Source: Eubacteriales bacterium (GTDB taxonomy: Bacteria > Bacillota > Clostridia > Oscillospirales > CAG-272). From it: a stretch of 64,000 nt of DNA. This document shows, piece after piece, positions 1-64,000 of the stretch. Below the pieces are notes generated by a model. The model made no database searches. It had not been told where the DNA came from and saw only the letters and a program-made list of their open reading frames with translations. Within the stretch, counting starts at the first letter, position 1; each line of letters starts with the position of its first letter. Both the position numbers and the translations under genes were made by a program. The stretch covers positions 36,307 to 100,306 of the forward strand of contig JAZNJH010000025.1 of NCBI GenBank assembly GCA_045577925.1. The letters are read 5' to 3'.

Positions 1-1
1 A

Positions 2-3000
2 CAGGCAAATGACACAATCGTTTTTTGTGACGATGTGAACGAAAACGTAACGATTGACAAGAATATCACACTTGACGGTGCTGATAAGCAGTACACCGGT
101 ACGATGACTATTTCCGACAACAAGACGGTTACGATTGCTAACGTAAATTTTGTAAAGGGATCGATCACCGAAGAAAAGGGTACACACGGAAAATTGACAA
201 TCACGAACTGCGATTTCGATGACAGTGACAAGTCAACAAATTATGCAATTACCGTTCGCGGTAGTGATAATGTCGTTATCGAGGACTGCACTGCAACGGG
301 TTATAACTACGGTATGCTTTACATTCCTTCATCTGTAGCTAATATTAGCGTGAAGAATGTTGAAGTAATTAATTCTACTGTAGCATTCAACATTTCATAC
401 TCCGGCGACGGCAGATTTGAAAATGTAGAGCTGACCAATGTTACGTACGGTCTCCATGTTCAAAATTATGGAGCAAGAACATTTACACTGACCGGATGTG
501 AATTTGATTGCGGTTCTCCTGTATACGTTCAGAAAAAAGGAACGGCTTATGTTACCTTCAAGTTTGAGGGTAACAACGACTTCGGTACAGAAGAATTTAC
601 AGATCCCCTCAATGAATACGCAATACTTAAACTTGCCAATGCTGATGCAACTCTCACTGCTTGCTCAGATCTCAACGTAACGACAGATGTTGAAGGTGGA
701 GTTGTTGAGTATGTCGATGACACATACAGTGTGAAATGCCTGAAGGGTCAGGGTACACAGGAGAAACCTTACCTGATCGAAAACCTGAACGATCTGATCT
801 TTTTCCGTAACAATGTTAATGCAGGCAACACATACGAAGGCAAATATGTTCTTCTTACATCTGACATCGACCTCAAAGGTTACAAAGAAACTAATATAAA
901 TCACGAAGGAAACAACGTTTCTTCTTCTACCTTCAGACCTATTGCTGACAAGGCCAGCGGTGTTGCCTTTAAGGGTACATTTGACGGCGGTGATCACACA
1001 ATTTCTAACCTTTACATAAGCGGTTGGGATATCAATTACCATTGGGATAGTTACGGCCAGGCAGCTCTTTTTGGTACAATTGAAAATGCAACTGTCATGA
1101 ACTTAACTGTAGAAGGCTTTGAAATTCAGGTTGAAGGCGGAGACGTTGCTGCTATTGCAGGTCATGCTAAAGGCGAGTGTACATTTGAAAACATTACTGT
1201 TACAGACAGTAAGATCGCAACCTATAACAACGGTTGTGCAGGTATTGTTGCATGGACAGAAGACGGCGACTATACCTTCAAAAACATCAATATTACTGAT
1301 TCGGTAGTTCTTGCCGGTCTTTGGGGTTCATTCGACTCTTCTATCGGCGGTGTTGTTTCACAGGCTGAACCCGGCGCTGCCTATAATTTCGAAAACGTAG
1401 ATATTGCTTGCCGTCTGGATGTTTATAATGACTGCACAGCTTCCTACGACTACTATAATTACCGTATGTGCGGTATGATCATCGGCCGTCTGGAAGAAAC
1501 TATAACTGTTGACGGAAAAGCATATCCGGATATGTCCAAGTATGACATTACTTGTAAAGATGTTACTGTCACTATGGGCGAGTGGGCAAACTATCACTAC
1601 TGCGAGCCTACTCCCGGATATAATAATGGACGCGGTATGCGTGTCGAGCCCGGTTATGCATATGACGGACTGCCTGCGGATTATGACCACAGCCAATGCA
1701 CAACCAATCATATGACGGTTATGCCATTCACTTCACTCTTCGGCGGTAAGCAGTTAGGTGTAGCGGGTAATACTAAAGAAGACCTTGCAAAGCTCGGCTT
1801 CTTTGACGGTGAAAAGAATAAAGAAGAAGATATAGTAGTAATTGACTATTCACTCCCTGCAAGATCAGTAGCTGAAGTTGAAGGCGAATATTTTGACGAT
1901 CTTCAGAAAGCAATCGATGCAGCAGAAGATGGTGACACAATTACAGTAATTAATGATATTGAAAATGCACAAAATGTCACAATTACCAACAAAACTGTAA
2001 TTATCGACCTTGACGGACACACCGTTAACGGTACAATATTACCTTCAACAGGCGATATTACAATCAAGAACGGTTCAATAGTAAGCAAGAATACTGATAA
2101 TTCCGCTATTGAAATAAACAGCGGTAAGCTTACTCTTACTGACGTAAACATCGAAGGCGCACGTCATGCAGTAAGAATTGACGGTGCTGTTGAGGCGGTT
2201 ATTGACGGCGGTGAATACAAGTTAATTCCTACTGCAGGAAAAACACAGCATGCATTTAATATTTCAGGTGCAGCTAACGTTACATTCGTAGACGGTACGT
2301 TTACAGGGCCTAAAGGAACCTCTGCAGACAGCGGTGCTGCAGTAAACGTACAGTCCGGTGCAACAGCTACAATTCTTGGCGGTACGTATACAGGCGGTAA
2401 GGTTAATACCCTGGCTAACAAGGGTACTCTTACAATTTCCGGCGGTACGTTTGACCAGGATCCGACAGCCTACGTTGCAGAAGGTGCACGTGCTATTGAA
2501 GACAAGGGTAACGGCTATTGGGTAGTTCTCCCTGCAGGCGTTCACAGTATCGAGCTTTCAGTTGACAATTCTGAAAAAACATATTACTTTGAAGATACTA
2601 TCACACTCGACGTTACCGTAAACGGCGGAGCTTACGCTGTATCCGACTGGACTCTTACGTATGATACTGAAAAGCTTGAATACATCGGTACAGTTCAGCT
2701 CGACGGCGACTCAAAAGCTCCCGTTGTTAATGAAACAAGCGGCACAATAACCGAAGAAAACTACAGTAACAAAATCGGTGGCGACCTCTTCGCTGACGGC
2801 TCTAAGGTTACTTACACATTCAAGGTCAAAGCGCCTGTGGAAGATACAACTGCTCTCTTTAAGATCACTGCAGCTACCGTTGATACGGTATTGACAAGTG
2901 CTTACGGAAAGACTGATGTAAATACTCCTGAGCTGACTGTAAACATCAAGCTCAGAGAAATCGTTGAAATCACAAAGGCAGATAACGGTACTGAATTTAC

Positions 3001-3949
3001 CGACGAGCCTTACGTATTCACACACGATGAAAAAGACCACGTGATCACAGTTGATGCAGAAGATATTGACGGCGAAACGATCACATATAAGTTAGACGGC
3101 ACATCTGTTGACGAAGTTAAGATCAATGCTGCCGGAACCTATGTGGTTGAATACACCATCACAAAGGCAGGATACGATACTGTAACAGATACTATCACTA
3201 TCACAGTAGAAGAGGCTGAATTTACAAACGTTATCGTTAAGGACGGAGATGATACTACCATAACCGTCGATCCTTACAACTTCGCATTTGATAACACAGA
3301 CCACGTTATCACAATTGATGCAGATGGTGTTGATGGCGAAAGCATAGTATATACCCTTAACGGCGAAGAAGTGGCTGCGATAAGCCTCAAGGCTGTTGGA
3401 ACTTACGAGATCGGATACACGATAACGAAGGACAGCTACACAACTTACACAGGTACACTCAAAGTTGTTATCACAAATCCCGAATTTGTTATTGAAACAA
3501 GCGTTTACACACTTAACGACCATACTCTCGTAATGCTTTATACAACTGCTGACGGTATGTATCCTAAGCTTGGATCAGACGCAATGTTTGATATCACAGC
3601 AGCAGGATATGAATACCAAGAAAACGAAGACTCGACACCTGTTCCCTACGCTAAGGTATACGGTATAGTTCTTCCCAAGGCAGAGGCAGCCGATCTTGAA
3701 GCTCTCAGAGCATCGATCACATTCTCAACCAAGAAGCCGTTCGTAATCGATCCTTACGATAATGACGTAACGTTTGACTCTCAGGTTAACTCAAGAGATA
3801 TCGTTATTGCAGTTAACGTTTACAACGATTATGAAGACATTCACGGCAAATACGATATGATGAGCAGAATACTCAAATCTGACGTAACCGGCGACAAGAA
3901 GGTTGATATTGCTGACGTTACAGCTATCGAAGCTGAAATATACGGCTGA
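2..3949 (+). CDS. Very large secreted surface protein, 5' end cut by window edge: parallel beta-helix / GLUG-type N-terminal region, internal cohesin-like module, two tandem ~85-aa repeats, C-terminal dockerin-like module
   Basis: The reading frame stays open from position 2, with no stop upstream of the listed GTG at 35. Beta-helix-like turns repeat in the N-terminus (NVTIDKNITLDG, VTIANVNFVKG, LTITNCDF, VVIEDCTATG, ISVKNVEVINS, FENVELTNV). A GLUG-type segment FKGTFDGGDHTISNLYISG is present. The cohesin-like block is SIELSVDNSEKTYYFEDTITLDVTVNG...WTLTYDTEKLEYIG. The C-terminus has duplicated Ca-binding dockerin-like segments DVTFDSQVNSRDIVIAVNVY and DVTGDKKVDIADVTAIEAEI. Confidence 0.85.
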   Translation, partial: QANDTIVFCDDVNENVTIDKNITLDGADKQYTGTMTISDNKTVTIANVNFVKGSITEEKGTHGKLTITNCDFDDSDKSTNYAITVRGSDNVVIEDCTATGYNYGMLYIPSSVANISVKNVEVINSTVAFNISYSGDGRFENVELTNVTYGLHVQNYGARTFTLTGCEFDCGSPVYVQKKGTAYVTFKFEGNNDFGTEEFTDPLNEYAILKLANADATLTACSDLNVTTDVEGGVVEYVDDTYSVKCLKGQGTQEKPYLIENLNDLIFFRNNVNAGNTYEGKYVLLTSDIDLKGYKETNINHEGNNVSSSTFRPIADKASGVAFKGTFDGGDHTISNLYISGWDINYHWDSYGQAALFGTIENATVMNLTVEGFEIQVEGGDVAAIAGHAKGECTFENITVTDSKIATYNNGCAGIVAWTEDGDYTFKNINITDSVVLAGLWGSFDSSIGGVVSQAEPGAAYNFENVDIACRLDVYNDCTASYDYYNYRMCGMIIGRLEETITVDGKAYPDMSKYDITCKDVTVTMGEWANYHYCEPTPGYNNGRGMRVEPGYAYDGLPADYDHSQCTTNHMTVMPFTSLFGGKQLGVAGNTKEDLAKLGFFDGEKNKEEDIVVIDYSLPARSVAEVEGEYFDDLQKAIDAAEDGDTITVINDIENAQNVTITNKTVIIDLDGHTVNGTILPSTGDITIKNGSIVSKNTDNSAIEINSGKLTLTDVNIEGARHAVRIDGAVEAVIDGGEYKLIPTAGKTQHAFNISGAANVTFVDGTFTGPKGTSADSGAAVNVQSGATATILGGTYTGGKVNTLANKGTLTISGGTFDQDPTAYVAEGARAIEDKGNGYWVVLPAGVHSIELSVDNSEKTYYFEDTITLDVTVNGGAYAVSDWTLTYDTEKLEYIGTVQLDGDSKAPVVNETSGTITEENYSNKIGGDLFADGSKVTYTFKVKAPVEDTTALFKITAATVDTVLTSAYGKTDVNTPELTVNIKLREIVEITKADNGTEFTDEPYVFTHDEKDHVITVDAEDIDGETITYKLDGTSVDEVKINAAGTYVVEYTITKAGYDTVTDTITITVEEAEFTNVIVKDGDDTTITVDPYNFAFDNTDHVITIDADGVDGESIVYTLNGEEVAAISLKAVGTYEIGYTITKDSYTTYTGTLKVVITNPEFVIETSVYTLNDHTLVMLYTTADGMYPKLGSDAMFDITAAGYEYQENEDSTPVPYAKVYGIVLPKAEAADLEALRASITFSTKKPFVIDPYDNDVTFDSQVNSRDIVIAVNVYNDYEDIHGKYDMMSRILKSDVTGDKKVDIADVTAIEAEIYG

Positions 3950-4035
3950 TAAAAACCGATGAGTCTGAAGGGGATTTTTACCCGATATAGGTGAAAACCC
4001 CCTTCCTATTATAAAAACACGAGAGGAATTTTTAC

Positions 4036-5994
4036 ATGAAAAAAGTATTATCGGTATTCCTCGCACTTGCTATGCTGTTTTCCCTGCCCGTTACTGTGTT
4101 TGCGGCATCTTCGACAGACACCCAGCTTGAGCACCGTCTGACGTGTAATGACGAAACACTTTACAAGGCAGAGCCCGGAGAGGTAATTACCGTTACCCTT
4201 TCTCTGGAAAACAAAACTGCAGACAAAGGATTTACCATTAAAAACTTTCAGACAGAAATATATTACGACACAGACTTTTTTGAGTACGTGGGTGATATAG
4301 CTATTGATTCTGCAAGTGCAAATTCCAACTGGAACACCCAGGAAACCCTTCACCACAGTGAAAGACGCGTTTGTCTTAATATAATTACAGATACAAGTGC
4401 TATGATCGAGTGTGAGAGCTCTCACAAGATCGCTACCTTTAAGCTTAAAGTAAAGGATAGTGCGCTTGAAGGCTCGCAGGGCTCTGTAAAGTGCCGTATG
4501 GACGACGTTTACGCATTCGGTCCCGACTATAAGGAATACGGCGAAAGCTCTGTTCCTCTTACGGTCGTTGTAGAAAATGAAGAAGAACCCGAAAGCTATA
4601 CGATCACGTATATGAACGACGGCAAGACTTTTGAAACAGCAACTGCAACTCCCGACACGGTGATAACTAAAGCACCCGAGAATAAAAACAAGAGATTTCT
4701 CGGTTGGGAAGATGAAAACGGCAAACTCTGGCAGCCTGACGAAGTATATACGGCAACAAAGGATACTGTATTTACAGCAAAATGGGGCGAGCTGCTTCCG
4801 CCTGCATCATACACGCTAACGTTCGTTACCAACGGCGGCAGTTCGGTAGCTCCCGTTACCAAAACAAGCGGGACAGTATTAAATCTTGCTAACTACACTA
4901 CCGAACGCACAGGCTACACCTTTGACGGTTGGTATGACAGCGCTAACCTTGCTAACAAGCTTACAAGCATTACTCTGACATCAAATACAACGGTCTATGC
5001 CGGATGGATAAAAAAGTCTGTTGATGATGACGATGACAAGCCAAGTTCAGGCGGCGCGTCCACAGGCTCTACGAGATATACCCTTACCTTTGAAACAAAT
5101 GGAGGTTCTGATATCAAGAACGTTAAAAAGGTCAAGAACACGATCGTTGATCTCTCAAAATATATCCCCGAAAAGGACGGATACGTTTTTGACGGCTGGT
5201 ATACAGACAAGGCTCTGACAAACAAGGTTGACAAGATCCAGATAAAATCAAACGTCAAGCTTTATGCCAAGTGGAGTGAAGGCGAGTCCGAAGAAAAAAT
5301 CAAGCCCAATTACAAACCAGATATTCTTACAGACGAGCATTACGCTTACATTCAGGGACGTAATGACGGTATGATTCATCCCACGGCAAATCTTACGAGA
5401 GCCGAGGCGGCTACAATATTCTTCCGCCTGCTTGACGACGATATACGCCGCGGAGAAATGACAAGCACAAATTCATTTGCTGACGTTAACGAGAGTGACT
5501 GGTTCAATACGGCAGTTTCTACCCTTGCAAGTCTTGAAATATTAAATGGCAGATCATCCGACACGTTTGCTCCCAACGATCCGATAACACGAGCAGAGTT
5601 TACAACGATCGTAGCAAGACTTTCCGAGGCAGAATATAACGGCAAAAACCTCTTTACAGATATAGACGGTCACTGGGCTGAAAATTATATCAACATAGCC
5701 GCGTCAATCGGATGGGTAAACGGCCACGACGGTCTTTTCAGACCTGACGACAACATTACCCGTGCTGAAGTTATGACTCTTGTTAACCGCGTGCTCAACC
5801 GTGTTCCCGAAACTGTTGACGATCTTCTTGATAATATGACCAGGTGGGCAGACAACAGTGATGTTAATGCATGGTATTACATAGCGGTTCAGGAAGCGAC
5901 CAACAGTCATGAATACGCTATGAAAGACGGCGGCACTTTTGAAAAATGGACAAAGCTTGTTAAGAATCCCGACTGGTCAAAATTTGAAAACTGA
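4036..5994 (+). CDS. Cell-surface anchoring (scaffoldin-like) protein: signal peptide, cohesin-like module, three Flg_new (Listeria-Bacteroides) repeats, three SLH repeats
   Basis: RBS GAGAGGA precedes the ATG. Signal peptide MKKVLSVFLALAMLFSLPVTVFA. Cohesin-like block AEPGEVITVTLSLENKTADKGFTIKNFQTEIYYDTDFFEYVG. Repeats of the form YTLTF.TNGGS...GY.FDGWY...LYA.W. SLH repeats FADVNESDWF...ITRAEF and FTDIDGHWAENYI...ITRAEV. Confidence 0.88.
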   Translation: MKKVLSVFLALAMLFSLPVTVFAASSTDTQLEHRLTCNDETLYKAEPGEVITVTLSLENKTADKGFTIKNFQTEIYYDTDFFEYVGDIAIDSASANSNWNTQETLHHSERRVCLNIITDTSAMIECESSHKIATFKLKVKDSALEGSQGSVKCRMDDVYAFGPDYKEYGESSVPLTVVVENEEEPESYTITYMNDGKTFETATATPDTVITKAPENKNKRFLGWEDENGKLWQPDEVYTATKDTVFTAKWGELLPPASYTLTFVTNGGSSVAPVTKTSGTVLNLANYTTERTGYTFDGWYDSANLANKLTSITLTSNTTVYAGWIKKSVDDDDDKPSSGGASTGSTRYTLTFETNGGSDIKNVKKVKNTIVDLSKYIPEKDGYVFDGWYTDKALTNKVDKIQIKSNVKLYAKWSEGESEEKIKPNYKPDILTDEHYAYIQGRNDGMIHPTANLTRAEAATIFFRLLDDDIRRGEMTSTNSFADVNESDWFNTAVSTLASLEILNGRSSDTFAPNDPITRAEFTTIVARLSEAEYNGKNLFTDIDGHWAENYINIAASIGWVNGHDGLFRPDDNITRAEVMTLVNRVLNRVPETVDDLLDNMTRWADNSDVNAWYYIAVQEATNSHEYAMKDGGTFEKWTKLVKNPDWSKFEN

Positions 5995-6131
5995 GATACA
6001 TATTCCCGCGTATATGTTTCATAACTTACCGACAATATACATATAATGCGGGATTTGTATAAAATCCTTACCCGGAGTCATATCCTCGCTAACAGACTCC
6101 GGGCAGGGATACCTATTAAACTATTTAAGGA

Positions 6132-6311
6132 ATGATTCACTTGCAAAAAAACAAATTATGTTCAAACTGCAAAACGGGCAAAGATATGTACGAGCTTGAC
6201 AAAGCCTCTCCATTCTGCCCTTATCTTGAATTACACGACGGAAAAACATGTAGTATGTTTGTTAAACTGGAAAAGAAAAAAACTTTCTTAGAAAAGCTTT
6301 TGAGAAAATAA
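6132..6311 (+). CDS. Small Cys-rich (zinc-ribbon-like) hypothetical protein, 59 aa (56 aa if the TTG at 6141 is the start)
   Basis: The ORF falls below the track's size cutoff. Translation: MIHLQKNKLCSNCKTGKDMYELDKASPFCPYLELHDGKTCSMFVKLEKKKTFLEKLLRK. It has CxxC plus two further Cys. AAGGAA sits upstream of the TTG at 6141. A strong intrinsic terminator follows immediately. Confidence 0.35.
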   Translation: MIHLQKNKLCSNCKTGKDMYELDKASPFCPYLELHDGKTCSMFVKLEKKKTFLEKLLRK

Positions 6312-6338
6312 CAGTACCTGAATTCATTCTTGCATAAA

Positions 6339-6378
6339 AAGCAGGAGGACGTTGTTGTCCTCCTGCTTTAATTTTTTT
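6339..6378 (+). terminator. Rho-independent terminator
   Basis: AAGCAGGAGGAC-gttgtt-GTCCTCCTGCTT forms a perfect 12-bp stem, followed by TAATTTTTTT. Confidence 0.85.
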
Positions 6379-6619
6379 GTGGTATTTTCAGGCTTGTTAT
6401 TTCGCATAAAAAAACAATGTATATAAAAAATACAACAGAGATTACAATATTAAACTGATGATGTTACTGCATAAACAGCAAAGAATTAAATTATGTATTA
6501 CATCAAGAAAGTAAAAATTATTTACATTTTGCTCTTTATTTTGAGAAAAAGCCTTGCTAATTGGGCACGTGTGTGATAAAATATATAGTAAGTATAATAA
6601 TGAATCAAAGGAGCTTTAT

Positions 6620-7516
6620 ATGAGTAAATCATTTGGTCCTATTTTCAGAAAATCTGTTGGCGGATATAATAAAAGCGACGTTAATACATATATAGAAGAT
6701 ATCAGCATTCGCCACAAAAGCCGCGAGGAAGAGCTTGAAGCAAAAATATCAAGGCTTGAAAAAAAGCTTGAAGAAACCGAAGCTCTTTTAAAGGAAGCAC
6801 AGAGCCGCGATTTTTCAGAAGAATCCGCTGCTTATACAAAGCAAATAGAAGAGCTTGAAACCAAGGTTCAGGACGGCACCAATATAATAGCTGCAAAAAA
6901 TGAGCATATAGAAAAACTTGAAGCAGAAATTGCCGAAAAGACCTCACAGATCTCTGACATGGAGCTCCGCTTGAATGAGCTTGAAGAAAACTCAAAATCT
7001 GCAAATGAGCTTCTTGAAAAAGCAAAGCAATATGATCTTCTCAGCAGAAGACTCGGCGATCTTATGCTTAAAGCAGGAGATACTGCAGAGAAAATAGTTT
7101 CAGATGCAAATCAAAAGGCGTTTTCCCTTATTTCCGAGGCAGAAAACAAACGTGCTCACTGCCTTGAAGTATTAAAGAATTACACGGAAAAATATTGTGA
7201 TAAGTTGAGCGAGGTAACCGTTGCCACCGCTCAGGAACGCCTTGACAGGATAAACAGCGAGATGGCACAATTTGAAGCCTCTCTTTCCAGATCCGTAATG
7301 GATGCACGCCGTCAGAGCGGATCCATGAAAGAATATATTGATACTCTTCGTCAGAACCTTGACATCAGTCTTGACAATATTCTGAGCGATACACAGAATG
7401 AAATCCACGGTGAAAATGATGAGTCTGTAATTGCTATGGACAGAATACTTGATAATTCTGTAAACGATATCCTTTCGCAGATCAGGCAGGAGCTAGACGG
7501 TGGCAAATCCGTTTAA
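6620..7516 (+). CDS. DivIVA-domain coiled-coil protein
   Basis: Start moved to ATG 6620, 7 nt after AAAGGAG. N-terminal FGPIFRKSVGGYNKSDVNTYIEDI matches the DivIVA-domain pattern. The remainder is heptad-rich, E/K/L coiled coil. Confidence 0.75.
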   Translation: MSKSFGPIFRKSVGGYNKSDVNTYIEDISIRHKSREEELEAKISRLEKKLEETEALLKEAQSRDFSEESAAYTKQIEELETKVQDGTNIIAAKNEHIEKLEAEIAEKTSQISDMELRLNELEENSKSANELLEKAKQYDLLSRRLGDLMLKAGDTAEKIVSDANQKAFSLISEAENKRAHCLEVLKNYTEKYCDKLSEVTVATAQERLDRINSEMAQFEASLSRSVMDARRQSGSMKEYIDTLRQNLDISLDNILSDTQNEIHGENDESVIAMDRILDNSVNDILSQIRQELDGGKSV

Positions 7517-7697
7517 TGCTTATAGAAGTCCGTGAATGTCAAAAATATAATCAAAAGAAAAAGACTCACAGATAACTGTACCATATTTTAACTATTCATA
7601 CTGTGAATTCAAAAAACTTTAAGCTTAAGATCTTCATCTGATTTGCGCTATTGACTGTAATGACACAAATTTGTACAAAATACAGGACAAGAATTAA

Positions 7698-8645
7698 ATG
7701 ATCAAATATAACGGCTTACAAAACGAAGCAACAGAAATAACAGATAAATTAAGCGGCATAGGTAAGCGGATAAAGCTTATTCGCAAACGTCGGAAAATGA
7801 CACAAAGCGAGCTTGCAGGAAAAGAGATAACACGTAATATGCTAAGCCGTATTGAAAACGGGTATGCTCTTCCCTCTCTTCCGACTCTCATCCATATTTC
7901 CGATAAGCTTGGGGTTCCTGTGTCGGCTCTTCTTGATGACTCTTTTCTTGATGATCACAAAAGGGCTGAAGCTATAAGAATCGCCCGAGAGTATATGAAA
8001 CAAGGCAGATATGATGCCGCGCTCCATATCATCAACGATCCAGATATAATAAACGATGACGAAACTGCGCTTATAATCACGGAATGTGAGTTAGCACTGT
8101 CAAGAGAAAACATCCGCACGCGCAAATATTTTAACGCATATGAAAATCTGACAACAGCGATAGACAAATCCCGCGATACGATATATTCCTCTGCAGGAAG
8201 TGCATATATTGCAAGTTTGTATAAATGCCTTGCGAGAGCAATGTTACCCGTATCTGATGATACTACTGTATCTCCGCTGCCTGATTTTGATAGTTATATT
8301 GATCTTTATATTTATCTCAGATTGATAGATCTGTTTGACAAAGGTAATATTGTAAAAGCAGTAAATCTTGCAGGTCTGTGTGAAATAAGCGACAGATTAC
8401 TTTCAGCACATATTGCTGCTAAGCTTGATATGGCTAACGGAAGATACAGAGAGGCACAGGCTAAGCTCAAGCAGATAACAGAAGCTGAAAAAAGCACACC
8501 CACAGCGCTTGGCGGGCTTATGCTTTACCGTATATATTCCGAGCTTGAGCAGTGCGCAAAAGGTGAAAACGATTACGTTCTTGCCTACACGTATAGGGAA
8601 GAAAAATTAAAGCTTTATTCTCTCATGTCGGGAATAAAGCTTTGA
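7698..8645 (+). CDS. XRE-family HTH transcriptional regulator with C-terminal TPR-like helical domain
   Basis: HTH_3 motif IGKRIKLIRKRRKMTQSELAGKEITRNMLSRIENGYALPSLPTLIHISDKLGVPVSALL, followed by a ~230-aa all-helical region. Confidence 0.75.
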   Translation: MIKYNGLQNEATEITDKLSGIGKRIKLIRKRRKMTQSELAGKEITRNMLSRIENGYALPSLPTLIHISDKLGVPVSALLDDSFLDDHKRAEAIRIAREYMKQGRYDAALHIINDPDIINDDETALIITECELALSRENIRTRKYFNAYENLTTAIDKSRDTIYSSAGSAYIASLYKCLARAMLPVSDDTTVSPLPDFDSYIDLYIYLRLIDLFDKGNIVKAVNLAGLCEISDRLLSAHIAAKLDMANGRYREAQAKLKQITEAEKSTPTALGGLMLYRIYSELEQCAKGENDYVLAYTYREEKLKLYSLMSGIKL

Positions 8646-8669
8646 TCAAGGCGCAGAAAGGTTTAGTTT

Positions 8670-9155
8670 ATGAATATAATAAGAATAGGTCACGGTTACG
8701 ATCTTCACAAGCTTGTCAGAAACCGCGCTCTGATTATAGGCGGCGTTAATATACCGTATGAATTTGGACTTCTTGGTCATTCTGATGCGGACGTGCTTTA
8801 TCATGCAGTTATGGATGCTGTTCTCGGCGCGCTTGCACTGGGCGATATAGGAAAGCATTTTCCTGATAATGACACTGCTTTTAAGGATATCGACAGCGGT
8901 GTTCTGTGTAAACAGGTATGTAAACTGATGCATGAAAAAAACATGAGGATCGGAAACATTGACGTTACCGTTATAGCACAGCGTCCAAAGCTATCCCCTT
9001 ATATATCCGACATGCGCGAAAACCTTGCCCGTGTTTTTGACTGTAACACGGATCAGATCAACGTGAAAGCAACCACCGAAGAGGGCCTCGGCGTCACGGG
9101 CGAAGGTTTCGCAATTTCGGCGCACGCCGTTGTGCTTTTACACAGCGCCGATTAA
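8670..9155 (+). CDS. ispF: 2-C-methyl-D-erythritol 2,4-cyclodiphosphate synthase
   Basis: [10 protein letters not shown]...[33 protein letters not shown] is the canonical IspF metal/substrate motif set. The length of 161 aa is typical. Confidence 0.93.
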
Positions 9156-9418
9156 AATACATCTATGTGAAGCGTACCTGCAGCGGCTTATGCATATAAT
9201 GTCCTTTGTTTTCAACTTTATTTGCCACAGCATTATACGCGCGCTTTCACATTATTATTGTATGAGTCTTTGGTTTACTTGGCACCTGTACTGCTCTTTA
9301 CAAAAAAGAGCGAATTTCAAAAATGCCCGTTTTTGATTCAGCTTTTGCCATAAAGCCAATCCATATAACAAACATTTTTAATAATTAAAATATTTTTTCT
9401 TTCAAAGGAGTTATCAAT

Positions 9419-10075
9419 ATGATAAAAGTATCACCTTCAATTCTCGCAAGCGACTTTTCAAAGCTTGGTGATGAAATCGTATCAATAGTAGACGCCGGGG
9501 CGGAATATATACACATCGACGTTATGGACGGTATGTTCGTTCCGAATATGTCTATTGGTCCTTGCATTATCAGCTCGGTCAGAAAGGTTACAGATGCTGT
9601 TTTTGATACGCATCTCATGATTACCGATCCGATACGTTACGTTGAGGATTTCGCCAATGCAGGTTCAGATATCATCACGTTCCATTTTGAAAGCTGCACA
9701 AATCACAGCGAAGTTATAGACCGTATACATTCATTCGGTAAGAAGGCAGGTATATCAATTAAACCGGCAACGCCCGCATTTGTTCTCGAGCCTTTGCTCG
9801 ACAAAATAGACCTTGTTCTTATAATGACGGTAGAACCCGGATTCGGAGGCCAGTCTTTTATTCCCGAAACACTCGAAAGCGTCAGAATCGTTCGTGAAAT
9901 GATAAATCGCCTCGGTCTTGATTCAAAAGTAGATATTGAGGTCGACGGCGGCATTACCGCTCAGACTGCAGTACTTGCAAAAAATGCAGGAGCAAACGTG
10001 CTGGTTGCAGGAAGTGCTATTTTCAAGGCTGAGGACAGAAAGGCCGCAATTCAAGCAATTAAGAATAACCAATAA
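9419..10075 (+). CDS. rpe: Ribulose-phosphate 3-epimerase
   Basis: Motifs SPSILASDFSKLGDEI, HIDVMDGMFVPN, DTHLM, EPGFGGQSF and VDGGI. RBS AAAGGAG. Confidence 0.93.
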   Translation: MIKVSPSILASDFSKLGDEIVSIVDAGAEYIHIDVMDGMFVPNMSIGPCIISSVRKVTDAVFDTHLMITDPIRYVEDFANAGSDIITFHFESCTNHSEVIDRIHSFGKKAGISIKPATPAFVLEPLLDKIDLVLIMTVEPGFGGQSFIPETLESVRIVREMINRLGLDSKVDIEVDGGITAQTAVLAKNAGANVLVAGSAIFKAEDRKAAIQAIKNNQ

Positions 10076-10192
10076 TAAATAGTATAAATTTTTAAGCACA
10101 ATATAATTAACAAATTATTAACACATATGCTTTGCGTGTTTGATATAATTGTATTGTGTTATATATTAACTAACTGAAAGAGGGTTTAAGTT

Positions 10193-11482
10193 ATGAAAGC
10201 AAAAACACTCGCAATTTTATCAATCATTCTACTTTTAGTAATGGTATTTCCCGTTGTAGCAAGTGCAGATGAGGCTGCTAAGCAGGATCTGTTCGATGCA
10301 GCATATGAAGCATGCCCCGCAAACTACAGAAAATATTATATGGGAACGGTTGAAAACATATTAAATCAGATAGACGTTTCACGTGAGCAGGCAGATTCTG
10401 TAATAGCGCTTGTCGACGAAGGCGTTTCATATCTGAATAGCGTTGGCGACAAAGGCCCTTCGCTCAGCGATTACGGTGTTAAAGGTGTAGAAAAAGGTGT
10501 TTCCTTATTTGAACAGGCATGCTCTGTATTAAATATAGGATATAAATTGACTACAATTCCCGAAAATGCTGCCGCCCATCCCGGAGACCAGTTAATTACA
10601 CTGACATATAACGGCAAAATCATTGCTACAATTGACGGTGATGATCTTTCCTCGTATTCAGCAGGCGGATCAACCGGCTCAACATCTTATTATGCGGTCA
10701 GCTTTGAATCAAACGGCGGTAGCGAAGTTTTAAAGCAACGTGTTAAAAGAGACTCTCTTGTAAAAGAACCTGAAGTTCCTACCAGGGAAGGCTTTGAATT
10801 CGGTGGATGGTATACTGATAAGGAATTCAAAACGCCCTTTGATTTTTCAACTAAAATCAAGAAGAGCATTACTCTTTATGCTAAGTGGGTTGAAATAACA
10901 GAACCCGTCGAACCTGAAGTATGGAAAAATCCGTATGCAGACGTATCCGAGTCAGATTGGTATTTTGAAGATCTGAAGACTCTTACACAGCTTGGTTATA
11001 TAAACGGTGTATCCGATAACGAATTTGGCGGAAATCTTCCGCTTACAAGAGGAATGTTTGTTACTATTCTTCACCGTATTGACGGCGGAGCTGCTGCAAG
11101 TGAGTGCTCTTTTGAAGACGTGGCTGACGGAGCATGGTATGAAGCAGGAGTAAGCTGGGCAAGCGAAAACGGAATCGTTACCGGATTTAATGACAAAGAA
11201 TTCAGACCCGATATTCCGATAACACGCGAACAGATGGCGGCTATTCTCTTCCGCTATGCAATATACAAGGGCATGAATGCAGTAACACTTCAGGAAAGCT
11301 TACACTTTATTGACTCTGATCAGATTTCAGAATACGCTGTACCCGCTATGAACTGGGCTACAAGTGTTCGAATCATCAGAGGCCACGGCGACGGAACAGT
11401 TACACCTCTTGATTATGCAACAAGAGCTCACGTAACCGCAGTATTCGCAAGATTCCTTGAGCTAATAGGAGCTATAAAATAA
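10193..11482 (+). CDS. S-layer-homology (SLH) anchored surface protein with one Flg_new repeat
   Basis: Signal peptide ending VVASA. Flg_new unit YAVSFESNGGSEV...GFEFGGWYTDKEF...LYAKW. Three SLH repeats (YADVSESDWYF..., FEDVADGAWYE..., FIDSDQISEYA...). Confidence 0.85.
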   Translation: MKAKTLAILSIILLLVMVFPVVASADEAAKQDLFDAAYEACPANYRKYYMGTVENILNQIDVSREQADSVIALVDEGVSYLNSVGDKGPSLSDYGVKGVEKGVSLFEQACSVLNIGYKLTTIPENAAAHPGDQLITLTYNGKIIATIDGDDLSSYSAGGSTGSTSYYAVSFESNGGSEVLKQRVKRDSLVKEPEVPTREGFEFGGWYTDKEFKTPFDFSTKIKKSITLYAKWVEITEPVEPEVWKNPYADVSESDWYFEDLKTLTQLGYINGVSDNEFGGNLPLTRGMFVTILHRIDGGAAASECSFEDVADGAWYEAGVSWASENGIVTGFNDKEFRPDIPITREQMAAILFRYAIYKGMNAVTLQESLHFIDSDQISEYAVPAMNWATSVRIIRGHGDGTVTPLDYATRAHVTAVFARFLELIGAIK

Positions 11483-11568
11483 TAACTATCAAATATTACC
11501 TGCCTGAAAGGGCAGGTAATATTGCTATAATATAGTTTGAATTTAAAATTTTCCAAAGCGAGGTACTT

Positions 11569-12243
11569 ATGAGCAAAATAACAAAGGCACTTCTGATGAC
11601 TGTGATGCCGATACTCATCGTCACCGCAATACTTATATTGACACACTGCGTCTACACAGAACTTTCTAAAAACGTCTTTATTTCGGCATTGTTTTCAGAT
11701 AAAAATATTGTCACGGACTTAAGCAGAGAGGCGTCAGATTCACAATTTCATAGCGACGTGCCTGAAACGATAGAATACAGTAATGAAACCATCGGCGCAA
11801 TAGATTTTGCCTCGCAGTGGGCAGAGATAAACGTTGACGGCTGGAGTGTAAAAAATATACCCGTATACTTCGGAGACACTGCCGACATACTTACAAACGG
11901 AGCCGGAATGTGGATAGGCTCGTACTTCTGCGGTCAGGGCAGAAATTGTATAGTTTCCGGCAACGTAATGACTCATTTTTATGAAATTGAAAACACTACG
12001 ATAGGAACACTTATTACGGTAAATACAGTTTACGGGGCATACGAATACGAGGTGTGTGATAAATTCGTCTTTTCAAAGAGTGATATTGACATTCTCTACG
12101 ATGAAAACGGCAGTGATACGCTTATTTTACATACAAGCTATCCTCGCTCTCTCGGGCTCTATACCGGAGATGAACGTATTGCACTCATTTGTACCCTCAA
12201 GCGCGGCATTATATATAAAACCGCCTTTGAGAGTGATAATTAA
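11569..12243 (+). CDS. Sortase-fold membrane-anchored protein; the canonical TLxTC cysteine appears absent
   Basis: N-terminal TM anchor ALLMTVMPILIVTAILILT. The core aligns by eye to class D-type sortases: IPVYFGDTADILTNGAG...IVSGNVMTHFYEI...GTLITV...YEYEV...DTLILHTSYP...ERIAL. At the TLxTC.P position the sequence reads LILHTSYP. Confidence 0.55.
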   Translation: MSKITKALLMTVMPILIVTAILILTHCVYTELSKNVFISALFSDKNIVTDLSREASDSQFHSDVPETIEYSNETIGAIDFASQWAEINVDGWSVKNIPVYFGDTADILTNGAGMWIGSYFCGQGRNCIVSGNVMTHFYEIENTTIGTLITVNTVYGAYEYEVCDKFVFSKSDIDILYDENGSDTLILHTSYPRSLGLYTGDERIALICTLKRGIIYKTAFESDN

Positions 12244-12263
12244 AGAAAGGAAGGTGGCTACGA

Positions 12264-13136
12264 ATGAAAAAAACGATATGTTCCGTTTTAATAACCGCAG
12301 GTGCAGTAATACTTCCCTTTCTTTTGTGCGCCACACTCGTTTTTGCTCTGCCTTATTTTACAATTTATTCTCCCGACGTGTTTACTGAAGGAGTATGCGA
12401 ACAAATTGATAAAGACAGACTTGAGAGTGACATGAAAGCGCTTATAAGCACGACCGTGCAAACGTACAGTCATAACGCAGAAATCATCACTTCCGTTATT
12501 GACAAGTATGAATTAAAAGAGATTGCCGGCGAGTATTTTACAAAATACTTTAATTCCTTTATTTCAGGTGACACAACTACTCCGCGTATAACCTACCGTA
12601 ACAATGCTTTTTACTATGCAATAAAAGAGAATGCTCATTTAAGTCAGCGCCCCGATTTTTTTGAAATAGACGAAAATTCACTCTTGCTTGCAACCAAGTG
12701 TAACAATCTTGTAGAAAATTATATAAATTCTCTGTCAATTGATTCAGCATATTCTCTGCTTACTTCTTACAAAAGTTCATATTTAAAAATAGCAGAAACG
12801 GGAAAGTATTTTCCCCCGCTTGCAACGTTGTGTGCTGTTATTTTTACAATTCTCTTTGTTTATATAATAATTCAGAAACGGTGTAAGACATTATACAGGC
12901 TTACTCTTTCCCTCTTTTCAATATCAGCGATCTTTACCGTGCCGTTTATCTACATTGGTGCGGCTGATCTTCCCGCAAAGCTCAATATCAGCGCCGGGGC
13001 ATCATACTTATACATTAATGCAGTGTACCGCTTTATATTTATTGATACTTCATATGTGTACAGTGCGCTCAGCACTGTCCTTTTGATAGGCTTGATAGCA
13101 TCAATAATATGGAATATTAAAGCTAAGACTGAATAA
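12264..13136 (+). CDS. Polytopic membrane protein, function unknown
   Basis: RBS GGAAGGTGG. One N-terminal and several C-terminal hydrophobic helices flank a ~150-aa soluble loop. I recognised no motif. Confidence 0.7.
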   Translation: MKKTICSVLITAGAVILPFLLCATLVFALPYFTIYSPDVFTEGVCEQIDKDRLESDMKALISTTVQTYSHNAEIITSVIDKYELKEIAGEYFTKYFNSFISGDTTTPRITYRNNAFYYAIKENAHLSQRPDFFEIDENSLLLATKCNNLVENYINSLSIDSAYSLLTSYKSSYLKIAETGKYFPPLATLCAVIFTILFVYIIIQKRCKTLYRLTLSLFSISAIFTVPFIYIGAADLPAKLNISAGASYLYINAVYRFIFIDTSYVYSALSTVLLIGLIASIIWNIKAKTE

Positions 13137-13138
13137 CA

Positions 13139-13172
13139 AAACGGGCTCTTATAAAGAGCCTGTTTTATTCAA
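13139..13172 (+). terminator. Rho-independent terminator
   Basis: AACGGGCTCTT-ataa-AGAGCCTGTT followed by TTTATT. Confidence 0.75.
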
Positions 13173-13292
13173 AGAATGTTTCCATTTGTTTTATTGACAT
13201 TTTTATCAAATTGTGGCATAATTATTTATACAAGTGTTTGTTATTAACACATATATATTTTCACTCACTAATTGATAATACCGAGGTACATT

Positions 13293-14120
13293 GTGAATAA
13301 AATTAAAATCGTAGTAGATTCTTCTTCAGATCTCACAGAGCTCTCAAATGCAGACTTTGCCTCAGCTCCCTTAAAAATTGTAACATCTACAAATGAATAC
13401 GTTGATGATAAAAACCTCGACGTTGAACAGATGGTTGAAGTGCTGTATAACTATAAAGGTAAATCATCAACATCATGTCCAAACGTAAACGACTGGCTTG
13501 ATGCTTACGGAGATGCCGAAGAAATCTTCTGCATAACTATGACAAGCAACCTTTCCGGAACCTATAATTCCGCATGTGTTGCAAAAAAGGTATACAGAGA
13601 AAAATATCCCGAACGCCGTGTAAACGTGATCGATTCTCTTTCAACAGGCCCTGAGATCGCTCTTATGGTTGAAAAGATCCGTGATATGATACTTGAAAAC
13701 AAGGATTTTGATCAGATCTCAAACACGATGAAAAATTATAAAACAGAGCTTCTTTTTGCGCTCAAATCCATGAAAAATCTTGCAAATAACGGTCGCGTAA
13801 GTAAGCTTAAAGCAGCCGCTGCCGGCATTCTTGGTATACGTGCCGTAGGTAAAGCAAGCGAACAAGGAACACTTGAAATGCTCTCTAAATGCCGCGGTGA
13901 AGCAAAAACTGTAAAAGCGCTTGTAAAATACATGATAGAAAACGGATATAAGGGTGGAAAAGCAAGGATTACGCACTGTCTTAACAGTAAGGCTGCAGCA
14001 AAGCTTGCAGAAAGAATAAAGAGCCACTTCCCCGATGCAATTATATCTATCGACGAAACACGTGGGCTTTGCAGCTTTTACGCTGAAAAAGGTGGTCTGT
14101 TACTCGGATACGAGGTTTAA
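13293..14120 (+). CDS. DegV family (fatty-acid-binding) protein
   Basis: Start moved to GTG 13293, 6 nt after GAGG. N-terminal KIKIVVDSSSDL and the ~275-aa length fit DegV. Confidence 0.75.
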   Translation: MNKIKIVVDSSSDLTELSNADFASAPLKIVTSTNEYVDDKNLDVEQMVEVLYNYKGKSSTSCPNVNDWLDAYGDAEEIFCITMTSNLSGTYNSACVAKKVYREKYPERRVNVIDSLSTGPEIALMVEKIRDMILENKDFDQISNTMKNYKTELLFALKSMKNLANNGRVSKLKAAAAGILGIRAVGKASEQGTLEMLSKCRGEAKTVKALVKYMIENGYKGGKARITHCLNSKAAAKLAERIKSHFPDAIISIDETRGLCSFYAEKGGLLLGYEV

Positions 14121-14126
14121 GGTAAC

Positions 14127-14156
14127 AAAAAGCACTCACTTTCGTGAGTGCTTTTA
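14127..14156. terminator. Bidirectional terminator between convergent genes
   Basis: AAAA-AGCACTCAC-tttc-GTGAGTGCT-TTT. Confidence 0.8.
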
Positions 14157-14158
14157 AT

Positions 14159-15142
14159 TTATCTTTCTTCTCGGAAATAAGGAAGTCCGAGGCTTGCCGG
14201 AGGCTGATGCTCCGGTTTTTTTCTTGCGCTTGTGAATACAAGCACAATTATCGTAACGACGTAAGGAAGCATTTTGATAAGCTCCTTGTTGCTGCTTGAA
14301 AGATTCGGAATATAAGTACAAATGATGTACAAGCCGCCGAATATGAACGAGCTGAATATCGCCGAATTAGGCTTCCAGAGAGCGAATATTACTATCGCTA
14401 TTGCAAGCCAGCCACGATCACCGAAGCCGTCGTTGGTCCACGCGCCTGACGTATAGTCCATAACAAAGTAAAGACCGCCAAGACCTGCGATAGAGCCTCC
14501 GATACACGTTGAAAGGTACTTGTAAAGCGTTACGTTGATACCTGCCGCATCTGCTGTAGCAGGATTTTCGCCAACTGCTCTGAGATTAAGTCCCACACGT
14601 GTTCTGTTGAGTATCCATGAAACTACAATCGCAATTATAACTGCAAGGTATGCTAAAAATCCAAATGACAGGAACGTCTTTCCGAAAAGCCCCATGTCTG
14701 CGGCAAACGGAAGGGTTGTTTTATAGTAATTACCGGTCGTAAGAAGTGAGATTGAACCGCTCTCACCGAAAAAGCTCAGAAGCGAGCCTCCGTAAAAGTT
14801 ACCTATACCTATACCAAAGGTGGTAAGCGCAAGACCGGTAACGTTCTGATTGGCACGAAGCGTTATAGTCAGAAAGCTGTATATAAGCGCCATAATTCCC
14901 GAGCCGATAAGCGTTGAAAGCAAGGGAATGAGTATGCAAAGCCATGCCACGGGTGTATCTGTAGAATGCTCGTACAAATAACCGCCTATAATGCCAGATA
15001 TGCCGCCAACGTACATAATACCCGGAATACCGAGGTTTAAGTTTCCGCTTTTTTCCGTAAGTATTTCACCTGTTGCACCGTAAAGAAGGGGGATTCCCTG
15101 AACTATCGCCGCATAAATAAATGATGCTATCGTATTTATCAT
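14159..15142 (-). CDS. ABC transporter permease (BMP/nucleoside-type uptake system)
   Basis: Multi-TM protein in an operon with a second permease, a duplicated-NBD ATPase and a BMP lipoprotein. Confidence 0.85.
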   Translation of the reverse strand: MINTIASFIYAAIVQGIPLLYGATGEILTEKSGNLNLGIPGIMYVGGISGIIGGYLYEHSTDTPVAWLCILIPLLSTLIGSGIMALIYSFLTITLRANQNVTGLALTTFGIGIGNFYGGSLLSFFGESGSISLLTTGNYYKTTLPFAADMGLFGKTFLSFGFLAYLAVIIAIVVSWILNRTRVGLNLRAVGENPATADAAGINVTLYKYLSTCIGGSIAGLGGLYFVMDYTSGAWTNDGFGDRGWLAIAIVIFALWKPNSAIFSSFIFGGLYIICTYIPNLSSSNKELIKMLPYVVTIIVLVFTSARKKPEHQPPASLGLPYFREER

Positions 15143-15156
15143 GAATTTACCCTCCC

Positions 15157-16260
15157 TTAATGATTTTTGTGTGAACGGCGGAAGTTAACTTTGTAATTTA
15201 CAAAGAACTCACATCCGATTATGAAGAACAAAATGATACCCGTAAGAATATCAGATATACTTTCGTTGAGTCGCAGGCTCGTTGCGATCTGTCCCGAGCC
15301 GCGCTGCAGGAACACGATAAGGAAGGACGTAAGCATCATAATGATGGGATTAAACTTTGCAAGCCACGACACCATTATAGCCGTAAAGCCCATACCGCCT
15401 GCCGTATTCTTCGTAATAGTGTGGTCAGTACCTGCAACAAGCAAAAGTCCTGCCACACCGCAAAGCGCGCCCGAAATCGCCATTGTACGAAGTATGACCT
15501 TTTTTACGTTGATACCGATATACTTTGCGGTATTCTCACTTTCGCCGACTACCGCTATTTCATATCCGTGCTTACTGTATTTAAGGTAAATATACATAAG
15601 CACCGTAATGGCAACGACAATGATTACGTTGAGCAAATACTTCTGCCCGAATATTTCAGGTAGCCATCCCGACTTCGACGTACGGTTGATTACACCCATA
15701 ACGCTTGAGCCGTTAGGCACCCAAACCATTATCGCAAATGAAACGAACTGCGTTGCAACGTAGTTCATCATAAGTGTGAACAGAGTTTCGTTGGTATTCC
15801 ATTTTGCTTTGAAGTAAGCAGGGATTATTGCCCAGACAATACCTGCAAGCACGCTTGCTGCAAGCATTATCAAAAGGAGCACTACAGACGGAAGTCTGTC
15901 GCCAACATAAAACATACATGCGGCCGATGCAAGACCGCCCATAAGCACCTGTCCTTCAGCACCGATATTCCAAAATCGCATCTTGAATGCAGGGGTTACG
16001 GCAAGGGATATACACAATAACATTGCCGTGCTCTGTACAGTATTCCATATTTTTCTCGGTGTGCCGAAGGTGCCTTCAAACATTGCTTTATAAACCTTGA
16101 AAGGATTGTAGCCTGTCAGCGCGTATACAACACCTGCACAAACAACGAGGGCAAGAATTATAGCCGCAGCGCGGAAAAGCCACGCTTTCCACCAGACCAT
16201 CACATCTCGCTTGGTGATATGCACAAGGGATTCTCTGTATTTCTTTTTGTTCTCAGTCAT
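15157..16260 (-). CDS. ABC transporter permease (BMP/nucleoside-type uptake system)
   Basis: Multi-TM protein. Its start overlaps the stop of the upstream ATPase gene by 8 nt. Confidence 0.85.
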   Translation of the reverse strand: MTENKKKYRESLVHITKRDVMVWWKAWLFRAAAIILALVVCAGVVYALTGYNPFKVYKAMFEGTFGTPRKIWNTVQSTAMLLCISLAVTPAFKMRFWNIGAEGQVLMGGLASAACMFYVGDRLPSVVLLLIMLAASVLAGIVWAIIPAYFKAKWNTNETLFTLMMNYVATQFVSFAIMVWVPNGSSVMGVINRTSKSGWLPEIFGQKYLLNVIIVVAITVLMYIYLKYSKHGYEIAVVGESENTAKYIGINVKKVILRTMAISGALCGVAGLLLVAGTDHTITKNTAGGMGFTAIMVSWLAKFNPIIMMLTSFLIVFLQRGSGQIATSLRLNESISDILTGIILFFIIGCEFFVNYKVNFRRSHKNH

Positions 16261-17782
16261 TCAGATCCCCTCCGGTCTTAGTCATTAAGAGTCCTATCTC
16301 TTCTTTTGTAGTATTTCGTCCGTCTACTATTCCCGTAACACGTCCGCCGCCGATAACCATAATACGGTCGCAAAGCTCAATAAGCACGTCAAGGTCTTCG
16401 CCTACAAATATTACGGCAACGCCCTTCTTCTTCTGGTCGTTAAGCAGATTATATATCGCATACGATGAGTTTATATCAAGTCCTCTTACAGGGTATGCCG
16501 CCATCAGAACCGTCGGAGCTGCTGCTATTTCACGTCCTACGAGCACCTTTTGAACGTTACCGCCCGAAAGTCTGCGGACAGGAGTAGCAGTGTTAGGTGT
16601 AACAACCTCAAGTGTACGTACGATCTCATCGGCAAGGTCGCGCGGACCGCTTCTCTCAAGGAAAAAGGATTTTCCGCGTCTGTAGCTTCTGAGCATCATA
16701 TTGTCTACGATGTCCATATTGCCTACAAGACCCATTCCGAGTCTGTCTTCCGGAACAAACGAAAGCCTTACTCCAAGTTCTCTTATCTGAAGCGGAGTTT
16801 TGTCACGGAGGTTGTCCGTTGCACCCGTCTTGGGATTATTATATAATATCTCGCCCTCTTCAAGATGCTGAAGTCCTGCGATTGCTTCAAGGAGCTCGCG
16901 CTGACCGCTTCCTGCGATACCTGCGATACCGAGTATTTCGCCCGATCGCGCTGTGAACGTTACGTCATCAAGAACCTTTACGCCCTCGCGGTTTACACAG
17001 TCAACGCCGTTTACAACGAGTCTGTCCTGAACGTTTTCAGGCTCTGCTCTTTCAATATTAAGGTCGATCTTTTTACCGACCATCATTTCGGTAAGCTCAG
17101 ACTCGGTAGTCTCTGCAGTATTGACCGTACCTACGTATTCGCCCTTTCTGAGAACAGATACTCTGTCTGAAAGTGCAAGTACCTCATGAAGCTTGTGAGT
17201 GATTATAATTATAGCCTTCCCGGCATCGCGCATTTTTCGAAGCACAGCAAAAAGTTTTTTTGTTTCCTGAGGTGTAAGAACGGCAGTCGGCTCGTCGAGG
17301 ATAAGAATATCCGCGCCCCTGTATAAAACCTTGATTATCTCAACGGTCTGCTTTTCGGAAACCGACATTTCGTATATCTTCTTGTCGGGATCAATATCAA
17401 ATCCGTATTTCTCGCTGATCTCCTTAACACGCGCAGAAACACCTTTGATATCGTACTTCCCGTCTTCCTTAAGTCCGAGAACTACGTTTTGTGCGGCAGA
17501 AAACAGGTCAACGAGCTTGAAGTGCTGATGGATCATACCGATCTTATAGTCAAACGCCTCGTGAGGAGAGCGGATTGCAACCTCTTCACCGTCGATGAAT
17601 ATCTGACCTTCGTCGGGATAATATATACCCGAGATCATATTCATAAGCGTAGTTTTGCCGCTTCCGTTTTCACCTAAAAGCGAGAGTATCTCGCCTTTAT
17701 TTACACTGAGCGATACGTTATGGTTTGCCACAACGCTGCCAAAGCGCTTGGTTATATTTCTGAGTTCTATAGCAACACTCAC
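16253..17782 (-). CDS. ABC transporter ATP-binding protein with two fused NBDs
   Basis: Walker A GENGSGKTT, signature SVSEKQ, Walker B ILILDEPT, and a second NBD with LSGGNVQK. Confidence 0.9.
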   Translation of the reverse strand: MSVAIELRNITKRFGSVVANHNVSLSVNKGEILSLLGENGSGKTTLMNMISGIYYPDEGQIFIDGEEVAIRSPHEAFDYKIGMIHQHFKLVDLFSAAQNVVLGLKEDGKYDIKGVSARVKEISEKYGFDIDPDKKIYEMSVSEKQTVEIIKVLYRGADILILDEPTAVLTPQETKKLFAVLRKMRDAGKAIIIITHKLHEVLALSDRVSVLRKGEYVGTVNTAETTESELTEMMVGKKIDLNIERAEPENVQDRLVVNGVDCVNREGVKVLDDVTFTARSGEILGIAGIAGSGQRELLEAIAGLQHLEEGEILYNNPKTGATDNLRDKTPLQIRELGVRLSFVPEDRLGMGLVGNMDIVDNMMLRSYRRGKSFFLERSGPRDLADEIVRTLEVVTPNTATPVRRLSGGNVQKVLVGREIAAAPTVLMAAYPVRGLDINSSYAIYNLLNDQKKKGVAVIFVGEDLDVLIELCDRIMVIGGGRVTGIVDGRNTTKEEIGLLMTKTGGDLND

Positions 17783-17863
17783 TTATATATACCTCCGTTT
17801 AATTTTGAAAACAAAGCAGAAAAAGCCTTCTGCCCTCTTTTGAAAATTAAACAAGAAAAAGAC

Positions 17864-17897
17864 TTGAGGCGGAGCGCCTGACGGCACTCCGCCTTAA
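17864..17897 (-). terminator. Intra-operon hairpin / partial terminator after the binding-protein gene
   Basis: On the minus strand, CUUAAGGCGGAGUGCC-GUCA-GGCGCUCCGCCUCAAG forms 16 bp with 1 mismatch, then UCUUUUUCUUGUUU. Confidence 0.65.
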
Positions 17898-17910
17898 GTT
17901 TTTTATCTGA

Positions 17911-19146
17911 TTACTGCTCGGAAATACCGTCGATATACTTGATATCGAAGTAAGGAGCACTTCTGAAGGAAGATTCGTTGAATGCACCGTCAGCGATTAC
18001 GTTTGTTTCAGGAACAAAGTCGCCTTCGTCGATAACGTCTGCCTTGTATTCGGGAAGTTCTTCACCGTTTACAGTAAACTTGGATGTGTCGAATACCTTG
18101 ATGGAGCCGTCTCTGAGACCTGCTTCAACTTCTGCAAGCTTTTCAGCTGTGCCTTCAGCAGCAACTGCTGCGTTGAGCTCTGTAAGAAGAACGGATTCTG
18201 TTGCGAGAGAACCGCACCAATCTGTTTCGAAGTTTTCGCCCTTCATTGTAGCATTGATGATCATTCTGAAGTAAGGAGCCCAGTCGATCTTCGAGGAGAT
18301 GAGAGCTGTTGTAGGAGCGATAGAAATTGTGCTTATGTTGTAAGCAACGTTCGGAACGCCTCTTTCTTCGCATGCCTTAGGAGCGCCTTCAGAGTCAGCG
18401 TGCTGGCTTATGAGTACGCACTTATTATCCATAAGCTTGATAGCTGCTTCCTTTTCAAGAGCTATATCAAACCAGGAGTTCGTATAGATAACTTCCATTG
18501 TTGCGCTTTCGCAGACAGATCTTGCACCGAGGAAGAAGGATGTCATACCGGAAACAACTTCAGCGTAGTTGAATGCGCCAACGTAACCGATCTTAGCTTC
18601 TTCAGCTGTGATATCGCCGTTTGCGATCATTTCATTGAGCTTCATACCGGCAGCAACACCTGCGAGGTATCTGCCTTCGTAGATAGAAGCAAACGCGTTG
18701 TGGTAGTTATCAAGACCTTCTGTCTTGGACTTTGTACCTGTTGCGTGAGCAAACTGTACTTCCGGGAATTCCTGTGCCGCCTGGATCATGTATGTTTCAT
18801 GACCGAAGGAATCAGCAAATACGAGGTCGCATCCTGCATCTACAAGCTCAGCAGCTGCTTCGTAGCATGCGTTTGATTCGTCAACACCAACCTTGAAGAG
18901 AACCTGTTCGTCTGTAAGACCGAGTTCAGCCTGAACTGCCTTTGCAGCGTCCATAAAGTTCTTGTCATAAGTGGAGTTTTCGTCGTGAAGGAAAATGAAA
19001 CCAACCTTGAATTCGGGGTCGATTACATCCTCTGCTATAATATCGCTTTCAGATTCACTTTCAACAGCAGTATCGCATGCTGTGAAAGCAACGCTTGCAA
19101 CAAATACCATAGCAAGTGCGAGAAGAATAGAGATAATCTTTTTCAT
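17911..19146 (-). CDS. BMP-family ABC substrate-binding lipoprotein (nucleoside-type)
   Basis: Lipobox SVAFTAC after MKKIISILLALAMVFVA. The operon context matches the PnrA/Med-like architecture. Confidence 0.8.
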   Translation of the reverse strand: MKKIISILLALAMVFVASVAFTACDTAVESESESDIIAEDVIDPEFKVGFIFLHDENSTYDKNFMDAAKAVQAELGLTDEQVLFKVGVDESNACYEAAAELVDAGCDLVFADSFGHETYMIQAAQEFPEVQFAHATGTKSKTEGLDNYHNAFASIYEGRYLAGVAAGMKLNEMIANGDITAEEAKIGYVGAFNYAEVVSGMTSFFLGARSVCESATMEVIYTNSWFDIALEKEAAIKLMDNKCVLISQHADSEGAPKACEERGVPNVAYNISTISIAPTTALISSKIDWAPYFRMIINATMKGENFETDWCGSLATESVLLTELNAAVAAEGTAEKLAEVEAGLRDGSIKVFDTSKFTVNGEELPEYKADVIDEGDFVPETNVIADGAFNESSFRSAPYFDIKYIDGISEQ

Positions 19147-19522
19147 TTTGTTTCTCCTTGCCTTTTGGCTATTTTTTCGTGTCTGAATGACAATATAATT
19201 TTACAATATTAACAGATAAATTACAATACATATTATTAACAAAAAAGGTACACCTACTTTTTGGCATTTTGAACAAATAACCAACACTTTTTGCGAAAAA
19301 TTACGTTTTTCAATTTATTTTGCTTATTTTTGGCTTTATTGTACAATTTTTGTGCCGATTTTTTTAGTTTTTACACAAACGCAAATGCTTTTGCAGGACT
19401 TGTTTAAAAATTCTGTAAAAAATATGTAACCAAAATACAACTTCCGAATAAATGCGAAAGTCTTGTCAAATAGTATTCTTGTAAAAAGATAAATTTTGCA
19501 CCGTGAAAGGAATGATTATAAC

Positions 19523-20818
19523 ATGGCAAAAAAGAAGCACGCACGTTATACCTTTATGATAACTTTATTAGCGCTCACTCTTGCTCTGCACGCATCTGCA
19601 TTTTCAGTCTCTCCGGCACTTGATATTATTGCAAACGAATACGGACTTACAAAAGTAAGCCTTGTCAGCCGCGACGTTTATTTTGAATCCTCGGATTTCA
19701 GCGAAGTAACCGGGCTTGATAAAATAGATTATATAACTGTAAAAGCACTGCCGGACCAAAATGCAGGAACGCTTATGATCGGAAATATTGCGATTGGCGA
19801 AAACCAGAAAATAAGCAGTAAGAATCTTTCAAACCTCCGCTTTGTGCCGAGAAGCTCAAATGAAATTGCCACTTCTTTTACCTTCAGCACAAATAACAAT
19901 GCCGCCACCTACACGTGCTCGGTATATTTACTTGAGCGCGATAATGCGGCACCGAGCATACAAAGCAGTGCCGGAAATTCACTTTCCACTTATAAAAGCA
20001 TGCCTGTTTTCGGAAAGCTTAAAGCACACGATCCCGAAAACGATCCGCTCACTTTTAAAATAATAAGCGCTCCATTACACGGTAAGCTTGAGCTTACAGA
20101 CAAAACGACCGGCAGCTTCTCATATACGCCCGAAAACGGATATTCGGGAATCGACTTTTTTGAATATGCAGCCTATGACAAATACGCAAACGTATCAGAA
20201 ACGGCGCGTGTAAGTCTAAACGTTCTTGAACCTCAGACAAATATTGTGTTTAGTGACCTTGAAGGTCATTGGGCGCATTATGCGGCTATACGCACCGTTG
20301 CCTGCGGAGCTATGAGCTTTGAGTCTGAGGGTGGTGTATACAACTTCATGCCCGACTTGCCCGTATCGCGTGCTGAGTTCTGTGCATCACTTATGAAAAA
20401 CGCAGGATACAACGGTTTCAGTGCAGTAAGCTCTACGGGATATGCGGACGATGAGGATATTCCGGAAGAATATAAAGGTTATATTGCAGCCGCAAGCGTG
20501 CTTGGTGTTACAAGCGGAATAGAAGCCGACGGCAATCTTCTTTTCTGCCCCAACAATCAGATCACACGCGCTGAAGCCGCCGTAATGATAGAGCGCCTTT
20601 ACGGTTTTTCAAACGATGTTGAAGTTTCGTCAAACGCTTCTGTTGCAGTTTTCGCCGATGCTTCAAGCGTACCTGTATGGGCACACGAAAGTATTGGCGT
20701 TCTGTCAAATCTCGGAATACTCAGCGGCGACTCTTACGGTAATATTTCACCGTATGCCGGTCTTACCCGCGCGCAGACTGCCGTTATGCTTTCCAACATC
20801 AGCGACAACGCAAGATAA
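19523..20818 (+). CDS. SLH-anchored surface protein with cadherin-like/Ig-like repeat
   Basis: Start moved to ATG 19523 (MAKKKHARYTF). Cadherin-like segment DPENDPLTFKIISAPLHGKLELTDKTTGSFSYTPENGYSGIDFFEY. Three SLH repeats at the C-terminus. Confidence 0.82.
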   Translation: MAKKKHARYTFMITLLALTLALHASAFSVSPALDIIANEYGLTKVSLVSRDVYFESSDFSEVTGLDKIDYITVKALPDQNAGTLMIGNIAIGENQKISSKNLSNLRFVPRSSNEIATSFTFSTNNNAATYTCSVYLLERDNAAPSIQSSAGNSLSTYKSMPVFGKLKAHDPENDPLTFKIISAPLHGKLELTDKTTGSFSYTPENGYSGIDFFEYAAYDKYANVSETARVSLNVLEPQTNIVFSDLEGHWAHYAAIRTVACGAMSFESEGGVYNFMPDLPVSRAEFCASLMKNAGYNGFSAVSSTGYADDEDIPEEYKGYIAAASVLGVTSGIEADGNLLFCPNNQITRAEAAVMIERLYGFSNDVEVSSNASVAVFADASSVPVWAHESIGVLSNLGILSGDSYGNISPYAGLTRAQTAVMLSNISDNAR

Positions 20819-20821
20819 AAC

Positions 20822-20851
20822 AAAAAGGAGTATCGCACGATACTCCTTTTT
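20822..20851. terminator. Bidirectional terminator
   Basis: AAAAA-GGAGTATC-gcac-GATACTCC-TTTTT. Confidence 0.8.
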
Positions 20852-20854
20852 GTT

Positions 20855-22357
20855 TTAAAACATCTTGTTTATTTCTGTGATAGTTTCTCTTGTAAGAATG
20901 TCGCCGCCTGCGTGGCCTATCTTACCGCTTGATACGTAAGCGCTGTAATGGCCCGCCTTTTCTGCCTTTTCTGTGGGAAGGTAGCCATCCTTGCCGCAGC
21001 AAAGCTGTACGATAAAGGTCTGCTTTGCATAGCTTCTTGCCTTTATTCTGTTTCCATAGTCAAGGAAAAGCTCGAATGGGTTTGTTGCTATCGCAATATC
21101 GCCAAGACGGATTATATGAGTTTCAACCGTATGTATTTCCTTGTTCTGCTGTTCACGGTATCTTGAAATAGTACCTGCGTATACGTGCATGCGTGCAGTA
21201 TCTTCAAAGTTGAATACGTCCTTATGAGAATTCTGTGCAATATAGTATTCAAGCTCACGGACCGCGTTGTTGTAATCAGCCATCGTGACCTTTCTGAAAG
21301 GAAGGTCGAGATCTATGATCTTATGCTCAAATATCGCCTCGTCCTTATACTCGTTTATCTCTTCATATACGGATATAATTTCGTTTGCAATTCTCTTTCC
21401 CACTCTGTTGCAGCCCGAAATATCGTACATGGACGGGTCCGCTTTATGCTCTATAACGTTCGGGCGCTTTACGTTGGGGTCGTCAATCGGAGTTTCCGGC
21501 TCTACCCAGCGAATAAGGTCTCTCGGGCACTGGTCACCTGCCGCTCCGCAAAGGCTGAGAAGGTATACATCTTCACCGAGCTTTTCTCTCAGTATTGCCT
21601 TTGTTCTGCCCCAATAGTCACCTGAAATGAAGCTTCTCTGTTCAAGGATCTGGGCAGGACATGCAATATTTGCAACAACACCTGTAAGCTTTTTGTTCTT
21701 GTCAAAAGTATAAAGAAGCTCAATACCCGAGTCGTTACCGCCCTCGAGTGCGACAAAGTTTGCGGTGTTGGTATCACCCCACATCTGTGCGCTTCCGTCG
21801 TCATAGCTGACACGGCGGCACATACCTACTGCTGCTCTGCCGAACTCGTTTGTATACAGTGCTTCAGTACGGTTTTTCCATGCATTATATGCCGCAAGAG
21901 CAATTTTATCCGTGATCAGCTCTCCGCCCTCTTCAGGGGTAAGAACGTCGTCGCTCGGCGTTACTGCCTCACCGTATTTCTTACCCTCGGGAAGAAATTC
22001 TTCGAGTATCGAAACAACACCCGCAAATGAGCGTGCGCTCGTTTCGTCCTTCTTCTTTGCCGTCATTTTTATAGACGTATGAGAATGCGTTGCGCCAACC
22101 ATTATTTTTCTCGGGTCAACCTCGTCTGTTAAACGAGCAAATTTCTCTCTTGCAATTTCAAGGAGCTCTTCATCAAGTGCTTCTACATCGGCCGACATCA
22201 GTATCATCTGATCTCCATCCGCTTCAACTGCCATTGCAGTTACAGTTATATCAGACTCAACGTAGTCGGATATTCTTTCAAAAAACTGACCTTCAAGGCT
22301 AACCTTTTTTTCGGGCACAAGGCTTTCCTCAGCCCAACCTATAAGTAACTTTCCCAT
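20855..22357 (-). CDS. Neutral/alkaline-ceramidase-like hydrolase family protein (uncertain)
   Basis: Start moved to ATG 22357, after AGGAGA. MGKLLIGWAEESLVP...MVGATHSHTS resembles the ceramidase_alk N-terminal pattern. Confidence 0.45.
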   Translation of the reverse strand: MGKLLIGWAEESLVPEKKVSLEGQFFERISDYVESDITVTAMAVEADGDQMILMSADVEALDEELLEIAREKFARLTDEVDPRKIMVGATHSHTSIKMTAKKKDETSARSFAGVVSILEEFLPEGKKYGEAVTPSDDVLTPEEGGELITDKIALAAYNAWKNRTEALYTNEFGRAAVGMCRRVSYDDGSAQMWGDTNTANFVALEGGNDSGIELLYTFDKNKKLTGVVANIACPAQILEQRSFISGDYWGRTKAILREKLGEDVYLLSLCGAAGDQCPRDLIRWVEPETPIDDPNVKRPNVIEHKADPSMYDISGCNRVGKRIANEIISVYEEINEYKDEAIFEHKIIDLDLPFRKVTMADYNNAVRELEYYIAQNSHKDVFNFEDTARMHVYAGTISRYREQQNKEIHTVETHIIRLGDIAIATNPFELFLDYGNRIKARSYAKQTFIVQLCCGKDGYLPTEKAEKAGHYSAYVSSGKIGHAGGDILTRETITEINKMF

Positions 22358-22483
22358 TTTTATTTCTCCTGCAAAAACAAAATTACAAACATATACATTA
22401 ATTATAAATTCAATAACAAATAAAATCAATAGTTTTCGAAAATTTCTTAAATAAAAACGCCGCGAAGCGTTTTCCTTTTTTGT

Positions 22484-22849
22484 TTAATCTTGCGCATCTT
22501 CTTCATTGCTTTCCATTTTAATTTCCCAATGGATAAGCAATGCAAGCAGGGCACGGATTACAATAACAATAGCAAGGATAGCAAGCTCCTTGAGATCGCG
22601 CACTATGACCGTGTTGATAATTTCGGCTCCCAATTTGAATTCAAGAGCAAATGCAAGCGTTCTGCCAAGGGTAATGACTATATTGGCAGGCTTTTTGTTT
22701 TTAGGCCGCAGTACTATTGATACAAGCGCTTTAAATGAGCCTATTATGATTATAAAAATACCGATGAGCTCAAGTGAATAAACAGCAAGCTCCGCAAACA
22801 AGTGCAGAAAATCCTTAAAACCAGCAATAAGATCAGCAAACGTCAGCAT
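22484..22849 (-). CDS. Small integral membrane protein (DUF1622-like)
   Basis: Three or four TM helices. The segment LAFALEFKLGAEIINTVI resembles DUF1622. Confidence 0.5.
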   Translation of the reverse strand: MLTFADLIAGFKDFLHLFAELAVYSLELIGIFIIIIGSFKALVSIVLRPKNKKPANIVITLGRTLAFALEFKLGAEIINTVIVRDLKELAILAIVIVIRALLALLIHWEIKMESNEEDAQD

Positions 22850-23000
22850 ATTTACAACATCTCACTTTCTTATGTAGATTCGTTTATTATTGTATCATAA
22901 ATTTTATTATTTTTCAACCTGTATGTCAAAATACATTTTATGGCAGCAAAATTTGTTTTCTCCACCTTCGAGGTTTGCCCCCGAAATATCACCAGCCGCA

Positions 23001-23032
23001 AAAAAGGGACCGCTTTTGCGACCCCTTTTTTG
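23001..23032 (-). terminator. Terminator downstream of tRNA-Gln
   Basis: Minus-strand RNA GGGGUCGC-AAAA-GCGGUCCC forms 8 bp, two of them G-U, followed by UUUUUU. Confidence 0.6.
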
Positions 23033-23108
23033 TGGCTGGAGTAGTTGGATTCGAACCAACGAGATGCCAGAGTCAAAGTCTGGTGCCTTACCGCTTGGCT
23101 ATACCCCA
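23033..23108 (-). tRNA. tRNA-Gln (anticodon UUG), CCA encoded
   Basis: Reverse complement: UGGGGUA-UA-GCC-AAGCGGUAA-GGC-A-CCAGA-CUUUGAC-UCUGG-CAUCU-CGUUGG... with T-arm GUUGG-UUCGAAU-CCAAC. The acceptor stem pairs 7/7 including one G-U. Discriminator G, then CCA. Confidence 0.9.
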
Positions 23109-23240
23109 TAATTAAAACAGCGCTTTTTGCGCTGAGGCTATTTTACCATATTATTCCCCTCTTTGTCAATACAAATTCCCAAAATACAATATAAAAAAGC
23201 AAGACGAAAAAATAATACTCTCATCTTGCTTTCTATCATT

Positions 23241-23474
23241 TTAGAATAGTTTATTGGGCGTGTCTATAATTCCGGCAATATAGTCAATGGAAACATTATA
23301 ATATACAGCGAATTTTTTTGCCCATTCGAGCGGCAAGTCACTTTCTCCGCTTTCATATCTTCTGTATTGTGTAGGTTGCATAGAAAACTTTTCTGCTAAT
23401 TCTTTTTGCGTTAAATCTTTATCTCCTCTTAAATCACGCAATCTGTTATAGTATTTACCACCATATTTTTTCAT
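23241..23474 (-). CDS. XRE-family HTH DNA-binding protein (77 aa)
   Basis: Start moved to ATG 23474, with GAGGTG 6 nt upstream. HTH motif LTQKELAEKFSMQPTQYRRYESGESDLPLEWAKKFAVYYNVSIDYI. Confidence 0.8.
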   Translation of the reverse strand: MKKYGGKYYNRLRDLRGDKDLTQKELAEKFSMQPTQYRRYESGESDLPLEWAKKFAVYYNVSIDYIAGIIDTPNKLF

Positions 23475-23508
23475 ATAACTCACCTCTTAAAATAATTATA
23501 CACAATCA

Positions 23509-23574
23509 CACAAAAAAGTGTTGACATTCGCACAAATTTGTGTTATTATATTGTTGCAGTAGCACAAATTTGTG
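23509..23574. promoter_or_regulatory. Operator cluster: two perfect 12-bp palindromes CACAAATTTGTG plus one degenerate copy
   Basis: Perfect copies lie at 23531-23542 and 23563-23574, with starts 32 bp apart. A degenerate copy CACAAAAAAGTG lies at 23509-23520. The first perfect copy fills the spacer of the plus-strand promoter. Confidence 0.6.
23521..23549 (+). promoter_or_regulatory. Sigma-A-type promoter for the 23646 HTH gene
   Basis: TTGACA (23521-23526), 17-nt spacer, TATTAT (23544-23549). Confidence 0.6.
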
Positions 23575-23645
23575 TTTTTATGCCTTGTTTTTTCTTAATT
23601 TAATGCATAAATTTATAAAAATTAATTTTAAAGGATGAGTACAAA

Positions 23646-23894
23646 ATGAACTTCGATACTGAAATACATATCCTGTGTGAAAATATAAAAAGGCTAAGAA
23701 TAATTTCACATTTATCCAAAAAAGAAATGGCAAACAAACTAAAAATATCTGTCAAAGCTCTAACATTCATTGAAAACGGTATCTTGCCGGAGAGACTAAG
23801 CTGTGCTATTCTTTTTAACATCTATCGTAATTTTAGTATACATCCTAAAGACATATTATCTAAAATAATAAGTCTGGATGGATATATCAAATAA
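23646..23894 (+). CDS. XRE-family HTH DNA-binding protein (82 aa)
   Basis: RBS AAAGGATGA. HTH motif LSKKEMANKLKISVKALTFIENG. Confidence 0.7.
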   Translation: MNFDTEIHILCENIKRLRIISHLSKKEMANKLKISVKALTFIENGILPERLSCAILFNIYRNFSIHPKDILSKIISLDGYIK

Positions 23895-24014
23895 TATTAA
23901 CTGCAACGCTTGTTGTAATAAATTTTAAAATGAGGTGATTTTATATGAAGTAAAAATATAAAGTATAATAAATTAAAAAATGTTTCCCCTCGATTTGTTG
24001 CCACACAAGTACAA

Positions 24015-24043
24015 AGAAGCCACCCAAATAATGGGTGGCTTCT
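24015..24043. terminator. Bidirectional hairpin terminator
   Basis: AGAAGCCACCC-aaataat-GGGTGGCTTCT, a perfect 11-bp stem. Confidence 0.7.
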
Positions 24044-24069
24044 GCCGTTTATTGTGTAACAATTTTTTC

Positions 24070-25473
24070 TTATGCTCGTTCCTTTTCCATCAGCTTTCTG
24101 CCCATGAGAACGCCCATTGCGGATGCCATCATAAGCCCTCTCGTCCAACCTGACGAGTCGCCAAGACAATGGAGTCCTTCAACGCTCGTGTTTAAGTCAA
24201 CGTCTGTTTTTACTCTGTTGCTGTAAAACTTGAGTTCAGGTGAATAAAGCAGTGTTTCTTCCGATGCAAAGCCCGGTACTACGTTGTCTACCGCCTGAAT
24301 AAAGTTTATTATATTCATCATTGCACGGTATGGCATCGCCGCAGTTATATCTCCTGCAACAGCATCGGGGATCGTCGGCTTTACGTTCGAGTTTGCAAGC
24401 TCCTTCTGCCACGTGCGCTTACCGTCAAGTATATCTCCGTAGCGTTGTACGAGGATATGCCCCGTTCCGAGCATATTGGTAAGCTCGCCGACCTTTCGCG
24501 CGTATTCGATAGGCTGATCGAACGGCTCGCTGAAGTTATGCGATACGAGTATTGCAAGGTTTGTGTTCGGGCTCTTGAGTTCCTTATACGAGTGGCCGTT
24601 TACAACGGCAAGTCCGTTATCGTAATTCTCCTGCGCAACAAATCCGCCCGGATTCTGACAGAACGTTCTTACCTTATTTTTAAAGGGCTTGGGCCAGCCG
24701 ATAAGCTTGGACTCGTAAAGCACCTCGTTTACCTTTTCCATTACCTCGTTGCGCACTTCTACACGCACACCGATGTCAACTGTACCCGGCTGATGTTCTA
24801 CTCCGTGCTCGGTGCAGAGCTTTTCAAGCCATTCTGCTCCGCGTCTGCCCGTTGCAACGATAGTTGTGTCTGCATCTATGTCATATGTGTTATTCTTTTC
24901 AGTAACTCTTACACCGTAGCACTTACCGTCTTTGATATTGAGCGTGTTGCACTCGCAACCGAACTTGATCTCAACGCCGTTATCTATAAGGTATCTTTCA
25001 AGCTTATAGTATATTTCCTGTGCCTTTTCCGTACCGAGATGACGTATCGGGCAGTCTACGAGCTTAAGACCTGCCTGAATTGCACGCTTGCGTATTTCCT
25101 TTATCTCGTCATCGTTGCTGATACCCTCGATCTTCGAGTCGGCACCAAATTCAAGATAGATCTTATCGGTGTAGTCAATAAGTTCAACAACAACGTCCTC
25201 TCCAACAAGCTTGGGAAGATCTCCGCCAACCTCAGGAGAGAGCGAAAGCTTACCGTCCGAGAACGCGCCCGCGCCCGAAAAGCCCGTGGTTATATGGCAA
25301 TAGGGCTTGCAGTTAACGCATCTCTGCGTTTCCTTTTTAGGGCAATGGCGCTTTTCTATCGGTGCGCCCTTTTCCACAATAATTATATTCTTTTTTGTAC
25401 CCTGTCTTATCATTTCAATTGCCGTAAAAATACCGGCAGGACCCGCGCCGATTATAACAACGTCGGTTTTCAT
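24070..25473 (-). CDS. FAD-dependent oxidoreductase (uncharacterised COG2509-type dehydrogenase)
   Basis: N-terminal Rossmann motif DVVIIGAGPAGIFTA. The 467-aa length and a second GxG region near the C-terminus (CLGDSSG) fit this class. Confidence 0.8.
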   Translation of the reverse strand: MKTDVVIIGAGPAGIFTAIEMIRQGTKKNIIIVEKGAPIEKRHCPKKETQRCVNCKPYCHITTGFSGAGAFSDGKLSLSPEVGGDLPKLVGEDVVVELIDYTDKIYLEFGADSKIEGISNDDEIKEIRKRAIQAGLKLVDCPIRHLGTEKAQEIYYKLERYLIDNGVEIKFGCECNTLNIKDGKCYGVRVTEKNNTYDIDADTTIVATGRRGAEWLEKLCTEHGVEHQPGTVDIGVRVEVRNEVMEKVNEVLYESKLIGWPKPFKNKVRTFCQNPGGFVAQENYDNGLAVVNGHSYKELKSPNTNLAILVSHNFSEPFDQPIEYARKVGELTNMLGTGHILVQRYGDILDGKRTWQKELANSNVKPTIPDAVAGDITAAMPYRAMMNIINFIQAVDNVVPGFASEETLLYSPELKFYSNRVKTDVDLNTSVEGLHCLGDSSGWTRGLMMASAMGVLMGRKLMEKERA

Positions 25474-25561
25474 TTTTTATATCCTCCATAAATATACGTT
25501 AGGGTATACTCTGACACAAGAAAACCCTGACGCACGTATCTGCGACAGGTTCCCTTTTATA

Positions 25562-25590
25562 ATTATAAACTCAACTATCCTGTTTGTCAA
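25562..25590 (-). promoter_or_regulatory. Sigma-A-type promoter for the FAD oxidoreductase gene
   Basis: On the minus strand: TTGACA, 17 nt, TATAAT. A perfect 14-bp palindrome AATAGCGCGCTATT (25589-25602) abuts the -35. Confidence 0.55.
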
Positions 25591-25652
25591 TAGCGCGCTA
25601 TTTTACTTTCTCTGTTTTTACTACATTTATTGATAAAAATGTGCGCTACCTA

Positions 25653-25681
25653 TTGACAAAGGGGGATGTATTTATTATAAT
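25653..25681 (+). promoter_or_regulatory. Consensus sigma-A promoter of the pot operon
   Basis: TTGACA (25653-25658), 17-nt spacer, TATAAT (25676-25681). Confidence 0.7.
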
Positions 25682-25687
25682 GTAATC

Positions 25688-25991
25688 GTTAGGGGTCAAT
25701 ACGGCTCCGATTTTATTATTTTAGCACGATTTTTGCATCTGTGCCAACACTTCCAAAGAAAGCAAAGTTTCTTTGGAATATATCATCGTTTAAAATTAAA
25801 TAGATGTACACTTACGGCAGTTCTTAACAAGAACCGTGACGTATAAGTCTGTGAGATCGCATGCTGCAGTCCGCGCCTTTTTGCGGATTTGTAACAAACT
25901 CTTTGCGGGGGCTGTGATCAGCCGTAGGTGGGGTTCGCGCAGAGCTGTATACGGCTGTACGCGGCTCTAGCCGCAAAGGGGGATGCAAAAA
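25688..25991 (+). promoter_or_regulatory. Long structured 5' leader of potABCD (candidate cis-regulatory RNA, class unknown)
   Basis: About 300 nt lie between the consensus promoter and the potA ATG. There is an 11-bp perfect hairpin at 25751-25778 and a terminator-like hairpin AGUCCGC...GCGGAUU at 25868-25889. The 3' part is GC-rich. In it, CTTTGCGG (25901-25908) can pair with CCGCAAAG (25971-25978), which overlaps the SD sequence AAGGGGG. Confidence 0.4.
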
Positions 25992-27140
25992 ATGGATAAG
26001 AATATCATTGATCTTAAGAACATCACTGTCGCATTTGACGGTGAAACCGTACTTGATGATCTTTCTCTTTCTATACGTGACGGGGAATTTGTAACTTTAC
26101 TCGGCTCGTCGGGATGCGGAAAGACCACAACTCTCAGAATTATCGCCGGTTTCATCGAGCCTGATGCGGGCAGTGTTTTTTTTGACGGCTCACTCGTTAA
26201 CGGTATTCCGCCGTATAAGAGACCTGTCAATACGATATTCCAGAAATACGCGCTCTTTCCGAATCTAAACGTTTATGATAATATCGCTTTCGGACTCAGA
26301 GTGAGCAAAACGCCCGAAAAGGAGATACGTGAGAGAGTCAGCGAGATGCTCAGCCTTGTCGGTCTCAAGGGCTTTGAGAAAAAGAACATAGCATATCTTT
26401 CGGGCGGTCAGCAGCAACGTGTTGCAATAGCGCGCGCCGTTATAAACAGACCTAAGGTTCTGCTTCTGGACGAGCCGCTTGCGGCGCTTGACGCAAAGCT
26501 CAGAAAAGACATGCAAAACGAACTTAAAAAGATACAGAGAGAACTCGGTATCACCTTTATTTTCGTAACGCACGATCAGGAAGAGGCCCTCTCTATGTCT
26601 GACACCGTCGTTGTTATGAACGAGGGTAAGATACAGCAGGTGGGAACGCCTATCGACATATATAACGAGCCGCAGAATGCATTCGTTGCAGACTTTATCG
26701 GCGAATCGAACATAGTTGACGGCGTTATGCTTGAAGACTTCAAGGTAAAGCTTGGCGGAAGAATATTTGAATGTTTAGACCGCGGCTTTGATAAAAACGA
26801 GCCTGTTGACGTTGTAATTCGTCCTGAGGACGTGGACATAGTACCGCTTGAAAACGGCATGATCGCCGGAACTATCACGTCGGTTACGTTCAGAGGCGTG
26901 CATTTTGAATTTATTATAGACGTATGCGGCTTCAAGTGGATGATACAGACCACCGACTATCACGAGGTTGGCGAGAACGTTGGACTTTACATTGAGCCTG
27001 ACGCAATTCATATAATGAAAAAATCCAAGTATTCGGGTATGTTTGGCGACTACAGTTCGTTCAGCGACGAAATGGACAATATAAGCAACCCCGACTTTGA
27101 GGAGGGACAGTCTGCTGATAAGGAGGTAGACCCCTCTTGA
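25992..27140 (+). CDS. potA: Spermidine/putrescine ABC transporter ATP-binding protein
   Basis: Walker [35 protein letters not shown], and a TOBE-like C-terminus. The ATG at 25992 has better SD spacing than the one at 25983. Confidence 0.9.
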
Positions 27141-27952
27141 AAAGAAAAGGCACGACTGCGCTTTTAAACACTCCCTACGCCGTATGGTCAACTATATTTA
27201 TAGTTGTACCGCTTTTCATAGTAATGTACTATGCATTTACGGATAATAACGGAGCGTTTACGCTTGAAAACATAAAAAATCTGGGTAATTATACCGATAT
27301 ATTCACAATATCGATATTATACTCGCTTATCGCAACGCTTATCACGATAATCATAGCTTATCCGTTTGCGTATGCTATGACAAAAAAGAGTGTATCATCT
27401 CAGAAAATGCAGATGATGCTCATAATGCTTCCCATGTGGATGAATCTGCTTATACGTACGTATTCATGGCTCAACATTTTAGAGAGAAACGGACTTATCA
27501 ATAATTTCCTCGGTCTTTTCGGGTTAGAGCCGCTTAAGATGATAGGCACTCCGGGAGCGGTTATTCTCGGTATGGTATACAACTACCTGCCCTATATGAT
27601 ACTCCCGATATATACAGTGCTTTCAAAAATAGATCCCACGCTTCTTGAAGCGGCTGAGGACCTTGGCTGCTCGTCTTTTCAGAAGATGATACGCCTTATA
27701 ATACCTATGAGTATGCCGGGCGTTGTTTCGGGCATCGCTATGGTATTCGTCCCCTCTGTTTCCACCTTCTATATTTCGCAGAAGCTCGGCGACGGCAAGG
27801 TAATGCTTATCGGAGACGTTATTGAACGCCAGATACAGATGAATCACTATGATGTTGGAGCGTCAATATCCCTCGTGCTTATGGTTATGATACTTATAAG
27901 CATGGCGATAATGAACCGCTTCTCAGATGCCGACGGAGGTGTTGTGGTATGA
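27137..27952 (+). CDS. potB: Spermidine/putrescine ABC transporter permease
   Basis: TTG start 10 nt after AGGAGG, overlapping the potA stop. Six-TM BPD-type permease with EAAEDLG. Confidence 0.88.
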
Positions 27953-28761
27953 AAAAGAAATCCTCCCCTCTGTATAACGTGATACTTGCGCTTGTATATA
28001 TTTTTATGTACGCGCCCCTGCTCGTTATGGTATTTTTCTCATTCAACGAGTCAAAAAGCACGTCTGTATTCACGGGCTTTTCATTCAAATGGTATGTTGA
28101 GCTTTTTTCAAACAGCGATATTATGGAAGCGCTTCGCAACACGCTTGTGCTTGCCGTGCTCTCCTCTCTTATCGCAACGGTTATCGGCACTATCGCCGCT
28201 TACGGTATATACCGCACGAGAAACAACTTTGTTTCAAGCTCGTTTATGACTGTAACGAACATACCGATGATGAACCCCGACATTGTAACGGGTGTTTCGC
28301 TTATGCCTTTGTTCGTATTCGTCGGCAGGCTTATCGGCGCAAATACCTCGCTTAACTTTTTTACCCTGCTTATAGCGCACATAACGTTTAACATACCGTA
28401 CGTTATTCTCAACGTACTGCCAAAGCTTCGTCAGACCGACGTACGTCTGTATGAAGCCGCGCTCGATCTTGGCTGCACTCCGAGGCAGGCATTTTTCAAG
28501 GTTATGATGCCGGCAATAAACCCCGGTATAGTTTCAGGACTTCTGATGTCCTTTACATTGTCTCTTGACGATTTCGTTATAAGCTACTACACAAGCTCAG
28601 GCTTCCAGACGCTCCCGATCAAGATATTCTCAATGACAAAAAGAATCGTAAAGCCTGATATGTATGCGCTCTCAAGCATAATTTTCGTTACTATATTACT
28701 GCTTCTTATAACAATTAACATTCTTCAGATGAAAGGCGAGGCAAAGCCCGCAAAAAAGTAA
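27949..28761 (+). CDS. potC: Spermidine/putrescine ABC transporter permease
   Basis: ATGA overlap with potB. EAALDLG motif. Confidence 0.88.
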   Translation: MKKKSSPLYNVILALVYIFMYAPLLVMVFFSFNESKSTSVFTGFSFKWYVELFSNSDIMEALRNTLVLAVLSSLIATVIGTIAAYGIYRTRNNFVSSSFMTVTNIPMMNPDIVTGVSLMPLFVFVGRLIGANTSLNFFTLLIAHITFNIPYVILNVLPKLRQTDVRLYEAALDLGCTPRQAFFKVMMPAINPGIVSGLLMSFTLSLDDFVISYYTSSGFQTLPIKIFSMTKRIVKPDMYALSSIIFVTILLLLITINILQMKGEAKPAKK

Positions 28762-28787
28762 TCGCAAAAACAGAAAGGAAATAATAA

Positions 28788-29900
28788 ATGAAAAATACTC
28801 TCAGATCTATATCTCTAATACTCGTTCTTATAATGACTGTACTTTCGGCATGCTCATGTTCAGATACAAGCGAGCCGTCATTCACACCTGTCGGCGAGTA
28901 CTCACGCGAGCTTGAAGGAACTGTTCTCAACGTATTCAACTGGGGAGAATATATCTCAGACGGAAGCGAAGGTTCGCTTGACGTTAACCGCGAGTTTGAA
29001 AAGCTTACCGGTATCAAGGTAAACTATGAAAACTATGATGCAAACGAATCAATGTATACAAAGCTTAAGAGCGGCGCTGTTTCGTATGATATCATAATTC
29101 CCTCAGACTACATGATAGAGCGCCTTGCAAATGAAAACATGCTTAGGGAAATAGATTTTTCGAAGATCACAAACTATCATCTTATCGACGATAAGTATAA
29201 GGGCCTCTATTTTGATCCCGAAGAAAAGTATACCGTTCCTTATAACGTAGGTATGGTAGGTCTTATATACAATACGGAAATGGTTGAAGAAACGCCTGAC
29301 AGCTGGAGCATCATGTGGGATGATAAATACAAGGACAACATCCTTATGTTCAACAACCCGCGCGACAGCTTTGCTATCGCACAGATGCTTCTCGGCATTG
29401 ACCTCAATACTACCGACAAGGCTGATTGGGACGCTGCCGCAGATAAGCTTATAGAGCAGAACTCCGTTATTCAGGGCCGTGTAATGGACCAGATATTTAA
29501 CAAGATGGAATCGGGTAATGCCGCTATCGGCGCGTATTACGCAGGCGACTTTTTAACTATGCGCGACAACAACGAAGCTCTCGCTTTCGTATATCCCAAG
29601 GAAGGAGTTAATATATTCGTTGATTCTATTTGTATCCCCTCAAGCGCACAGAACTATGAAGCGGCGCTCATGTATATCAACTTCCTTCTTGAGCCTGAAA
29701 TTGCACTTGCAAACGCTGAATATCTCTGCTACGCTTCTCCCAATACATCGGTTATTGAAAACGAGAACTACTCTCTTAAGGATGAAAAGATCCTTTATCC
29801 CGATGAAGAGAACATGCCCATCTGTCAGTACTTCCACGATCTTCCCGAAGATATCCGCTCTTATTATGAATCTCTTTGGGAAACTATTGTAATGTCATAA
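28788..29900 (+). CDS. potD: Spermidine/putrescine-binding lipoprotein
   Basis: Lipobox LSACSC. Operon position and ~370-aa length typical of PotD-type binding proteins. Confidence 0.85.
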   Translation: MKNTLRSISLILVLIMTVLSACSCSDTSEPSFTPVGEYSRELEGTVLNVFNWGEYISDGSEGSLDVNREFEKLTGIKVNYENYDANESMYTKLKSGAVSYDIIIPSDYMIERLANENMLREIDFSKITNYHLIDDKYKGLYFDPEEKYTVPYNVGMVGLIYNTEMVEETPDSWSIMWDDKYKDNILMFNNPRDSFAIAQMLLGIDLNTTDKADWDAAADKLIEQNSVIQGRVMDQIFNKMESGNAAIGAYYAGDFLTMRDNNEALAFVYPKEGVNIFVDSICIPSSAQNYEAALMYINFLLEPEIALANAEYLCYASPNTSVIENENYSLKDEKILYPDEENMPICQYFHDLPEDIRSYYESLWETIVMS

Positions 29901-29910
29901 CTAAAAACAT

Positions 29911-29933
29911 CGGCGAGGACATTGTCCTCGCCG
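29911..29933. terminator. Hairpin between convergent genes
   Basis: CGGCGAGGAC-att-GTCCTCGCCG. A U-run is present only on the minus-strand side (AUGUUUUUAG). Confidence 0.6.
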
Positions 29934-29940
29934 CGCGAAA

Positions 29941-30147
29941 TTATAGCTTTTTTGATATGCTCTCATCGCATACGCTCACCCTTCTTATCACAGTATCCTC
30001 TTCAACGTATGTAAATTCAGCATCGCATTCGCCCACTACCGGCTTATAGCCGAAAAAAAGATACTGCGCTCTGGTTGGCGTGCCGATAAGGCGGCTGATA
30101 TTTTCCGGAGCTTTACAAAGGCTCCCTTTTACAAGTTTGTAATACAT
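29941..30147 (-). CDS. Small hypothetical protein (68 aa)
   Basis: This is the 3' part of the 222-aa track ORF. The ATG at 30147 lies 5 nt after AGAGG. Translation MYYKLVKGSLCKAPENISRLIGTPTRAQYLFFGYKPVVGECDAEFTYVEEDTVIRRVSVCDESISKKL. A terminator hairpin lies downstream. Confidence 0.4.
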   Translation of the reverse strand: MYYKLVKGSLCKAPENISRLIGTPTRAQYLFFGYKPVVGECDAEFTYVEEDTVIRRVSVCDESISKKL

Positions 30148-30292
30148 TATCACCTCTTCCGATCGCGTCATCGGGATAAAAAAGGCGATATCTGAGATAT
30201 CGCCGCAAGCTCCGCTTTTTTTGCTTGCACTATTATTATAATACGTAAAACAACCGCAATAGGTCGTAAATAATCGAAAGGCAGATTTTTTC

Positions 30293-30700
30293 ATGGAGAA
30301 AAAAGAACTTATAAAAACAGCTAAAGACGCCACGAAATCAGCATATTCACCATATTCGCATTTCCGCGTGGGCGCGGCGCTTCTTTGCGAAGACGGTACT
30401 GTATATACCGGATGTAATATTGAAAACTCTTCATTTGGCGTAACCTGCTGTGCTGAGCGCGTTGCTTTATTCAAAGCTGTAAGTGACGGCAAAAGGTGCT
30501 TTACGGATATTGCTATAGTCGGCTCGTCAACAGACAAATTTGACAAGCCGTGCGCTCCGTGCGGAGTGTGCAGGCAGGCGCTGAGTGAGTTTTGTAAGGG
30601 CGACTTCAAAATTCATCTGTGTAACAGCGATGAGATCATAACGTACACACTAGACGATATTCTTCCCCACAGCTTTAAGCTTGATCAAAAAGGAAACTAA
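30293..30700 (+). CDS. cdd: Cytidine deaminase
   Basis: Zinc-binding motifs CAERVALFKAVSDG and PCGVCRQAL; 135 aa. Confidence 0.92.
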   Translation: MEKKELIKTAKDATKSAYSPYSHFRVGAALLCEDGTVYTGCNIENSSFGVTCCAERVALFKAVSDGKRCFTDIAIVGSSTDKFDKPCAPCGVCRQALSEFCKGDFKIHLCNSDEIITYTLDDILPHSFKLDQKGN

Positions 30701-30702
30701 TT

Positions 30703-32733
30703 ATGATATACAGATATAAATTTAAGTTTGTTTTGCTTTCGCTTTTGCTTATAATACTACTTAGTCTGTGCTCCTGCTCGGTAGGATCCATGCTCGGATT
30801 TGACGACAACTCTGCTCTTAGTATTATCTCAGACAGCAAAAGCGAATACCGCATAGTATGCGCATATGAAGCCGATTCTGACATAATTGACTCTGCACTC
30901 TCGGTTATAAATACGGCAAGAACCAAAAGCGGTGCAGAAATTGAGCTTGTTATCGACAGTAACGCTGTGCATGATAACTCAAACAAAGAAATAATCGTCG
31001 GAAGCACAAACCGAGGCCTTCCTGAAGGATTTGAAGGGCCAAGCCCTATGGAATTTGTTATTGTGGCAAGCGACAATGATATTTATATTATCGGCGGCTC
31101 TGATTCTGCAACGATTATGGCGCTTGAATATTTCGCAGAAAATATTATAGCAGAAGAAACTATTCTGGAAAGAGATTACAAATACAGCTACTGCGTACCG
31201 TACACCGTTGTAAATATTAATTCTGCCCCTGTTACAAGCTTTAAGATAAATGCTCTTGAAGGAGTTGATACAATAGCAGTATCGCAGGCACTTATATCAA
31301 AAACAGGGCTTGATACGTCAGATGATGACAATTACACTGATGTATATTTCGAGCTTGATTATTCGCTTGACACCAATACCGTCCGTTTCGCAGAACAAGC
31401 TAATTCTATCCTTATAAGTGCATCTTCCAAAATAGCTCTTACAAAAATAGATGAAGTTATACTTGAAGGTTTCGGAGAATATGCTACCATAAACTTAGAC
31501 CACGGTTCATATGTGGATTTTACCTACCCGATCGTGAGCTTAAATGAAATATCTGATTACAGCGATTGTTATCTTGAATGTGAGACAAATAAATCTCCGC
31601 TTGAATATGCTGTAGGGGAAGAAATGGTATATACCCTCTCTTTGAAATACGACGGCGAAATTATCAGTGCTCCAAATTTCTCTTATAAAATTGACTTTGA
31701 CGACACAAAGGAAAGTATAACAGAAAACGTATCGGGCGAAAAGGGCACTTTTGTAATACAAACCTCCCTGGATACACCAGGGTTTGTAAAAATATATGCC
31801 AACGTAACAAGTGATCTTGGAATTGAATACAGAGATATATCGCCTTTCGAGGGTGGTGCTGCTGCTAATATCCGCGGTATTGCGCAAGCTGTTAAAGAAC
31901 CCGATGATTTTGATGAATTCTGGCAGGCAGAGCTTGAAAACCTTTATGAAACAGAGCCTGTTATGAGCATTAAAAACGATTTATCGGAAAGCTACCCCGG
32001 ATACACGGTTCTTGATATACGTATTGACTGCCCGGGCGGGCCGGTTTCTGCATATCTTTCAATACCAAACAATGCAAAGGAAGGCTCGTTACCGATACTT
32101 GTAGGTTATCTCGGTTACGGTGTATTTTCGCCTAAACCTACCGTGAGAAATGACCGTATAGTGCTTAGCGTTAACGCGCATAGTCTTGATAACGGACGTG
32201 AAAGCGGATATTACAAAGAGGTGTCATCAACCGTTCTTTATTCTTACGGTTTTAACACTTATGAAAACTCCAACCGCGACACAGTATATTTCAAAAACAT
32301 GATACTTCGCGACGTTCAGGCGATAAGATATCTGAAAACACTCAAAGAGTGGGACGGAGAATCGATAAGTCTTAACGGCGGCAGCCAGGGTGCATATCAG
32401 GCGCTTGCAGTTGCGGCGCTTGATCCTGACGTAACCTACGTATATGCCGCATACCCGTGGTTGTGTGATATCGGAAGCTTTGCTGCAAACCGAATAGGCG
32501 GCTGGCATCCCGATTATACTGATGCTCTTACCTACTATGACGCTATAAATTTTGCAAAGCGCATCAAATGTCAAACAAGAATCGTTGCAGGTCTTGGCGA
32601 TTATGTATCACCGCCCTCGTCTGTTGCGGCATTGGTAAACTCGATGAGCGCGCCTGTGTCACTTGAATTTATTCAGGGTATGACTCACACGTATACACCG
32701 CCATACGAGCAAATGTATAAGATAGAAAAATAA
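30703..32733 (+). CDS. Lipoprotein with C-terminal acetylxylan esterase / cephalosporin-C deacetylase (CE7, AXE1) domain and an N-terminal domain of unknown function
   Basis: Signal/lipobox LLSLCSCS. AXE1-like EPDDFDEFWQAELENL...; nucleophile elbow NGGSQGAYQA; C-terminal GMTHTY. Confidence 0.75.
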   Translation: MIYRYKFKFVLLSLLLIILLSLCSCSVGSMLGFDDNSALSIISDSKSEYRIVCAYEADSDIIDSALSVINTARTKSGAEIELVIDSNAVHDNSNKEIIVGSTNRGLPEGFEGPSPMEFVIVASDNDIYIIGGSDSATIMALEYFAENIIAEETILERDYKYSYCVPYTVVNINSAPVTSFKINALEGVDTIAVSQALISKTGLDTSDDDNYTDVYFELDYSLDTNTVRFAEQANSILISASSKIALTKIDEVILEGFGEYATINLDHGSYVDFTYPIVSLNEISDYSDCYLECETNKSPLEYAVGEEMVYTLSLKYDGEIISAPNFSYKIDFDDTKESITENVSGEKGTFVIQTSLDTPGFVKIYANVTSDLGIEYRDISPFEGGAAANIRGIAQAVKEPDDFDEFWQAELENLYETEPVMSIKNDLSESYPGYTVLDIRIDCPGGPVSAYLSIPNNAKEGSLPILVGYLGYGVFSPKPTVRNDRIVLSVNAHSLDNGRESGYYKEVSSTVLYSYGFNTYENSNRDTVYFKNMILRDVQAIRYLKTLKEWDGESISLNGGSQGAYQALAVAALDPDVTYVYAAYPWLCDIGSFAANRIGGWHPDYTDALTYYDAINFAKRIKCQTRIVAGLGDYVSPPSSVAALVNSMSAPVSLEFIQGMTHTYTPPYEQMYKIEK

Positions 32734-32771
32734 AAAACATATCCGCGGTTGAACCGCGGATATGTTTTTTT
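32732..32771 (+). terminator. Rho-independent terminator
   Basis: AAAAAACATATCCGCGGTT-g-AACCGCGGATATGTTTTTTT. Confidence 0.85.
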
Positions 32772-32899
32772 AGCACTATAATGCTTAGCTTTGGAATTTA
32801 TTGCAAATTTTTCCTGTTGTTTTTTGGTAAATTTGCCTATGTCATTTTTTTGTATTTTATGGTATAATTTATATAGCAAACAAGGATACGGTATGGCAT

Positions 32900-33412
32900 A
32901 TGTTCAATTTAAATCAAAAGGTTCTTTACGGCTCTCAGGGAGTTTGTGAAATACAGGAAATAACAAAGAGAAATTTTGGCGGCGAAGAACGCGATTATTA
33001 CGTGCTCGTTCCCCTTTACCGTAATTTTTCTACCGTTTACGTTCCCGTTGATTCTCCCGTTGTTTGCGAGAAAATGCGCATGATATCTGATAAAGATCAT
33101 ATGATGAATCTGATTAAATGTGTCGACTGTGATTCTGATTTATGGGAAGATAACAAGTATACACGTCACGAAAAGTTTACTCAGATACTTGAAAAAGGAA
33201 CAGACAATGACATCTTTGCCCTGTCTCTTCTGCTTCATAAAAAAAATGAAGAGCTGATGCAGGCAGGTAAACGCCTTTATATTAACGACGAAAGAGTCCT
33301 TGCTGATGCACAAAGGCTTATTGAAGAAGAATTTGCATGTGTGTTCGATATTCCATTTGAAAGTGCAAAGGAATTTATTAAACAGAATACTCTTGATGTA
33401 TATCAAAAATAA
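32900..33412 (+). CDS. CarD/CdnL-family RNA-polymerase-binding protein-like
   Basis: N-terminal FNLNQKVLYGSQGVCEIQEITKRNFGGEERDYYVLVPL matches the CarD_CdnL_TRCF pattern. Confidence 0.7.
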   Translation: MFNLNQKVLYGSQGVCEIQEITKRNFGGEERDYYVLVPLYRNFSTVYVPVDSPVVCEKMRMISDKDHMMNLIKCVDCDSDLWEDNKYTRHEKFTQILEKGTDNDIFALSLLLHKKNEELMQAGKRLYINDERVLADAQRLIEEEFACVFDIPFESAKEFIKQNTLDVYQK

Positions 33413-33439
33413 AGCAGGTCGGAAATCGACCTGCTTTTC
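33411..33439. terminator. Bidirectional terminator
   Basis: AAAGCAGGTCG-gaaat-CGACCTGCTTTT. Confidence 0.8.
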
Positions 33440-33773
33440 ACTTGAATACCAGCTGTACCATTACCATATACAATAACGTGCCTGCCCCGATGCTTATAAG
33501 CGTGTTCCTGCGCCATATATGCAGAATTACAACTGCCCCACACGCAATAAACTCAGGTATACCATACGGATACGATGTAATCTGCGTTGATCTTAGCGCG
33601 TATACAACAAGCATTCCCATAGCAGCATACGGCAATACGCGCCCGAGGTATACTATTATACCAGGCGTTTTTTTATCACCGCCGAATACCAAAAACGGGA
33701 TAAAGCGAAGTAATACTGTAACAAGCGCAGCTATTACAATTATAATCGCCGCACGAATACTCTCAGGTGTCAT
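33438..33773 (-). CDS. azlD: Branched-chain amino acid transport protein AzlD
   Basis: A 111-aa, 3-4 TM protein overlapping and following azlC. Confidence 0.75.
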   Translation of the reverse strand: MTPESIRAAIIIVIAALVTVLLRFIPFLVFGGDKKTPGIIVYLGRVLPYAAMGMLVVYALRSTQITSYPYGIPEFIACGAVVILHIWRRNTLISIGAGTLLYMVMVQLVFK

Positions 33774-34461
33774 TTTTATCCCTCGCTTTCATGATCAGCA
33801 GTGCCGCACTTATAAGAAGCATTGCAGGGATAAGAAAGCCCTGTGCTTTAAAAACAAGCAGGCAAATAAACGATGATACAACACCGATTATCGCCGCACG
33901 ATGATCCTTTGTACTGAGCCACTGCTCAACAAATATAGTTACAAAAAGCGCCGTGAGAGCGAAATCTATCCCTTTTGTATCAAATTTCAGAAATGATCCG
34001 ACAAGTGAACCGATCGCGCTTCCAAATATCCAGTATATATGATTCAAAAGTGATACCGTAAAATAAAAGCTCCTGCCGTCATCTTTTTCTGTCAGTTTGC
34101 CGTGATCGTTGCAAACAATAGAGTAGGTTTCATCGGTCAGTGCAAATATAGTGTATATCCTCTGAAGCACACTTCCCTTGTAATTATATCGCTCAACCAT
34201 AGATATTCCATAAAAAAGATGCCTTGCGTTTACAACAAGTGAAGTCAGTGCCGTTGTTAAAAAAGACGCACCGCCGCATATCAGATCTATAACCACGTAT
34301 TGAAGGGAGCCTGCATAAATAAAGGCGCTCATAGCTACTGACCAGATAAGACCGTAGCCTTTGGTATAAAGAAGTATGCCAAATCCCATTCCAAGCACTA
34401 TATAGCCCATCATAACAGGCAGGGTTAAAGCAAATATCCGTCTGAAGTTCTCCCTCTTCAT
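33763..34461 (-). CDS. azlC: AzlC-family branched-chain amino acid transporter
   Basis: A 232-aa polytopic protein, paired with azlD by an 11-nt overlap. Confidence 0.78.
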   Translation of the reverse strand: MKRENFRRIFALTLPVMMGYIVLGMGFGILLYTKGYGLIWSVAMSAFIYAGSLQYVVIDLICGGASFLTTALTSLVVNARHLFYGISMVERYNYKGSVLQRIYTIFALTDETYSIVCNDHGKLTEKDDGRSFYFTVSLLNHIYWIFGSAIGSLVGSFLKFDTKGIDFALTALFVTIFVEQWLSTKDHRAAIIGVVSSFICLLVFKAQGFLIPAMLLISAALLIMKARDKNDT

Positions 34462-34601
34462 GCAAAAATCCTCTCTTTTAGTTTACAAACATTATTTTAC
34501 TCTATTTAAAAGCCCTTGTCAAGAATATTTGCACTCTGTAAACAAAAAGCCTCCCTGACACTACCCTCTGTAAAAAGGTGTCGTCAAGGAGGCTTTTATA
34601 A

Positions 34602-35417
34602 TTATCTGCTGCCGACTGTTTTGCGCATACCCGAGGTATCATCAAGCAGGTCGCTGTTTTTCATGCGAAGATTGTCAGCTATCATCGCAATAAATTCGCT
34701 GTTTGTGGGCTTGCCGCGCTGGCGGCTTATGGTATATCCGAAGTAAGATGTGAGAGTATCAACGTCGCCTCTGTCCCATGCAACTTCAATAGCATGGCGG
34801 ATCGCTCTTTCCACTCTTGAGGGAGTTGTGCCGTGAATACGCGCAACTGTGGGATATAATGACTTTGTAACGTAGTTTATCATATCAGGGTCATTGATCG
34901 TACGTGTTATCGCAGTTCTTAAAAACTGATAGCCTTTTATATGTGCCGGAATACCAAGCCCGTGCATAACAGACGTAACGCTTCTCTCAATAATAGCATC
35001 ACGTCCGAAAAGCCTTGCATTTGCCGCCTTGAAGCGCTGATGCTCAAGCTGGCTTGTAATTATTCTTTTTACAAAATTATAATCAATCGGTTTTTTCAAA
35101 GTATATACTGATCTGCCGCCCATATCATACACGGAATCGTCAAGAACCATCTCTGAGGTAAGAATAACCTCGCTTGAATACGCGCGCCTTGTGTCTTCTT
35201 CGCCGTTTTCGCAAAAGCTTATAATACTGTCATAATCCATAAGCTCTCTGTCTGATATGATTATATTATAAAAGCTTCTTTCAAGTGCGCGCTTAAGCGA
35301 TTCACAACTTGATGCGGTTTCTATATTAACATAGCCCTCGTCTGCAAGCTTTGTGGATAATTCAGTTAAAAAATCTGTGTTTCTGTCTGCGATAAGTATT
35401 CTCTCTGTGATTGTCAT
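34602..35417 (-). CDS. spo0A: Sporulation master regulator Spo0A (atypical receiver domain)
   Basis: The C-terminal domain is near-identical to the Spo0A_C signature: GIPAHIKGYQFLRTAI...TTPSRVERAIRHAIEVAWDRG...GYTISRQRGKPTNSEFIAMIADNL. The N-terminal receiver reads ILIADRNTDF...NIIISDRELMD...LKKPIDY. Confidence 0.9.
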   Translation of the reverse strand: MTITERILIADRNTDFLTELSTKLADEGYVNIETASSCESLKRALERSFYNIIISDRELMDYDSIISFCENGEEDTRRAYSSEVILTSEMVLDDSVYDMGGRSVYTLKKPIDYNFVKRIITSQLEHQRFKAANARLFGRDAIIERSVTSVMHGLGIPAHIKGYQFLRTAITRTINDPDMINYVTKSLYPTVARIHGTTPSRVERAIRHAIEVAWDRGDVDTLTSYFGYTISRQRGKPTNSEFIAMIADNLRMKNSDLLDDTSGMRKTVGSR

Positions 35418-35483
35418 AATAAACCCACCTTTTTAATTTTCGTTAATTTGTCAGTTTGCTCCGACTTACGATATAATTTTACC

Positions 35484-35511
35484 ATAATATGGAAATTATT
35501 TCAATTGTCAA
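35484..35511 (-). promoter_or_regulatory. Candidate sigma-A promoter of spo0A
   Basis: On the minus strand: TTGACA (35506-35511), 16 nt, TATTAT (35484-35489). Confidence 0.45.
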
Positions 35512-35575
35512 AATTCCCAATTTTTACCAATTATTTTAGTGTATTATTATAGTTCATCACAGAATTGTGTCGAAA

Positions 35576-35722
35576 AAAGAAACAGGTCCCCTTCAACCTG
35601 CACTTTGCTTTGGAAATATTCCTTGTTGCTTAAACAGCAACAAGGAATATTTCAGGACGGCGTAAATTGACTTTCAATTTACCGCAAAGCTGTGCACGCC
35701 GTTGAAGGGCGCCTGTTTTGTT
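35576..35722 (-). terminator. Elaborate nested multi-helix element / terminator at the end of the pur operon
   Basis: Outer stem AACAGG..CCCTTCAAC (35581-35597) pairs with GTTGAAGGG..CCTGTT (35701-35717). Middle stem TGCAC/CTTTGC pairs with GCAAAG/GTGCA. Two inner hairpins: an 18-bp perfect one at 35613-35653 and a 9-bp one at 35662-35682. On the minus strand UUUCUUUUUU follows. Confidence 0.6.
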
Positions 35723-38700
35723 ATATTTTGTAATAATCGGATGCAGACTTGAAGAGCTTGATATCATAGTCGCCGTCAACGTTTTTGTATGTGCCCATAC
35801 TGATACGTTCGCTGTGTCCCATCTTACCGATTACTCTGCCGTCGGGAGATGTGATACCCTCGATAGCATAGTCGCTCGAGTTGGGGTTATATGATATATC
35901 AAACGTGGGATTACCGTTTATATCGGCATACTGAGTTGCGATTTGTCCGTTTGCCGCAAGCTTTTCTATCAGCTCTGCCGGTGCTATAAATCTTCCCTCT
36001 CCGTGTGAGATCGGTACGTTGTATATCTCACCCGGCTTTGTGTTCATGAGCCACGGGGACTTGTTTGAAAGAACGCGGGTACGAACGATTCTCGACTGGT
36101 GGCGTCCGATAACGTTATACGTAAGAGTCGGATCATTTTCACCGATATCGCATATTTCACCGTAAGGTACAAGTCCGAGCTTTATAAGTGCCTGGAAGCC
36201 GTTACATATACCGCACATAAGTCCGTCGCGGTTCTTAAGCAGATTGTTTACCGCATCTGTAAGCTTGGGGTTACGGAAGAAGGCAGTTATAAACTTACCC
36301 GATCCGTCCGGCTCGTCGCCGCCCGAGAATCCTCCGGGTATGAAGATTACCTGAGATTTTTCGATTCTCTTGAGTGCTTCCTCAACAGATTCTGCTATGT
36401 CAGCGCCCGTTATATTTCTTATAACGAATATATCCGCTTCAAGACCTGCGCGCTCTGCCGCTCTCGCGCTGTCGTATTCGCAGTTTGTTCCGGGGAATAC
36501 GGGAATGAGTACACGCGGCTTTGCTACCCCGATCTTTGCATGAGTAAGCGCGTTTGCATCTCTGTGAGTTTCGGGTAAATTAAGCTTCTTTTCTTCAACC
36601 TTTATATTGCAGGAGAAAACGCTCTCAAGCTTGTTTTCGTAAATTTCAAGAAGCTCGTGCGAGCATACCTTTTCTTCTCCAAGTACAAACGGGCACTTCT
36701 TTGTTGTCTTACCGAGGTATATTTCACCCTCAACAGGAGCATCGTCGCACATTTCGAGCACGAACGCGCCGTAATTGTATCCAAAGAGTGTTTCAAGTTT
36801 GGTCTCTTCATTAAACTCAAAGCCAAGACCGTTACCAAAGCACATCTTCATAACTGCTTCTGCAACGCCGCCGTAGGTGGGTGTGTAAGCAGCACTTACT
36901 CTGCCTGCGCGCATAAGAGCGTTTACCTTATCGTAAAGAGCAAGCTCAGACTCGCTTACGGGAAGTTCGTCCTTGTCATATTCGGGCACAAGAAGGATTA
37001 CTCTGCTGTCTGCATTTTTGAATTCAGGCGAAACTACGTCTAAAAGCTTACCTGTCGTTACAGCAAATGAAACGAGTGTTGGCGGAACGTCTATATTTTC
37101 AAAAGTACCGCTCATCGAGTCCTTACCGCCTATTGAAGCAGACGAGTAATCAAGCTGTGCCGCAAAAGCACCGAGTAGTGCCGCCATAGGCTTGCCCCAA
37201 CGCTTAGGATCGCGCATCGGCTTTTCAAAATATTCCTGGAAAGTAAGGAATACTTCGTTTTTATCAGCACCCGTTGCGATGAGCTTGGATATTGATTCAA
37301 CAACCGCAAGATATGCGCCGTGGTAGGGGCTCTTTTCTGTAATATAGGGGTTATATCCCCAGGACATGAAGGAAACGGTATCCGTTTCGCCATGCTCAAG
37401 CGGGATCTTATGTACCATTGCCTGAATAGGTGTATGCTGGAGCGAGCCGCCAAACGGCATAAGCACGCTTCCTGCGCCGATAGTTGAGTCAAAACGCTCG
37501 GAAAGTCCGCGCTTTGAGCATACGTTAAGATCGCCTGCGAGTGCGCGCATACCCTTTTCAAAGCTTTCAGGTATTTCCTTTTCAAATGCACTCGGGGTGT
37601 CAAGTGTTATGTCAATATGCTTTTCAGCACCGTTAGAATTGAGAAATTCTCTTGATATATCAACGATCTTCTTGCCGTTATGAACCATAACGAGTCTCGG
37701 CTCTGCCGTAACTTTTGCAACGGGAGTTGCTTCAAGGTTTTCGCTCTTTGCTATCTCTATAAAGCGCTCTGCGTCCTTTGCTTCAACGACTATTGCCATT
37801 CTCTCCTGGCTTTCGGATATTGCAAGCTCTGTTCCGTCAAGTCCGTCATATTTCTTAGGAACTGCATTAAGATTAATCTCAAGACCGTCTGCAAGCTCAC
37901 CGACTGCAACAGACACGCCGCCTGCTCCAAAGTCGTTACAACGCTTTATAAGTTTTGCCGCTTCTGCGTTTCTGAAAAGTCTTTGTAATTTTCTCTCTTC
38001 GGGAGCATTACCCTTCTGAACTTCTGCACCGCAGGTTTCAAGAGAAGCCTTTGTATGCGATTTTGACGAGCCTGTTGCGCCGCCGCAACCGTCACGGCCC
38101 GTTCTGCCGCCGAGAAGTATTACTATATCACCGTCGCCGGGCACTTCACGGCGAACGTTCTTTGCCGGAGCCGCACCGAGTACAGCACCGATCTCCATAC
38201 GCTTTGCCGCGTAGCCGTCGTGATATAATTCGTCAACCATACCCGTAGCAAGACCGATCTGGTTACCGTATGAGGAATATCCTGCCGCCGCAGTCGTAAC
38301 TATCTTACGCTGAGGAAGCTTGCCGGGGATAGTTTCAGCAACAGGGCGTGTCGGGTCAGCCGCACCCGTTACTCTCATTGCCGCATATACGTATGAACGT
38401 CCCGAAAGGGGATCGCGTATTGCACCGCCGATACAGCTTGCCGCACCGCCGTAGGGCTCGTTCTCTGTTGGGTGGTTGTGTGTTTCATTTTTAAAGAGAA
38501 GCAGATAATCAACGTCTTCTCCGTCGATATTTGCCTTTATCTTAACTGTACAAGCGTTTATCTCGTCAGACTCATCAAGAGCATCGAGTTTGCCCTCACT
38601 CTTTAAGTAGCGTGCACCGAGTGTTGCTATATCCATAAGATTAACGGGCTTTGTTCTGCCAAGCTTTTTGCGTGTTTCCACATATCTGTTGTACGCAGCT

Positions 38701-39428
38701 TCAAGCTTTTCGTCCTCAAATTTAACGTTGTCAACAGTAGTTAAAAACGTTGTGTGACGGCAGTGGTCCGACCAATACGTATCTATCATACGTATTTCTG
38801 TTATAGTGGGATTGCGCTTTTCTTCTCTGAAATAGTCGCGGCAGAATCTGAGGTCGTCCGCGTCCATCGCAAGTCCCATATCGCTTGCCATTTTCGCAAG
38901 CTCTGCATCTTCAAGGTCTATAAATCCCTCAATAGTTTTAACGTCCGCAGGGATCTCCGTTTCCATTTTAAGTGTTTCGGGAAGCTCAAAGGAAGCAAAA
39001 CGGCTTTCAACGGGGTTGATTACGTATTTCTGAATCTCCTCGAGTTCCTTTTCGCTTATATCACCGTAAAGCGCATATATCTTTGCAGTACGTACAAGGG
39101 GTTTTTCGCCCATGGATATGATCTGTATGCACTGTGCCGCAGAGTCAGCTCTCATATCAAACTGACCGGGAAGGCTTTCAACGGCAAATACCGCACAAGC
39201 ACCCTCAAAGTCGGCACTATCGTATATATCGTCGATCTGAGGCTCTGAAAACACCTTTGCTTTTGCCGCTTCGAAAAGGTCTGCGTCGATATTTTCCACG
39301 TCATATCTGTTAACAACGCGAAGATCATCGAGCCCTTCGATTCTGAGCACCGTGTTTATGTCGGACTTAAGAGAGCGTGCTTCGGCAGCAAACTCGCGCT
39401 TTTTCTCGACAAATATTCTGTATACCAT
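35721..39428 (-). CDS. purL: Phosphoribosylformylglycinamidine synthase, single-chain large form
   Basis: Start moved to ATG 39428 (MVYRIFVEKK), after AAAGGAAA. 1235 aa, with a C-terminal GATase region (GICNGFQAL, SHGEGRF). Confidence 0.92.
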   Translation of the reverse strand: MVYRIFVEKKREFAAEARSLKSDINTVLRIEGLDDLRVVNRYDVENIDADLFEAAKAKVFSEPQIDDIYDSADFEGACAVFAVESLPGQFDMRADSAAQCIQIISMGEKPLVRTAKIYALYGDISEKELEEIQKYVINPVESRFASFELPETLKMETEIPADVKTIEGFIDLEDAELAKMASDMGLAMDADDLRFCRDYFREEKRNPTITEIRMIDTYWSDHCRHTTFLTTVDNVKFEDEKLEAAYNRYVETRKKLGRTKPVNLMDIATLGARYLKSEGKLDALDESDEINACTVKIKANIDGEDVDYLLLFKNETHNHPTENEPYGGAASCIGGAIRDPLSGRSYVYAAMRVTGAADPTRPVAETIPGKLPQRKIVTTAAAGYSSYGNQIGLATGMVDELYHDGYAAKRMEIGAVLGAAPAKNVRREVPGDGDIVILLGGRTGRDGCGGATGSSKSHTKASLETCGAEVQKGNAPEERKLQRLFRNAEAAKLIKRCNDFGAGGVSVAVGELADGLEINLNAVPKKYDGLDGTELAISESQERMAIVVEAKDAERFIEIAKSENLEATPVAKVTAEPRLVMVHNGKKIVDISREFLNSNGAEKHIDITLDTPSAFEKEIPESFEKGMRALAGDLNVCSKRGLSERFDSTIGAGSVLMPFGGSLQHTPIQAMVHKIPLEHGETDTVSFMSWGYNPYITEKSPYHGAYLAVVESISKLIATGADKNEVFLTFQEYFEKPMRDPKRWGKPMAALLGAFAAQLDYSSASIGGKDSMSGTFENIDVPPTLVSFAVTTGKLLDVVSPEFKNADSRVILLVPEYDKDELPVSESELALYDKVNALMRAGRVSAAYTPTYGGVAEAVMKMCFGNGLGFEFNEETKLETLFGYNYGAFVLEMCDDAPVEGEIYLGKTTKKCPFVLGEEKVCSHELLEIYENKLESVFSCNIKVEEKKLNLPETHRDANALTHAKIGVAKPRVLIPVFPGTNCEYDSARAAERAGLEADIFVIRNITGADIAESVEEALKRIEKSQVIFIPGGFSGGDEPDGSGKFITAFFRNPKLTDAVNNLLKNRDGLMCGICNGFQALIKLGLVPYGEICDIGENDPTLTYNVIGRHQSRIVRTRVLSNKSPWLMNTKPGEIYNVPISHGEGRFIAPAELIEKLAANGQIATQYADINGNPTFDISYNPNSSDYAIEGITSPDGRVIGKMGHSERISMGTYKNVDGDYDIKLFKSASDYYKI

Positions 39429-39448
39429 AATTATTTCCTTTCTTAAGC

Positions 39449-40708
39449 TCAAGCCTTCAGCGCTCTCGCTCCGATATCGTGGCGGAAGTACTTGTTTTCA
39501 AAAGTTATCTTTTCGGCTTCGGCATATGATAAGTCTACTGCCTCTTTAAGAGTGCCGCCGACACATGACACTGCAAGAACTCTGCCTCCTGCAGTGTAAA
39601 GGCTTTCGCCTTCACGCTTTGCTCCTGCGATATAAACGCATGCGCCTGTATCACGTTCGCCCTTTATTTCAAAGCCCGTTTCATACTTTCCGGGATATCC
39701 GTTTGATGCAAGCACCAATGTGCATGAGTGCTTGTCTGCAAACTTAACCTCTGTTTCAGAAAGCTTCCCTGCGCTTACGGCGCGCATTACGGTAAAGAGG
39801 TCGGACTCTAAAAGCGGAAGCACCGCCTGAGTTTCGGGATCGCCGAAACGGCAGTTATATTCGATAACCTTAGGTCCGTTTGCGGTAAGCATAAGTCCGA
39901 AGTAAAGGCAGCCTTTAAACGTTCTGCCTTCAGCCTTCATAGCATTTACGGTCGGCATGAATATTTTATCCATACACTCTGCTGCAATATCTGCAGTATA
40001 GTACGGATTGGGTGCTATCGCTCCCATTCCGCCCGTGTTGAGCCCTGTATCGTTGTCGCCCGCTCTCTTATGGTCCATTGACGACACCATTGGAACAAGA
40101 GTGTTTCCATCTGTGAAAGCAAGCACCGATACCTCGGGACCCTCTAAAAATTCTTCAATAACCACGCGGCTGCCGCTTTCGCCGAAAAGCTTATCGGCCA
40201 TCATTGAGCGTACCGCTTCTATTGCTTCATCACGAGTCTGTGCTATTATAACACCCTTGCCAAGCGCAAGTCCGTCTGCTTTTACAACAACGGGTGCCGG
40301 AATTGTGTTAAGATATGCTATTGCCGATTCCATATTATCAAAGGTCTCGTAAGCTGCTGTGGGAATAGAATATTTCTTCATAAGGTTTTTTGAGAAAACC
40401 TTGCTTCCCTCAATAATAGCCGCCGCCTTTGTAGGACCGAAGCATTCGATTCCGATTTCATTTAGTGCATCTACCGCACCGAGCACAAGCGGATCATCGG
40501 GAGCAACTACCGCATAGTCAATGCCCGTATTTTTTGCAAATTCAACAATGCCGTCTATATCCTTTGCGCCGATATTCACACATTCAGCATCGCGTGATAT
40601 ACCGCCGTTACCCGGCAGTGCATAAAGCTTTTCTATTTCAGGCGACTTTTTCAGCGCCTTTATAATTGCATGCTCGCGGCCGCCGCCGCCAACTACCATT
40701 ACTTTCAT
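39449..40708 (-). CDS. purD: Phosphoribosylamine-glycine ligase
   Basis: MKVMVVGGGGREHAI...; ATP-grasp core; 419 aa. Confidence 0.93.
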   Translation of the reverse strand: MKVMVVGGGGREHAIIKALKKSPEIEKLYALPGNGGISRDAECVNIGAKDIDGIVEFAKNTGIDYAVVAPDDPLVLGAVDALNEIGIECFGPTKAAAIIEGSKVFSKNLMKKYSIPTAAYETFDNMESAIAYLNTIPAPVVVKADGLALGKGVIIAQTRDEAIEAVRSMMADKLFGESGSRVVIEEFLEGPEVSVLAFTDGNTLVPMVSSMDHKRAGDNDTGLNTGGMGAIAPNPYYTADIAAECMDKIFMPTVNAMKAEGRTFKGCLYFGLMLTANGPKVIEYNCRFGDPETQAVLPLLESDLFTVMRAVSAGKLSETEVKFADKHSCTLVLASNGYPGKYETGFEIKGERDTGACVYIAGAKREGESLYTAGGRVLAVSCVGGTLKEAVDLSYAEAEKITFENKYFRHDIGARALKA

Positions 40709-40748
40709 GTTTCTTCTCCGGATTCTTTGTTATTAAAGCTCACCGATA

Positions 40749-41933
40749 TCAGTGGTGGAAGAGTCTCATGCCGGTAAACGCCATAGCAATACCGTACTTG
40801 TTGCAGCAATCAATAACTATATCGTCGCGGATAGAGCCGCCGGGCTCTGCTATATATGAAACGCCGCTTCTGCGTGCGCGTTCAATGTTATCATCAAACG
40901 GGAAGAATGCGTCAGAACCAACTGACACACCTGTGATCGTTGCAAGGTATGCCTTCTGCTCTGCTCTTGTAAAGGGCTCGGGACGTACTGTAAAGTACTT
41001 CTGCCAATTGCCTTCGTCAAGAACGTCACCGCAGTCCTCGGAAATATATACGTCGATAACGTTATCGCGATCGGGTCTGCCAAGCTCAGGCTTGAAAGGA
41101 AGTCCGAGAACCTTGTCGTGCTGTCTTAAGTGCCATATATCAGCCTTTGTACCTGCAAGTCTTGTGCAATAAATTCTCGACTGCTGGCCTGCACCAACGC
41201 CGATAGCCTGTCCGCCCACAGCATAGCATACAGAGTTTGACTGTGTATATTTAAGTGTGATAAGCGCGATTATAAGGTCGATCTTTGCCGATTCGGGAAT
41301 TTCCTTGTTTTCGGTAACAATGTTTGTAAGAAGCTCACGGTCGATCTTGAAGTTGTTTCTTCCCTGCTCGAAGGTGATACCGAACACCTGCTTGATTTCT
41401 TTTTCTTCGGGAATATAGTCAGGGTCGATCTTTACTATATTATAATTGCCTTTTCTCTTGGACTTGAGTATTTCAAGAGCTTCGTCGGTATAACCGGGAG
41501 CGATAACTCCGTCTGAAACCTCACGCTTGATTATTGTTGCTGTTGTTACGTCGCAAACATCGGAAAGTGCGATCCAGTCACCGAATGATGACTGACGGTC
41601 CGTACCTCTTGCGCGAGCGTATGCGCAGGCAAGGGGAGAATCGTCAAGACCTTCGATATCGTCAACAAAGCAAGCCTTTTTAAGCTTTTCGTCAAGCTTT
41701 TTACCTACCGCGGCAGACGTGGGGCTTACGTGCTTGAATGACGTTGCACAGGGCATACCCGTTGCCGCCTTTAACTCCTTAACAAGCTGCCAGGAATTGA
41801 AAGCATCAAGAAAGTTTATGTATCCGGGGCGGCCCGAAAGTATTTCTATCGGGAGCTCTGCACCATTTGACATATAGATTCTGGAAGGCTTCTGATTGGG
41901 GTTACAACCGTATTTAAGTTCAAATTCTCTCAT
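40749..41933 (-). CDS. purH: AICAR formyltransferase (AICARFT domain only; no fused IMP cyclohydrolase/MGS domain)
   Basis: LKYGCNPNQ, SFKHVSP and GSIRD motifs in a 394-aa protein that lacks the N-terminal MGS-like IMPCH domain. Confidence 0.8.
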   Translation of the reverse strand: MREFELKYGCNPNQKPSRIYMSNGAELPIEILSGRPGYINFLDAFNSWQLVKELKAATGMPCATSFKHVSPTSAAVGKKLDEKLKKACFVDDIEGLDDSPLACAYARARGTDRQSSFGDWIALSDVCDVTTATIIKREVSDGVIAPGYTDEALEILKSKRKGNYNIVKIDPDYIPEEKEIKQVFGITFEQGRNNFKIDRELLTNIVTENKEIPESAKIDLIIALITLKYTQSNSVCYAVGGQAIGVGAGQQSRIYCTRLAGTKADIWHLRQHDKVLGLPFKPELGRPDRDNVIDVYISEDCGDVLDEGNWQKYFTVRPEPFTRAEQKAYLATITGVSVGSDAFFPFDDNIERARRSGVSYIAEPGGSIRDDIVIDCCNKYGIAMAFTGMRLFHH

Positions 41934-41944
41934 TGCTCTGCTCC

Positions 41945-42670
41945 TTATTTCACAAATTTATTTATAAGTCTTGATTCATACGTGCCGTCTGCAATTCTGA
42001 TATATCTGACATAAAGCGAGATCTTGTTATCAGCGTTAAGACTGTTCCAAATATCGTTTGTAAATGCATCTATATCATTATCGATAGCAACTCTTTCAGG
42101 CTCACCCTCAAAGCTCGGAAGAGGACTTCCGTCCTTCATATAAGTGTGAATAAAGTTTCCTATACCTGCAAGCGAGGGGTATGAGTATGTATATCTCATG
42201 CAGTCGGTGCCGTCACGGTCAGCAGACTTGAGTATGCTCATTTTGTATGTGTATTTGCCACCGTCGACCTTAAGTGCGGCGCTGATACGGGGTGTGAAGT
42301 TAGGCGCATCGGGCTCAAAGCAGCGTGTTTCGAGCGCTTCTTCAAACGTCTTGCCCTCTTTCATATAATCGTAAATAGTGTCAGTCTGATCACCGTTTGT
42401 AACGATAGTCGTATTATCCCAAACCTTTACGGGAGAATAAATAATAAGCGAGGGATCTTCAACCTTGGATTCATCAAAGGGCGCTGTGATTATCTCACCG
42501 CCTGCCTTTTCTTCAAAAACACGATTACGGCTGTTTTCGCTTCTTCCCATAATAAAGTATGCGAAAACTGCATTTTCACCGTCGGGTGTTGTGCCGACAA
42601 CTATTCCGCGTCCGGGATAGGTGCATGAATTCAAAAGGTCGTTTAATTTCAAAGTATCAAGTGCGCTCAT
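41945..42670 (-). CDS. purO: IMP cyclohydrolase, PurO-type
   Basis: YPGRGIVVG...AYFIMGRSENSRNRVF matches the archaeal-type IMP_cyclohyd family pattern. Confidence 0.75.
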   Translation of the reverse strand: MSALDTLKLNDLLNSCTYPGRGIVVGTTPDGENAVFAYFIMGRSENSRNRVFEEKAGGEIITAPFDESKVEDPSLIIYSPVKVWDNTTIVTNGDQTDTIYDYMKEGKTFEEALETRCFEPDAPNFTPRISAALKVDGGKYTYKMSILKSADRDGTDCMRYTYSYPSLAGIGNFIHTYMKDGSPLPSFEGEPERVAIDNDIDAFTNDIWNSLNADNKISLYVRYIRIADGTYESRLINKFVK

Positions 42671-42685
42671 AATTATCTTCCTTTC

Positions 42686-43303
42686 TTAGTTAACAAGTTC
42701 GTTTTTCTTTTTGGAAACGATATCCCGACATACCTTTTCGCATGCAACGGGAAGTATCTTCCATTCTGCCTGTCGCATTACACGGCGCTGAAGCATTTCG
42801 GGTGTATCGTGTGCTCCAACGGCTACCGCTTTCTGCATGATTATTCTGCCGCCGTCGGGTACTTCGTTTACAAAATGCACCGTTGCGCCCGTCACCTTGA
42901 CTCCGTACGCAAGCGCCGCTTCATGAACCTTGAGTCCATAAAAGCCCTTCCCGCAGAAAGAGGGGATCAAAGATGGGTGTACGTTGATTATTCTTTCAGG
43001 ATAACGCGATGTGAATTTTTCCGTAAGTATACACATAAATCCCGCAAGTACGATAAGATCGATCTCGTATTCATCAAGAAGCTTTATGATCTGATCTTCT
43101 ATATCTACCTCGCTGCCGCGCTTGACGATAGCGGTATCTATTGAATTTTCCCTTGCCCTTACGAGAGCATAAGCATCGCTGTTATTTGAAATAACGAGCT
43201 CTATTTTACCGTGCTTGATAATATTTTTGTTTTGGGCATCAATAAGTGCCTGCAGATTCGTTCCGCCTCCGGACACGAGAACTGCTATTTTTGCTGTGGT
43301 CAT
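42686..43303 (-). CDS. purN: Phosphoribosylglycinamide formyltransferase
   Basis: IAVLVSGGGTNLQALID...NVHPSLIP...TGATVHFV; 205 aa. Confidence 0.92.
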   Translation of the reverse strand: MTTAKIAVLVSGGGTNLQALIDAQNKNIIKHGKIELVISNNSDAYALVRARENSIDTAIVKRGSEVDIEDQIIKLLDEYEIDLIVLAGFMCILTEKFTSRYPERIINVHPSLIPSFCGKGFYGLKVHEAALAYGVKVTGATVHFVNEVPDGGRIIMQKAVAVGAHDTPEMLQRRVMRQAEWKILPVACEKVCRDIVSKKKNELVN

Positions 43304-43342
43304 CAGATTCTCCTGTAAATATGTCCAAGTTATAATTCTCTT

Positions 43343-43966
43343 TTAATCTTTAATTTCGCCGGCAAGCTTTTTAACAAGCGGAATAAAGCAACCGCCAAGC
43401 GTATTGCCGACAACCGCAAGTCCTAAAAATCCCCATACTTCGGGATTGAACATTCTTGCCGTGAAAAAGTAATACATATCTGCTATCGAGTGCTCATATC
43501 CCGAAAGAATGAACACTGGAACGCAAAAGATTATGCCTGCGATACTGTTTTTTCTTGCGAATATCGTTACTGCAACATACATAAGTATTCCGCACATAAA
43601 AGCAGATGCAAGTGTGGAAGGTATACCTCTTACAAGCTTACCCTCGCACATAACGCGCGCAGTTTCCCAAAGTGCATCAGACGTTGATATATTGCATATG
43701 TAAGCAGCAGTAAGCGTTCCGAGCATATTACCTATAAGGCAGGTAAAGAGAAGCGGTATATCCTGCTTTTTGTTTTCGCTGTATACTATCGCTCCGACTT
43801 TTCCTGTAAACAGGTGAAGTCCAAGCATGCAAATGGTAAGAAGCGCAACTGCAAAAAAGACAGCGCCCTCAATTCCGCCAAGCTTTAAGTTGACCGTACC
43901 GCCTATTCCTATCATCACGCCGCCCGCAAAACTAAGCGCAAGCGACTGACGTGCGCGGCTTAGCAA
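43343..43966 (-). CDS. Short formate/nitrite transporter (FNT) family channel
   Basis: GYEHSIADM matches the FNT signature GFEHSIANM. Multi-TM protein of 207 aa, shorter than typical FocA/NirC. Its start overlaps the purM stop by 7 nt. Confidence 0.7.
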
Positions 43967-45003
43967 AGCACCACCTTATCTGCGTCCTCGGTAATTTCAC
44001 CGATAACGCGCGCGTCCGGTTCTCCGTTTGCCGCAAGTATTTCAAGTGCTGTGTCAACGTCCTTTGCATCAACAACGAACGCCATGCCAACACCCATATT
44101 GAATGTGTTATACATATCTCTTTCGGGAATATTGCCCGTCTTCTGTAAAAGCTCGAATACAGGAAGCTTCGGAAGCTTTTCCTTGTATATCTTAGCGCAA
44201 AGTCCGTCGGGTATTGCGCGCGGAATGTTCTCATAGAAGCCGCCGCCCGTTACGTGAGATACGCTCTTTACAGTGATTTTTTCAAAGAGAGCAAGCATCG
44301 GCTTTACATATATCTTTGTAGGCGCTAAAAGGGCTTCTCCGAGCGACTTGCCGTCAAGCTCTGCTCTCGGTGCTTTGAGGTCGCAGTTTTCAACGTCAAA
44401 TACATGTCTTACAAGAGAAAATCCGTTGGAATGAACACCGCTTGAAGGAATACCGATAACAACGTCACCGGCCTTCATCTTGCTCTTGTCAAGAACTGCA
44501 GGTCTGTCTACTATACCAACAGAAAATCCTGCAAGGTCGTACTCGTCTTCGGGATAGAAGCCGGGCATTTCTGCCGTTTCTCCGCCGATGAGCGCCGCAC
44601 CCGCCATAACACATCCGTCTGCAACGCCTTTAACTATGTCTGCAACTCTTTCGGGCACGTTCTTTCCAAGTGCAATATAGTCAAAGAAGAAAAGCGGCTT
44701 TGCGCCTGAGCATATTATATCGTTTACGCACATTGCAACGCAGTCGATACCTACTGTATCATGCTTATCCATAAGAAAAGCGATTTTTAGCTTAGTACCA
44801 ACGCCGTCGGTGCCGCCAACAAGAACGGGAGAGGTATATCCCTTCAAATCAAGGGCAAAAAGTCCTCCGAAATCACCGATACCCGAAATTGCACCTTCGG
44901 TAACAGTTTTTGCAATGTGTGCTTTCATCAGTTCAACTGCTTTGTAGCCGGCTGTTATATCAACGCCCGCTGCCTTGTAGCTTTCGCTGTAGCTCTTTGA
45001 CAT
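43960..45003 (-). CDS. purM: Phosphoribosylformylglycinamidine cyclo-ligase (AIR synthetase)
   Basis: YKAAGVDI...GGTDGVGTK...DYIA; 347 aa. Confidence 0.93.
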
Positions 45004-45049
45004 TTTTATATTCCTTTCGTTATAAAAAATTTTTATATTTATTATTCTC

Positions 45050-46474
45050 TTATTCTTTTCCGTCCCAGCAATACGTGCAAAGCTTGCACTTGTCTATGCC
45101 GATAGCTTCGATTATTCCTTCAAGCGACTGGAATTCGAGAGAATCAAAGTGAAGCGCTTCGGCGATTTTAGCACGAAGCTTCTTTCCTCTTTCAGTAGAA
45201 GCATCGGCATATTCTTCTATATGATTCAAGCCCTCGTCTCCTTCAAGCTCGATTATCGTGCGTCTTGCTATAAGCTCAAGCTCTGAGGTTGCACGTGAGA
45301 AGTTAAGATATTTACAACTGTACATTATCGGAGGACATGCCGAGCGCATGTGCACCGATTTTGCCCCGTGCTCGTAAAGGAAGTCTACCGTTTCCTTGAG
45401 CTGTGTTCCGCGCACTATAGAGTCGTCAACAAAAAGAAGGTTTTTATCCTTGATAAGCTCCTTTACGGGAATCTGCTTCATTTTTGCTATTCTGTTTCGC
45501 TCAGCCTGAGTTGGCGGAGTGAAGCTCCTTGGCCACGTTGGCGTATACTTTATAAACGGACGCGCAAACGGTTTTCCGCTTTCATTGGCATACCCTATCG
45601 CATGCGGAGTTCCCGAGTCCGGCACACCGCAAGCATAGTCAATATCCTGCGCAAGCCCCTTTTGTTTATCGTTCTCGGCAAGTATCTTGCCGTTTTTATA
45701 TCTCATAAGCTCGACGTTTACGCCCTCGTATATCGAGTTGGAATATCCGTAATACGTCCACAAGAACGAGCACACCTTCATATTTTCGCCGGGTGCGGCA
45801 AGCTCGGTCACCGTATCGGGTGTGAGTTCTACAATTTCGCCCGGTCCGAGCTCTTTTTCTATCTCATAGCCAAGCTTTTCAAAGGCAAACGACTCAAACG
45901 AAACACTGTGACCGTCATCATTCTTTCCGATTATAACAGGGAGTCTGCCAAGCTTGTCTCTTGCCGCTATAAGCGTTCCGTCGTTCTTCAGGATAAGTAC
46001 GGACAAAGAACCGTCAATTACATCCTGCGCAAATTTTATTCCCTCTTTAAAATCACTCTTGTGATTTATCAGCGATGCAACGAGCTCAACCGTGTTTACT
46101 CTGCCGCCCGTCATTACGCCGAAGTGTCCGCCGTTTGTTAGAAGATATTTTTCAATAAGCTCGTCAGCATTATTAACGCGTCCGACTATTGAAATGGCAT
46201 ACGTTCCGATATTCGAACGGATAAGCAACGGCTGCGGTTCCGAATCGCTTATACAGCCTATCGCCGAATTGCCCTTCATCTCAAGAAAGACCTTATCAAA
46301 TTTCGTTCTAAACGGTGAATTTTCAATATTGTGTATATCGCGCTGAAGCCCTATCTCCGTATCGTACGCCGCCATACCCGCACGTCTTGTGCCAAGGTGC
46401 GAGTGGTAGTCTGTTCCAAAGAACACGTCCGAGATCGCATCGCGCTTGCTAGCTACGCCAAAAAAGCCTCCCAT
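45050..46474 (-). CDS. purF: Amidophosphoribosyltransferase homologue lacking the N-terminal catalytic Cys
   Basis: PRPP motif [13 protein letters not shown]. Fe-S ligand-like Cys residues are conserved (KVCSFLW, SCKY, CKLCTYC). The N-terminus is MGGFFGV where PurF has CG(V/I)FG. In-frame TAA TAA stops lie directly upstream of the ATG. Confidence 0.8.
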
Positions 46475-46492
46475 AAGTCCTCCGCTTCTTTA

Positions 46493-46987
46493 TTAACCGT
46501 TGAATCTTGCGCTGATCGCAGCATCCTTTTCTCTTACCTTGTCTGCAGCTGCCTTGCGTGCCGCATCAAGCTTATCTGCAAGCGAAGCATCTGCCGTTGC
46601 AAGTATCTGTATTGCCAACAGTGCCGCGTTAACAGCGCCGTCGATAGCAACGGTTGCAACAGGTATGCCGGAAGGCATCTGTACTGTGGCAAGGAGCGCG
46701 TCAACGCCGTCAAGGTTTGTTGCTCTTACAGGAAGACCTATAACGGGCAGCGTTGTATTTGCCGCCATAGCTCCTGCTAAATGCGCAGCCTTACCTGCCG
46801 CTGCTATAATTACTCCTATGTTATTCTCTTTTGCGCCGCGTGCAAACTCTGCCGCTTCAACAGGAGTTCTGTGTGCGCTGAGTACACGCACTTCGAAACC
46901 AACTCCGTATTCTTTAAGTGTATCAATAGCCTTTTCCACGATATTAAGATCGCTGTCGCTACCCATAACAATTCCGACTTTTTTCAT
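46493..46987 (-). CDS. purE: 5-(carboxyamino)imidazole ribonucleotide mutase
   Basis: Start moved to ATG 46987 ([14 protein letters not shown]), after GGAGGG. SAHRTP motif. Confidence 0.92.
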
Positions 46988-47012
46988 AATTCCCTCCGTT
47001 TTGCCGTGACGG

Positions 47013-47063
47013 CACAAAATAAAAAAGGACACACCTACCCCATAAAACGGAATACGGCTGCCC
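47013..47063 (-). terminator. Riboswitch-controlled intrinsic terminator (expression platform)
   Basis: On the minus strand, GGGCAGCCGUAUUCCG-UUUUA-UGGGGUAGGUGUGUCC forms 13 of 16 pairs, then UUUUUUAUUUU. Its 5' arm overlaps the conserved CUGGGCA of the aptamer. Confidence 0.55.
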
Positions 47064-47131
47064 AGACGGTCGGCTTATATACTTCCCGACTCCATTGCGT
47101 AAACTCGCTCATCCGTCAGTCATCGAGAAAC
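47059..47131 (-). promoter_or_regulatory. Candidate ZTP (pfl-motif) riboswitch aptamer
   Basis: Minus-strand RNA GUUUCUCGA-UGACUGACG-GAUGAGCGAGUUUACGCAAUGGAG-UCGGGAAGU...CCGUCUGGGCA. P1 is GUUUCUCGA/UCGGGAAGU. UGACUGACG corresponds to consensus UGACUGGCG and CCGUCUGGGCA to consensus CCGCCUGGGCA, with compensatory GACGG/CCGUC pairing. The consensus is recalled from memory. Confidence 0.6.
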
Positions 47132-47138
47132 CACTATT

Positions 47139-47168
47139 ATTTTACACCATTTTATACCTTTTTGTCAA
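47139..47168 (-). promoter_or_regulatory. Sigma-A promoter of the pur operon
   Basis: On the minus strand: TTGACA (47163-47168), 18 nt, TAAAAT (47139-47144). Confidence 0.6.
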
Positions 47169-47249
47169 TAGCTGTCGGCATACATTTTAAACGAATTATT
47201 TATAATAGTTATAAAATAATAGTTTATATTGACACATGCGGACAACGCA

Positions 47250-47278
47250 TTGACAAAATGACCGATTCGTACTATAAT
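47250..47278 (+). promoter_or_regulatory. Consensus sigma-A promoter for the phosphoesterase gene
   Basis: TTGACA (47250-47255), 17 nt, TATAAT (47273-47278). A second TTGACA lies at 47229-47234. Confidence 0.65.
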
Positions 47279-47315
47279 GTACACGATAGAAATACCTTAC
47301 GGGAGAACACAGATT

Positions 47316-47852
47316 ATGAAGATAATGATAGCATCAGACATACACGGCTCTGCAAAATATGCAGGCATGCTCATCGAGAGATTTAACGAATCAGGCTCTG
47401 ACAAGCTCTTGCTTCTTGGCGACATACTATATCACGGACCAAGAAACGATCTGCCCGAAGAATATGCTCCCAAAAAGGTTATAGAACTTTTAAACCCGCT
47501 GAAGGATAAGATCCTCGCAGTACGCGGAAACTGTGACACTGAAGTTGACCAGATGGTGCTCGATTTTCCGATACTTGCAGACTATGCGATAGTCACGTCA
47601 GGCTCGCGCACGATATATGCAACGCACGGGCACAAATATAACCCCGATTGTCCTCCGCCGCTCTCTCAAGGCGATGTTCTTCTATGCGGTCACACTCATG
47701 TGACTAAAGCAACTGAGTACGAGAGTTTTACATACATCAATCCCGGCTCCGTATCGATACCGAAAGAGGATACAAAGAGGGGGTATATCATACTAGAAAA
47801 CGGCGTTTTCACCTTCTATGACATTGAGGGAGATTATTTGATGAAATACTAA
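47316..47852 (+). CDS. YfcE / MJ0936-family metallophosphoesterase
   Basis: Start moved to ATG 47316 (MKIMIASDIHGS). GDILYHGP, GNCD and GHTH motifs. Confidence 0.85.
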   Translation: MKIMIASDIHGSAKYAGMLIERFNESGSDKLLLLGDILYHGPRNDLPEEYAPKKVIELLNPLKDKILAVRGNCDTEVDQMVLDFPILADYAIVTSGSRTIYATHGHKYNPDCPPPLSQGDVLLCGHTHVTKATEYESFTYINPGSVSIPKEDTKRGYIILENGVFTFYDIEGDYLMKY

Positions 47853-47856
47853 GCAG

Positions 47857-47885
47857 AAAAGGCACCCCAACGGGTGCCTTTGTTT
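47857..47885. terminator. Bidirectional terminator
   Basis: AAAA-GGCACCC-caac-GGGTGCC-TTTGTTT. Confidence 0.8.
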
Positions 47886-50106
47886 ATTTCTTCACCATGT
47901 CACGCTGAGCCATAACGAGAGAATAGTATATACCCTCTTTTTGCATAAGCTCATCGTGTGTACCCATCTCTGCAATGGTCCCACGGTCTATCACTATGAG
48001 TCTTGTTGCGTTTCGAAGGGTCGAAAGCCTGTGCGCTATTGCAAAAGTCGTGCGGTTTTTAACGAGATTTGCAAGTGCATCCTGCACTCTGCGCTCGGTT
48101 TCGGTATCAAGCGATGCCGTTGCCTCGTCAAGTATCAGTATCTTAGGATCTCGCAAAAGCGCTCTCGCTATTGCCACTCTCTGCCTCTCACCGCCCGAGA
48201 GGGTATATCCCCTCTCACCAACCTTGGTATTGTACGCTTCCGGAAGCTTCATTATAAATGAATGAGCCCCTGCCGCCTTTGATGCAGCTATTACTTCTTT
48301 GTAGCTCGCATCGGGCTTTGCGTATGCAATATTCTCATATACCGATCCCGTGAACAGAAACGTCTCCTGAAGCACTGCGCCTATCTGACTTTTGTATGAG
48401 TGCTGAGTCATTTCTCTTATGTCAACACCGTCAACCTTGATACAGCCGGAGCTTGGATCATACATTCTCATAATAAGATTTATAAGTGTAGATTTACCCG
48501 CTCCCGAACGTCCGACAATTCCTATCATTTCGCCGGGTTTTACAGTCAGGTTTATACCCCGCAGCACCTCTTTGGTATCATCATACCCGAAGCAGAGATT
48601 TGATATCTCCACCTCGCCTTTTATATTGTTGAGTTTTGCATCGGGCGTGTCCTTCATATCCTCATCTTCATCAAGAAGCTCAAAAAGCTTGCCGATGTGA
48701 CCGAGGAAGCTTACTATAAGCTTAGGCAAAAACGCAAAATGAACAAGCGGAGAATATATTATTGAAATGTACGAGGAAAACATCGCCATCTCTCCAAGAG
48801 TCATCGCACCCTGAAGGATTTTGTTACCCGCAAAATAAAGTATGAAAAATTCACCAAGTCCCGCAATAAAGTTCAGAGGATGAATCACAAGAGGCCATAT
48901 GGTCTCGTTTTTTATCATAACGTCCCTGTATTGTTTTGCAGCCTTATCGTATCTTTCAAACTCACTTTTTTCCGTTCCGTAAGACTTGACTACACGTATA
49001 CCCGAATATATGTCGTGAAGTATGCTGCTGCATTGCGCCCCCTTCTCTCTCTGTTTTATCCAGATAGCTCCCGTAGGCTCTTTTATAGCATAGAAGAGGA
49101 ATACGATAACCGGTATTGTTGCAAGCACAACAAGCGCAAGCTTTACATCATAAATGAAAAGGAAAACGCCGGCAGCCACAAGCTTGAGGGTATGCTCCAT
49201 ATAGTTGGGCAGATGCTCTGTAAGCGTCCACTGTATTTCAGTAACCTCGTTATTTATTCGTCTGAACAGATCACCCGAATCATACTTCCCGCTTTTTGAA
49301 ATAGAGAGAGACTGTACCTTATCAAAAGTAAGCGTTGCAAGCTTTGTTTGAATTCCGAGTCCTGCACTGCTGCTGAAATAACGTCTTAGTACCGACAATA
49401 AATTCAGTATTATCTGTACGACTATCATTGAAAGTATAACGAGAGCAAATCCCACATAAGACACACTTCCCGCTTCACTTTTTATATAGTCGTCAACAAG
49501 TATTTTGTTTACATAAGGAATCAGAAGTGATACAAGAGATATGACTATAAGTGTAAGTGACGTTGCAATTATGTAAAAGCGGAATTCTTTCGATATATTG
49601 AGAGTGCGGAGAACAAGCTTCATTGAGCTTGAGCATTTCGGGCATCTCTCTTCACCTGCTTTGAGAATTCTGCCGCAGTTTTGGCACTTTCTCTCTTTTG
49701 TATGCTTTTTCTCTGTTTCTTCTTCGTTCTCATCAGTGTTATCGGAATTAAGCATCTCATTACATCTGCGTGCAGTTTTTGTATAAAGCTTTGAGTCACG
49801 CATATCAGAACGGCAAAGTATCGTGGTCTCACCGTCACATTTACACTCTAAAAATACACATCCGCTTTCATTTACAGCACGAATATCCGACACACGTTCG
49901 CTTTCTATAAAGCGTATATCACCATCTTCGCTTACTACAAGTATTCCCTCTTTACAAAAGCCGATTATCCCCCCCTTTGGCAGAGAAAACGGGCATATTT
50001 CAAAAAAGTCATACTTTTCTGCTTCAGTGTAAATTGAAACGAGCTTTTTGGCAAGGCTTTTTTTATCCTGCCTCTCTTCTCTTATCTTCTGGTACTTTTT
50101 TTTCAT
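47884..50106 (-). CDS. ABC exporter half-transporter (TMD-NBD) with extra N-terminal cytoplasmic domain and CxxC-x10-CxxC zinc ribbon
   Basis: Zinc ribbon CQNCGRILKAGEERCPKC sits just before TM1. Walker [45 protein letters not shown]. Confidence 0.88.
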   Translation of the reverse strand: MKKKYQKIREERQDKKSLAKKLVSIYTEAEKYDFFEICPFSLPKGGIIGFCKEGILVVSEDGDIRFIESERVSDIRAVNESGCVFLECKCDGETTILCRSDMRDSKLYTKTARRCNEMLNSDNTDENEEETEKKHTKERKCQNCGRILKAGEERCPKCSSSMKLVLRTLNISKEFRFYIIATSLTLIVISLVSLLIPYVNKILVDDYIKSEAGSVSYVGFALVILSMIVVQIILNLLSVLRRYFSSSAGLGIQTKLATLTFDKVQSLSISKSGKYDSGDLFRRINNEVTEIQWTLTEHLPNYMEHTLKLVAAGVFLFIYDVKLALVVLATIPVIVFLFYAIKEPTGAIWIKQREKGAQCSSILHDIYSGIRVVKSYGTEKSEFERYDKAAKQYRDVMIKNETIWPLVIHPLNFIAGLGEFFILYFAGNKILQGAMTLGEMAMFSSYISIIYSPLVHFAFLPKLIVSFLGHIGKLFELLDEDEDMKDTPDAKLNNIKGEVEISNLCFGYDDTKEVLRGINLTVKPGEMIGIVGRSGAGKSTLINLIMRMYDPSSGCIKVDGVDIREMTQHSYKSQIGAVLQETFLFTGSVYENIAYAKPDASYKEVIAASKAAGAHSFIMKLPEAYNTKVGERGYTLSGGERQRVAIARALLRDPKILILDEATASLDTETERRVQDALANLVKNRTTFAIAHRLSTLRNATRLIVIDRGTIAEMGTHDELMQKEGIYYSLVMAQRDMVKK

Positions 50107-50120
50107 AAAAGTTTATCCTT

Positions 50121-50666
50121 TTATATGTACATTTCAAGCTTTTTGCGGCTTTTCTTATCAAGTGCCTCTACAGAATCAATGTAGTACCTGTTACCATCAA
50201 CATCAATTATAACTATCCTGTCCTCACCTATCCGTATAATGCTTCTGTAAACGTCACGAAGCGGGATATCTATTTCTCCACAGTCACATTGTACCGAGAA
50301 ATACGCATATCCGAGTTTTTCCTTAACAGACTTTATTTTAAGAATGTGCGCCGAATAATATACCCTTTCAAGCTCTTCTCTTATAAGAGCAATTTCAGAC
50401 TCAGGATATACTGCAATATCTTCTATAAGGCCTATTTCATTTAGATCCTCGTCAAGCACGGAAATATAATTTTCGCTTGAAGTAAACGGAAAAGCTCGTC
50501 TGAGTTTGACTCTTTCATAGTGGCTCTTGCGGTCAATATCAAGTGCGCTTTCCCTTAAAAGAGATGTGTCGCAGGTTATATCAAGTCCAAGGAAATCAGA
50601 GCATTTTACAAAATGAGTAAACTCAGGCGTCAGATAAACCACCGTATTGTTAGTTTTTATATCCAT
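50121..50666 (-). CDS. DUF1854-like protein (181 aa)
   Basis: Start moved to ATG 50666, after AAGGAGA; this removes the overlap with the upstream ABC gene. The pattern LRRAFPFTSSENYISVLDEDLNEIGLIEDI...VIIDVDGNRYYIDSVEALDKKSRKKLE resembles the DUF1854 family. Confidence 0.65.
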   Translation of the reverse strand: MDIKTNNTVVYLTPEFTHFVKCSDFLGLDITCDTSLLRESALDIDRKSHYERVKLRRAFPFTSSENYISVLDEDLNEIGLIEDIAVYPESEIALIREELERVYYSAHILKIKSVKEKLGYAYFSVQCDCGEIDIPLRDVYRSIIRIGEDRIVIIDVDGNRYYIDSVEALDKKSRKKLEMYI

Positions 50667-50679
50667 AACACTATCTCCT

Positions 50680-53028
50680 TTAAATACGTGCGCCTGCAGG
50701 TCTTCTGCGATGGCTCCCCTGTCCGTCCGGACTTTTTTCGTGATCACTTTCATCACCGGTGTCATTTATTATATTGCGCAGAGCCTCAAGCTGAAGTGTA
50801 TAAAGCTTGTGATATATTCCCTCTTTCTCAAGAAGCTCGGTATGAGTACCCGCCTCATAAAGCTTGCCGTTTTCTATTACTATAAGGCTGTCAGCACTCT
50901 TAAGTGTCGACAGTCTGTGAGCTATCATAATAGTAGTACAGCTACCCGAGAGCTTTTCAATCGCATTTTCTATTTTCTGCTCGGTTGCCGTATCCATAGC
51001 TGCGGTAGCTTCATCAAGTATAAGTATCTTAGGCTTTTTAAGCAGAGCACGGGCAATGGATATTCTCTGCCTTTCACCGCCAGAAAGGTCCTTGTGTCCG
51101 TGTCCTATACGTGTTTCATATGCATCGGGAAGCCGCATGATAAAATCATGCGCACCCGCCTGTATTGCTGCTTCTACTACCTCTTCGTGCGTTGCATTTT
51201 TCATTGAATAAGCAATATTTTCTGCGATCGTGCCCGAAAAAAGATATGTCTCCTGTGAAACTATTGCAACACTGTCACGCAGCTGTTTAAAGGACATCTC
51301 ACGTACGTTCACCCCGTCAATAAGTATTTCGCCGTCAGTCGTATCATACAAGCGTGTCAGCAGGTTCACTATCGTCGATTTTCCTGCACCCGTACGTCCC
51401 ACTATGCCAAGAGTCTTTCCGGCTTCGATCTTGAACGAAATACAGTCTATTGTCTTTTTTGCCTTCGTATAGGAGAAAGATACGTTTTTAAACTCTATTT
51501 CTCCCTTTACATTTTCAATATGTACGGGATTTTTCGGTTCAACTACGTCAGGTATAGCATCTGATATTTCAAAAAGGCGGGATGCTGCATTAAAGCACTC
51601 GCTCATTCTGTTTACCGAATTTATTATATAGTTAAGCGGATTATACACAAGCCCCATATAAGAAACGAAGGTAAGAAGGTCACCGTAAGACATTTCTCCT
51701 CTGATTACACTCAGACCGCCAACAGCCCATACCGCAACAGTACCAAGGTAAAGAACAAAGCTTATAGCCGGAAAGACAACAGCCGCATACATATCGCGAT
51801 CACGCTTCGACTTCATTTTACCATAGCTTAAATTCTTGAATTCACAGCTTTCATCAGCTTCTTTTGCAAACACCTTTACAATTCTGAGCCCCGAAAGAAC
51901 GTCTGTAAGCTTGCCGTTTAACGCCCTTGACTTTATAAAAAATACTCTCCAGAAGCGTCTGTTTCTTTTGAATGCCCTCGTTACCATAAGAACATACACC
52001 GGAACGATTATAACGGTTATCAGCGCAAGCAGGGGATTCATCATAAGCATTACAATGATTATGGCAAATATCTTTACAAAAGCCACAACAAGATGCGGCA
52101 CCATTTCACTGAAAAAGCTGTAAAGGGTATTGGAATCAGACTCTATCTGAGTCATAAGTCCGCCCGTACGGCGTGAATTAAAAAATGAAAGTGAGAGTCT
52201 GTTTATCGCCTCAAATATCATATTCTTCAAATCGTAAACGATATTTGCAGATATTCTGGCAGTTACTATGTCATTTAAAATTGTAACGGCGAAGCTAACA
52301 AGCCTCATCGCTATAAGAAGCGATATCACGAGTGTTACCATACCGTAAAACTCGCCGCCCTCGGTTAGCACCTTATCAATGTAAAACGAGTTGCCGAGAT
52401 AGGGCGTAATTACACCAACTGCACTTATAAGCCCCATAAGAGCAAGTATTGTAAGCATCTCTTTCATATACCTTTTGAAAAAAGGAATAAATCTTTTTAC
52501 AACACCCGATTTATCCGCACAGTACGGGCATATCATGTTTGAGTCGGGAAAACGTCTGCCGCAGTCCGGGCAAAGCGCTTCCTTGTCCGACTCGTCAACA
52601 CCGTCAAATTCCCCGCTTTGAATAAGCCTTAAGTACCCTGCAAAAAGAGAAAGCGGTTCTTTAAAGGTGTTGGATGTTTCACATATAAGCACACTTCTTT
52701 CGTCCATAAGGCGTATGCTCAGACGTACACCCGATATGAGCTCCTCAATATCAAAACTTTTAATATTACAGATCCTATAAGAAAAAAATCCCGTTTCTGT
52801 GAAAGTCTTCTCTGCGCCATTATCAAGCGCACTTACACCCTCAAGTATTACCAGGGCATCTTCATCGGCAAAAAGATAAATATTGCCGGCACCGGGCATA
52901 TTGCCCCTGCACGACAAGCCGATGAGCATTTCACTAACGGGAACACCTTTATTATTTTCTATGTAACCAAGCACCTCGCCCGGTATGTTTACAAGCATAT
53001 CCATATTATTACCAAAATCTTTCCACAC
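50680..53028 (-). CDS. ABC exporter half-transporter (TMD-NBD) with extra N-terminal cytoplasmic domain and CxxC-x10-CxxC zinc ribbon
   Basis: Zinc ribbon CPDCGRRFPDSNMICPYC sits before TM1. GRTGAGKST, LSGGERQRISIARAL, ILILDEATAAMD, MIAHRLST. The start is uncertain: GTG 53028 has AGGGG about 10 nt upstream, and ATGs at 53004 and 52998 are alternatives. Confidence 0.85.
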   Translation of the reverse strand: MWKDFGNNMDMLVNIPGEVLGYIENNKGVPVSEMLIGLSCRGNMPGAGNIYLFADEDALVILEGVSALDNGAEKTFTETGFFSYRICNIKSFDIEELISGVRLSIRLMDERSVLICETSNTFKEPLSLFAGYLRLIQSGEFDGVDESDKEALCPDCGRRFPDSNMICPYCADKSGVVKRFIPFFKRYMKEMLTILALMGLISAVGVITPYLGNSFYIDKVLTEGGEFYGMVTLVISLLIAMRLVSFAVTILNDIVTARISANIVYDLKNMIFEAINRLSLSFFNSRRTGGLMTQIESDSNTLYSFFSEMVPHLVVAFVKIFAIIIVMLMMNPLLALITVIIVPVYVLMVTRAFKRNRRFWRVFFIKSRALNGKLTDVLSGLRIVKVFAKEADESCEFKNLSYGKMKSKRDRDMYAAVVFPAISFVLYLGTVAVWAVGGLSVIRGEMSYGDLLTFVSYMGLVYNPLNYIINSVNRMSECFNAASRLFEISDAIPDVVEPKNPVHIENVKGEIEFKNVSFSYTKAKKTIDCISFKIEAGKTLGIVGRTGAGKSTIVNLLTRLYDTTDGEILIDGVNVREMSFKQLRDSVAIVSQETYLFSGTIAENIAYSMKNATHEEVVEAAIQAGAHDFIMRLPDAYETRIGHGHKDLSGGERQRISIARALLKKPKILILDEATAAMDTATEQKIENAIEKLSGSCTTIMIAHRLSTLKSADSLIVIENGKLYEAGTHTELLEKEGIYHKLYTLQLEALRNIINDTGDESDHEKSPDGQGSHRRRPAGARI

Positions 53029-53125
53029 GGCAGACCGCCCCTGTTTGTAAACTACACTTCCTATAATATATTAACATGAGTGAACGCTCACATTGTTAAC
53101 AAAATGTGAACTTTCGCCTGTTTTG

Positions 53126-53154
53126 TTGAAAGATTGAAAAAAATGTGTTAGAAT
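53126..53154 (+). promoter_or_regulatory. Promoter of the pheST T-box leader
   Basis: TTGAAA (53126-53131), 17 nt, TAGAAT (53149-53154), preceded by a TGT extended -10. Confidence 0.55.
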
Positions 53155-53160
53155 GTCTAC

Positions 53161-53420
53161 GTATGTTTATTAAATGCACTGACGGAGACGGCAATCACGC
53201 AATCAGTACATATCAGAGATGAGAATCACAGGCTGAAAGTTCTCATGTACCGTGTGAGCGCATTTCACTCCCGAGCATGCAGAGTCAACGCTTTTCGCCA
53301 AGCTCTGTACGGCTTGTCACCGTTATATGACTAAAAGAGTCCGCTTTGGCGGAAATTAAGGTGGTACCGCGGAGGTCGTTTGGCCGTCGTCCTTTTTGGG
53401 ACGGCGGATTTTTTATTTTA
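53161..53420 (+). promoter_or_regulatory. T-box riboswitch leader, Phe specifier (UUC)
   Basis: T-box sequence AAUUAAGGUGGUACCGCGG at 53354-53373. AG bulge AUCAGAGA and distal loop GGCUGAAAG are present. Specifier UUC at 53264-53266 is followed by A at the 3' end of the specifier loop. The terminator is CCGUCGUCC-UUUUU-GGGACGGCGG plus AUUUUUUAUUUU (53383-53419). Confidence 0.88.
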
Positions 53421-53463
53421 CCACATAAAAACTATACACTCCAAGGAAAGGATATGGAGCAAT

Positions 53464-54480
53464 ATGAAAACAAAACTCGAAGAAATCAAGCTCGCGGCAA
53501 AGGCAGCGCTTGATGCAGAAGACTGCGACACCGAACAGGTGAGAATCCAGTATCTCGGCAAAAAAGGAGAGCTTACGGCGCTTCTCCGCTCGATGGGCTC
53601 GCTTTCACCCGAAGAGCGCCCGATAATGGGTCAGCTTGCAAATGAAGTTCGTGCCTACATTGAAGAGGCAATAGCCGCAAAAAAGAGCGAAGAGGGAGCA
53701 AAGGCTCTTGAAAAGAAGCTTCGCGAAGAAAGAATAGACGTAACGCTTCCCTCAAAGAAGCCGTCTGTTGGCGCGCGCCATCCGCTTGCTATCACACAGC
53801 GCAAGCTTGAAAACATATTCCAAACTATGGGATTTGACATTGTTCACGGCCCTGAAGTAGAATACGACTATTACAATTTCAAGGCACTCAATATTCCCGA
53901 AAATCACCCTGCACGTGACACGCAGGATACCTTCTATATCACGGATAATATACTGCTTCGTTCTCAGACCTCGCCCGTTCAGGCGCGCGTTATGGAAAAG
54001 CAGAAGCCACCGATAAGAATCATCTCTCCCGGACGCGTTTACCGCTCCGATGCTGTTGACGCAACTCACTCTCCCATGTTCCATCAGCTTGAGGGACTCG
54101 TTATTGATAAGAATATCACCATGAGCGACCTTAAGGGAACGCTTGACACGTTTGCAAAAACCATGTTCGGCGAAGAAACGAGCGTGCGTTTCCGTCCTCA
54201 CCACTTCCCGTTTACCGAGCCGTCAGCCGAGGTTGACGTTTCCTGCTTCGTATGTAAGGGCAAGGGCTGCCGTCTTTGCAAGGGCGAGGGTTGGATAGAG
54301 ATCCTCGGAGCAGGTATGGTACACCCCAACGTGCTCAGAATTTGCGGAATTGATCCCGAAGAATACTCAGGCTTTGCTTTCGGTATGGGTATTGAGCGTA
54401 TAGTTATGATCAAGTATGGTATTGACGATATGCGCTACCTTTACGAAAACGACGTAAGATTCTTAAAGCAGTTCTCTTAA
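53464..54480 (+). CDS. pheS: Phenylalanine-tRNA ligase alpha subunit
   Basis: Start moved to ATG 53464 (MKTKLEEIK), downstream of the T-box terminator. Motifs [25 protein letters not shown] and GMGIERI. Confidence 0.95.
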
Positions 54481-54505
54481 TTTGGAATGAACATGGAGGA
54501 TAGAT

Positions 54506-56899
54506 ATGAAATTATCGCTTAAATGGGCGTCTGACTACGTAGATCTTTCAAAGATGCCCTCTCTTAAAGATTATTCGGACAAGCTGACGTATATAGGTCA
54601 GAAGGTTGAAGGATACGAAACACTCGGCGCTGACATTGAAAACGTTAAAGTCGGTAAAATCGTAAGCATTGAAAAGCACCCCGATTCAGACCATATGGTA
54701 ATCTGTCAGCTCGACTGCGGCGAAGGCGCACTTCGCCAGATAGTAACGGGCGCTCAGAACGTTTTTGATGGCGCACTCGTCCCTGCGGCAATCCCCCCGG
54801 CTAAGCTTCCGGGCGGCGTTACGATCAAGGACGGCAAGCTTCGTGGGGTTGAATCGCACGGGATGCTCTGCTCTATTGCCGAGCTCGGGCTCACCACCCA
54901 TGACGTTCCCTACGCAGTTGAAGACGGTATACTCATAATTGAAGAAGACTGCAAGCCGGGTGACGACATTCACGACGTTTACATGCTCACAGACGACGTT
55001 GTTGAATTTGAAATAACGTCAAACCGCCCCGACTGCCTTTCTGTGATCGGTCTTGCACGTGAATCTGCCGTATGCTACGGCACAAAGCTTATCGAACGTA
55101 CACCTAAGGTGAATTTCACCAAAGGTGACAAGAATATAAACGACTATATCTCGGTTGAAATAAGCAATACCGAAAAATGCCCGAGATATACAGCGCGCGT
55201 TGTAAGAAACGTAAAGATTGCTCCCTCTCCGCTCTGGATGAGAATGAGACTTCGCGCGGCAGGTGTTCGCCCTATCAACAATATCGTTGATATTACAAAC
55301 TACGTTATGCTTGAATACGGTCATCCGATGCACGCGTTTGATTACAGCTGCCTTGAGGGTAGCCATATCAACGTAAGAGATGCCGCGGACGGTGAAAAGT
55401 TCATCTCGCTTGACAATGGCGAACATATCCTTGACAAGAACACTCTCGTTATTGCCGACGAAAAGAAGGCTGTTGCGCTTGCAGGTATCATGGGCGGTCT
55501 CAATAGCGAGATCAAGGACGACACACAGACGGTAGTATTTGAGAGCGCTTGCTTTGAGGGAAGCACTGTAAGAATTTCCGCAAAGGCTCAGGGTATGCGT
55601 ACAGAAAGCTCGGCAAGATTTGAAAAGGGCCTTGATGCTGAAAATACGCTTCCTGCAATTGACCGTGCATGCGAGCTCGTTGAGCTTCTCGGTGCAGGCG
55701 AGGTTGTTGAAGGTACGATAGACGTATATCCCGGCAAGAAGCAGCCTGTAAGAATACCGCTTGAAGTTAAAAAGATAAACGAATTCCTGGGACTTGACGT
55801 TGACGAGGCTTATATGAAAAACGCCCTTGAAACAATCGGCTTCAAGGTGGAAAACGGCATCGTTACATCCCCGAGCTTCAGAATAGACATCGAATGCATG
55901 AACGACCTTGCTGAAGAGGTGCTCCGCATTTACGGATACGACACTATTGAAGCAACGAAATTCAAGGCTGAGGTAACACCCGGCAAAATCGGCGATGATT
56001 ATGCATTCGAGCTTCTCTGCCACGATACGCTCGTTTCCGCAGGACTTTACGAGAGCGTTACGTTCTCGTTTATCAGCCCGAAGAATTATGACAAAATAGC
56101 TCTCCCGGCTGATTCAGCACTTCGCAGTTCAGTCGTTATCACTAACCCGCTTGGTGAAGACACAAGTGTTATGAGAACAACAGCCGTTCCCTCAATGCTC
56201 GAGGTACTTGCACGTAACTGTAACTATCACGATGCAGGCGTTTCGATGTACGAAATGGCAACAATATATCTGCCTGATGAAGATAAGGAAAAGCTCCCCC
56301 GTGAACCCCGTCAGATAGTAATAGGCAAGCTCAAGGACGGCGATTTCTACGACCTCAAGGGTGTTGTTGACGTTCTTCTTGAAAAAGCAGGCGTTGCTAT
56401 CGAATACGTTGCAAATACAAGCAACCCGACCTATCACCCCGGCAGATGTGCAGACCTTGTTGCTTCAGACGGCAGAATAATAGGTACGATCGGCGAAATA
56501 CATCCTAAGGTGCTTGAAAACTTCGGCATAAGCGCTCCTGCATATATCGCAGATATTTCGTTCGATACGCTCTTTGAGCTTTCAAATACAGAGCGCAGCT
56601 TTAAGGCTCTTCCCAAGTATCCTGCAGCTGTACGCGACCTTGCATTCGTGTGTGATGATACTCTTGAAGTCGGTGCTATCGAAAAGGTTATAAAGATGGC
56701 TGACCGCAAGACAATCGAAAGCGTTGAGCTCTTTGACGTATACAAGGGACATCAGCTTGGGGACGACAAAAAGAGCGTTGCATTCAAGGTATCAATGAGA
56801 AGTGCTGATCACACACTCACAGTTGAAGAAGCTGATAAGATACTCAAGAAAATACTGACTCTGCTTGAAAGAGAACTCGGAATTACTCTTCGTAAATAA
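54506..56899 (+). CDS. pheT: Phenylalanine-tRNA ligase beta subunit
   Basis: 797 aa. tRNA-binding N-terminus (KVGKIVSIEKHPDSDHM), B3/4 and B5 regions, and a C-terminal FDX-ACB-like domain. Confidence 0.95.
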   Translation: MKLSLKWASDYVDLSKMPSLKDYSDKLTYIGQKVEGYETLGADIENVKVGKIVSIEKHPDSDHMVICQLDCGEGALRQIVTGAQNVFDGALVPAAIPPAKLPGGVTIKDGKLRGVESHGMLCSIAELGLTTHDVPYAVEDGILIIEEDCKPGDDIHDVYMLTDDVVEFEITSNRPDCLSVIGLARESAVCYGTKLIERTPKVNFTKGDKNINDYISVEISNTEKCPRYTARVVRNVKIAPSPLWMRMRLRAAGVRPINNIVDITNYVMLEYGHPMHAFDYSCLEGSHINVRDAADGEKFISLDNGEHILDKNTLVIADEKKAVALAGIMGGLNSEIKDDTQTVVFESACFEGSTVRISAKAQGMRTESSARFEKGLDAENTLPAIDRACELVELLGAGEVVEGTIDVYPGKKQPVRIPLEVKKINEFLGLDVDEAYMKNALETIGFKVENGIVTSPSFRIDIECMNDLAEEVLRIYGYDTIEATKFKAEVTPGKIGDDYAFELLCHDTLVSAGLYESVTFSFISPKNYDKIALPADSALRSSVVITNPLGEDTSVMRTTAVPSMLEVLARNCNYHDAGVSMYEMATIYLPDEDKEKLPREPRQIVIGKLKDGDFYDLKGVVDVLLEKAGVAIEYVANTSNPTYHPGRCADLVASDGRIIGTIGEIHPKVLENFGISAPAYIADISFDTLFELSNTERSFKALPKYPAAVRDLAFVCDDTLEVGAIEKVIKMADRKTIESVELFDVYKGHQLGDDKKSVAFKVSMRSADHTLTVEEADKILKKILTLLERELGITLRK

Positions 56900-56946
56900 T
56901 ACCCATTATTTATTATAGTAAACTGTGTTAAGTTTTATTTGAAAGT

Positions 56947-56985
56947 AACGGCTGACGAACTATTGTACGTCAGCCGTTATTTTTC
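56947..56985 (+). terminator. Rho-independent terminator of pheST
   Basis: AACGGCTGACG-aactattgta-CGTCAGCCGTT followed by ATTTTTC. Confidence 0.8.
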
Positions 56986-57201
56986 ATCCTTCGTACAGAT
57001 AATAATTTTTTTATATAAAATCCTCCTTTTTAGATTTTTATCATTATGCCACTCCTTCCGACTTGTGTCAGCCATTTTTTGCCGTTTTTCACAAGGTTTA
57101 TTCCCGATGTAAAACAGTTTATAATTAATTATAGGCAAAATCAGAGGACACAAAATGATAAATTTATATGCGTATATCATATGGAAAGGGGGAGTACTAT
57201 T

Positions 57202-57432
57202 ATGGACAAAACATACTTAATTAAATACAAAAATCTTGGACTTAACATATCTTATTTCAGAAAAAGCCGCGGCTATACTCAGTTAGAGCTTGCAGAGATC
57301 CTTGGAATAGACAGAAGCCATATGAGTGCGATCGAGCTTGCAAACGTGGGAGTTTCCCTCGATGTGATATTTAAGCTTTGCGAAGCACTGAGTGTTTCCG
57401 AAAAACAACTTTTCGACTTCAGATTGCCTTAA
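57202..57432 (+). CDS. XRE-family HTH DNA-binding protein (76 aa)
   Basis: Start moved to ATG 57202, 8 nt after AAAGGGGGAG. HTH motif YTQLELAEILGIDRSHMSAIELANVGVSLDVIFKLCEAL. Confidence 0.75.
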   Translation: MDKTYLIKYKNLGLNISYFRKSRGYTQLELAEILGIDRSHMSAIELANVGVSLDVIFKLCEALSVSEKQLFDFRLP

Positions 57433-57435
57433 ATA

Positions 57436-57475
57436 AAGAAAATCTCCCGTTTACATTACGGGAGATTTTCTTTAT
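57436..57475. terminator. Bidirectional terminator
   Basis: GAAAATCTCCCGT-ttacatt-ACGGGAGATTTTC. Confidence 0.8.
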
Positions 57476-57942
57476 TTTCTTGAGCACTTCTCTGCATCAA
57501 TCGCAAGAGTGAACATCAAAGCATCAATGGCATGCTCGGGATTTGCCACGTCTATAACGTATGTATCGGTAAAATTGAAAAGCTCCTTGCTTACGGTTGC
57601 AACAATAAAGCCCTGTGCATCCTTTATGGTATAGTCCCATTCAAATATGTCGCCCGATACCTGCCAGCCGTTAAAATCTATGTTGTAGCTTGGAGAAAAA
57701 AGAGAAAACTGTTTGGAAATGTATCCTGCAAGCACATCGTTTTTGTATATTCCGAATCTCGGAAGAAAGGTAAATACTTCTCTTTTAACAGTTCCTATGT
57801 GTTCTCCCACTTTATTAAGAATGTGCAGTGTATGAGTAAAAGCAAGCTTGCCCTCAACGGTGAAAACCGTATCGCCTGATTCATCATATATATCGTAGCT
57901 ATCAAGCCACGAAAAAAATCTTTGTTTGAATAAAAGCTTCAC
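57472..57942 (-). CDS. LURP-one-related / YxjI (tubby C-terminal-like, DUF567) family protein
   Basis: MKLLFKQRFFSWLDSYDIYDESGDTVFTVEGK...DIFEWDYTIKD fits the family pattern. Confidence 0.65.
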   Translation of the reverse strand: MKLLFKQRFFSWLDSYDIYDESGDTVFTVEGKLAFTHTLHILNKVGEHIGTVKREVFTFLPRFGIYKNDVLAGYISKQFSLFSPSYNIDFNGWQVSGDIFEWDYTIKDAQGFIVATVSKELFNFTDTYVIDVANPEHAIDALMFTLAIDAEKCSRK

Positions 57943-57946
57943 CTGT

Positions 57947-59068
57947 TTACTTTTCCCCCTTTAAAGATTTGTTTCTCTTTGCCACGTCTGCAGAAAGTAT
58001 GGTATATACAACCGAGACAAGCGGAATAAAGAGTATCATACCGATAATACCGAAAAGCTCTCCGCCAACGTATACAGCAAGCAAAGTCCAGAGCGCCGGA
58101 AGTCCTACCGAACGGCCAACTATTTTAGGATATATAAGATTACCTTCTATCTGCTGAATAACAAGAAAAGCAATTACAAATATCATAGCGCTTTTCACGT
58201 CTATCAGCACGATAAGGAATGCTCCGACTGCGCATGAAATAAAAGCTCCGAAATAAGGAATAAGCGCAAACACGGCCGTCAGCGCAGATATAACTCCCGC
58301 ATAAGGAAGTCTGAGTATAAGCATTGTTATTAACAGCAGTACTCCCAGAATCAGCGCCTCTAAAAATTGAACCGATAAGAATCTCTTGAACGTAGAATTC
58401 AGTGTGGAAAAGAAATAAACGATCTTATCGCTCACGCTTTTACTTGTGTATGCACAAGCCAGACTTTTAAGCTGATTTGACAGTTTTTTCTTGCCTGAGA
58501 GAATATATATGCAGATAACAAGCGATATTACCGCCATAAAAACTCCGCCTGTTATCGCGCCTGCCGCACCTATTACGGTTGTAAATATCTGTCCGATTCC
58601 GGGAACAACCTTTTGAGTTAAAAAACTGAGGTCAAATTTTTCAAGCACACTCTGGAGGCTTCCAAGCTCTACACCAAGCTTGGAAGCAACATCTGTTATT
58701 GCTCCCCAATTTTTCTCAATAGATGACTTTATTATCGGCACCGTTGAAGCAAATTGCGGTACAACGAGTATTATTACAAGCGATATAAATGCTATTACAA
58801 CAATAAATGACAGTATCAGGCTTATAGTGCTGACAACAGAATCCTTGGGCACTCGCTTTTTAAAAAGGCCTCTTATTCCTTTTTCGATCGCACACATTAT
58901 AACGTTAATGACTGCTGCTGCAAGTCCTCCGTAAACAAGGGGCGAGATTATTCCGATTCCGCTTTTAAATACAGATGCAACAACATTAAAGTTTACAAGC
59001 CCAACGTACAGAACCACAGCAATGCAAACTATTAAAAGTATCTGTTTGAAGCTAAGTCTTTTTTCCAT
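57947..59068 (-). CDS. AI-2E family (PerM/YtvI-like) transporter
   Basis: A 373-aa, 7-8 TM protein. LIPYFGAFISCAVGAFLI and QQIEGNLIYPKIVG motifs. Confidence 0.8.
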   Translation of the reverse strand: MEKRLSFKQILLIVCIAVVLYVGLVNFNVVASVFKSGIGIISPLVYGGLAAAVINVIMCAIEKGIRGLFKKRVPKDSVVSTISLILSFIVVIAFISLVIILVVPQFASTVPIIKSSIEKNWGAITDVASKLGVELGSLQSVLEKFDLSFLTQKVVPGIGQIFTTVIGAAGAITGGVFMAVISLVICIYILSGKKKLSNQLKSLACAYTSKSVSDKIVYFFSTLNSTFKRFLSVQFLEALILGVLLLITMLILRLPYAGVISALTAVFALIPYFGAFISCAVGAFLIVLIDVKSAMIFVIAFLVIQQIEGNLIYPKIVGRSVGLPALWTLLAVYVGGELFGIIGMILFIPLVSVVYTILSADVAKRNKSLKGEK

Positions 59069-59094
59069 TTTATATTGCCTTTCTTTCGTACATG

Positions 59095-59997
59095 TTATTT
59101 CCCAACTGTATATCTTTCATAATAAAACAAATACTGTTGTGCTATGCCTGCGTATTTTCCAAGCTTTTTTATATCAAGTCCGCCAGGATAATACTTATCA
59201 AGTATACGATTCACCCAAACGTCTATCGGAAAAGCGTCATATTTATCAAGCGAAAACAAGAGAGCACATGCCGCAACCTTTGGCCCGACTCCCTTTATTT
59301 TGCAAAGCTCATTTTCGGCTTGCTGAGTGTTAAACCTACTCAGAGCTTCAAGATCGATTTCACCCGAAGCTACCTTTATTGCCGCATCGTATATGTATTT
59401 GGCGCGAAAGCCTGTGCCGAGTTTAAAAATTCCGTCAACGCCGGCATCAATCAGCGCCTGCGGCTCGGGAAAGCTGTAATATGTATTCCCCTCAAGCTCT
59501 ACGGGCTTTCCGTATTTTTCGCACATGGCTGAAATAATCTTACGTATGCGGGGAATATTGTTATTCTGCGATATAATAAAAGAGCATAAGCACTCCCATT
59601 TTTCCTGCCTTAAAAGTCTTATTCCACCGCCGCACTCAGCCGCTTTTTCAAAAATTCCACTATCCGACTGAAGATTAAAATTATGTATCAGTTCAGATTT
59701 AATAGCAGAATAATCGGTATCAATCGCAAGATAGTGTTTCCAGATGTTTTCATAATCGTTTATATCAGAATTTATAATGATAAGGTTGTCCTTATCCTGC
59801 CTGAACTCAACGTATTTACCAAAGGCAACACCGCATACGTGATACGGGTCATCGCCTTTTGGGGTAAATCTGAAGCATTGTCCGCAATCGAATATCTGCG
59901 AAACGTCAAAATCTGAAAGTCCGCATATCTTAACGCCGGGTACACCCGACACGGTTATTTCACTTATTTGATTTTTTTCATACGTATGCCTGCTCAT
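59095..59997 (-). CDS. ogg: 8-oxoguanine DNA glycosylase / AP lyase (Ogg, HhH-GPD)
   Basis: HhH-GPD motif LCKIKGVGPKVAACALLFSLDKYDAFPIDVWV; 300 aa. Confidence 0.8.
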   Translation of the reverse strand: MSRHTYEKNQISEITVSGVPGVKICGLSDFDVSQIFDCGQCFRFTPKGDDPYHVCGVAFGKYVEFRQDKDNLIIINSDINDYENIWKHYLAIDTDYSAIKSELIHNFNLQSDSGIFEKAAECGGGIRLLRQEKWECLCSFIISQNNNIPRIRKIISAMCEKYGKPVELEGNTYYSFPEPQALIDAGVDGIFKLGTGFRAKYIYDAAIKVASGEIDLEALSRFNTQQAENELCKIKGVGPKVAACALLFSLDKYDAFPIDVWVNRILDKYYPGGLDIKKLGKYAGIAQQYLFYYERYTVGK

Positions 59998-60096
59998 ACT
60001 AAAACCTCAAAATAAACGAATTGTATTGCAAATAAGTTTTATTTGTTATATAATAATTAAAATAGCTTAATACGCAATAAGGAAAAGGAATTAACC

Positions 60097-60804
60097 ATGG
60101 AACAGATCTACACCATACCCGTTAATGAGGCGTTTGACAAATCTATTGAAGCTCCTGAATGCGGATGCCCGTTCTGCACTCTTTATAAAAAACTGCAAAG
60201 CGAATATCTCGAGCTTATTCTCGGCGCATCGATGATGGAACCCGACGTAAGAATAAAAACAAACAAGCTCGGTTTCTGCAACGATCACTACAACATGATG
60301 TTTGTTCGCAAAAACCGCCTCGGACTTGCCCTTATGCTTGAAAGCCACATGGACGAGCTCAGAGATGACGTAGATAAGAAGTTTTTAAACCTTTTCCCCG
60401 GAGAAAATGCAAGACGCCGTATAACCGAGCTTGACAAAAGCTGTTATATCTGCGATAAAATAGACTTTTCGATAACAAAAATGTTTGAAACCACTCTGCT
60501 TTTATACGAAAGAGACGGTGAATTCAAAAAGAAGTTCTGCGCCGAACCTTATTTCTGTATTCCTCATTTCAATAAGCTCATTACCCTTGCAAAAGCAAAG
60601 ATGCCAAAAAAACTGTATAATGATTTTTATGAAGACGCATCACGCGTTACCTTTAACTATTTCGACGCTCTCAGGTCAGACGTTAAGCACTTTATAAAAA
60701 AGTTTGATTATAGATATGAGGACGAGCCGTGGGGGAACTCAAAGGACAGCGTCGAGCGCGCTATAAAGTTTCTTGGCTCAGACGGTGCAGACGACGTTAA
60801 ATAG
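60097..60804 (+). CDS. Cys-rich hypothetical protein (possibly DUF6062-like)
   Basis: Paired Cys/His clusters: ECGCPFC...GFCNDH in the N-terminal half and CYICDK...FCIPH in the second half. No enzymatic motif recognised. Confidence 0.6.
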   Translation: MEQIYTIPVNEAFDKSIEAPECGCPFCTLYKKLQSEYLELILGASMMEPDVRIKTNKLGFCNDHYNMMFVRKNRLGLALMLESHMDELRDDVDKKFLNLFPGENARRRITELDKSCYICDKIDFSITKMFETTLLLYERDGEFKKKFCAEPYFCIPHFNKLITLAKAKMPKKLYNDFYEDASRVTFNYFDALRSDVKHFIKKFDYRYEDEPWGNSKDSVERAIKFLGSDGADDVK

Positions 60805-61041
60805 TCCTTTTTATAGTATTTTATCATTAAATTCCTCAAGTGTCAACAAAATTATAATCTCACAAACAAGCATAACCCGATAAAAATACGGAAGCGGCGG
60901 AAAAAGGCGGTTTATCAGAGCGTTTGTTTCCGCATATTGCCCTATTTGGAGTTAATTTAAGGGTGACAAAGCACCTCGTGTTCGCTTATAATAATAGTGT
61001 ATTCATTTTATCGAACGGACGGTGATATTTTGGAGCTTATT

Positions 61042-61629
61042 ATGATCAACTCCGAGAAAATAAAAATCATGCTTACACGTGAAGACATGACCAAATATAA
61101 TATACATATGTATTCTCTCGGGCACACCGGAAGCGCGATAAAGGAGGCGTTCGGCGAGGTCCTGAGCGATATAAAAACACGCACCGGTTTTGATACTCTC
61201 TCGGCTAAAACCATACTGCAGGTATATCCGTCCAGAGACGGCGGTTGCGAGGTGTACATAACACGGTTAAAAAACGACTTGAAGCTCAAAAATGATGAAA
61301 AGCATGAGTCTTTAGGGCAAGGCACAAATATAACTGTAAAACGCTGGCTTGAAAAGGTAATTTTCTCTTTTGAAAAGCTCACGGATGCTATTGATGCCTG
61401 TCGTTTACTCGTTTTATCGGGATATGATAGGTCAAGCAGCCTATATTTGTGTGAAAACACATACTATCTTTTTCTCGAAACGGAAATAAAGCCGAAGGGC
61501 AAATACGATGAATTAACGTGTCTTTGCGATTTCGGAAAAAGGCTTGAATGCAAAATAACACAGGCCTTTATTTGCGAACACGGAGAGTTGATCATACCCA
61601 AAAGGGCCGTTGAGGCACTTGCATTATAA
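61042..61629 (+). CDS. MecA-like adaptor protein (tentative)
   Basis: Start moved to ATG 61042, 6 nt after GGAG. N-terminal MINSEKIKIMLTREDMTKYNI...LQVYPSRDGGCEVYITR resembles the MecA N-terminal pattern. Confidence 0.45.
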   Translation: MINSEKIKIMLTREDMTKYNIHMYSLGHTGSAIKEAFGEVLSDIKTRTGFDTLSAKTILQVYPSRDGGCEVYITRLKNDLKLKNDEKHESLGQGTNITVKRWLEKVIFSFEKLTDAIDACRLLVLSGYDRSSSLYLCENTYYLFLETEIKPKGKYDELTCLCDFGKRLECKITQAFICEHGELIIPKRAVEALAL

Positions 61630-61661
61630 TTACAAAAACGGAAATAATAAAGGACGTTACA

Positions 61662-62231
61662 ATGCTTTCTCAAATATTTCAAAAATGCAAAAGCTGCAGT
61701 GCCTGCGAGCTTTTCAAAACCAAAACAAATACAGTTTTCGGCTGCGGAAGGGAAAACGCCGACTTAATGTTCGTTGGCGAAGCGCCCGGTGAGGTCGAGG
61801 ACCAAAGCGGTATACCGTTCGTAGGTCCTGCAGGCAAGCTTTTTGACAAATATCTTGAATACGTCGGTATTGAACGCGATGAGGTGTATATTGCAAACAT
61901 ATTAAAGTGCAGGCCACCGAAAAACCGCGATCCGCTTCCCGAAGAGGAGGAAGCATGCATAGGATATCTGCGCGAGCAGGTACGCACTATCAAGCCGAAG
62001 ATCATTGTGTGTCTTGGCAGGGTGGCGGCAAAAAGACTCATAAATCCCGATTTCCGCATAACTAAAGAGCACGGCATATGGTTTGATAAGCCGGGCTTTA
62101 AGATGTGCGCAGTCTATCACCCGTCGGCACTTTTGCGCGACAGTGCAAAAAAAGCAGATATGCTATCCGATATGAAGATGATAAAAGAAGTATACGACAA
62201 GATAAAGAATAGTCAGATCCAAGGAGAATAA
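61662..62231 (+). CDS. Uracil-DNA glycosylase, family 4
   Basis: N-terminal Cys cluster CKSCSAC. GEAPGEVEDQSGIPFVGPAGKLF; CRPPKNRDP; HPSALLR. Confidence 0.88.
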   Translation: MLSQIFQKCKSCSACELFKTKTNTVFGCGRENADLMFVGEAPGEVEDQSGIPFVGPAGKLFDKYLEYVGIERDEVYIANILKCRPPKNRDPLPEEEEACIGYLREQVRTIKPKIIVCLGRVAAKRLINPDFRITKEHGIWFDKPGFKMCAVYHPSALLRDSAKKADMLSDMKMIKEVYDKIKNSQIQGE

Positions 62232-62233
62232 AA

Positions 62234-63175
62234 ATGTCAGCGATACTGCTTAAAACAATGCTAACGATGCTTTTCATCTGCGCGGCAGGATACGTTGCCC
62301 GCAAGGCAGGAATTATCGACTCCGCTTTTTCAAAAAAGCTTTCAACGCTTATTATTAAGATAGGGCAGCCTTTTCTTATAATCGCGGCAATAATCGGCAC
62401 AGAATATTCGCGCGAAAAGCTTATTTCAGGCTTTGCAGTTATCGGTATCGGCACAGTCTGCCACGCTGTAATGGCGCTTATCGCCGTTATATATTCAAGG
62501 CATATCAAAGACATGAATGAAGCGAAAATCACCAAATTTTCGCTCGTTTTTGCAAACTGCGGATTTTTAGGTCTGCCCGTTGTAGGCGCGCTGCTCGGTG
62601 ACGAAGGCCTTTTCTATGGCGCGTTCTATCAGATACCCTTTCAGCTTTTCGTATGGAGCTACGGTATGATAGTATTTGCACGCGGCAGAAATGACATCAA
62701 AATAAATCCGAAAAGCCTTATACTCAACTACGGTATGATACCCTGCTTTATAGGTATCGTTCTGTATATACTGAAGCCTTATTTCGTTTTGCCTGAATTT
62801 TTAGTAAGCACCTGCGACTATTTAGGCTCGCTCTGCACGCCCGTGTCACAGCTCATAATCGGAGGCCTTATAGCCGTTCAGCCAATAAGAAAACTGTTTA
62901 AAGGCACAAAGAAGTACGTGGTAAGCTTCATAAAGCTGATAGTATTCCCTATCCTGTTTGCGCTCATATGCAAGCTTCTTGGTGTAGACGAAACGATGAC
63001 GATATTCATCGTAACCATGAGCGCACTTCCCTGTGCAACAAACTCTGTAATGTTCGGCGAGATGTACGACATTGACCCTGAATATGCGGCGCACATAGTC
63101 AGCCTGACCTCGATATTATCGGTAGCAACGATACCGCTTGTAGTGTCGATTGCCGAAAAGATAATAATGATGTGA
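62234..63175 (+). CDS. AEC (auxin efflux carrier) family transporter
   Basis: A 313-aa, ~10 TM protein with the two-repeat architecture typical of AEC permeases. Confidence 0.75.
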   Translation: MSAILLKTMLTMLFICAAGYVARKAGIIDSAFSKKLSTLIIKIGQPFLIIAAIIGTEYSREKLISGFAVIGIGTVCHAVMALIAVIYSRHIKDMNEAKITKFSLVFANCGFLGLPVVGALLGDEGLFYGAFYQIPFQLFVWSYGMIVFARGRNDIKINPKSLILNYGMIPCFIGIVLYILKPYFVLPEFLVSTCDYLGSLCTPVSQLIIGGLIAVQPIRKLFKGTKKYVVSFIKLIVFPILFALICKLLGVDETMTIFIVTMSALPCATNSVMFGEMYDIDPEYAAHIVSLTSILSVATIPLVVSIAEKIIMM

Positions 63176-63181
63176 TAAAGT

Positions 63182-63208
63182 AAAAACCGTTCGCACGAAC
63201 GGTTTTTG
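63182..63208. terminator. Bidirectional terminator
   Basis: AAAAACCGTTCG-ca-CGAACGGTTTTTG. Confidence 0.8.
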
Positions 63209-63215
63209 TCATATA

Positions 63216-63605
63216 TTACATCTTTTTAAAATCACCCATACTAAGCACATTTACAAATTTTTCATCATACTTAAGTATAGATCTGAAAATACCGTCGTCA
63301 AGACCACAAATTCCGTTTGGTCTGCCACGAACAACAAACAGCGTTACATATTCCTTATTCGGTGAGATTTGAATGATCGGTACTTTCTCTCCATGCATTC
63401 TACCGTCAAGTCTCGAAAAACGCGGAAATTGTTCCCACAATATAGTATTGCCTTCGCAATGAATTATGGAATATTTATTTGCTCTTTTCTTAGTTAAAAT
63501 AATTCTGTATTCTTTGTTATCAATATTCATCGAAAATATATTGGTATATTGATTTTCAGATATAGTTTCAGCATTATTTTTAAAAGAATTATATATCATA
63601 CTCAT
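63216..63605 (-). CDS. Hypothetical protein (129 aa), AT-rich orphan
   Basis: Uninterrupted ORF with a downstream terminator. No motif recognised. By eye it is more AT-rich than its neighbours. Confidence 0.55.
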   Translation of the reverse strand: MSMIYNSFKNNAETISENQYTNIFSMNIDNKEYRIILTKKRANKYSIIHCEGNTILWEQFPRFSRLDGRMHGEKVPIIQISPNKEYVTLFVVRGRPNGICGLDDGIFRSILKYDEKFVNVLSMGDFKKM

Positions 63606-63689
63606 AACAGCACCTCATTTCATTATCATTATAGCACAAGTCATAATATATTTCAACAACCATCTGAAATTCTAACGTTATATAAAAAC

Positions 63690-63717
63690 GCAGGCGTAAG
63701 AACTTTCTCACGCCTGC
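63690..63717 (-). terminator. Rho-independent terminator after the small Cys-rich gene
   Basis: GCAGGCGT...ACGCCTGC is an 8-bp stem. On the minus strand GUUUUUAUAUAA follows. Confidence 0.7.
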
Positions 63718-63729
63718 GCTTTTCAATTA

Positions 63730-63891
63730 TTATTTATCACTGCCGCAGCCGCAGTTGCAGCCTTTCGACTTGCATGTGCCGCTATCCGGGCAGCCGATAC
63801 ATTTTTTGCCGCTTTTCTTTGCTTTGTATACATAGAATCCGGCAAGTCCGAGTATAAGGACAATTATTGCAACAATAATAAAATCTGTCAT
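63730..63891 (-). CDS. FeoB-associated Cys-rich membrane protein (53 aa)
   Basis: Not in the ORF track because it is under 60 aa. Translation MTDFIIVAIIVLILGLAGFYVYKAKKSGKKCIGCPDSGTCKSKGCNCGCGSDK: one TM helix plus a CxxC/CxC-rich tail, the typical shape of this small family. Confidence 0.7.
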   Translation of the reverse strand: MTDFIIVAIIVLILGLAGFYVYKAKKSGKKCIGCPDSGTCKSKGCNCGCGSDK

Positions 63892-63909
63892 AGGATTATT
63901 TCCTCAATT

Positions 63910-64000
63910 ATTACTTATTTACCGTTTCCTTTACCTTTGCCGCTTTACCCTTCAGGGCATACTCTGCTTTGACTTTTTCGTCAGCACCTACGCACATATA
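63910..64000 (-). CDS. 3' end of a gene continuing beyond the window (possibly feoB)
   Basis: Open frame on the minus strand ending ...KAEYALKGKAAKVKETVNK with tandem TAA TAA stops (63907-63912). The feoB assignment rests only on the neighbouring FeoB-associated small gene. Confidence 0.3.

Follow-up and report, generated by a model that had tools for sequence, protein, structure and literature searches.

A putative non-cellulosomal cohesin-dockerin pair for the surface display of a giant beta-helix protein

Two adjacent genes at the beginning of the 64-kb stretch of DNA analysed here (the window), which comes from an uncultured Oscillospiraceae bacterium of the gut, appear to encode a dedicated, non-cellulosomal cohesin-dockerin surface-display pair, a reading to which we assign a probability of about 0.65. 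The product of gene 2 would be secreted and held on the cell wall by three SLH repeats, with three Flg_new repeats as a stalk that keeps its single N-terminal cohesin clear of the wall. Gene 1 would encode a giant secreted protein of about 1900 aa in full without a wall anchor of its own, with a conserved central domain and beta-helix segments as its exposed part and, at the C-terminus, a cohesin, two Ig-like repeats, an X module and a dockerin joined as one cassette. If this X-dockerin plugs Ca-dependently into the cohesin of gene 2, the giant protein would thus be displayed non-covalently on the wall, and the internal cohesin of gene 1 might, as a second socket, take up a further X-dockerin protein, either another copy of gene 1 or, in genomes having one, a small adaptor. 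The domain identities, the close and conserved neighbourhood of the two gene types and the hypervariable beta-helix parts are observed, whereas physical binding, the socket used and the Ca dependence are what we infer. Cellulosome parts would here be used for a job apparently unrelated to cellulose, namely the mounting of a giant, fast-evolving beta-helix protein. The features of the module are the following:

2..3949, + strand: gene 1, putative giant secreted passenger, C-terminal 1315 aa (1315 codons, N-terminus beyond the window edge)
2..736, + strand: right-handed beta-helix segment 1, gene 1 aa 1-245 (Pfam Beta_helix)
737..1951, + strand: conserved Cys/aromatic-rich central domain, gene 1 aa 246-650 (identity to ortholog)
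1952..2530, + strand: second beta-helix-like segment, gene 1 aa 651-843 (variable versus ortholog)
2531..2956, + strand: internal cohesin, A3 type, gene 1 aa 844-985 (family profiles)
2957..3475, + strand: two tandem Ig-like repeats of about 88 aa, gene 1 aa 986-1158 (weak Filamin/MBG_3 matches)
3476..3751, + strand: X module, beta-rich, gene 1 aa 1159-1250 (conserved with the dockerin)
3752..3946, + strand: divergent dockerin, gene 1 aa 1251-1315 (sub-cutoff Pfam, family profile)
3764-3799, + strand: Ca-loop-like segment 1 of the dockerin, 12 residues, DVTFDSQVNSRD
3881-3916, + strand: Ca-loop-like segment 2 of the dockerin, 12 residues, DVTGDKKVDIAD
3950..4035, + strand: intergenic spacer of 86 nt with a hairpin lacking a T-tract (sequence)
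4036..5994, + strand: gene 2, putative cell-wall anchor (ORF, 652 aa)
4036-4104, + strand: signal-peptide-like N-terminus of gene 2, 23 aa, MKKVLSVFLALAMLFSLPVTVFA/ASS (read directly from sequence)
4105..4581, + strand: anchor cohesin, A1 type, gene 2 aa 24-182 (Pfam, AF2, Foldseek)
4591..5274, + strand: three Flg_new (Listeria-Bacteroides) repeats with Gly/Asp-rich linkers (Pfam, TIGR02543)
5323..5991, + strand: three SLH repeats and a conserved C-terminal tail (Pfam SLH, PDB match)

Both reading frames lie where the preliminary description had placed them, and the layout it gave for gene 2 (signal peptide, cohesin, three Flg_new and three SLH repeats) agrees with sequence, Pfam, AF2 and Foldseek. 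Pfam finds three stretches each of Flg_new (E=4e-34, TIGR02543 also matching) and SLH (E=9e-31), and in a PDB search aa 438-596 match the Sap SLH structure 3pyw (E=2e-9). The SLH end is the predicted part of the protein that binds the cell wall (secondary cell-wall polymer), with the Flg_new repeats probably acting as a spacer stalk. The cohesin model PF00963 was not reported in the Pfam scan of full-length gene 2; with aa 24-181 scanned alone it reached 33.2 bits, above the cutoff of 24.1. The AF2 model of this domain (pLDDT 94.9) retrieved cohesins as all 50 of its top 50 Foldseek matches (best E=9e-11, TM 0.76-0.82), OlpC (4dh2) and OlpA (3ul4) of Clostridium thermocellum being among the best, and the A1 cohesin profile matches the cohesin 4ums in the PDB (E=4.9e-4).

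In the Pfam check which the preliminary description had suggested, the cohesin of gene 2 thus passed its cutoff; in gene 1 the internal cohesin of the window sequence gave no match and the dockerin stayed below the cutoff (Dockerin_1 14.9-19.5 bits versus 22.9). The claim of the preliminary description that gene 1 carries both modules was nevertheless recovered through profiles of relatives, by which alone they are recognisable, and is supported at the family level. For the internal cohesin, Pfam Cohesin matches 16 of the 19 family members, the top 14 PDB matches of the A3 profile are cohesins without exception (E 0.002-0.07), and hhalign aligns this profile to that of the gene 2 cohesin with 95% probability (E=2.9e-8). 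For the dockerin, Dockerin_1 matches 10 of 36 relatives at E<=0.01 (best 1e-7), and all eight PDB matches of the dockerin family profile are dockerins, the best being the Ruminococcus flavefaciens ScaH dockerin 8ajy_B (E=2.9e-4). The two motifs quoted earlier correspond to gene 1 aa 1255-1271 (nt 3764-3814) and aa 1294-1311 (nt 3881-3934); AF2 predicts a helix after each Ca-loop-like segment, but at loop position 3 the window dockerin has Thr in each loop and relatives carry Asn, a point against the proposed reading. The X module always directly precedes the dockerin as a fused domain, the unit ending at most 19 residues from the C-terminus in 55/55 representative proteins that carry it, and AF2 models both as one rigid unit (pLDDT 95.5, pTM 0.89). 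Foldseek of this model gave no PDB fold match for the X module and no significant match at all, with the best dockerin at rank 30 (E=1.6, target-normalised TM 0.51). The Ig-like repeat of about 88 aa occurs many times in large proteins.

The passenger can be followed in full in the syntenic ortholog L001:4162-9915, a protein of 1917 aa with a signal peptide that aligns to gene 1 aa 19-1315 with 66% identity. No wall anchor (SLH, LPXTG or membrane) is visible in this ortholog, whose C-terminal end is the dockerin, and it would therefore need a partner in order to stay on the cell. The beta-helix that had been proposed for gene 1 is supported by PF13229 (37.5 bits), whereas the proposed GLUG-like repeats are not significant (9.6 bits, E=1.8); the central domain shows a weak GLUG/Peptidase_M26_N-like repeat pattern, with Peptidase_M26_N at 19.7 bits and both models below their Pfam cutoffs. 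The second beta-helix-like segment has no Pfam match. Divergence from the ortholog locus is mosaic: beta-helix segment 1 is hypervariable in per-window identity (22-32%), the central domain shows 66% near its N-terminal boundary and 84-98% across aa 351-650, and aa 651-800 fall at 30-56%, so that the beta-helix parts range over 22-56% versus 84-94% for the neighbouring housekeeping genes. The preliminary description took the passenger as non-enzymatic, although beta-helix folds can be lyases. Among close relatives the beta-helix parts have been exchanged or are hypervariable, as is more usual for surface-exposed portions of adhesins or antigens than for active sites, which tend to be conserved. 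The passenger may have an adhesin or antigenic role.

No + strand terminator was found between the two genes; a ribosome-binding site (GAGAGGAA) precedes the ATG of gene 2 and a strong terminator follows at 6338-6369, and co-transcription is likely from these signals. The further ORFs scanned in the window are mostly transporters and housekeeping genes, and an AXE1 esterase gene is located 25 kb away from the module. A glycoside hydrolase was not found among these 20 ORFs, nor did any reading frame of the window show a further cohesin or dockerin, consistent with the earlier view that this is not a classical cellulosome.

The main evidence for the pairing comes from gene order, counted from the anchor side as loci whose SLH protein carries an A1-type cohesin, with 69 SLH loci as controls. 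A gene for an A3 cohesin and X-dockerin adjoins the anchor in 10 of 11 genome loci and in none of the 69 controls (Fisher p=7e-12). With the window and further loci added, such a gene stands beside the anchor in 14 of 15 distinct loci versus 0/69 (p about 5e-15), the exception being L005. This conserved adjacency is strong indirect support for pairing between the dockerin of gene 1 and the cohesin of gene 2. Divergence of the A1 cohesin also follows that of the neighbour's dockerin (r=0.85) far more closely than that of its own SLH region (r=0.46). This co-divergence is inflated by a few close pairs and does not distinguish the anchor cohesin from the internal cohesin of gene 1 as the partner. 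Three loci (L007-L009) contain a third gene for an extra small cohesin and X-dockerin protein, which fits the proposal that the gene 1 cohesin may recruit further dockerin proteins.

It is possible, though rather unlikely, that the gene 1 dockerin instead binds the internal cohesin of gene 1, as a clasp in cis or as head-to-tail chains in trans, while the gene 2 cohesin binds another ligand or only the first unit of a chain. The internal cohesin and X-dockerin always occur together as one C-terminal cassette, the small proteins P0130, P0148 and P0154 consist of a signal peptide, cohesin, Ig and X-dockerin and nothing else, and divergence of internal cohesin and dockerin correlates (r=0.80-0.84) as well as that of anchor cohesin and dockerin, which is however expected anyway because both domains lie in one polypeptide. 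If the dockerin bound the internal cohesin alone, nothing would attach the giant protein to the wall and the conserved anchor cohesin encoded next to it would lack a ligand, and the two X-dockerins within the three-gene loci share only 38-40% identity in the dockerin part, a hint of two specificities rather than one self-specificity.

Quite improbable in our view is an ordinary minimal cellulosome-type enzyme display, in which the beta-helix passenger would be an anchored polysaccharide lyase or hydrolase for plant or host glycans. The Beta_helix match, weak NosD/pectate-lyase-like Pfam matches in gene 1 aa 1-245, the cellulosomal nature of the structures closest to the gene 2 cohesin and the distant esterase gene would suit it, but no CAZyme catalytic family rose above threshold in gene 1, the full-length ortholog or four other giant neighbours, and the variability of the beta-helix parts and the lack of glycoside hydrolases among the window ORFs scanned and of further cohesins or dockerins in the window speak against it as well. 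That the C-terminal "dockerin" is a mere Ca-binding stabilising tail, the genes being adjacent for co-regulation and without direct contact, would agree with the sub-threshold Pfam score and the non-significant Foldseek search; given the dockerin-only PDB matches of the family profile, the Dockerin_1 matches of relatives and the near-perfect association with a cohesin-bearing neighbour that is absent from controls, we regard it as highly improbable.

Related loci from outside the window have, upstream of the gene 1 orthologs, a tyrosine recombinase gene adjacent to an invertible piece of DNA that carries the promoter. This suggests phase-variable expression of the module in those loci, and by analogy transcription of the gene 1/gene 2 module itself may be phase-variable; the window does not include the switch. 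An analogous switch is known for CwpV of Clostridioides difficile (RecV tyrosine recombinase; PMC2784873, PMC3080850), likewise a large surface protein, antigenically variable between strains, for which the switch is the inversion of a short DNA segment lying between inverted repeats. The CwpV switch works through a leader terminator, with RecV encoded at another site, whereas in the ortholog loci the promoter is invertible and the recombinase adjacent; CwpV also bears its own wall-binding repeats where gene 1 bears a dockerin.

Among cellulosomal proteins, OlpA and OlpC of Clostridium (Acetivibrio) thermocellum (3ul4, 4dh2) have the same layout as gene 2 (signal peptide, one cohesin, linker, SLH triplet) and each hold one dockerin-bearing protein directly at the wall, as proposed here. 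They bind cellulosomal enzymes through canonical type I dockerins, whereas gene 2 would bind a giant beta-helix protein that carries a divergent X-dockerin and is encoded directly next to its anchor as a conserved pair, and the stalk of gene 2 is built from Flg_new repeats. The X module directly upstream of a C-terminal dockerin recalls the XDoc dyads of C. thermocellum CipA (XDocII with SdbA/OlpB/Orf2p) and R. flavefaciens ScaB/CttA (with ScaE), whose carriers, like gene 1, have cohesins of their own and a wall-bound cohesin protein as partner, presumed in the case of gene 1. Unlike in these dyads, the X module of gene 1 could be matched to no solved structure, gene 1 carries one cohesin instead of many with no enzyme dockerins in sight, and the gene 2 anchor uses SLH repeats where ScaE is sortase-anchored. 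Cohesin-dockerin parts outside cellulose degradation are also found in the Clostridium perfringens NagH/NagJ toxin complexes, the R. bromii amylosome (PMC4611034) and archaeal cohesins (2xdh), and NagJ cohesins are among the sequence and structure matches. In contrast to these systems, which join enzymes, the gene 1/gene 2 module is a fixed two- or three-gene cassette that seems to attach a giant surface protein which is not a CAZyme.

Reading of the open reading frames places gene 1, coding for the giant passenger protein, and gene 2, coding for the wall anchor, on the same strand of the window:

Window edge to 3949, plus strand: gene 1, 1315 codons without a start, N-terminus beyond the edge
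4036 to 5994, plus strand: gene 2, 652 aa
6338 to 6369: strong terminator downstream of gene 2

Both genes are separated by a spacer of 86 nt containing the ribosome-binding site GAGAGGAA, and no terminator-like site was found between them on the plus strand. The dockerin-like motifs quoted for gene 1 in the preliminary description were located at aa 1255–1271 and 1294–1311.

Using Pfam, three stretches of Flg_new (E = 4e-34) and three of SLH (106 bits, E = 9e-31) were identified in gene 2, and the SLH region also resembled the SLH domain of Bacillus anthracis Sap (3pyw) in a PDB sequence search (E = 2.3e-9). Secreted and carrying its three SLH repeats at one end, gene 2 is an SLH-anchored surface protein. 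The cohesin family PF00963 was absent from the Pfam scan of the full-length protein and was found with the isolated N-terminal domain (aa 24–181), which scored 33.2 bits (cutoff 24.1, E = 7e-8); the cutoff is thus passed by the gene 2 cohesin (window 4105–4581) solely as an isolated domain and not within the whole protein. Precomputed PF00963 annotations exist for several gene 2 homologs. A PDB search with a profile built from this domain and 24 homologs picked out cohesin structures, namely 4ums (E = 4.9e-4) and those of NagJ, and AlphaFold2 derived from the same alignment an all-beta model (mean pLDDT 94.9), which for aa 24–182 agrees with the nine-stranded beta-sandwich (jelly-roll) that defines the cohesin fold. 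The best 50 PDB matches of this model in Foldseek were cohesins throughout, with 6kgf_C at the top (E = 9.4e-11, TM 0.76/0.82) and including OlpC (4dh2) and OlpA (3ul4), both SLH anchors with a single cohesin. Judged from sequence and model, the N-terminal module of gene 2 is beyond reasonable doubt a cohesin, for which dockerin binding is predicted. The domain composition previously proposed for gene 2 is therefore confirmed, by Pfam for all three domain types and by the fold model for the cohesin.

For the C-terminus of gene 1 a word-indexed homolog search returned no relative, and the alignment of its X-dockerin (aa 1159–1315, an X module plus the C-terminal dockerin) as query found one fragment only. 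An exhaustive search of representative proteins with the C-terminal third of gene 1 yielded 120 proteins, 55 of which carry a 157-aa unit homologous to aa 1159–1315 that is always located 19 residues or less from the C-terminus; 18 of these proteins also possess, further upstream, a domain homologous to aa 844–985. The X-dockerin alignment has the consensus ...KKLVLVYTN...DVNxxxxVxxxDI..YGVYN...(about 15)...LKADxNxDKxVDxxD with Asp invariant at position 12 in both loops and also at position 1 in the second loop. The two 12-residue Ca loops of gene 1 are DVTFDSQVNSRD and DVTGDKKVDIAD, and aa 1251–1315 show the duplicated EF-hand-like loop and helix of a dockerin, with the caveat that the window dockerin has Thr at loop position 3, whereas its relatives carry Asn. 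AlphaFold2 predicted the 157 aa (pLDDT 95.5, pTM 0.89) as a beta-rich X module followed by one helix after each dockerin loop (helices 106–116 and 145–156). The X module lies immediately upstream of the C-terminal dockerin and both are kept as one unit, as in X-dockerin dyads of the type II/III style.

The window dockerin (aa 1251–1315) scored 14.9 bits in the whole protein and 19.5 bits in isolation, below the PF00404 cutoff of 22.9, and the dockerin of the gene 1 ortholog reached 20.5 bits with Dockerin_1. This model was matched at E ≤ 0.01 by 10 of the 36 alignment members (best 1e-7), and all eight PDB matches of the alignment profile were dockerins, with 8ajy_B, the ScaH dockerin of Ruminococcus flavefaciens, as the top hit (E = 2.9e-4). 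The dockerin previously claimed for gene 1 is hence supported by homology at the family level, through Pfam for its relatives and through the PDB profile, whereas the window sequence itself stays under the Pfam cutoff. Foldseek found nothing in the PDB at E ≤ 0.001 with the X-dockerin model; for its dockerin part, which is small and helical, the ScaH entry 8ajy_B came up at rank 30 (E = 1.6, RMSD 3.3 Å over 56 columns, target-normalised TM 0.51). No solved X module was matched by sequence (alignment profile against the PDB) or by fold (Foldseek), and we read the tail of gene 1, from sequence and model, as an X module without solved relative that is joined to a divergent dockerin.

The internal domain of gene 1 (aa 844–985) gave no PF00963 match even at E ≤ 10. 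Within its alignment 16 of 19 members do match this family (best 4.3e-7), the window member not being among them, the first 14 PDB matches of the profile are cohesins, and hhalign connects it to the gene 2 cohesin profile with 95.2% probability (E = 2.9e-8). The suggestion of a second cohesin inside gene 1 consequently holds for the family, but not as a Pfam match of the window sequence. Two Ig-like repeats of about 88 aa, with weak matches to Filamin and MBG_3, are located between this domain and the X module. Because the Pfam thresholds miss the X-dockerin family, our data suggest that the annotation of gut metagenomes understates how often such surface assemblies occur. The full-length Pfam scan missed the gene 2 cohesin, and the word-indexed search missed the relatives of the gene 1 C-terminus, of which there are 120 representatives; routine annotation probably overlooks this family.

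To take the gene pair into a wider context, an alignment of the gene 2 family was run against one genome per species, giving 80 loci with 10-kb flanks, in whose six-frame ORFs the three modules were sought by HMM. In 11 of the 80 loci the SLH protein bears a cohesin of the gene 2 type, and in ten of these 11 a gene with the gene 1-type cohesin and a C-terminal X-dockerin directly adjoins the anchor gene on the same strand. In the 69 control loci, which have an SLH/Flg_new protein without cohesin, neither module occurs in the 10-kb flanks (Fisher p = 7e-12). Including the window and three more contexts, an X-dockerin neighbour is present in 14 of 15 distinct loci, a conserved arrangement that lends indirect support to the predicted binding of a dockerin by the anchor cohesin. 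The sole exception is L005 (L005:600-15500), where the anchor gene is flanked by conjugation-like genes and a tyrosine integrase, so a mobile element may have moved the partner gene away or split it off. Scanning metagenomes with trimmed versions of the X-dockerin alignment led to no confirmed locus. Three related loci (L007–L009) have two genes upstream of the anchor, one for a giant and one for a protein of 430–480 aa consisting of cohesin, Ig and X-dockerin only:

L007:7718-9154, small cohesin, Ig-like repeat and X-dockerin gene between giant and anchor
L008:7694-9091, the same
L009:8634-9920, the same

The dockerin of the small protein is 38–40% identical to that of the giant, and the small protein may represent an adaptor tier. 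Across 13 loci the divergence of the anchor cohesin correlated far more closely with that of the neighbour's dockerin (r = 0.85) than with that of the SLH domain in the same polypeptide (r = 0.46), a mirror-tree style comparison that is exploratory and suggestive and with which the cohesin of the anchor and that of gene 1 are both compatible as partner.

All eight distinct related loci with available upstream DNA carry a tyrosine recombinase gene of about 280 aa just upstream on the same strand. The recombinase is Xer-like and scores under all equivalog cutoffs, and the outer flanking genes vary among these loci. The recombinase/switch regions upstream of the giant gene are:

L001:2673-3875
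L004:300-1491
L009:211-1467
L013:2820-4052
L083:1353-2574
L085:2368-3522
L086:4507-5756

Directly after the recombinase gene, sites of the form ACATAAT-N4-ATTATGT are found in inverted orientation about 262 nt apart. Their asymmetric 4-nt spacers vary by locus and are reverse-complementary from side to side (CCGT/ACGG, CGAA/TTCG, CAAA/TTTG, CAAT/ATTG), and the motif occurs in none of the 76 other retrieved loci. The segment between the sites bears a near-consensus promoter, for example TTGACA-17-TATAAT in L083 (12/12), which is directed at the giant gene in L004 and L083–L086 and away from it in L001, L009 and L013. Taken together, the neighbouring recombinase, the covarying inverted sites and the promoter in both orientations, as seen in related loci by comparison across species, suggest that the upstream element of these loci is an invertible on/off switch for the module, of the tyrosine-recombinase class of fimS and cwpV. 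Such an invertible promoter signature is known for C. difficile cwpV/RecV (PMC2784873). The window begins about 1.8 kb inside gene 1, and the core site has no match in it. Members of this recombinase family (E about 1e-91 to 1e-95) also precede SLH/Flg_new loci without cohesin:

L023:5268-6470
L031:5583-6937
L037:2193-3401
L061:24-1216

These cohesin-free loci show analogous inverted repeats, for example ACAAAATCAACATTTTGT, 178–289 nt apart. Such a switch may be a general feature of surface-protein loci in Oscillospirales, including those of the cultured Dysosmobacter segnis.

For the passenger part of gene 1 a syntenic ortholog from an Oscillospiraceae MAG was informative. It has 1917 aa and starts with a signal peptide followed by an acidic linker, and the window part of gene 1 corresponds to its residues 595–1917 with 66% identity; gene 2 is 88% identical between both loci and the neighbouring gene order matches. 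Of the repeats previously assigned to gene 1, the beta-helix was recovered (Beta_helix PF13229 at 37.5 bits, aa 1–245), while the GLUG-like repeats were not upheld, since GLUG reached 9.6 bits and remained, like Peptidase_M26_N (19.7 bits), below the Pfam threshold. PDB sequence searches with the whole proteins and the conserved central domain gave nothing useful on the passenger. In comparison to the ortholog the beta-helix segments are 22–56% identical (window 2-2530 vs about L001:5890-8500), the central domain 84–98% (aa 351–650) and the flanking housekeeping genes 84–94%. This mosaic divergence suggests cassette replacement or strong diversifying selection acting on exposed parts, and such an exposed, diversifying surface points more to an adhesin or antigen than to an enzyme. 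An enzymatic assembly in the form of a classical cellulosome would need dockerin-bearing CAZymes and a multi-cohesin scaffoldin. At the Pfam thresholds no CAZyme family was found in gene 1 or five relatives (the ortholog and four other giants), each protein has one cohesin, and no further cohesin or dockerin ORF was detected in any frame of the 64-kb window; for want of CAZymes or further dockerins in this set the cellulosome reading was rejected as improbable. The earlier statement that no glycoside hydrolase lies nearby agrees with our scan of 20 further window ORFs, none of which encodes one.

The single carbohydrate-active candidate among the scanned ORFs is a 676-aa member of the AXE1 (acetyl xylan esterase) family (window 30703-32733) with an N-terminal extension of about 390 aa without assignment and no dockerin. 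In the region 10193-13136 of the window, a second SLH protein (429 aa) has one Flg_new repeat, SLH repeats and an N-terminal domain of about 160 aa without assignment. After it come a sortase (11569-12243) and a multi-pass membrane protein of 290 aa, an order kept in the ortholog locus. A third SLH protein (window 19496-20818) contains a Big_9/cadherin-like Ig domain. Evidently the genome encodes many SLH-anchored surface proteins.

The giant is secreted without a wall-binding module of its own, and the anchor combines such a module with an unoccupied cohesin. The simplest reading is that the X-dockerin of the giant would plug into the anchor cohesin, with binding, calcium dependence and choice of socket all being predicted, and that the giant's own cohesin could offer a further docking site. 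Going beyond this, the module might represent a phase-variable system of surface fibres, not described before, in uncultured gut Oscillospirales, a reading to which we assign a probability of roughly one in four. In such a system the adjacent tyrosine recombinase would flip the promoter and thereby turn the operon on or off, giants having both socket (cohesin) and plug (X-dockerin) would stack as daisy chains on the SLH anchor, and strains would exchange exposed beta-helix segments, leading to varied adhesion or to escape from phages and host immunity. Other SLH surface-protein loci of the order would share the recombinase and switch design.

To our knowledge cohesin–dockerin pairs have been studied almost entirely as cellulosome glue. 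Here the same glue would appear as a fixed two- or three-gene cassette, by which a giant protein that is no CAZyme and diversifies rapidly is held on the wall of gut Clostridia that are common but uncultured. An on/off DNA switch apparently controls this cassette. The pair would supply a clean and testable cohesin–dockerin specificity pair and a new X module for protein-assembly engineering, and the module provides a handle on surface variation in Oscillospiraceae. Its components, cohesin, dockerin, X-dockerin dyad and an OlpA/OlpC-type SLH anchor, are all of known kinds, and literature searches found such a module nowhere described. The module departs from the known systems in its cargo, a giant and hypervariable beta-helix protein that is not a CAZyme, in an X module unrelated to those solved, in a dockerin subfamily largely missed by Pfam, in its fixed gene cassette and in a promoter inversion switch that is probably in control.

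Follow-up and report, generated by a model that had tools for sequence, protein, structure and literature searches.

A Cys-less branch of the PurF family in a clostridial purine operon and its probable use of free ammonia

PurF is a textbook Ntn amidotransferase; its reaction commits the cell to purine synthesis and is under feedback regulation. Ambient NH3 is usable by PurF (PMC3261824; PMC12017579), and E. coli PurF mutants at Cys1 lose glutamine-dependent activity and keep NH3-dependent activity according to the account of Mei and Zalkin (1989) given in PMC3261824. The glutamine site has also been proposed as the entry for external NH3 (PMC12017579). Cys-less PurF-like proteins clustered with purine genes were described as PurF' of Crenarchaeota (Brown, Hoopes, White and Sarisky 2011, Biol Direct 6:63; PMC3261824), and these authors proposed, as a hypothesis, that PurF' has an ammonia-dependent PRPP aminotransferase activity. 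The idea of a Cys-less PurF that works with ammonia therefore has prior art in this 2011 proposal. Our literature searches found no described bacterial Cys-less or ammonia-dependent PurF, and no biochemical or genetic data on any member of the family analyzed here.

The Cys-less PurF-family protein studied here is encoded within a purine operon in a 64-kb window, the window being the whole stretch of DNA that was analyzed. As listed in Table 1, the operon runs in the order ZTP riboswitch, purE, Cys-less purF, purM, FNT, purN, purO, purH, purD and purL. An earlier note on this DNA had described a riboswitch-controlled purine operon, which the full-length Rfam match confirms with the specification that the riboswitch is of the ZTP class and not of the purine class. 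The start of purE is likely the ATG at 46987 that lies behind a GGAGGGA, the start of the mechanical ORF being the GTG at 47032. Besides purD, the operon encodes all later steps of the pathway with the exception of purC, and it encodes no other source of phosphoribosylamine (PRA). The FNT gene is also found in 7 of 80 related loci. Since PurL retains its glutaminase Cys, the organism has not abandoned glutamine as a nitrogen donor. The earlier note had further regarded the Cys-less gene as the only purF; this holds for the 64-kb window, where no second purF homologue was found, but it cannot be carried over to the genome, as related operons can have canonical purF instead of or beside the Cys-less form.

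Table 1. Features of the purine operon in the window and of the Cys-less PurF that it encodes
Feature	Position	Strand	Basis
Sigma-70-like promoter TTGACA-18-TAAAAT (11/12), just 5' of the riboswitch	47139..47168	minus	consensus match only
ZTP (pfl) riboswitch aptamer, operon head, 5' of purE	47053..47133	minus	RF01750, 48.4 bits (gathering score 39), full-length model match
purE	46493..47032	minus	TIGR01162, 191.6 bits over residues 19-172
GGAGGA ribosome-binding site (46478-46483) and two in-frame TAA codons (46490-46495)	46478..46495	minus	sequence read
Cys-less PurF-family gene (474 aa, MGGFFGV...)	45050..46474	minus	ORF list
N-terminal Ntn-type domain (about residues 1-230), glutamine site dismantled	45785..46474	minus	alignment, family conservation
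PRTase domain and putative Fe-S ligands	45050..45784	minus	alignment, family conservation
purM, directly 3' of the Cys-less purF	43960..45003	minus	TIGR00878, 434.5 bits
Short formate/nitrite-transporter-family membrane protein (FNT)	43343..43966	minus	PF01226, 85.9 bits (cutoff 34.6)
purN	42686..43303	minus	TIGR00639, 187.1 bits
PurO-type IMP cyclohydrolase	41945..42670	minus	PF07826, 220.3 bits
PurH, AICAR formyltransferase only	40749..41933	minus	NF005492, 675.9 bits
purD, consumer of step-1 phosphoribosylamine	39449..40708	minus	TIGR00877, 525.3 bits
Large single-chain purL (FGAM synthase), class I glutaminase domain intact (GICNGFQ, Cys1083)	35721..39452	minus	TIGR01857, 1819 bits; motif read

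On the minus strand the leader of the Cys-less purF reads ...aac ggt TAA TAA aga agc GGA GGA ctt ATG, with the in-frame TAA pair located 5-6 codons 5' of the ATG and the first TAA serving as the purE stop. Because in-frame stops precede the ATG, an upstream extension cannot provide the protein with a Cys. For residue mapping we used B. subtilis PurF 1ao0, which is the best PDB match (E 7e-42, residues 2-398) and to which the window protein is about 28% identical. G2 of the window protein aligns with Cys1 of this reference, and the earlier description of a Cys-free MGGFFGV start with stops just upstream is thus upheld. Specifically, HLGTRR of the window protein falls on HRGQEG of the B. subtilis protein, which changes Arg26 to Leu (L27); GCISDS followed by an 8-residue gap falls on GHVRYATAGGGYEN, which replaces Arg72 and Tyr73 with S76 and D77 and leaves the glutamine loop 8 residues shorter; SIVGRV falls on AHNGNL, which changes Asn102 to V97; and NTVEL falls on SDTEV, which changes Asp127 to T128. 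The divergence that had been noted by eye at the HVRYATAG, AHNGNL and SDTEV glutaminase positions is therefore real. From the set of residues that form the glutamine site (Arg26, the Arg73-Tyr74-Thr76 loop, the Asn101-Gly102 oxyanion hole and Asp127) only Gly98, equivalent to Gly102, remains, along with His26, equivalent to His25. The old glutamine pocket is instead populated by the new invariant polar residues D22, Y23, S25, H26, S76 and D77, and residues 20-28 of the window protein form the family-specific motif GTDYHSHLG.

The PRTase domain retains the GVPDSG PPi loop (residues 283-288), the flexible-loop Arg316 and the VDDSIVRGT PRPP loop (residues 349-357), so that the catalytic residues D350, D351, S352, R355, G356, T357, D286, S287 and R316 are all present. 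Cys235, Cys387, Cys466 and Cys469 match the Fe-S ligands Cys236, Cys382, Cys437 and Cys440 of B. subtilis PurF and are putative cluster ligands. Retention of the PRPP loop and of these Cys residues, which the earlier note had also pointed out, is seen both in the alignment and in the conservation among 128 family members described below. Ahead of the C-terminal Cys pair, at approximately residues 402-441, the alignment as well as the AF2 model shows a helical insert of some 35 residues that is specific to the family. This model (pLDDT 86, pTM 0.85) has low-confidence stretches only at residues 119-121 and in the PRTase flexible loop (residues 310-318). Its best Foldseek match is again B. subtilis PurF 1ao0 over the full length (TM 0.82/0.86), and E. 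coli PurF is also matched over the full length (TM 0.81-0.83). The window protein is thus predicted to have the complete two-domain PurF architecture, with an Ntn hydrolase fold joined to a type I PRTase fold. When scored against TIGR01134, a check that the earlier note had suggested along with inspection of the catalytic columns, the window protein reaches 179.9 bits and misses the equivalog cutoff of 350 bits, and its catalytic columns are replaced. Other Cys-less family members score 138-200 bits, as compared to 525 and 539 bits for the canonical PurFs of tandem loci.

The absence of the Cys extends well beyond the window protein. Among the closest database relatives (78-95% identity) 120 of 120 have MGGFFG or MGGSFG as their N-terminus, and all 86 relatives taken from genome and metagenome loci begin with MGGF or MGGY. 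A comparison of 128 aligned Cys-less members with 78 canonical PurFs again found the N-terminal Cys in none of the former and in all of the latter. The Cys1 position in the 128 members is occupied by G (99), S (13), A (4), T (3) or K (1), with Ser or Thr at position 2 in many deep-branching members. The remaining glutamine-site changes are similarly widespread, with Arg26 changed to Leu in 115, Arg72/73 to Ser in 118 and Tyr73/74 to Asp in 110 of the 128 members, Thr75/76 deleted in every one of them, Asn101/102 changed to Ile or Val and Asp127 changed to Ser, Thr or Gln. In the same alignment the PRPP-loop, the PPi-loop and the flexible-loop Arg residues are kept in at least 122 members, except at the first Asp position of the PRPP loop, where 113 members have Asp and 14 have Glu; the four Fe-S Cys are present in 126 members or more. 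At a C-domain identity of 0.7-0.8, N-domain identity within the family is 0.675 versus 0.681 in canonical PurF; as judged from these alignments, strong purifying selection is evident on both domains, with the N-domain conserved as it is in canonical PurF. A library of representatives gives 7,651 matches at E <= 1e-3, canonical PurFs included, and all full-length representatives that were aligned, down to 33% identity, lack the Cys. The family occurs in gut and rumen Clostridia, Muribaculaceae (Bacteroidales), WOR-3, Cloacimonadota and DPANN archaea; the archaeal members are not crenarchaeal, as their contigs encode PolD. Carriers with complete genomes include Muribaculum intestinale YL27 (CP021421.1), Christensenella, Monoglobus and WOR-3 (CP070705.1). 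By this comparison, loss of the Cys is a family trait that crosses phyla and no peculiarity of the window gene, and the window protein belongs to a large branch of the PurF family that has lost its glutaminase residues and keeps the sugar-phosphate site. The Fibro-purF motif has no bearing on the Cys question.

Of 80 related genome loci, about 65 have the Cys-less gene between purE(/purC) and purM, and in Muribaculum intestinale it lies 24 bp 3' of purL. In related Clostridia this same operon slot is filled by the Cys-less form, by canonical PurF or by both in tandem, and a PurM+PurH tree of 59 operons requires no fewer than 9 switches of operon type. Tandem arrangements of a canonical and a Cys-less purF were found in 7 of 160 related loci, where the two genes are 11-120 nt apart or overlap and where both gene orders occur. 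The tandem copies are 61-80% identical among the Cys-less and 63-72% identical among the canonical proteins, a co-divergence that implies long co-retention. The two forms are therefore not simply redundant, which leaves room for cooperation between them. Moreover, of 80 metagenomic loci with canonical purF about 45 have it as a stand-alone gene, which makes a second, non-operon purF copy plausible. The earlier note had offered a separate amidotransferase partner as one of two readings of the missing Cys, and this reading found no support: no conserved extra glutaminase gene is located near the Cys-less purF in Muribaculum, among the 80 related loci or among 14 stand-alone ones, whose neighbours are, by inspection, mutually unrelated. 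A dedicated glutaminase partner within the operon of the window was rejected, as all genes of this operon are pur genes apart from the FNT channel.

Because the glutamine-splitting residues are lost and the sugar-phosphate site is kept, PRA is most likely made directly from free ammonia, and the window gene probably encodes a glutamine-independent, ammonia-dependent phosphoribosylamine synthase. This corresponds to the other reading of the earlier note, in which the enzyme does not hydrolyze glutamine and uses free ammonia, and it is the best supported one given a glutamine site that is dismantled family-wide, a PRPP site that is kept and a purF slot that is held. In such an enzyme the PRTase domain would still bind PRPP and Mg, with NH3 displacing pyrophosphate, and the Ntn domain would no longer be able to bind or hydrolyze glutamine. 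Free NH3 may reach C1 of PRPP via the remodelled former glutamine pocket and the interdomain channel. The N-domain may have been kept for a scaffolding role, in which it closes the flexible loop of the PRTase and provides oligomer and regulatory interfaces. An ammonia-dependent enzyme would fit ammonia-rich anaerobic habitats and would function as an isozyme where canonical PurF is also present. Note that glutamine is still the donor for the PurL of this operon, so ammonia abundance alone does not explain why glutaminase function was lost at step 1 only. The invariant polar residues at the old pocket also hint at a specific function that would go beyond the needs of passive NH3 entry.

Several other explanations need to be weighed against an ammonia-dependent synthase. 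An artefact or a decaying pseudogene, meaning that the Cys was lost to a wrongly placed start, a frameshift or a faulty assembly or that the protein is a functionless relic, has a negligible chance of being correct. The one observation in its favor is the score below the TIGR01134 cutoff, and set against this are an uninterrupted ORF that is preceded by a ribosome-binding site and by in-frame stops, the same N-terminus in more than 200 independent homologues, the lack of Cys in every full-length representative aligned to 33% identity, and two conserved domains with a confident structure prediction. An assembly or sequencing error, which had been raised earlier as grounds for doubt, was specifically checked and no artefact was found, as the 120 database relatives and the 86 locus-derived relatives all share the Cys-less start; the comparative data thus refute a mis-called start, an assembly error and a pseudogene alike. 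The missed equivalog cutoff, and with it the family-specific insert near the C-terminus, would also suit a PRPP-dependent transferase that catalyzes some non-PRA reaction and is merely housed in purine clusters. This is very unlikely for an operon that has purD and the later steps bar purC with no other PRA source, for a gene whose slot is taken by canonical purF in other operons, and for a protein whose PRTase catalytic residues match PurF specifically.

Involvement of a canonical PurF has more to recommend it. The Cys-less protein could work only with a canonical PurF encoded elsewhere, in mixed tetramers where it would act as a regulatory or scaffolding pseudo-glutaminase or as an NH3-receiving PRTase. 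The seven operons in which the Cys-less gene and an intact canonical purF lie side by side, the long co-retention of these pairs and the common occurrence of stand-alone canonical purF in related metagenomic contigs are all congruent with such a partnership, as are the proposal for yeast Ade4 that one PPAT molecule passes NH3 to another (PMC12017579) and the constant presence of PurF alongside crenarchaeal PurF' (PMC3261824). However, the ammonia channel of PurF lies within a single subunit (Krahn et al. 1997, as reported in PMC12017579), a complete PRTase site is present in the Cys-less protein itself, the Cys-less form is alone in about 65 of 80 operons, that of the window included, and the two forms have repeatedly replaced each other in the same slot, so that we consider an obligate partnership unlikely. 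Somewhat less probable still is a remodelled N-domain that has gained a new catalytic or binding function, be it ammonium capture and deprotonation or the use of a non-glutamine nitrogen donor. What speaks for such a function are patterns of conservation: purifying selection on the N-domain that is as strong as in canonical PurF, the family-specific invariant polar residues (D22, Y23, S25, H26, S76-D77) that replace glutamine-binding ones, and the Ser or Thr found at position 2 in many deep-branching members, which could in principle be an Ntn nucleophile. Yet position 2 is Gly in the clade of the window protein and G, S, A, T or K family-wide, and this variation means that no nucleophile is conserved; there is also no donor-related gene conserved nearby in the 80 related loci, the 14 stand-alone loci or Muribaculum. 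We likewise regard it as doubtful that the rebuilt N-domain is a purpose-built module, and not a dead glutaminase, that gates or captures ammonium or uses another nitrogen donor.

If the Cys-less branch does consist of ammonia-dependent synthases, then it would constitute a natural experiment on the roles of a glutaminase domain besides glutamine hydrolysis, and the purine synthesis of many gut and rumen anaerobes would be tied to free ammonia and not to the glutamine pool. Pipeline labels of 'amidophosphoribosyltransferase' (EC 2.4.2.14) would then probably give the wrong nitrogen donor, which would affect metabolic models of gut bacteria as well as PurF inhibitors aimed at the glutamine site. 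Should the N-domain prove to be purpose-built, a large share of the Clostridia and Bacteroidales of gut and rumen, along with several candidate phyla, would enter purine synthesis mainly through this family. The committed purine step would then no longer depend on glutamine in much of the gut microbiome, and tandem Cys-less and canonical PurFs could form a nitrogen-source switch. As the family occurs in the cultured and genetically relevant Muribaculum intestinale YL27, the question is experimentally accessible.

When compared with known systems, the window protein is closest to the B. subtilis-type [4Fe-4S] PurF (1ao0/1gph, TIGR01134, EC 2.4.2.14), with which it shares the fold, the PRPP and PPi loops, the flexible-loop Arg, the cluster Cys and the place in a pur operon. 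It differs in that the propeptide, Cys1, Arg26, Arg72, Tyr73, Thr75, Asn102 and Asp127 are all absent or replaced, in the added helical segment of about 35 residues and in the loss of 8 glutamine-loop residues. Ammonia-using counterparts of glutamine-dependent enzymes are familiar from AsnA versus AsnB and from NH3-dependent versus glutamine-dependent NadE, which sometimes coexist as isozymes. In AsnA and NH3-dependent NadE, however, the glutaminase domain is absent or the proteins are unrelated, whereas the window PurF keeps a full-size, conserved Ntn domain that would not be a glutaminase. PurF' of Crenarchaeota, which we set beside the present family by description only, resembles it in the missing N-terminal Cys and in the purine-gene neighbourhood. 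PurF' has been described from Crenarchaeota alone, each time next to a canonical purF, with Ala or Val as a frequent residue at the Cys position; the window protein, in contrast, is bacterial, has Gly at this position and is of a form that is the sole purF of the operon in most loci, and its family spans Clostridia, Bacteroidales, WOR-3, Cloacimonadota and DPANN archaea. [quoted passage not shown] The Cys1 mutants are laboratory point mutants and the PPAT side activity is that of an intact amidotransferase, whereas the present family has rebuilt its glutamine site throughout and has then conserved it over a long evolution.

The product of the Cys-less purF gene lacks the N-terminal Cys nucleophile of canonical PurF, the glutamine PRPP amidotransferase, and nothing upstream of its start can supply one. 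On the minus strand the junction reads 5'-...AAC GGT TAA TAA AGA AGC GGA GGA CTT ATG, in which a GGAGGA ribosome-binding site precedes the ATG. Two in-frame TAA codons, the first of which is the purE stop, lie five and six codons 5' of this ATG, so that no upstream extension or propeptide is able to provide a Cys. Among solved relatives B. subtilis PurF (1ao0, E 7e-42) comes first, with an alignment that spans residues 2-398 plus, separately, the C-terminal Cys pair. In this alignment G2 stands opposite the nucleophile Cys1, Arg26 is replaced by Leu (HLGTRR opposite HRGQEG), the oxyanion-hole Asn by Val (SIVGRV opposite AHNGNL) and Asp127 by Thr (NTVEL opposite SDTEV). In addition, GCISDS plus an 8-residue gap lies opposite GHVRYATAGGGYEN, with loss of Arg72, Tyr73 and Thr75. 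The PRPP and PPi loops and the flexible-loop Arg are retained, as are Cys residues at the positions of Fe-S ligands Cys236, Cys382, Cys437 and Cys440. Everything the earlier note had read from the sequence about the start, the upstream stops, the glutaminase changes and the kept motifs is therefore correct. An artefact or pseudogene is excluded by the comparative data. A helical insert of about 35 residues, which follows the PRTase core and precedes the C-terminal Cys pair, is common to the whole Cys-less family and is not present in aligned canonical PurFs.

We next compared residue conservation in an alignment of 128 Cys-less family members and 78 canonical PurFs from related metagenomic operons. 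Among the 128, the Cys1 position is never Cys (G in 99, S in 13, A in 4, T in 3 and K in 1), the Arg26 position is Leu in 115, the Arg72/73 position is Ser in 118, the Tyr73/74 position is Asp in 110 and the Thr75/76 position is deleted in all. Most members also have Ile or Val at the Asn101/102 position and Ser, Thr or Gln at the Asp127 position. New invariant polar residues (D22, Y23, S25, H26, S76 and D77) occupy former glutamine-ligand positions. The PRPP loop (DDSIVRGT) is present in at least 123 members, with Asp in 113 and Glu in 14 at its first Asp position, as are the PPi loop (VPDS) in at least 122, the flexible-loop Arg in 125 and the four Fe-S Cys in at least 126. Against the curated PurF equivalog model, which has a cutoff of 350 bits, the window protein (180 bits) and other Cys-less members (138-200 bits) both score below the cutoff; canonical genes of tandem loci reach 525 and 539 bits. 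The window protein departs from the equivalog in three tested features (model score, Cys1 and glutamine-site residues) and agrees with it in four (fold, PRTase motifs, Fe-S ligands and context).

An AlphaFold2 model of the window protein, built on 39 family sequences, has a mean pLDDT of 86 and a pTM of 0.85, with low confidence only at residues 119-121 and 310-318. Residues 310-318 form the flexible loop of the PRTase, a segment that is disordered in PurF structures lacking substrate. Foldseek matched the B. subtilis, Arabidopsis and E. coli PurFs over the full length (TM 0.81-0.86), with GlmS and AsnB scoring far lower. At matched divergence of the C-domain, conservation of the former glutaminase domain (N-domain) equals that seen in canonical PurF (identity 0.675 versus 0.681 in the C-domain identity bin 0.7-0.8), indicating that it is not decaying. 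The Cys-less protein is intact and under selection.

Absence of the Cys is a family trait and not an accident of one gene. All 120 of the closest database proteins (78-95% identity, 473-475 aa) start with MGGFFG or MGGSFG, and a scan in which each GTDB species was represented by one genome revealed close relatives in at least 575 species, the best 80 matches of which are all gut or rumen Clostridia MAGs (Oscillospiraceae, Acutalibacteraceae, Christensenellaceae and Lachnospiraceae). Among 1.84 billion cluster representatives, searched exhaustively, 7,651 matched at E <= 1e-3 and 648 of them at E <= 1e-30, canonical PurFs included; in the best full-length representatives, down to 33% identity, the Cys is still absent and the motif GTDYHSHLG is shared. 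Named members include Muribaculum intestinale and other Muribaculaceae, as well as candidate division WOR-3, Cloacimonadota, Stahlbacteria and one Pacearchaeota archaeon. On two archaeal contigs (L164 1299-6297 and L165 4429-9386) the homologue comes immediately 3' of the PolD large-subunit gene, and no purine genes are found near it. A TctA-family gene is on its other flank.

In the loci of the best 80 of these at least 575 species, Cys-less purF lies between purE (or purE-purC) and purM in about 65, and alone among unrelated genes in 13-14. No recurrent glutaminase-like neighbour was seen among the 80, stand-alone copies included. In Muribaculum intestinale YL27 (CP021421.1, L162 6276-11404) the gene is located 24 bp after purL, and this cultured Bacteroidales strain is a potential host for genetic tests. 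Genes for etfB-etfA-acyl-CoA dehydrogenase follow it there.

Features of the window operon and its surroundings
Feature	Coordinates	Strand	Details
Promoter-like site		-	position 1; directly 5' of riboswitch
ZTP (pfl) riboswitch	47053-47133	-	position 2; 48.4 bits vs gathering score 39
Candidate purE starts (GTG 47032, ATG 46987)	46985-47032	-
purE	46493-47032	-	position 3
Cys-less purF	45050-46474	-	position 4; 474-residue ORF, product begins MGGFFGV
Helical insert of Cys-less PurF	45150-45270		~residues 402-441
purM		-	position 5
FNT-family channel	43343-43966	-	position 6; 207 aa; Pfam PF01226, 85.9 bits
purN		-	position 7
PurO-type IMP cyclohydrolase		-	position 8; Pfam PF07826, 220 bits
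AICAR-formyltransferase-only purH		-	position 9; NF005492, 676 bits
Split last two steps (positions 8 and 9)	40749-42670	-
purD		-	position 10
Single-chain purL		-	position 11; class I glutaminase Cys kept (GICNGFQ)
Spo0A-like response regulator	34602-35417	-	TIGR02875, 183.5 bits vs cutoff 200
Sigma-70 consensus	47250-47278	+	TTGACA-17-TATAAT, 12 of 12
YfcE-type phosphodiesterase	47277-47852	+	NF006988, 232 bits
YtvI-like sporulation membrane protein	57947-59068

The riboswitch to which the earlier note had ascribed control of the operon is present, and its class is ZTP. There is no second purF in the 64-kb window. PurL retains its glutaminase Cys, indicating that loss of glutamine chemistry is limited to step 1. 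No purC homologue was detected in the window (tblastn, E <= 1), where purE is followed directly by Cys-less purF; purC sits between these genes in 28 of the 80 related loci. The mechanical purE start, GTG 47032, falls inside the riboswitch's downstream platform. The start is more likely ATG 46987, behind GGAGGGA, which fits the purE model, as the match to this model begins at ORF residue 19. The stretch from the aptamer to this ATG contains a T-rich run (gtcctttttt atttt), which a simple terminator scan did not call. The FNT-family (formate/nitrite transporter) membrane protein, which is under every NCBIfam cutoff, has homologues at the same operon position in 7 of the 80 related loci (L001, L022, L031, L036, L053, L061 and one more) and may import formate for 10-formyl-THF supply. 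The last two pathway steps are split and not carried by a bifunctional PurH, as is also the case in most related loci. Outside the operon, the perfect sigma-70 consensus points away from the pur promoter and lies ahead of the YfcE-type gene. The Spo0A-like gene, just 3' of purL, and the YtvI-like gene fit a spore-forming host within Clostridia.

In the related locus L022, canonical purF lies immediately 5' of the Cys-less copy, and its product carries a propeptide ahead of CGVFGV, as well as the motifs HRGQES, GHVRYGTTG, AHNGNL and SDTEV. A metagenome scan using this PurF as query yielded 80 loci, in which canonical purF occupies the identical operon slot in about 30 and stands alone in about 45. 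The other pur proteins of the canonical-slot operons are as similar to those of the window as are those of Cys-less operons. Six further loci contain both genes in tandem in the order opposite to L022. Thus seven gut-Clostridia tandem operons (L022 8417-11425, L090 4572-7452, L093-L095, L127 and L133) represent both gene orders, with both genes intact and a spacing that ranges from overlap to 120 nt. Several lineages are represented among these pairs, which have co-diverged (Cys-less copies share 61-80% identity with one another, canonical copies 63-72%). In the L022 pair, the one tandem pair scored, the two forms share 23% (N-domain) and 35% (C-domain) identity, close to the cross-family averages of 26% and 35%. 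The tandem genes are ancient paralogues and did not arise by recent duplication. On a crude PurM+PurH neighbour-joining tree of 59 operons, a sample seeded on Cys-less and canonical PurF proteins, operon type switches among Cys-less, canonical and both at least 9 times, compared with an average of 18.4 when the labels are shuffled. Repeated mutual replacement in one slot argues that both forms supply phosphoribosylamine (PRA), and the stable tandems speak against full redundancy of the two.

The complete PRTase site, the absent glutamine site and the location in the purF slot make NH3-dependent PRA synthesis the most likely function of Cys-less PurF, a prediction that we consider reasonably probable. 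Use of ambient NH3 by PurF is established (PMC3261824; PMC12017579). In E. coli, Cys1 mutants lose glutamine-dependent activity and keep NH3-dependent activity (PMC3261824, citing Mei & Zalkin 1989), and the glutamine site has been proposed as an entry for external NH3 (PMC12017579). In Cys-less PurF, NH3 would pass through the rebuilt pocket and the N-domain would have a scaffold role. The earlier note had proposed, besides free ammonia, a separate amidotransferase partner, a reading that found no support in the related loci. A partnership with canonical PurF is suggested by the tandem operons and by the frequent stand-alone canonical purF genes, but it is unlikely given that the PurF ammonia channel is intrasubunit and that many operons have the Cys-less form alone. 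Less likely again is a new function for the rebuilt pocket, suggested by its conservation, and a different PRTase reaction is very improbable in this operon context.

Among published concepts, PurF' of Crenarchaeota comes closest; these are Cys-less PurF-like proteins adjoining purF, which their authors suggested to be an ammonia-dependent PRPP aminotransferase and left as a hypothesis (Brown et al. 2011, PMC3261824). Our literature search found no paper on the bacterial Cys-less family, nor any biochemical test. Cys-less PurF is a real, ordinary-looking, mis-described enzyme family. Beyond what was described for PurF', it has a breadth that includes major gut lineages and cultured Muribaculum, its whole site is systematically rebuilt, a fixed deletion of 8 loop residues included, most of its operons have no other purF, and it occurs in three interchangeable operon states.

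Follow-up and report, generated by a model that had tools for sequence, protein, structure and literature searches.

The window that we analysed, a stretch of clostridial DNA 64,000 nucleotides in length, contains an operon of three genes on the minus strand encoding an ABC half-transporter (ABC-A), a small DUF1854 protein and a second ABC half-transporter (ABC-B). The original prediction had placed these genes close together with gaps of 13–14 nt, and both the open reading frames and the DNA agree with it. The ABC-A stop codon (50680–50682) is separated by 13 nt from the DUF1854 ATG at 50666, which is preceded by AAAGGAG, while the DUF1854 stop codon (50121–50123) is separated by 14 nt from the ABC-B ATG at 50106, which is preceded by AAGGA. 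For ABC-A, two starts came into consideration, giving 782 aa from GTG 53028 (with AGGGG 9 nt upstream) or 774 aa from ATG 53004, and because the alignments of its orthologs begin at residue 8–9 of the 782-aa GTG ORF, the true start is probably ATG 53004.

A convergent Metallophos_2 gene flanks the operon on one side, and the hairpin listed in Table 1 is a bidirectional intrinsic terminator for both. On the other side the operon is flanked by a divergent pheS, whose T-box leader (53170–53397, plus strand) takes the remaining intergenic space, and the upstream region in Table 1 must contain the operon promoter. Scanning for promoters gave no convincing minus-strand sigma-70 promoter-like site there, and over the region as a whole sigma-70-like sites were no more numerous than in shuffled sequence. 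In keeping with the earlier reading that no substrate gene lies near the operon, we found no genes for a precursor peptide, its immunity or its modification next to it in the window, no siderophore, reductase or binding-protein genes linked to it, and no linked regulator or sensor gene.

Table 1. Coordinates of the operon and its features within the window.
Feature	Position	Strand	Basis
ABC-A half-transporter gene	50680..53028	-	ORF; PF00664 and PF00005; canonical NBD motifs
DUF1854 gene, 181 aa	50121..50666	-	PF08909 E=1.3e-34; AAAGGAG RBS
ABC-B half-transporter gene, 740 aa	47884..50106	-	ORF; Pfam
PH-like module of ABC-A (~residues 1-135 of the 774-aa form)	52600..53004	-	By homology to the ABC-B module
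N-terminal module of ABC-B	49729..50106	-	AF2 model and Foldseek
Predicted zinc ribbon of ABC-A, CPDCGRRFPDSNMICPYC	52519..52572	-	Translation
Predicted zinc ribbon of ABC-B, CQNCGRILKAGEERCPKC	49633..49686	-	Translation and model
Hairpin, GC-rich, T/A runs on both sides	47858..47881	.	Terminator scan and sequence
Operon upstream region	53029..53169	-	Promoter scan; T-box starts at 53170

Both ABC proteins share one domain order (PH-like, zinc ribbon, type IV TMD, NBD), with PF00664 (ABC_membrane) followed by PF00005 (ABC_tran) on one chain (Pfam, E ~1e-34 to 1e-37 per domain). A motif scan found Walker A, Q-loop, LSGGE, ILILDE, D-loop and IAHR to be complete and canonical in both proteins, with the Walker B catalytic Glu present in both halves and neither site degenerate, confirming what had first been read from the translations. 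The NBD motifs were also kept among the 25 orthologs scanned (in all 12 A-type and in 12 of the 13 B-type), the exception being the ABC-B of locus L009, in which the Q-loop and signature gave no regex match. ABC-A and ABC-B are shown to be paralogous half-transporters with two ATP sites that are, by their motifs, catalytically competent. More than 100 orthologs of ABC-B were found, ranging from 716 to 796 aa.

Ahead of TM1, both proteins carry ~175–180 soluble residues, the first hydrophobic segment beginning at residue 183 in ABC-A and residue 178 in ABC-B, and the claim of extra N-terminal residues was thus borne out. Each extension ends, as had been noted and as the translations bear out, in a CxxC-x10-CxxC motif with identical spacing in the two proteins, which we take as a predicted C4 zinc ribbon with two CxxC knuckles. 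In ABC-B the ribbon cysteines are C141, C144, C155 and C158 (each conserved in at least 90% of the 95 sequences aligned), and in the AF2 model a short, disordered acidic linker (residues 127–135) precedes the ribbon and a helix (residues 161–173) follows it into TM1; ABC-A is assigned the same order of PH-like domain, linker, ribbon and helix. The ABC-A ribbon was kept in 12/12 A-type orthologs, and the four cysteines were present in all 27 A, B and single-type partners checked, including the one from Latescibacterota. Because they are present in every partner ABC examined, the retention of these cysteines is, on the evidence of sequence, the product of selection and not of chance. Pfam zinc-ribbon matches of the isolated N-termini were weak and below the gathering score, and in BLASTP comparisons of the N-terminal modules the zinc ribbons alone aligned to each other (E=3e-4).

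The AF2 model of the ABC-B module (m778c77856c93; pLDDT 89.5 overall and ~95 over residues 1–120) has helices at residues 2–31, seven strands at residues 34–101 and a C-terminal helix at residues 102–125. Its top 50 PDB matches in Foldseek were all PH, PTB, FERM-F3 or GRAM domains (probability 0.90–1.0, E 1e-3 to 1e-2, target-normalised TM up to 0.57), and this supports a PH-like fold for the modelled ABC-B module. For ABC-A, a PH-like module is supported by homology to the ABC-B module only: hhalign paired the two with a probability of 94% (E=1.2e-7) without the zinc ribbon and of 98.4% (E=7.5e-15) with it, the two align collinearly, and at the level of these profiles they are homologous to each other. 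Among 31 related N-terminal modules, Pfam bPH_3 (PF14470) was matched by 2 (best E=9.1e-5), and taken together the ABC-B model, the ABC-A homology and these two relatives uphold the PH-like modules of the original prediction. The window's own modules gave no match to PH Pfam models at E up to 10, and a PDB sequence search with N-terminal module profiles returned nothing meaningful. Searching 1.84 billion proteins (representatives) with the ABC-B N-terminus gave only 31 matches at E up to 1e-3, and the domain therefore appears to evolve fast. A separate homolog search returned nothing for the 175-aa ABC-B N-terminus, although it did retrieve proteins for the full-length query. The seven-strand sandwich with a C-terminal helix is the one known from bPH_3 and the PH superfold at large, from which the window modules differ in being part of an ABC exporter chain that also holds a zinc ribbon, and in the literature that we searched we found no description of such a fusion.

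PCAT1/HlyB (C39 or C39-like) and IrtAB (siderophore-interaction domain) likewise have an extra soluble domain ahead of TM1 in a type IV half-transporter, where it is placed to encounter cargo on the cytoplasmic side. Those accessory folds are papain-like and flavin reductase, respectively, whereas here they are PH-like with a zinc ribbon, and unlike either system the operon adds a free subunit, DUF1854. The importer IrtAB, or similarly YbtPQ, could be the better guide if the operon encoded a type IV-fold importer in which the incoming compound is processed or received by DUF1854 and the cytosolic N-terminal domains; architecture alone does not settle the direction of transport, and IrtA, part of an importer with an exporter fold, does have a cytosolic accessory domain at its N-terminus. 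We nonetheless consider import scarcely probable at all, given a PH-like rather than a flavin reductase fold at the N-terminus, no linked siderophore, reductase or binding-protein genes, and genetic data on relatives that indicate efflux of a polymer made inside the cell (bioRxiv 10.1101/072470).

The position of these modules also recalls export of peptides or bacteriocins, in which the PH-like domains would replace the C39/CLD docking domain that sits at the same N-terminal accessory position in PCAT/HlyB-type exporters. HlyB and NHLP-type models were indeed among the general ABC matches in NCBIfam. Another precedent comes from leaderless bacteriocin export, as enterocin DD14 export requires PH-domain proteins (DdE/DdF, YdbS/YdbT-type) alongside an ABC transporter (DdHIJ), such that PH-fold modules are genetically required for moving a cytoplasmic product out (PMC8657885). 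However, DdE/DdF are separate membrane bPH_2 (YdbS/YdbT) proteins of a different PH family and are linked to bacteriocin genes, whereas the modules here are fused to the transporter with no peptide genes nearby. With no precursor, immunity or modification genes beside the operon, only housekeeping neighbours in related loci, and no Peptidase_C39 match by Pfam in either the full ABC proteins or their isolated N-termini, we regard this explanation as very unlikely. Membership of the PCAT or type I secretion class was rejected, the proteins having a PH-like fold in place of an N-terminal C39 or C39-like domain. An anti-phage defence system was rejected as well, its specific PADLOC components not being matched; DUF1854 had no PADLOC match, and the ABC proteins resembled mads_3 and mads_8 only in generic features of the NBD.

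The assignment of the middle gene to DUF1854 proved sound, with the 181-aa product matching PF08909 over profile positions 1–129 of 130 at 119.3 bits, far over the gathering score of 26.8 (E=1.3e-34). No hydrophobic segment was found in it, and we predict the protein to be soluble. Its AF2 model (pLDDT 90.3) has two beta-rich modules with a helix after each, and as modelled the protein resembles a pair of small beta-barrel-type modules more than it does a clear PH domain. An internal duplication may be hinted at by the comparison of the two halves in hhalign, where the signal was weak (E=1.5e-3, probability 16%). Foldseek found no significant match to the model among PDB structures, and a PDB sequence search with the DUF1854 profile gave nothing meaningful; because of the missing structural match, the role that we propose for DUF1854 is read solely from its context.

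It had further been proposed that the N-terminal modules and the free protein may be homologous, and this part of the original prediction was not supported. BLASTP of each N-terminal module against DUF1854 found nothing, and hhalign comparisons, local and global, of DUF1854 (entire or as halves) with the profiles of the ABC-A and ABC-B N-termini gave E-values of 0.05–0.9, at which we reject the homology at the sequence-profile level. The strand-turn-strand segment thought to recur in all three proteins fared better in part: the segments of ABC-A and ABC-B align in hhalign, but the extension to DUF1854 is without statistical support.

Sampling related loci from two sides (DUF1854 and ABC-B), we found the ABC-A/DUF1854/ABC-B triad in 15 clostridial loci with different neighbours in each, which substantiates the three-gene linkage anticipated for the operon; these neighbours were unrelated housekeeping genes, and none was conserved. 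With a narrow DUF1854 alignment as the locus query, only 6 close loci were recovered. Three distant loci (L013; L014, from a Latescibacterota MAG; and the JGI contig of P0084) carry a single ABC gene with DUF1854. In the window and 17 related loci DUF1854 adjoins or lies between the ABC gene(s), and stop and start codons often overlap. The single ABC proteins (~770 aa) resemble those of the window in their PH-like N-terminus and CxxC-x10-CxxC motif, DUF1854 again follows directly downstream, sometimes overlapping, and these pairs, too, have no cphA nearby. They differ in being the homodimeric form, as opposed to the heterodimeric form here, and the single-type DUF1854 proteins are only ~30% identical and sometimes shorter (137 aa). 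A tblastn search of single-type DUF1854 against plasmids gave no match. As judged from these loci, Clostridia have kept the triad amid housekeeping genes that vary from locus to locus, and a one-ABC form occurs in other phyla.

These contexts bear on a further explanation, namely that the operon encodes a general lipid or drug exporter of the MsbA/Bmr type, in which the PH-like/zinc-ribbon modules and DUF1854 would not dock a substrate and would instead be regulators, adjusting ATPase activity to a membrane lipid or a cytosolic signal that they sense. A housekeeping context suits a constitutive envelope function, PH folds often bind lipids or serve as regulatory scaffolds, and small cytosolic accessory subunits regulating ABC ATPases exist (e.g., MlaB). 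MlaB of MlaFEDB is, like DUF1854, a small soluble protein in a transporter operon, and it binds the ATPase side and modulates activity, which for DUF1854 is a proposal; its fold, however, is STAS, and that of DUF1854 is not. MsbA and MsbA-related models were also the next-best NCBIfam matches of the ABC proteins, but the cut-off of 602 for MsbA (TIGR02203) was reached by neither protein (416.9 and 406.6 bits). Moreover, multidrug pumps do not usually have a soluble subunit of their own that is inherited strictly with them across phyla, and no regulator or sensor gene is linked. On balance, we find a general exporter of this kind unlikely, if the most serious of the alternatives.

The best NCBIfam matches of all three proteins were NF052233 (“cyanophycin metabolism-associated ABC transporter”) and NF052234 (CphA-associated DUF1854 protein), although neither equivalog cut-off was reached (NF052233, 501.4 bits for ABC-A and 525.0 bits for ABC-B against 880; NF052234, 72.1 bits against 150). 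Residues 75–738 of ABC-B align to NF052233 profile positions 80–747, and the single-type partners align from profile position 15, spanning the whole N-terminal region. The statement that this architecture has no assigned function was therefore overstated, as Pfam notes the pairing of DUF1854 with ABC proteins, Price et al. treat it, and NF052233/NF052234 cover both the pairing and the N-terminal region. In two beta-proteobacteria, cofitness ties DUF1854 and its ABC partner to cphA/cphA', and Price et al. (bioRxiv 10.1101/072470) proposed that DUF1854 is one subunit of an exporter of amino-acid polymers; theirs was the only paper returned by our literature search on DUF1854/PF08909. A search on cyanophycin export returned no relevant paper, and a specialist paper on cyanophycin states that no export process for it is known (PMC9974463).

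The operon might accordingly be read as a true ortholog of the cyanophycin metabolism-associated exporter, handling cyanophycin or a CphA'-type polymer with cphA elsewhere in the genome. The family of the beta-proteobacterial cphA/cphA' clusters does share the PH-like and zinc-ribbon region of its ABC and the adjacent DUF1854 gene, and both the family matches and the cofitness described above would fit such an ortholog. Unlike that family, however, which has one homodimeric ABC, the operon has two paralogous halves flanking DUF1854, its scores lie far under the equivalog cut-offs, and it resides in Clostridia (Oscillospiraceae) among housekeeping neighbours with no adjacent cphA. No cphA-like gene was found among the window's large ORFs, nor any cphA within 8–10 kb in the 11 related loci with gene tables. 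With no cyanophycin export on record either, we consider true orthology decidedly improbable. We instead place the operon as a heterodimeric, cphA-uncoupled variant of a known family of putative exporters, which suggests that the “cyanophycin-associated” label does not fit the whole family.

Bringing these lines together, we favour, by a little more than an even chance, a three-subunit, heterodimeric exporter of the ABCB type (type IV fold) that belongs to a DUF1854-associated ABC family. Export is the direction that we infer, since importers with a type IV fold exist as well. In such an exporter, DUF1854 would be a stoichiometric cytosolic subunit on the cytoplasmic face, docked on either the PH/zinc-ribbon modules or the NBDs, plausibly with one of its beta modules per half-transporter. 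DUF1854 and the PH-like domains would together recruit or gate a hydrophilic substrate from the cytoplasm, to be exported at the expense of ATP. If the cofitness with cphA/cphA' in beta-proteobacterial relatives is a guide, the most likely cargo would be an amino-acid-based polymer, a peptide or an envelope component, and in this clostridial lineage it would not be tied to a neighbouring cyanophycin synthetase. More tentatively, and with low confidence, we suggest that these systems are an ancient class of three-part exporters shared across phyla. In this class, the two-module DUF1854 would bridge two PH-like domains into a cytosolic cap that selects a hydrophilic polymer or peptide and feeds it into the transporter, Clostridia having a duplicated, heterodimeric version with a constitutive, cyanophycin-independent function such as envelope or matrix export.

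ABC exporters linked to DUF1854 are widespread (in Clostridia we found more than 100 orthologs, and they occur in other phyla and in beta-proteobacteria), and the cofitness with cphA/cphA' was the only functional clue to them in the literature that we searched. New here are the PH-like domain and zinc ribbon before TM1 of every partner ABC examined, as well as a cphA-uncoupled heterodimeric form that belongs to the core genome of Clostridia from gut and rumen. The proposed three-chain complex presents a concrete target for ABC-transporter structural biology. Were the cap described above to exist, it would represent a new substrate-recruitment mechanism for ABC exporters, and if it docks cargo it would parallel the C39/CLD domains of peptide exporters; if it is not a docking device, the operon would be one more accessory-decorated ABC exporter.

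Two smaller observations concern individual sequences. An NCBI protein (P0117) is 100% identical to ABC-B, and in some of the related loci the ORFs overlap, by 20 nt and 4 nt in L007, 1 nt in L010 and 4 nt in L014.

The three minus-strand genes (ABC-A, DUF1854 and ABC-B) form a conserved unit. Judged from sequence, its product is a type IV ABC transporter, a heterodimer whose two ATP sites are both active and whose halves carry paralogous cytosolic PH-like and zinc-ribbon modules; the ABC genes are always accompanied by one for a dedicated soluble DUF1854 protein. ORFs, motif scans and Pfam bore out what the original prediction had read directly from the DNA (tight gene packing, canonical NBDs, ribbon-ended extensions and DUF1854). 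Inspecting the DNA, we found a ribosome-binding site within both the 13-nt gap from the ABC-A stop to the DUF1854 ATG and the 14-nt gap from the DUF1854 stop to the ABC-B ATG, and the middle ORF, listed as 50121..50765, has an AAAGGAG Shine-Dalgarno sequence at ATG 50666. Because ortholog alignments to ABC-A begin at residue 8-9 of its GTG-initiated ORF, the true start is likely ATG 53004 (774 aa); AGGGG is present upstream of GTG 53028. The hairpin beyond ABC-B looks like a shared bidirectional terminator, closing both the operon and the Metallophos_2 gene that converges on it, while the pheS side takes most of the intergenic space upstream, leaving ~140 nt for the operon promoter, in which a promoter scan gave no convincing sigma-70 match.

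Features of the operon and of other parts of the window
Feature	Position	Strand	Evidence or remark
ABC-A gene	50680..53028	-	ORF
DUF1854 gene	50121..50666	-	ORF with start set at ATG 50666
ABC-B gene	47884..50106	-	ORF
ABC-B N-terminus, 175 aa	49582-50106	-	search query
PH-like module motif	~49810-49863	-	ABC-B residues 82-99
GC-rich hairpin, T-runs on both strands	47858-47881	both	between ABC-B stop (47884) and Metallophos_2 end (47852)
T-box leader of divergent pheS (RF00230)	53170-53397	+	89.4 bits, E=2.9e-20, just below Rfam gathering score 93
Terminator-like hairpin	53384-53407		T-box leader region of pheS
ZMP/ZTP riboswitch (RF01750)	47053-47133	-	48.4 bits vs gathering score 39
purE ORF	46493..47032	-	directly downstream of RF01750
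1304-aa ORF	35-3949	+	no Pfam family at E up to 1e-5
524-aa ORF	20855-22429	-	no Pfam family at E up to 1e-5
Flg_new repeats + SLH domains	4036-5994		follows 1304-aa ORF

Each ABC protein joins PF00664 (ABC_membrane) to PF00005 (ABC_tran), with Walker A, Q-loop, LSGGE, ILILDE, D-loop and IAHR all complete, and by these motifs neither ATP site of the pair is degenerate. A regex scan recovered the full set in 12 A-type and 12 of 13 B-type orthologs and in 2 from loci with a single ABC gene, the exception being the B-type protein of L009, without a match for Q-loop or signature. Ahead of the first hydrophobic segment (from residue 183 in ABC-A, 178 in ABC-B), both translated extensions end in CxxC-x10-CxxC. 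In an alignment of 95 ABC-B orthologs each of the four cysteines reaches at least 90% conservation, and all four occur in 27/27 partner ABCs inspected, two of these from distant phyla. Pairwise BLASTP of the two N-termini aligned the zinc ribbons alone; hhalign gave a probability of 98.4% (E=7.5e-15) with the ribbon included and 94% (E=1.2e-7) when the part before the ribbon was compared with the 95-sequence B profile, and on this profile evidence the extensions are homologous along their entire length.

The AlphaFold2 model built for ABC-B residues 1-175 from the 95-sequence alignment (mean pLDDT 89.5; ~95 across residues 1-120) starts with three short helices. Seven strands (34-101) and a long helix (102-125) come next; a disordered acidic linker (127-135) then connects to the ribbon, after which a helix (161-173) leads into TM1. 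Foldseek against the PDB agreed with the predicted PH-like nature of the modules, its top 50 matches being exclusively PH-superfold domains (including Sin1 PH, MTMR6 GRAM-PH, FERM F3, PTB, GRK2 PH, Rtt106, SSRP1/Spt16 and TFIIH p62; probability 0.90-1.0, mostly 1.0; E 1e-3 to 1e-2; target-normalised TM <=0.57). The window's own modules matched no PH Pfam model, and among 31 related modules two matched bPH_3 (best E=9e-5) and one PH. Searching 1.84 billion representatives with the ABC-B N-terminus at an E limit of 1e-3 returned just 31 matches, which points to fast evolution of this domain. A word-indexed protein search with the 175-aa N-terminus found no match in a database holding full-length orthologs with 40-85% identical N-termini, a miss that looks like candidate selection for short queries, not biology. 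B-type and single-type partners show strong conservation of a motif within the module, G-[C/S/T]...L-[C/S]-R-x-D, in which G82 never varies and R99 is at least 90% conserved. A-type modules have mostly lost the Arg, which suggests functional divergence between the heterodimer's two PH-like domains, and this conserved basic residue may make contact with an acidic ligand or partner.

The middle protein proved, as predicted, a bona fide DUF1854 by its Pfam score (119.3 bits, gathering score 26.8), and it has no hydrophobic segment. Its AlphaFold2 model (30 sequences; pLDDT 90.3) divides into two beta-rich modules with a helix after each (strands 9-83 and helix 89-103; strands 106-163 and helix 171-178), and its halves are weakly alike (E=1.5e-3). 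The proposed homology of this free protein to the N-terminal modules was not supported: DUF1854, whole or in halves, gave E 0.05 to 0.9 against the A or B N-terminal profile, and Foldseek against the PDB returned nothing significant (best E=0.037, TM <0.25; tandem OB/HIN, Tudor and a small designed barrel, the first PH domain at rank 17 with probability 0.54). A remote structural kinship may exist. On the same profile values, the strand-turn-strand segment predicted to recur in all three proteins lacks statistical support for DUF1854 and stands for the ABC pair, where ISGVRLSIRLMDERSVLICETSN and ESGCVFLECKCDGETTILCRSD align in hhalign and form the domain's final two strands in the model.

Searching with DUF1854 gave 85 relatives, mainly from Clostridia/Eubacteriales MAGs, and the expected linkage of the three genes was seen in the clostridial loci. 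The closest (L001, Oscillospiraceae MAG SIG674, 95% identity) shares the window's order of pheS, triad, phosphoesterase and purE; ABC-A / DUF1854 / ABC-B order recurs in all close loci (L001, L003-L006), L002 being consistent up to the contig end that cuts it, and the triad is also present in six loci with DUF1854 at only 40-50% identity (L007-L012) and two found via ABC-B (L015, L016). Neighbours vary per locus (aminoacyl-tRNA synthetases, ribosomal proteins/secE/nusG, secA, ddl/murI, spoIVA, others); by gene order the triad alone is conserved, in a core-genome setting. Start and stop codons overlap at L007, L010 and L014, a pattern to be expected if the products are subunits of one complex. 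L013, L014 and the JGI contig of P0084 have one ~770-aa ABC with DUF1854 at ~30% identity; because the single ABC occurs in distant phyla and the pair only in Clostridia, we infer that the clostridial pair is the duplicated, heterodimeric counterpart of a homodimeric form. L015 also has, near its triad, a BrxC/BrxD-like ATPase and a TerB_N/TerB_C protein beside a DEAD/ResIII helicase (713-3792, -), which may be a defence island; these genes are not conserved beside the triad elsewhere, and the system itself shows no similarity to defence systems apart from the generic NBD.

The original prediction knew of no assigned function for this architecture, but NCBIfam and Price et al. (bioRxiv 10.1101/072470) already cover the family. 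The best models are NF052233 for both ABCs ('cyanophycin metabolism-associated ABC transporter', 766 positions) and NF052234 for the middle protein ('cyanophycin metabolism-associated DUF1854 family protein'); orthologs in L001 are labelled by NCBI 'ABC transporter ATP-binding protein' and 'DUF1854 domain-containing protein'. In the single-type partners NF052233 aligned across the whole N-terminal region, starting at profile position 15 (664-667 bits, under cut-off), and in ABC-B it aligned from residue 75; since the profile covers this region, the PH/zinc-ribbon extension is a hallmark of the whole family and not peculiar to the window. Price et al., alone in the searched literature in mentioning DUF1854 (PF08909), reported for Acidovorax and Cupriavidus that DUF1854 and the ABC gene beside it are cofit with cphA/cphA', mentioned that DUF1854 is occasionally fused to an ABC protein, and suggested that it is a subunit of an amino-acid-polymer exporter; a cyanophycin study states that no process for cyanophycin export is known (PMC9974463). 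Less probably, the window operon could encode a genuine exporter of cyanophycin polymer whose cphA lies in another part of the genome, but its proteins fall far under the equivalog cut-offs (501 and 525 against 880; 72 against 150), a cyanophycin synthetase-like protein appeared in 0/11 loci with gene tables and among none of the window's large ORFs, and the context is housekeeping, so that the proteobacterial link is at present not transferable.

We favour a transporter in which DUF1854 would be a stoichiometric cytosolic subunit, recruiting or gating cytoplasmic hydrophilic cargo together with the flexibly tethered PH-like domains, and in which the zinc ribbons would anchor this assembly at the membrane-proximal entrance; more speculatively, its two-module build would fit one module per half-transporter. 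A regulated lipid or drug exporter and a type IV importer are rival readings of the same architecture, as is a peptide exporter; leaderless-bacteriocin export needs PH-domain proteins together with an ABC transporter (PMC8657885), a functional precedent, albeit from a different PH family. The system thus belongs to a catalogued, genetically flagged, biochemically uncharacterised family, to which our analysis adds a description of the PH-like and zinc-ribbon architecture and of a heterodimeric clostridial variant uncoupled from cphA.

Elsewhere in the window, the RF01750 riboswitch, just upstream of purE, heads a leftward purine biosynthesis operon (purE, purF-like, purM, FGAM synthase), and the 1304-aa ORF, followed by the Flg_new/SLH protein, may encode another cell-surface protein. 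The mechanically listed pheS start (TTG 53380) falls inside the T-box leader, and translation probably begins at the ATG near 53464 (MKTKLEEIK...).
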